DNA from: Selaginella moellendorffii
Lineage: Eukaryota; Plantae; Lycopodiophyta
DNA: 5,427 bases
Reading direction: 5' to 3'
NCBI RefSeq assembly: GCF_000143415.4
Contig: NW_003314728.1
Location: 1 to 5,427, forward strand
The first letter of the stretch is position 1; each line of letters begins with the position of its first letter. Below, piece by piece: positions 1 through 5,427 of the stretch. The position numbers and the translations under genes are program-made. Under the pieces are notes generated by a model. That model was given only the letters and a program-made list of their open reading frames with translations, did no database searches and had not been told where the DNA came from.

Positions 1-1794
1 TTTGGTGTGTGAGTGTGTTGATGCACACTGCTGGTGCATGAATCGCACTGTGGACGGATGGAAGACATCTCCCGGGCCCTCTGAAGAAACTAAAAAACTA
101 TACCAAGTTAAACAACCATTTGAAGGGGAAAGTCCTAAGAACTAAAAGCAAAGAGAAACCATACCACATTTCCAACACAAACAACATCGATGTCCTTGTT
201 GCGCCCAAAAGTTACTACACCACCGAGAGCGAGCTTTTCACCATGTCCGCAAACCTGGAGAAATCGCAGGATCAAAACGCTTTCATCGTCTCATTCATTC
301 GCTGTCAGTGTTTTTACCTCGTTCTTCCATTTTTTAAACTTGCTTGCTTCCACTAGCTACGTTGATCCAAGGCACACCATCATCCACGTTCAAGCGCTCT
401 CCTTCCTGCCGTGTAAGATGCAAATTCATGGATTAAACAAAGTTTCTACGAGCCAAGTCACAACACATGCTTGGAGAGATCGGATCGGCTCTTCAAAGCT
501 TTTTGACAGCCGCTTCGAGAAAACACTCGCAAGGATAAGGGAAGCTCATTCGACACACAAAAAGTATGCAAGCCAAGCAAGACAGAAGAAAAAAACACTT
601 TGCTCACGAGCGTTCCTGGCTCTACCAACACGAGTGACAAATCCATGGTCACAACTTAAGGCTCTTCGCTCTTGGCACTTTTGCTGGCTGGAGCAGCTTG
701 TTTACGATTAAACAAGGCTAGTGCTGGTTGGAAGGTCACGCTCATTGACAAAGGCATGTTGAGCGAGAAAATGATGAACATGGGGTGCCAATGGGACCAG
801 AAACTTCCATGCTTTGCTGTAGGATTAGGCAACGATTACATACCTCACCTTGTTTTAGCCTTGTTCTTCGCTTGTGTTCTGTTCGTTTCTCTCGAGTTCC
901 CATGCCTGCCTGTTAAAAGAAGAAAAACAAAGGAAGTTTAGATGGTGATCTTAGTGGAACTCATAAGCGGGTGGCAAGTGGAGCTCAAAAACAATGATGG
1001 ATGTAATCACGAGGAGGAGAATAAAAAGACTATAACGAGACAGAAACGCTGCTCTGCATGGACCCAGAAAAGCTTAGTTTTGTCCTGGAGCATCCAGGAA
1101 GACTGTAAAAACTACGCTGGCTGCGAGAACTAAACAAACGCGAGAGCTTACGAGCCCACGTTCTCGACACAAAAACTAACCTCGAAACGCTGGTGGTTGG
1201 GAGGCACCGCAAGCTCCCCGCCTCTACAAAAGCAAAAAAGCCTAGCGTTAGTGCAAGGTAGTCGAGCAAGCATGCACGGGCCAGCAGCATAAGAAGAGAA
1301 AAAAACGCGAAAAGTGAAAGAGAAAAGAAGAGTGCTCACCATGGATGGCTGCTGCTGTGCTGGTGTCTATCCATTCAAGGAGATGTTGCCATCGTTACGG
1401 TTTTAAAATGCGGGTCAAAACGGGGTCTCACCTTGTTTTTGTTCCTGGAGGGTGAGGACGACTTGTGTGAAGGAGCAACAACGTAAAAAATGAAGAGGAT
1501 CACCTTTGTGCGGGATATACCAGCGCCTATCGAATACCGTGACCCGACGTTTCAGGAATTGGCAGCAGCCGAAAGTGTCCGACTTAACAGCGGAGAAAGC
1601 TCAGCCTGCCAGAAGGGAAATCTTTGTTAGTTACTGATAAGAAAGAAAGACAACAACGCAACCTGAGATGGAAGTGAAAGTAAAACAAGTCGTTTCTCTA
1701 AAACAGTAGCGTCAGTCAGTCGAGCATTCAATCGTTCCCATGACTGTTTCCCATGACTATGGAGCTTTGTCTTGGAGCTGTAAATCCGACTCAC
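1..1794 (-). other. Putative multi-exon gene body or decayed gene of unknown product, downstream of the PPR fragment
   Basis: Series of minus-strand GT...AG pairs with T-rich interiors. Candidate introns: 255-317 (63 nt), 1121-1180 (60), 1224-1339 (116), 1367-1431 (65), 1445-1503 (59). Further donors at 164, 607, 848 and 1794. Exon 165-254 reads open as VCGHGEKLALGGVVTFGRNKDIDVVCVGNV. I could not assemble a continuous frame or recognise a family. Confidence 0.35.
1734..1758. repeat. Short tandem duplication (TTCCCATGACT x2, period 13)
   Basis: TTCCCATGACT at 1735-1745 and 1748-1758; overlaps the stop codon of the unspliced PPR ORF (1757-1759). Confidence 0.75.
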
Positions 1795-2152
1795 CTCGCG
1801 CATAGATGTTGGACATGAGAGAGTACGCGGAGCCTGTTCCATCGTCGAGCTTGAGAACCGACTGGAAAGCCATCCTGCCAAGCTCCACATCTCTCCACTT
1901 GAGGCATGAACTTAACAGCGCCGTCCACAGCACCGTGTCCGCCTTGCAAGGCATCGCCTCCACGGTCTTGAGCGCTTCGTCTAGCCGATTTGCCCGGCAC
2001 AGAAGATCCACCAAGCAAGTGTAGTGCTGGACGTTTGGAGCCACTCCATACTCGCTGCTCATGGCCTCGAAGAACTCGCGTCCCTTGTCAACCAGCCCGG
2101 CGTGGCTGCATGCCGTGAGCAGCGAGACAAAGGTGAACGCACCGTGAAGCAC
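1757..2152 (-). pseudogene. PLS-class pentatricopeptide repeat (PPR) protein C-terminal fragment (L2-S2-E1-partial E2), 5'-truncated, no E+/DYW
   Basis: Canonical motifs: TFVSLLTACSHAGLVDKGREFFEAMSSEYGVAPN (L2), VQHYTCLVDLLCRANRLDEA...MPCKAD (S2), VLWTALLSSC...VELGRMAF (E1), AYSLMSNIYAR (E2 start). Homology spans ~1795-2140. There is no ATG, an in-frame TAA lies a few codons upstream of 2152, and no upstream P/L/S repeats are visible. Confidence 0.85.
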
Positions 2153-2166
2153 CGAGACGATGAACG
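2113..2166. repeat. Imperfect tandem duplication at the 5' breakpoint of the PPR fragment
   Basis: CCGTGA-GCAGCGAGACAAAGGTGAACG (2113-2139) versus CCGTGAAGCACCGAGAC---GATGAACG (2142-2166). Confidence 0.7.
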
Positions 2167-2431
2167 TACATTGTTAGCGAGATCACTGCAGGGTTCATAG
2201 CAAAAGCGAATAGTGAATACCAATCTTGGAGGCTCTTTGTATTCGAAAATGAAGAGCCAAACTCATCATGGAGACTAGCCTCCTCTCGACTTTACTTCCA
2301 CCCTGAAAAGAAAACACGATAGATCATTCATTATAAAGCATAGACAATAGTACCTGGATCGTGGCTTGTAGAGAACTATCAGAGCTGGGGAATGGCACCG
2401 CATTGTGCGCATTTCTCGCGAGACCTCGAGG

Positions 2432-2450
2432 AACCCTAAATTAAACCCTA
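2432..2450 (+). promoter_or_regulatory. Telo-box pair (AACCCTAAA, AAACCCTA)
   Basis: Plant telomere-like motifs at 2432-2440 and 2443-2450, 40 nt upstream of ATG 2490. Telo-boxes are common near plant transcription starts and in 5' UTRs. Confidence 0.5.
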
Positions 2451-2545
2451 GACCCTCTTCTCAAAGCGGGAAATATTTTCTGGAAAGAAATGGAGATCGC
2501 AGAGAATCACATCGATGTCTCTCAATCGAGGATGAATCGAGAGAC

Positions 2546-2599
2546 AACGACGAGCACGACAAGCGCGACGAGCGCGACGAGCGCGACGAGCGCGACGAG
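2546..2599 (+). repeat. 9-bp tandem repeat (CGCGACGAG)4 plus two degenerate units
   Basis: Perfect units start at 2564, 2573, 2582 and 2591; AACGACGAG and CACGACAAG at 2546-2563. Encodes (RDE)n in the + membrane-protein frame. Confidence 0.95.
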
Positions 2600-2970
2600 G
2601 ACAATCATGAGCAGCGCATCGACCAGGCCACATCGGTCGTGCGATTCATTGCGGCCTCCCTGGGGCTCGTCACGCTCGCCATTGTCTCCGGCCAGCTCGC
2701 TGTCGGCCTGCTGGTGCTCGGCCGCGACCCGATCTCGCTTGTTCTGGAAATCGTCTTCGCCCTGGTCTGGTTCTCCGTGCTTGCGTGCTGGATTGCACAA
2801 GAAATGTGGATGATCAAGCAAGAACCAGAAGAGGATCAACCTGCTGCAGCCGCCTCCCACTCCATCTGGAGCAATGCGTTGCGTCGCTCTTGCACAACCG
2901 AAATTTCGCGTGGATTCTTCGCGGGCGTCCTCCTCTTCCCCTTCTTGTCACTTGGATTCGCCATATCTCC

Positions 2971-3006
2971 CTCGATCGATCGCTCGCTCGCTCGCTCGCT
3001 TGCTCG
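2971..3006. repeat. Tetranucleotide microsatellite (CTCG/ATCG)9
   Basis: ctcg atcg atcg ctcg ctcg ctcg ctcg cttg ctcg. Confidence 0.9.
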
Positions 3007-3072
3007 GGCTCTCACAAACACAATAAACTCCTAAAGTGAACGAAGGCACTTTAAAACGAAATTCTTCCCGCG

Positions 3073-3084
3073 CGCCACGTGGCG
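3073..3084. promoter_or_regulatory. Perfect palindromic G-box (CGCCACGTGGCG)
   Basis: 12-bp palindrome containing GCCACGTGGC, the high-affinity plant bZIP G-box. Function untested. Confidence 0.4.
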
Positions 3085-3121
3085 GGAGCTCGGCAGCGTA
3101 AAAGGGGCGATGGAGATTGGG

Positions 3122-3130
3122 ATTAGGGTT
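3122..3130 (-). promoter_or_regulatory. Telo-box-like motif (AACCCTAAT on the minus strand)
   Basis: ATTAGGGTT on the + strand, ~40 nt from the G-box. Confidence 0.3.
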
Positions 3131-3280
3131 GTGGGATCTCGCGGCGCTGAGGAGAGCTGCTCATCCACCAAGCAATTCCTGGCGCAGAGACTCTAGCGAG
3201 CCGGAGCTTCCACAGCGTTTTCGCGAGAATGCTGCAAGCTTTGACTGTCGCCAACAATCTGGAGAGCAGTTTTGCGTCAC

Positions 3281-4277
3281 CATGGCATCGACGCTGTTCA
3301 CAATGTCTATCAAGCCTTGGATCGGCCGGGTAAGCAAGAGCAAGCCTACTCGATATCTCTTCTCTTACGGATTTTCCTTGTTTATCGAGATGAACTTAGT
3401 GTTTGTTTTCTAGCCAAGCGATTTGCTTTTTTTCTTTTCTGATCCCAAGTCTTTGTTTTCCAGGTTTGCCAGGATCCAAGATGGGGCCGATGCTTCAGGA
3501 GATGCTACAGCGAGAAGCCGCAGCTCGTCAAGGCTATGACGACGATTATCTCGGGGCTTCAAGGTGAGGCCCCTGCCAAAGGAGTTCTATGCGTCGGAGA
3601 ATGACCAAGAGTTCTTACAACTTTTTCTTTTGGTTTTCCTAGCTGCGGCTTGCTCCAAGCACTATGAACTGTGCCAACAGGAATTCGTGATCCCTGATTG
3701 GCAAGGCATTGACAGGATCACAAAACCCGGCACATACTTACACAGTTCTCGTCTCAGTGGAATTGACATGGTGAGAAATGCGTGCTTCTTCTCTCCCAGT
3801 TTACCAACCGGAGCTCTCTTTTTTCTACTCGTTTCTCCAGAAGATAATGACTTCTTGCTTCATCATGGTGCCCCGTACGAGTACACCAAGTTCATCGGCA
3901 CTCTGACGTCTCTGGTGAAGGAAGGTTTCATCTCCATGGACAGGATTGATGACACGGTGCGGAGACTTCGCTTTGTGATGTTCTCGGCAGGTTTGATCGG
4001 CGTAAGCGGCCCTCGAAGCTCAAACTTTCGGATTTTTATACGTAAGCTTTCCTGCTAGGCTCACAGAGATCACTGAGCAAAACAGCCTCGAAGGCCCTCG
4101 TTGCTGGCAGCAATCTCGGGAATCAATGGCTCCTCGTCGGTGAAAGGTGACTTTGTGATCGTCGTGGTCGTACACAAAGACCCACCCACAGGACGGAGCC
4201 AATGCGATCGTCTGGTTCTCTTGAAAAACGGCAAGGATGCCAAGTATCCGCTGCTGCCCGTGGCTGCTAAGACGATC
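3281..4277 (+). pseudogene. Glycoside hydrolase family 3 (beta-glucosidase / beta-D-glucan exohydrolase-like) pseudogene, intron-containing, multiply deleted and scrambled
   Basis: Recognisable plant GH3 blocks: HGIDAVHNVYQA (3281-3316); VCQDPRWGRC..YSEKPQLVKAMTTIISGLQGEAPAKGV (from 3464, TGA at 3602-3604); AACSKHY (3645-3665); FVIPDWQGIDRIT (nucleophile Asp codon 3696-3698); SGIDM followed by a GT donor at 3771; IMVP/YEYTKFIGTLTSLVKEGFISMDRIDDTVRRLRFVMFSAGL (3862-~3995, frameshift ~3874); AHRD (4059); LSKTASKALVAGSNLGNQ (4073-4126); DFVIVVV; LVLLKNGKDAKYPLLP (4212-4259). Confidence 0.92.
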
Positions 4278-4319
4278 TCGCGTTATTTTTTATGACACGT
4301 CCTCAAAAGGTATGGTTGT

Positions 4320-4341
4320 GATCCTTTTGGTCAAAGGGATC
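4320..4341. repeat. Inverted repeat / hairpin near the GC-to-AT boundary
   Basis: GATCCTTTTG-gt-CAAAGGGATC: 10-bp arms with one G.T mismatch. Confidence 0.6.
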
Positions 4342-4354
4342 TACCAAAAAAAGG

Positions 4355-4361
4355 TATAAAT
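4355..4361 (+). promoter_or_regulatory. Candidate TATA box (TATAAAT) for the tandem protease gene
   Basis: TATAAAT starts 40 nt upstream of ATG 4395. Confidence 0.4.
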
Positions 4362-4383
4362 TCCCCCTCCAGGATTTTGTAAA

Positions 4384-4393
4384 TTTAGGGTTT
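4384..4393 (-). promoter_or_regulatory. Telo-box / plant telomeric repeat unit (TTTAGGGTTT; AAACCCTAAA on the minus strand)
   Basis: Exact 10-mer ending 1 nt before ATG 4395. Confidence 0.45.
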
Positions 4394-4394
4394 G

Positions 4395-5237
4395 ATGGCA
4401 GAAGCTTTTGGAAGGTTATATGGGGATCAAGGGTTGGAGAAGAAAATCAATGTTCTTTGGGATTCTGGTAGTGAGTGTGATTTTATTTCAGAAAGACTAG
4501 TCAACGAATTTAATATTACTGTGGATATTAATTCACGGGTTAAAGATTTCAAGTTCATGGTGGAAGATTGTGAATTGAAAACAACTCTGACTGTCCTACC
4601 AGTGATTCTTGATCACGACATAATTTTAGGTTCACCTTGGATGCATCAACATTGCTTAAAATTGGATTGCAGTGGCAATATAAATAATCTAACTTTTGAG
4701 GTAAATGGTATTATATATTGCCTCAGGGGTAATTACAATTTATTCAAGTCTAGAAAATACAAAAGAATAAATCAGCATATATGTCCTCCTTTTTACGACG
4801 TGGAGTATAAGGGGAGAATCAATGATCATCAAATCAGAATTGAATTAGATAATGGTTGTGATATATCAGCTATATCACTTGATCTTCTTAAGAAACTTGG
4901 AATTAAAGCAGTTCAGAATCAGAAGTATTTTGGGAAAAGGTTAACTGCAAAAGTTCAACTAAAATATGGTTATGGAGCTGAGAATTTATTTTATAACTTG
5001 GGAGGTTTTTCAGAAAGTAGAACTTTTCTTGGTATAGTAGATTATTCAGAGAGCATATATCTTGGGATGGACTGGCTTAAGAAACACTCAGCAGTAATTG
5101 ATTATAGAAATCATACTGTTACTTTTAGAAGTGAATTGGGCTGGTGGTATAGATTTCAATATCCACATGGTATATATGAAGTGAGTAAAGATAAATTTAC
5201 AGAGGAGATGAGTAGTTTATGTTGGTGCTTAGTTTAA
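4395..5237 (+). CDS. Tandem two-domain retropepsin-like (Ty3/gypsy-type) aspartic protease, 280 aa, intronless
   Basis: Open frame from ATG 4395 (ATGGCA context) to TAA 5237 in ~30% GC DNA. Domain 1: INVLW-DSG-SECDFISERLV (DSG 4461-4469)...DHDIILGSPWMHQHCLKLD...LTF. Domain 2: GRINDHQIRIEL-DNG-CDISAISLDLLKKLGI (DNG 4848-4856)...IYLGMDWLKKHSAVIDYRNHTVTF. Both match the retropepsin pattern of hydrophobic-D[ST]G-A/S...FIS followed by ILGxxWL...ID...VTF. Confidence 0.88.
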   Translation: MAEAFGRLYGDQGLEKKINVLWDSGSECDFISERLVNEFNITVDINSRVKDFKFMVEDCELKTTLTVLPVILDHDIILGSPWMHQHCLKLDCSGNINNLTFEVNGIIYCLRGNYNLFKSRKYKRINQHICPPFYDVEYKGRINDHQIRIELDNGCDISAISLDLLKKLGIKAVQNQKYFGKRLTAKVQLKYGYGAENLFYNLGGFSESRTFLGIVDYSESIYLGMDWLKKHSAVIDYRNHTVTFRSELGWWYRFQYPHGIYEVSKDKFTEEMSSLCWCLV

Positions 5238-5282
5238 TTAAGCACTTATTGTAGCAATTTAATTCACAAAATTATTCACTAA

Positions 5283-5288
5283 AATAAA
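5283..5288 (+). terminator. Candidate polyadenylation signal AATAAA
   Basis: AATAAA 46 nt downstream of the protease stop codon, in an AT-rich 3' region where such a motif can arise by chance. Confidence 0.35.
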
Positions 5289-5381
5289 TCTATATTATGA
5301 GTGCACCACCTCACACTAGAATTCTTATTTGCATAGATAGAAATAATTGTGTTTTGTGGTGAGAGAAGGGAACTTTCAAGC

Positions 5382-5400
5382 GGGGGAGGAAAGAGGGAAG
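5382..5400 (+). other. 19-nt polypurine tract
   Basis: GGGGGAGGAAAGAGGGAAG followed by TTGCA. Confidence 0.4.
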
Positions 5401-5427
5401 TTGCACTTGCCCTGGGAAGTGAAGGCA

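Follow-up and report, generated by a model that had tools for sequence, protein, structure and literature searches.

Retropepsins are homodimers in which each chain supplies one catalytic aspartate, whereas pepsins are single bilobal chains; a single retropepsin-like domain that was duplicated, fused and diverged is regarded as the source of the bilobal aspartic proteases (PMC11402058). An open reading frame (ORF) of the lycophyte Selaginella moellendorffii, which encodes two retropepsin-like domains in one chain, raises the question of whether such a fusion has occurred independently, and whether the product serves the plant, a selfish element or neither. The ORF lies in a stretch of 5,427 nucleotides (positions 1 to 5,427 of the forward strand of contig NW_003314728.1, assembly GCF_000143415.4), which is called the window in what follows. 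The original prediction, made from the letters of this DNA, was that of a domesticated, pepsin-like protease, born by the independent duplication and fusion of a Ty3/gypsy protease and maintained by purifying selection.

A stand-alone reading frame with two retropepsin-like domains

The ORF runs as a single open frame from the ATG at 4395 to the TAA at 5235-5237, and is thus the intact unit of 280 codons, with its own start and stop, that had been described (Table 1). Its GC content is 0.33, where about 30% had been given. At this composition a stop is expected approximately every 12 codons, and the probability of meeting 280 successive sense codons is about 1e-11. In the remaining five frames of the AT-rich block that carries the ORF, the longest open run is 61 codons. 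Domain 1 begins right at the ATG, and the stop comes shortly after the end of domain 2. The spacing announced for the two catalytic aspartate codons, 387 nt or 129 residues, is correct. No gag, RT, RNase H or integrase domain was detected in any other ORF of the window, in agreement with the claim that the tandem has no such companions. The existence of a two-domain, single-chain ORF without another retroelement gene alongside is therefore confirmed.

Table 1. Features of the window, with the evidence or remark attached to each
Feature	Position	Strand	Evidence or remark
Duplicate segment, 94.65% identity to GL377635.1 DNA adjoining the second copy	23..2136	+	paralogous; ends inside PPR gene
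PPR/E-motif gene, C-terminal fragment (host gene)	1757..2152	-	truncated by the end of the duplicated segment
TATAAAT, TATA-box-like, 34 nt 5' of the ATG	4355..4361	+	read from sequence; putative role
AT-rich, CpG-poor block carrying the ORF	4373..5370	+	GC 0.32, CpG o/e 0.21, strong G>C skew
22-nt leader common with the second copy	4373..4394	+	alignment; 21/22 positions alike
TTTAGGGTTT, telomere-repeat/telo-box-like, abuts the ATG	4384-4393	+	read from sequence; putative role
Intact ORF, tandem retropepsin-like protein	4395..5237	+	280 codons + TAA
Retropepsin-like domain 1, aa 2-113	4398..4733	+	Pfam, hhalign, fold match
Domain 1 DSG	4461-4469	+	catalytic Asp D23, codon 4461-4463
Domain 1 I-L-G-x-x-W motif	Gly codon 4629-4631	+	alignment
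Basic linker, ~21 residues, aa 114-134	4734..4796	+	structureless in model
Retropepsin-like domain 2, aa 135-255, full length	4797..5159	+	Pfam, fold match
Domain 2 DNG	4848-4856	+	catalytic Asp D152, codon 4848-4850
Domain 2 Y-L-G-M-D-W-L motif	Gly codon 5064-5066	+	alignment
C-terminal tail, aa 256-280	5160..5234	+	no family match; low model confidence
AT-rich 3' tail, GC 0.29	5238..5370	+	dissimilar to the 3' tail in the second copy
AATAAA in the 3' tail	5283-5288	+	putative polyadenylation role

Two separate Pfam matches had been expected, and both halves exceed the curated cut-offs when they are scanned separately, by thin margins: half 1 (residues 1-132) scores 23.0 bits with RVP_2 (cut-off 20.3) and half 2 (residues 133-280) scores 25.4 bits with Asp_protease_2 (cut-off 24.3). 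The entire ORF matches RVP_2 in two stretches, with 38.4 bits. The comparison of half 1 with a profile of eight single-domain retropepsins using hhalign gives a probability of 97.4% and an E-value of 1.6e-11 over 85 columns.

The alignments superimpose the catalytic Asp, the Gly that follows it, an Ile and the Gly of the I-L-G motif in both halves. The hydrophobic-hydrophobic-Gly motif, whose Gly is invariant in the alignments, reads I-I-L-G-S-P-W in half 1 and I-Y-L-G-M-D-W-L in half 2. The active site motif of half 1 is D-S-G-S, which follows the canonical D-[ST]-G. That of half 2 is D-N-G-C: the Asp and the Gly are retained and the Ser/Thr of the "fireman's grip" is replaced. The same position also deviates in outside homologues (DLG in two of eight, DCG in one of eight). 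On the flap side, in the stretch leading from the first helix to the I-L-G motif, half 1 is about 17-20 residues short, while half 2 is full length. The description of two complete retropepsin-like domains thus holds as far as the detection of both domains and the alignment of their motifs are concerned; it does not hold for the flap side of half 1, nor for the second motif, which is DNG instead of D[ST]G. The combination of DNG and a shortened flap side may indicate that catalysis has been lost.

The best profile matches of both halves are Ty3/gypsy proteases (RVP_2 PF08284, gag-asp_proteas PF13975, Asp_protease_2 PF13650). The ORF resembles them in its identity of about 30% to single-domain retropepsins and in its D-x-G and I-L-G-x-D-W-L motifs. 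The Ty3/gypsy proteases, however, occur once per polyprotein, beside gag and RT, and function as homodimers, whereas the ORF has two domains and stands alone. Unlike them, it has no gag, RT, IN or LTRs in view, and one of its domains is shortened at the flap while the other carries DNG.

Two retropepsins that are known outside retroelements can be compared to the ORF. The nearest solved structures for both halves are the RVP domains of DDI1/DDI2 (TM to target of 0.6-0.79, with weak sequence matches). DDI1 is a conserved eukaryotic host gene whose product is a homodimer with a single RVP domain between UBL and helical flanks; the ORF is only 13-21% identical to it, has no UBL or HDD domain, and no orthologues of the ORF were found. 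The top solved-structure sequence match of half 2 is ASPRV1/SASPase (E 0.036, residues 138-246), a domesticated retropepsin of mammals which persists without a retroelement around it (PMC11402058). ASPRV1 is a homodimer of single-domain chains with the motif D-S-G-A, and its expression and orthologues are documented, while neither is on record for the ORF.

Neighbouring DNA, relatives and the second copy

The ORF sits in an AT-rich block whose 5' bound is the start of homology with another S. moellendorffii copy and whose 3' bound is defined by the GC profile only. The remainder of the window has a GC content of about 50% and a CpG o/e of 0.94. The neighbours of the ORF, described earlier as broken, are ordinary GC-rich plant nuclear DNA, including a PPR/E-motif fragment, and not retroelement genes. 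PPR repeats and the E motif are typical of land-plant nuclear DNA; an organellar origin was rejected on account of these nuclear-type neighbours with a PPR gene. The region 3280-4060 was considered as a glycosyl-hydrolase fragment, which was rejected as it has no Pfam match. Scans of the window for tRNAs and Rfam families gave no match.

The search for relatives returned few sequences. A HMMER search of 1.84 billion representative proteins gave ten matches at E <0.001. Nine of these are retropepsins of the generic single-domain kind, with about 30% identity to half 2; among them is one that sits inside a gag-protease-RT polyprotein (P0008). The best match is the C-terminal tail of SELMODRAFT_424830, from S. 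moellendorffii itself, with 76% identity over 46 residues of half 1; it is a hypothetical protein without a Pfam domain and appears to be a chimeric gene model. Neither the whole ORF nor half 1 alone gave a match in word-indexed, length-limited protein searches. Among the annotated proteins searched, the candidates for orthologues thus come down to one broken S. moellendorffii copy and generic retropepsins of about 30% identity. The exact ORF product has no record in genome annotations or run assemblies, and exact patterns taken from the conserved leader and from a conserved coding stretch had 0 matches in metagenome contigs. A literature search for natural tandem retropepsins or duplicated retrotransposon proteases found nothing relevant.

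The second copy (L001) is carried by S. moellendorffii scaffold GL377635.1 and has 74% DNA identity to the window copy. The two loci are linked by the duplicate segment of Table 1: the counterpart of window positions 23-2136 is L001 13374-15457. The second copy lies a few hundred bases from this shared segment, on its other side compared to the window. Homology between the copies extends from 22 nt 5' of the ATG to the end of the ORF, and both flanks are unrelated; in both copies, this common 5' end falls at the beginning of domain 1; the TATAAAT at 4355..4361 falls outside the common part. Like the window ORF, the second copy is a solitary AT-rich, CpG-poor block (GC 0.31, CpG o/e 0.18) in gene-rich surroundings, and there is no retroelement gene among the genes called within 10 kb of it. 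With respect to the window frame, it has five stops, six frameshifting indels and three in-frame indels. It retains DSG, DNG and the short half 1. Since both copies carry these three features, the tandem architecture and its oddities predate the split of the copies.

The second locus has two further particularities. The 3' part of the copy has recently been duplicated in inverted orientation, and an S. moellendorffii gene model next to it has upstream exons spliced to the start of the copy. The layout of this locus also suggests that a further copy may lie 5' of window position 1.

No LTRs, inverted termini, poly(A) or target-site duplication were found in either copy, and the 3' tails of the two copies are unrelated. 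In the window, no direct repeat flanks the block (190 nt are visible 3' of the stop). An LTR element or an LTR-flanked mini-element was rejected, as the repeats are absent. A LINE-type retrocopy was also rejected: the copies agree at the 5' end and differ at the 3' end, contrary to the pattern of such retrocopies, and an A-run is absent. Because neither copy has recognizable element termini, an origin as a mobile unit is not demonstrated. The homology restricted to the ORF, the unrelated flanks and the single intact copy would fit old host-gene duplicates equally well.

The ORF might also be one part of a larger feature, either an AT-rich viral or retroelement insertion that runs on downstream, or a spliced gene with more exons. 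This is highly unlikely. Indeed, the GC content is back up to 0.52 by 5351-5400, so the block appears to end within the window, even if the latter holds only 190 nt 3' of the stop. The DNA upstream is rich in GC and CpG and contains no retroelement domains, and both protease domains are complete in a single ORF. The S. moellendorffii gene model that joins upstream exons to the second copy would favor additional exons, but this model has no Pfam domain and looks chimeric. The block at the second locus, which is longer and includes an inverted partial duplicate, is the remaining observation on the side of a larger unit.

Composition, selection history and origin of the tandem

The composition of the ORF is unlike that of its surroundings. 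Its GC3 is 0.27, versus 0.70 in the neighbouring PPR fragment. The two copies have a GC content of 0.31-0.32 and a CpG o/e of 0.18-0.21, compared to 0.50 and 0.93 in their flanks. The GC3 of about 0.27 and the CpG o/e of about 0.2 have been kept in both copies through a synonymous divergence (dS) of 0.58. Such a loss of CpG is the usual mark of methylated, silenced repeats. This composition suggests something other than what would be expected of a long-resident, expressed host gene in the S. moellendorffii genome.

The comparison of the window ORF with the second copy gives a dS of 0.58, a dN of 0.20 and a dN/dS of 0.34, calculated block by block with summed counts over 244 comparable codons, for one pair whose partner is a pseudogene. 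Because of this pseudogene, the ratio during the constrained period must have been lower still. Taken separately, half 1 has a dN/dS of 0.19 and half 2 one of 0.67, and dS itself differs oddly between the halves (0.88 vs 0.36). The differences per codon position are 0.20, 0.17 and 0.29, the third position being the highest (p=0.003 for heterogeneity). When neutral substitution of the ORF was simulated, the proportion of runs that remained free of stops was 28% at 2% change, 5% at 5% and 0.3% at 10%. Together with the excess of differences at third codon positions, the simulation argues for a tandem coding unit that was constrained for a long time, and for a window copy with little or no neutral decay.

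These results indicate that coding constraint acted on the ORF family during much of its past. The dN/dS of 0.34 would reflect past constraint on the family, and is silent on present constraint in the window copy and on a benefit to the host. The purifying selection that had been proposed is thus backed, for the past, by this ratio and by the heterogeneity of the codon positions (p=0.003).

The halves had been described as highly diverged and without a DNA-level repeat. Indeed, no DNA repeat was found between them, and BLASTP of half 1 against half 2 gives an E-value of 0.07. The proposal that the tandem results from the independent duplication and fusion of one protease fared less well: the halves score 6 bits against each other, and 33-39 bits against unrelated single-domain retropepsins. 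Internal duplication is therefore unsupported, since each half is far more similar to outside retropepsins than to the other half. The fusion of two protease domains which had diverged beforehand would fit as well or better, and so would a very old duplication followed by strongly unequal divergence.

Neither half is closer to its partner than to foreign retropepsins, as would be expected had two elements been joined, and this could also mean that the ORF is an inert relic: the remnant of a retroelement that has decayed, or a chimera formed from two protease fragments by nested insertion or recombination, which is open by youth and chance and was never a functional tandem. The repeat-like composition, the broken relative and the non-canonical motifs are in line with this idea. 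Three observations make it decidedly improbable. A copy that split off at a dS of about 0.58 has the same 5' end and tandem architecture, as well as DNG and the short domain 1; the later divergence is biased towards synonymous changes and third positions, which suggests that the tandem was constrained after it formed; and the ATG stands at the start of domain 1 with the stop soon after domain 2.

The ORF could be a gene of the plant, that is, a single-chain pepsin-like protease kept for a plant function, the second locus being a dead paralogue. The ORF has remained intact whereas its paralogue has 11 disruptions, and the dN/dS of 0.34, which drops to 0.19 in domain 1, would be expected of such a gene. 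The homology is limited to the ORF and a conserved 22-nt leader with a telo-box-like motif, and the TATA-like and AATAAA motifs are plausibly placed. Both copies moreover stand alone in gene-rich DNA that lacks retroelement genes, and element termini are absent. On the other hand, neither an orthologue nor an annotated homologue is present in the proteomes searched, and the product is unrecorded. The GC3 of 0.27 and the CpG o/e of 0.21 persist after a dS of 0.58 in a region where these values are about 0.7 and 0.93, respectively, and domain 2 has DNG while domain 1 is shortened. A domesticated host gene is, on balance, somewhat unlikely. The original prediction of a domesticated protease is weakened by the same facts: the sole relative is broken, the product is unrecorded, the composition is repeat-like, and DNG occurs next to a shortened half 1.

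There is about an even chance that the ORF is instead a gene of selfish or retroelement descent, which lost its constraint only recently, if at all, and that it is not an established host gene. This reading is preferred to that of a host gene because the composition is repeat-like in both copies and no orthologue or transcript is recorded. The ORF would be a retroelement-derived, stand-alone coding unit of the Selaginella nuclear genome, in which two diverged retropepsin domains of the Ty3/gypsy type have been fused. It would belong to a family that is small and old (dS of about 0.58) and has two or more solitary loci; the window copy is open and the L001 copy is a pseudogene.

A putative single-chain pseudo-dimer

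The models of the separate halves have a retropepsin fold. Half 2 is predicted with a pLDDT of 80-93 in the full-length AlphaFold2 model, and half 1 reaches a mean pLDDT of 83.5 when it is modelled alone with an alignment forced onto canonical retropepsins. The retroviral-protease-like domains of DDI1 are the Foldseek match of the model of each half, with E-values of 2e-6 and 3e-6. Viral models found by Foldseek are generic matches to the retropepsin fold only, and assign the ORF to no lineage. In the full-length model, the alignment rows cover half 2 only and the pLDDT of half 1 is below 40, so that the relative placement of the halves in this model is meaningless.

In a retropepsin dimer, the C-terminus of one subunit adjoins the N-terminus of the other. 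Because of this proximity, the linker of about 21 residues (114-134) should suffice to join the two domains within one chain. If the protein is made, its likeliest form would be an intramolecular pseudo-dimer, in which domain 1 (DSG, short flap side) and domain 2 (DNG, full flap) pack like the subunits of a retropepsin dimer. D23 and D152 would then meet in one asymmetric active site, with a single flap contributed by domain 2, as in pepsin. The expression of the ORF product and its catalysis are, like the pseudo-dimer itself, presumed.

Such a product would resemble the pepsin-like A1 proteases, in that these have two lobes which contribute one Asp each and a single flap. Engineered tethered dimers of retroviral proteases also exist, and offer a comparison that is likewise single-chain. 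The likeness to A1 proteases does not extend to the sequence: the A1 profiles of Pfam (Asp, TAXi) have no match in the ORF at E up to 10, and A1 structures match the models of the halves only as weak one-lobe folds.

It is unlikely that the ORF is a natural single-chain tandem retropepsin maintained by selection, with an asymmetric, one-flap pseudo-dimer used by the plant or by a minimal selfish gene. If this were true, the ORF would be an independent and still recognizable replay of the domain-fusion step behind the bilobal aspartic proteases. Natural intermediates whose lobes are plainly retropepsin-like would open this fusion step to study, and the ORF has a suitable architecture, an asymmetry that recalls pepsin (a full flap in one lobe only) and a history of constraint. 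If the ORF is only a young relic, it would be no more than an oddity in the decay of retroelements. Should it be expressed and fold as a pseudo-dimer, it would be a rare example of the transition and, in a vascular plant of an early-diverging lineage, a gene of a new type derived from a retroelement.

Divergence of the two domains

The comparison of the retropepsin-like ORF (window 4395-5204) with its broken second copy in L001, the locus on scaffold GL377635.1 (11607-12377), gives a dS of 0.88 for domain 1 versus 0.36 for domain 2, while dN follows the opposite trend (0.17 and 0.24, respectively). This contrast could reflect a mosaic history, through gene conversion or recombination for example, or it could be noise from AT-rich codons.

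The second copy and its gene model

The broken copy supplies the final 46 residues of an annotated protein, SELMODRAFT_424830, apparently a chimeric gene model, in which Pfam detects no domain. The 3' part of this copy is present again as an inverted duplicate (L001:12226-12950), with a loop of about 200 nt between the arms and a GC skew whose sign flips midway. The structure appears to be a palindrome that arose recently through local rearrangement.

Features in the window and at the second copy
Feature	Sequence	Position	Remark
209-codon open frame	window	2405-3034	GTG start as listed
(TCGC)n-like microsatellite	window	about 2977-3003	
SELMODRAFT_424830 (EFJ13091.1)	L001	10001-11837	annotated S. 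moellendorffii protein, 418 aa
Inverted duplicate arms, second copy	L001	about 12226-12492 and 12690-12950	91-100% complementary

Other open frames and motifs in the window

The 209-codon frame matches no family, and the protein search returned no homologue for it. It contains a 9-nt tandem repeat (window 2548-2608) encoding an acidic D/E/R run, which is followed by hydrophobic stretches. Exon-like stretches separated by putative short introns (GT...AG, pyrimidine-rich) occur at window 3282-4060 (+); one of them resembled a segment of glycosyl hydrolase family 3, a resemblance that no Pfam match supports.

A telomere-repeat-like motif lies immediately 5' of the ATG of the retropepsin-like ORF. 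Others (AAACCCTA/TAGGGTT), at window 2424-2450 and 3118-3130, are close to other possible gene starts. These motifs may be promoter-proximal elements that are common across this genome.

Possible segmental duplication around both copies

Window 23-2136 and L001:13374-15457 are paralogous copies of one segment (94.65% identical). Each ORF copy lies 0.4-2.3 kb from this segment, on opposite sides in the window and in L001, and the window's duplicate truncates the minus-strand PPR gene. The proximity of the paralogous segments to both ORF copies, together with the cut in the PPR gene, suggests that this region has undergone local segmental duplication and that a further copy of the ORF may lie immediately upstream of the window.
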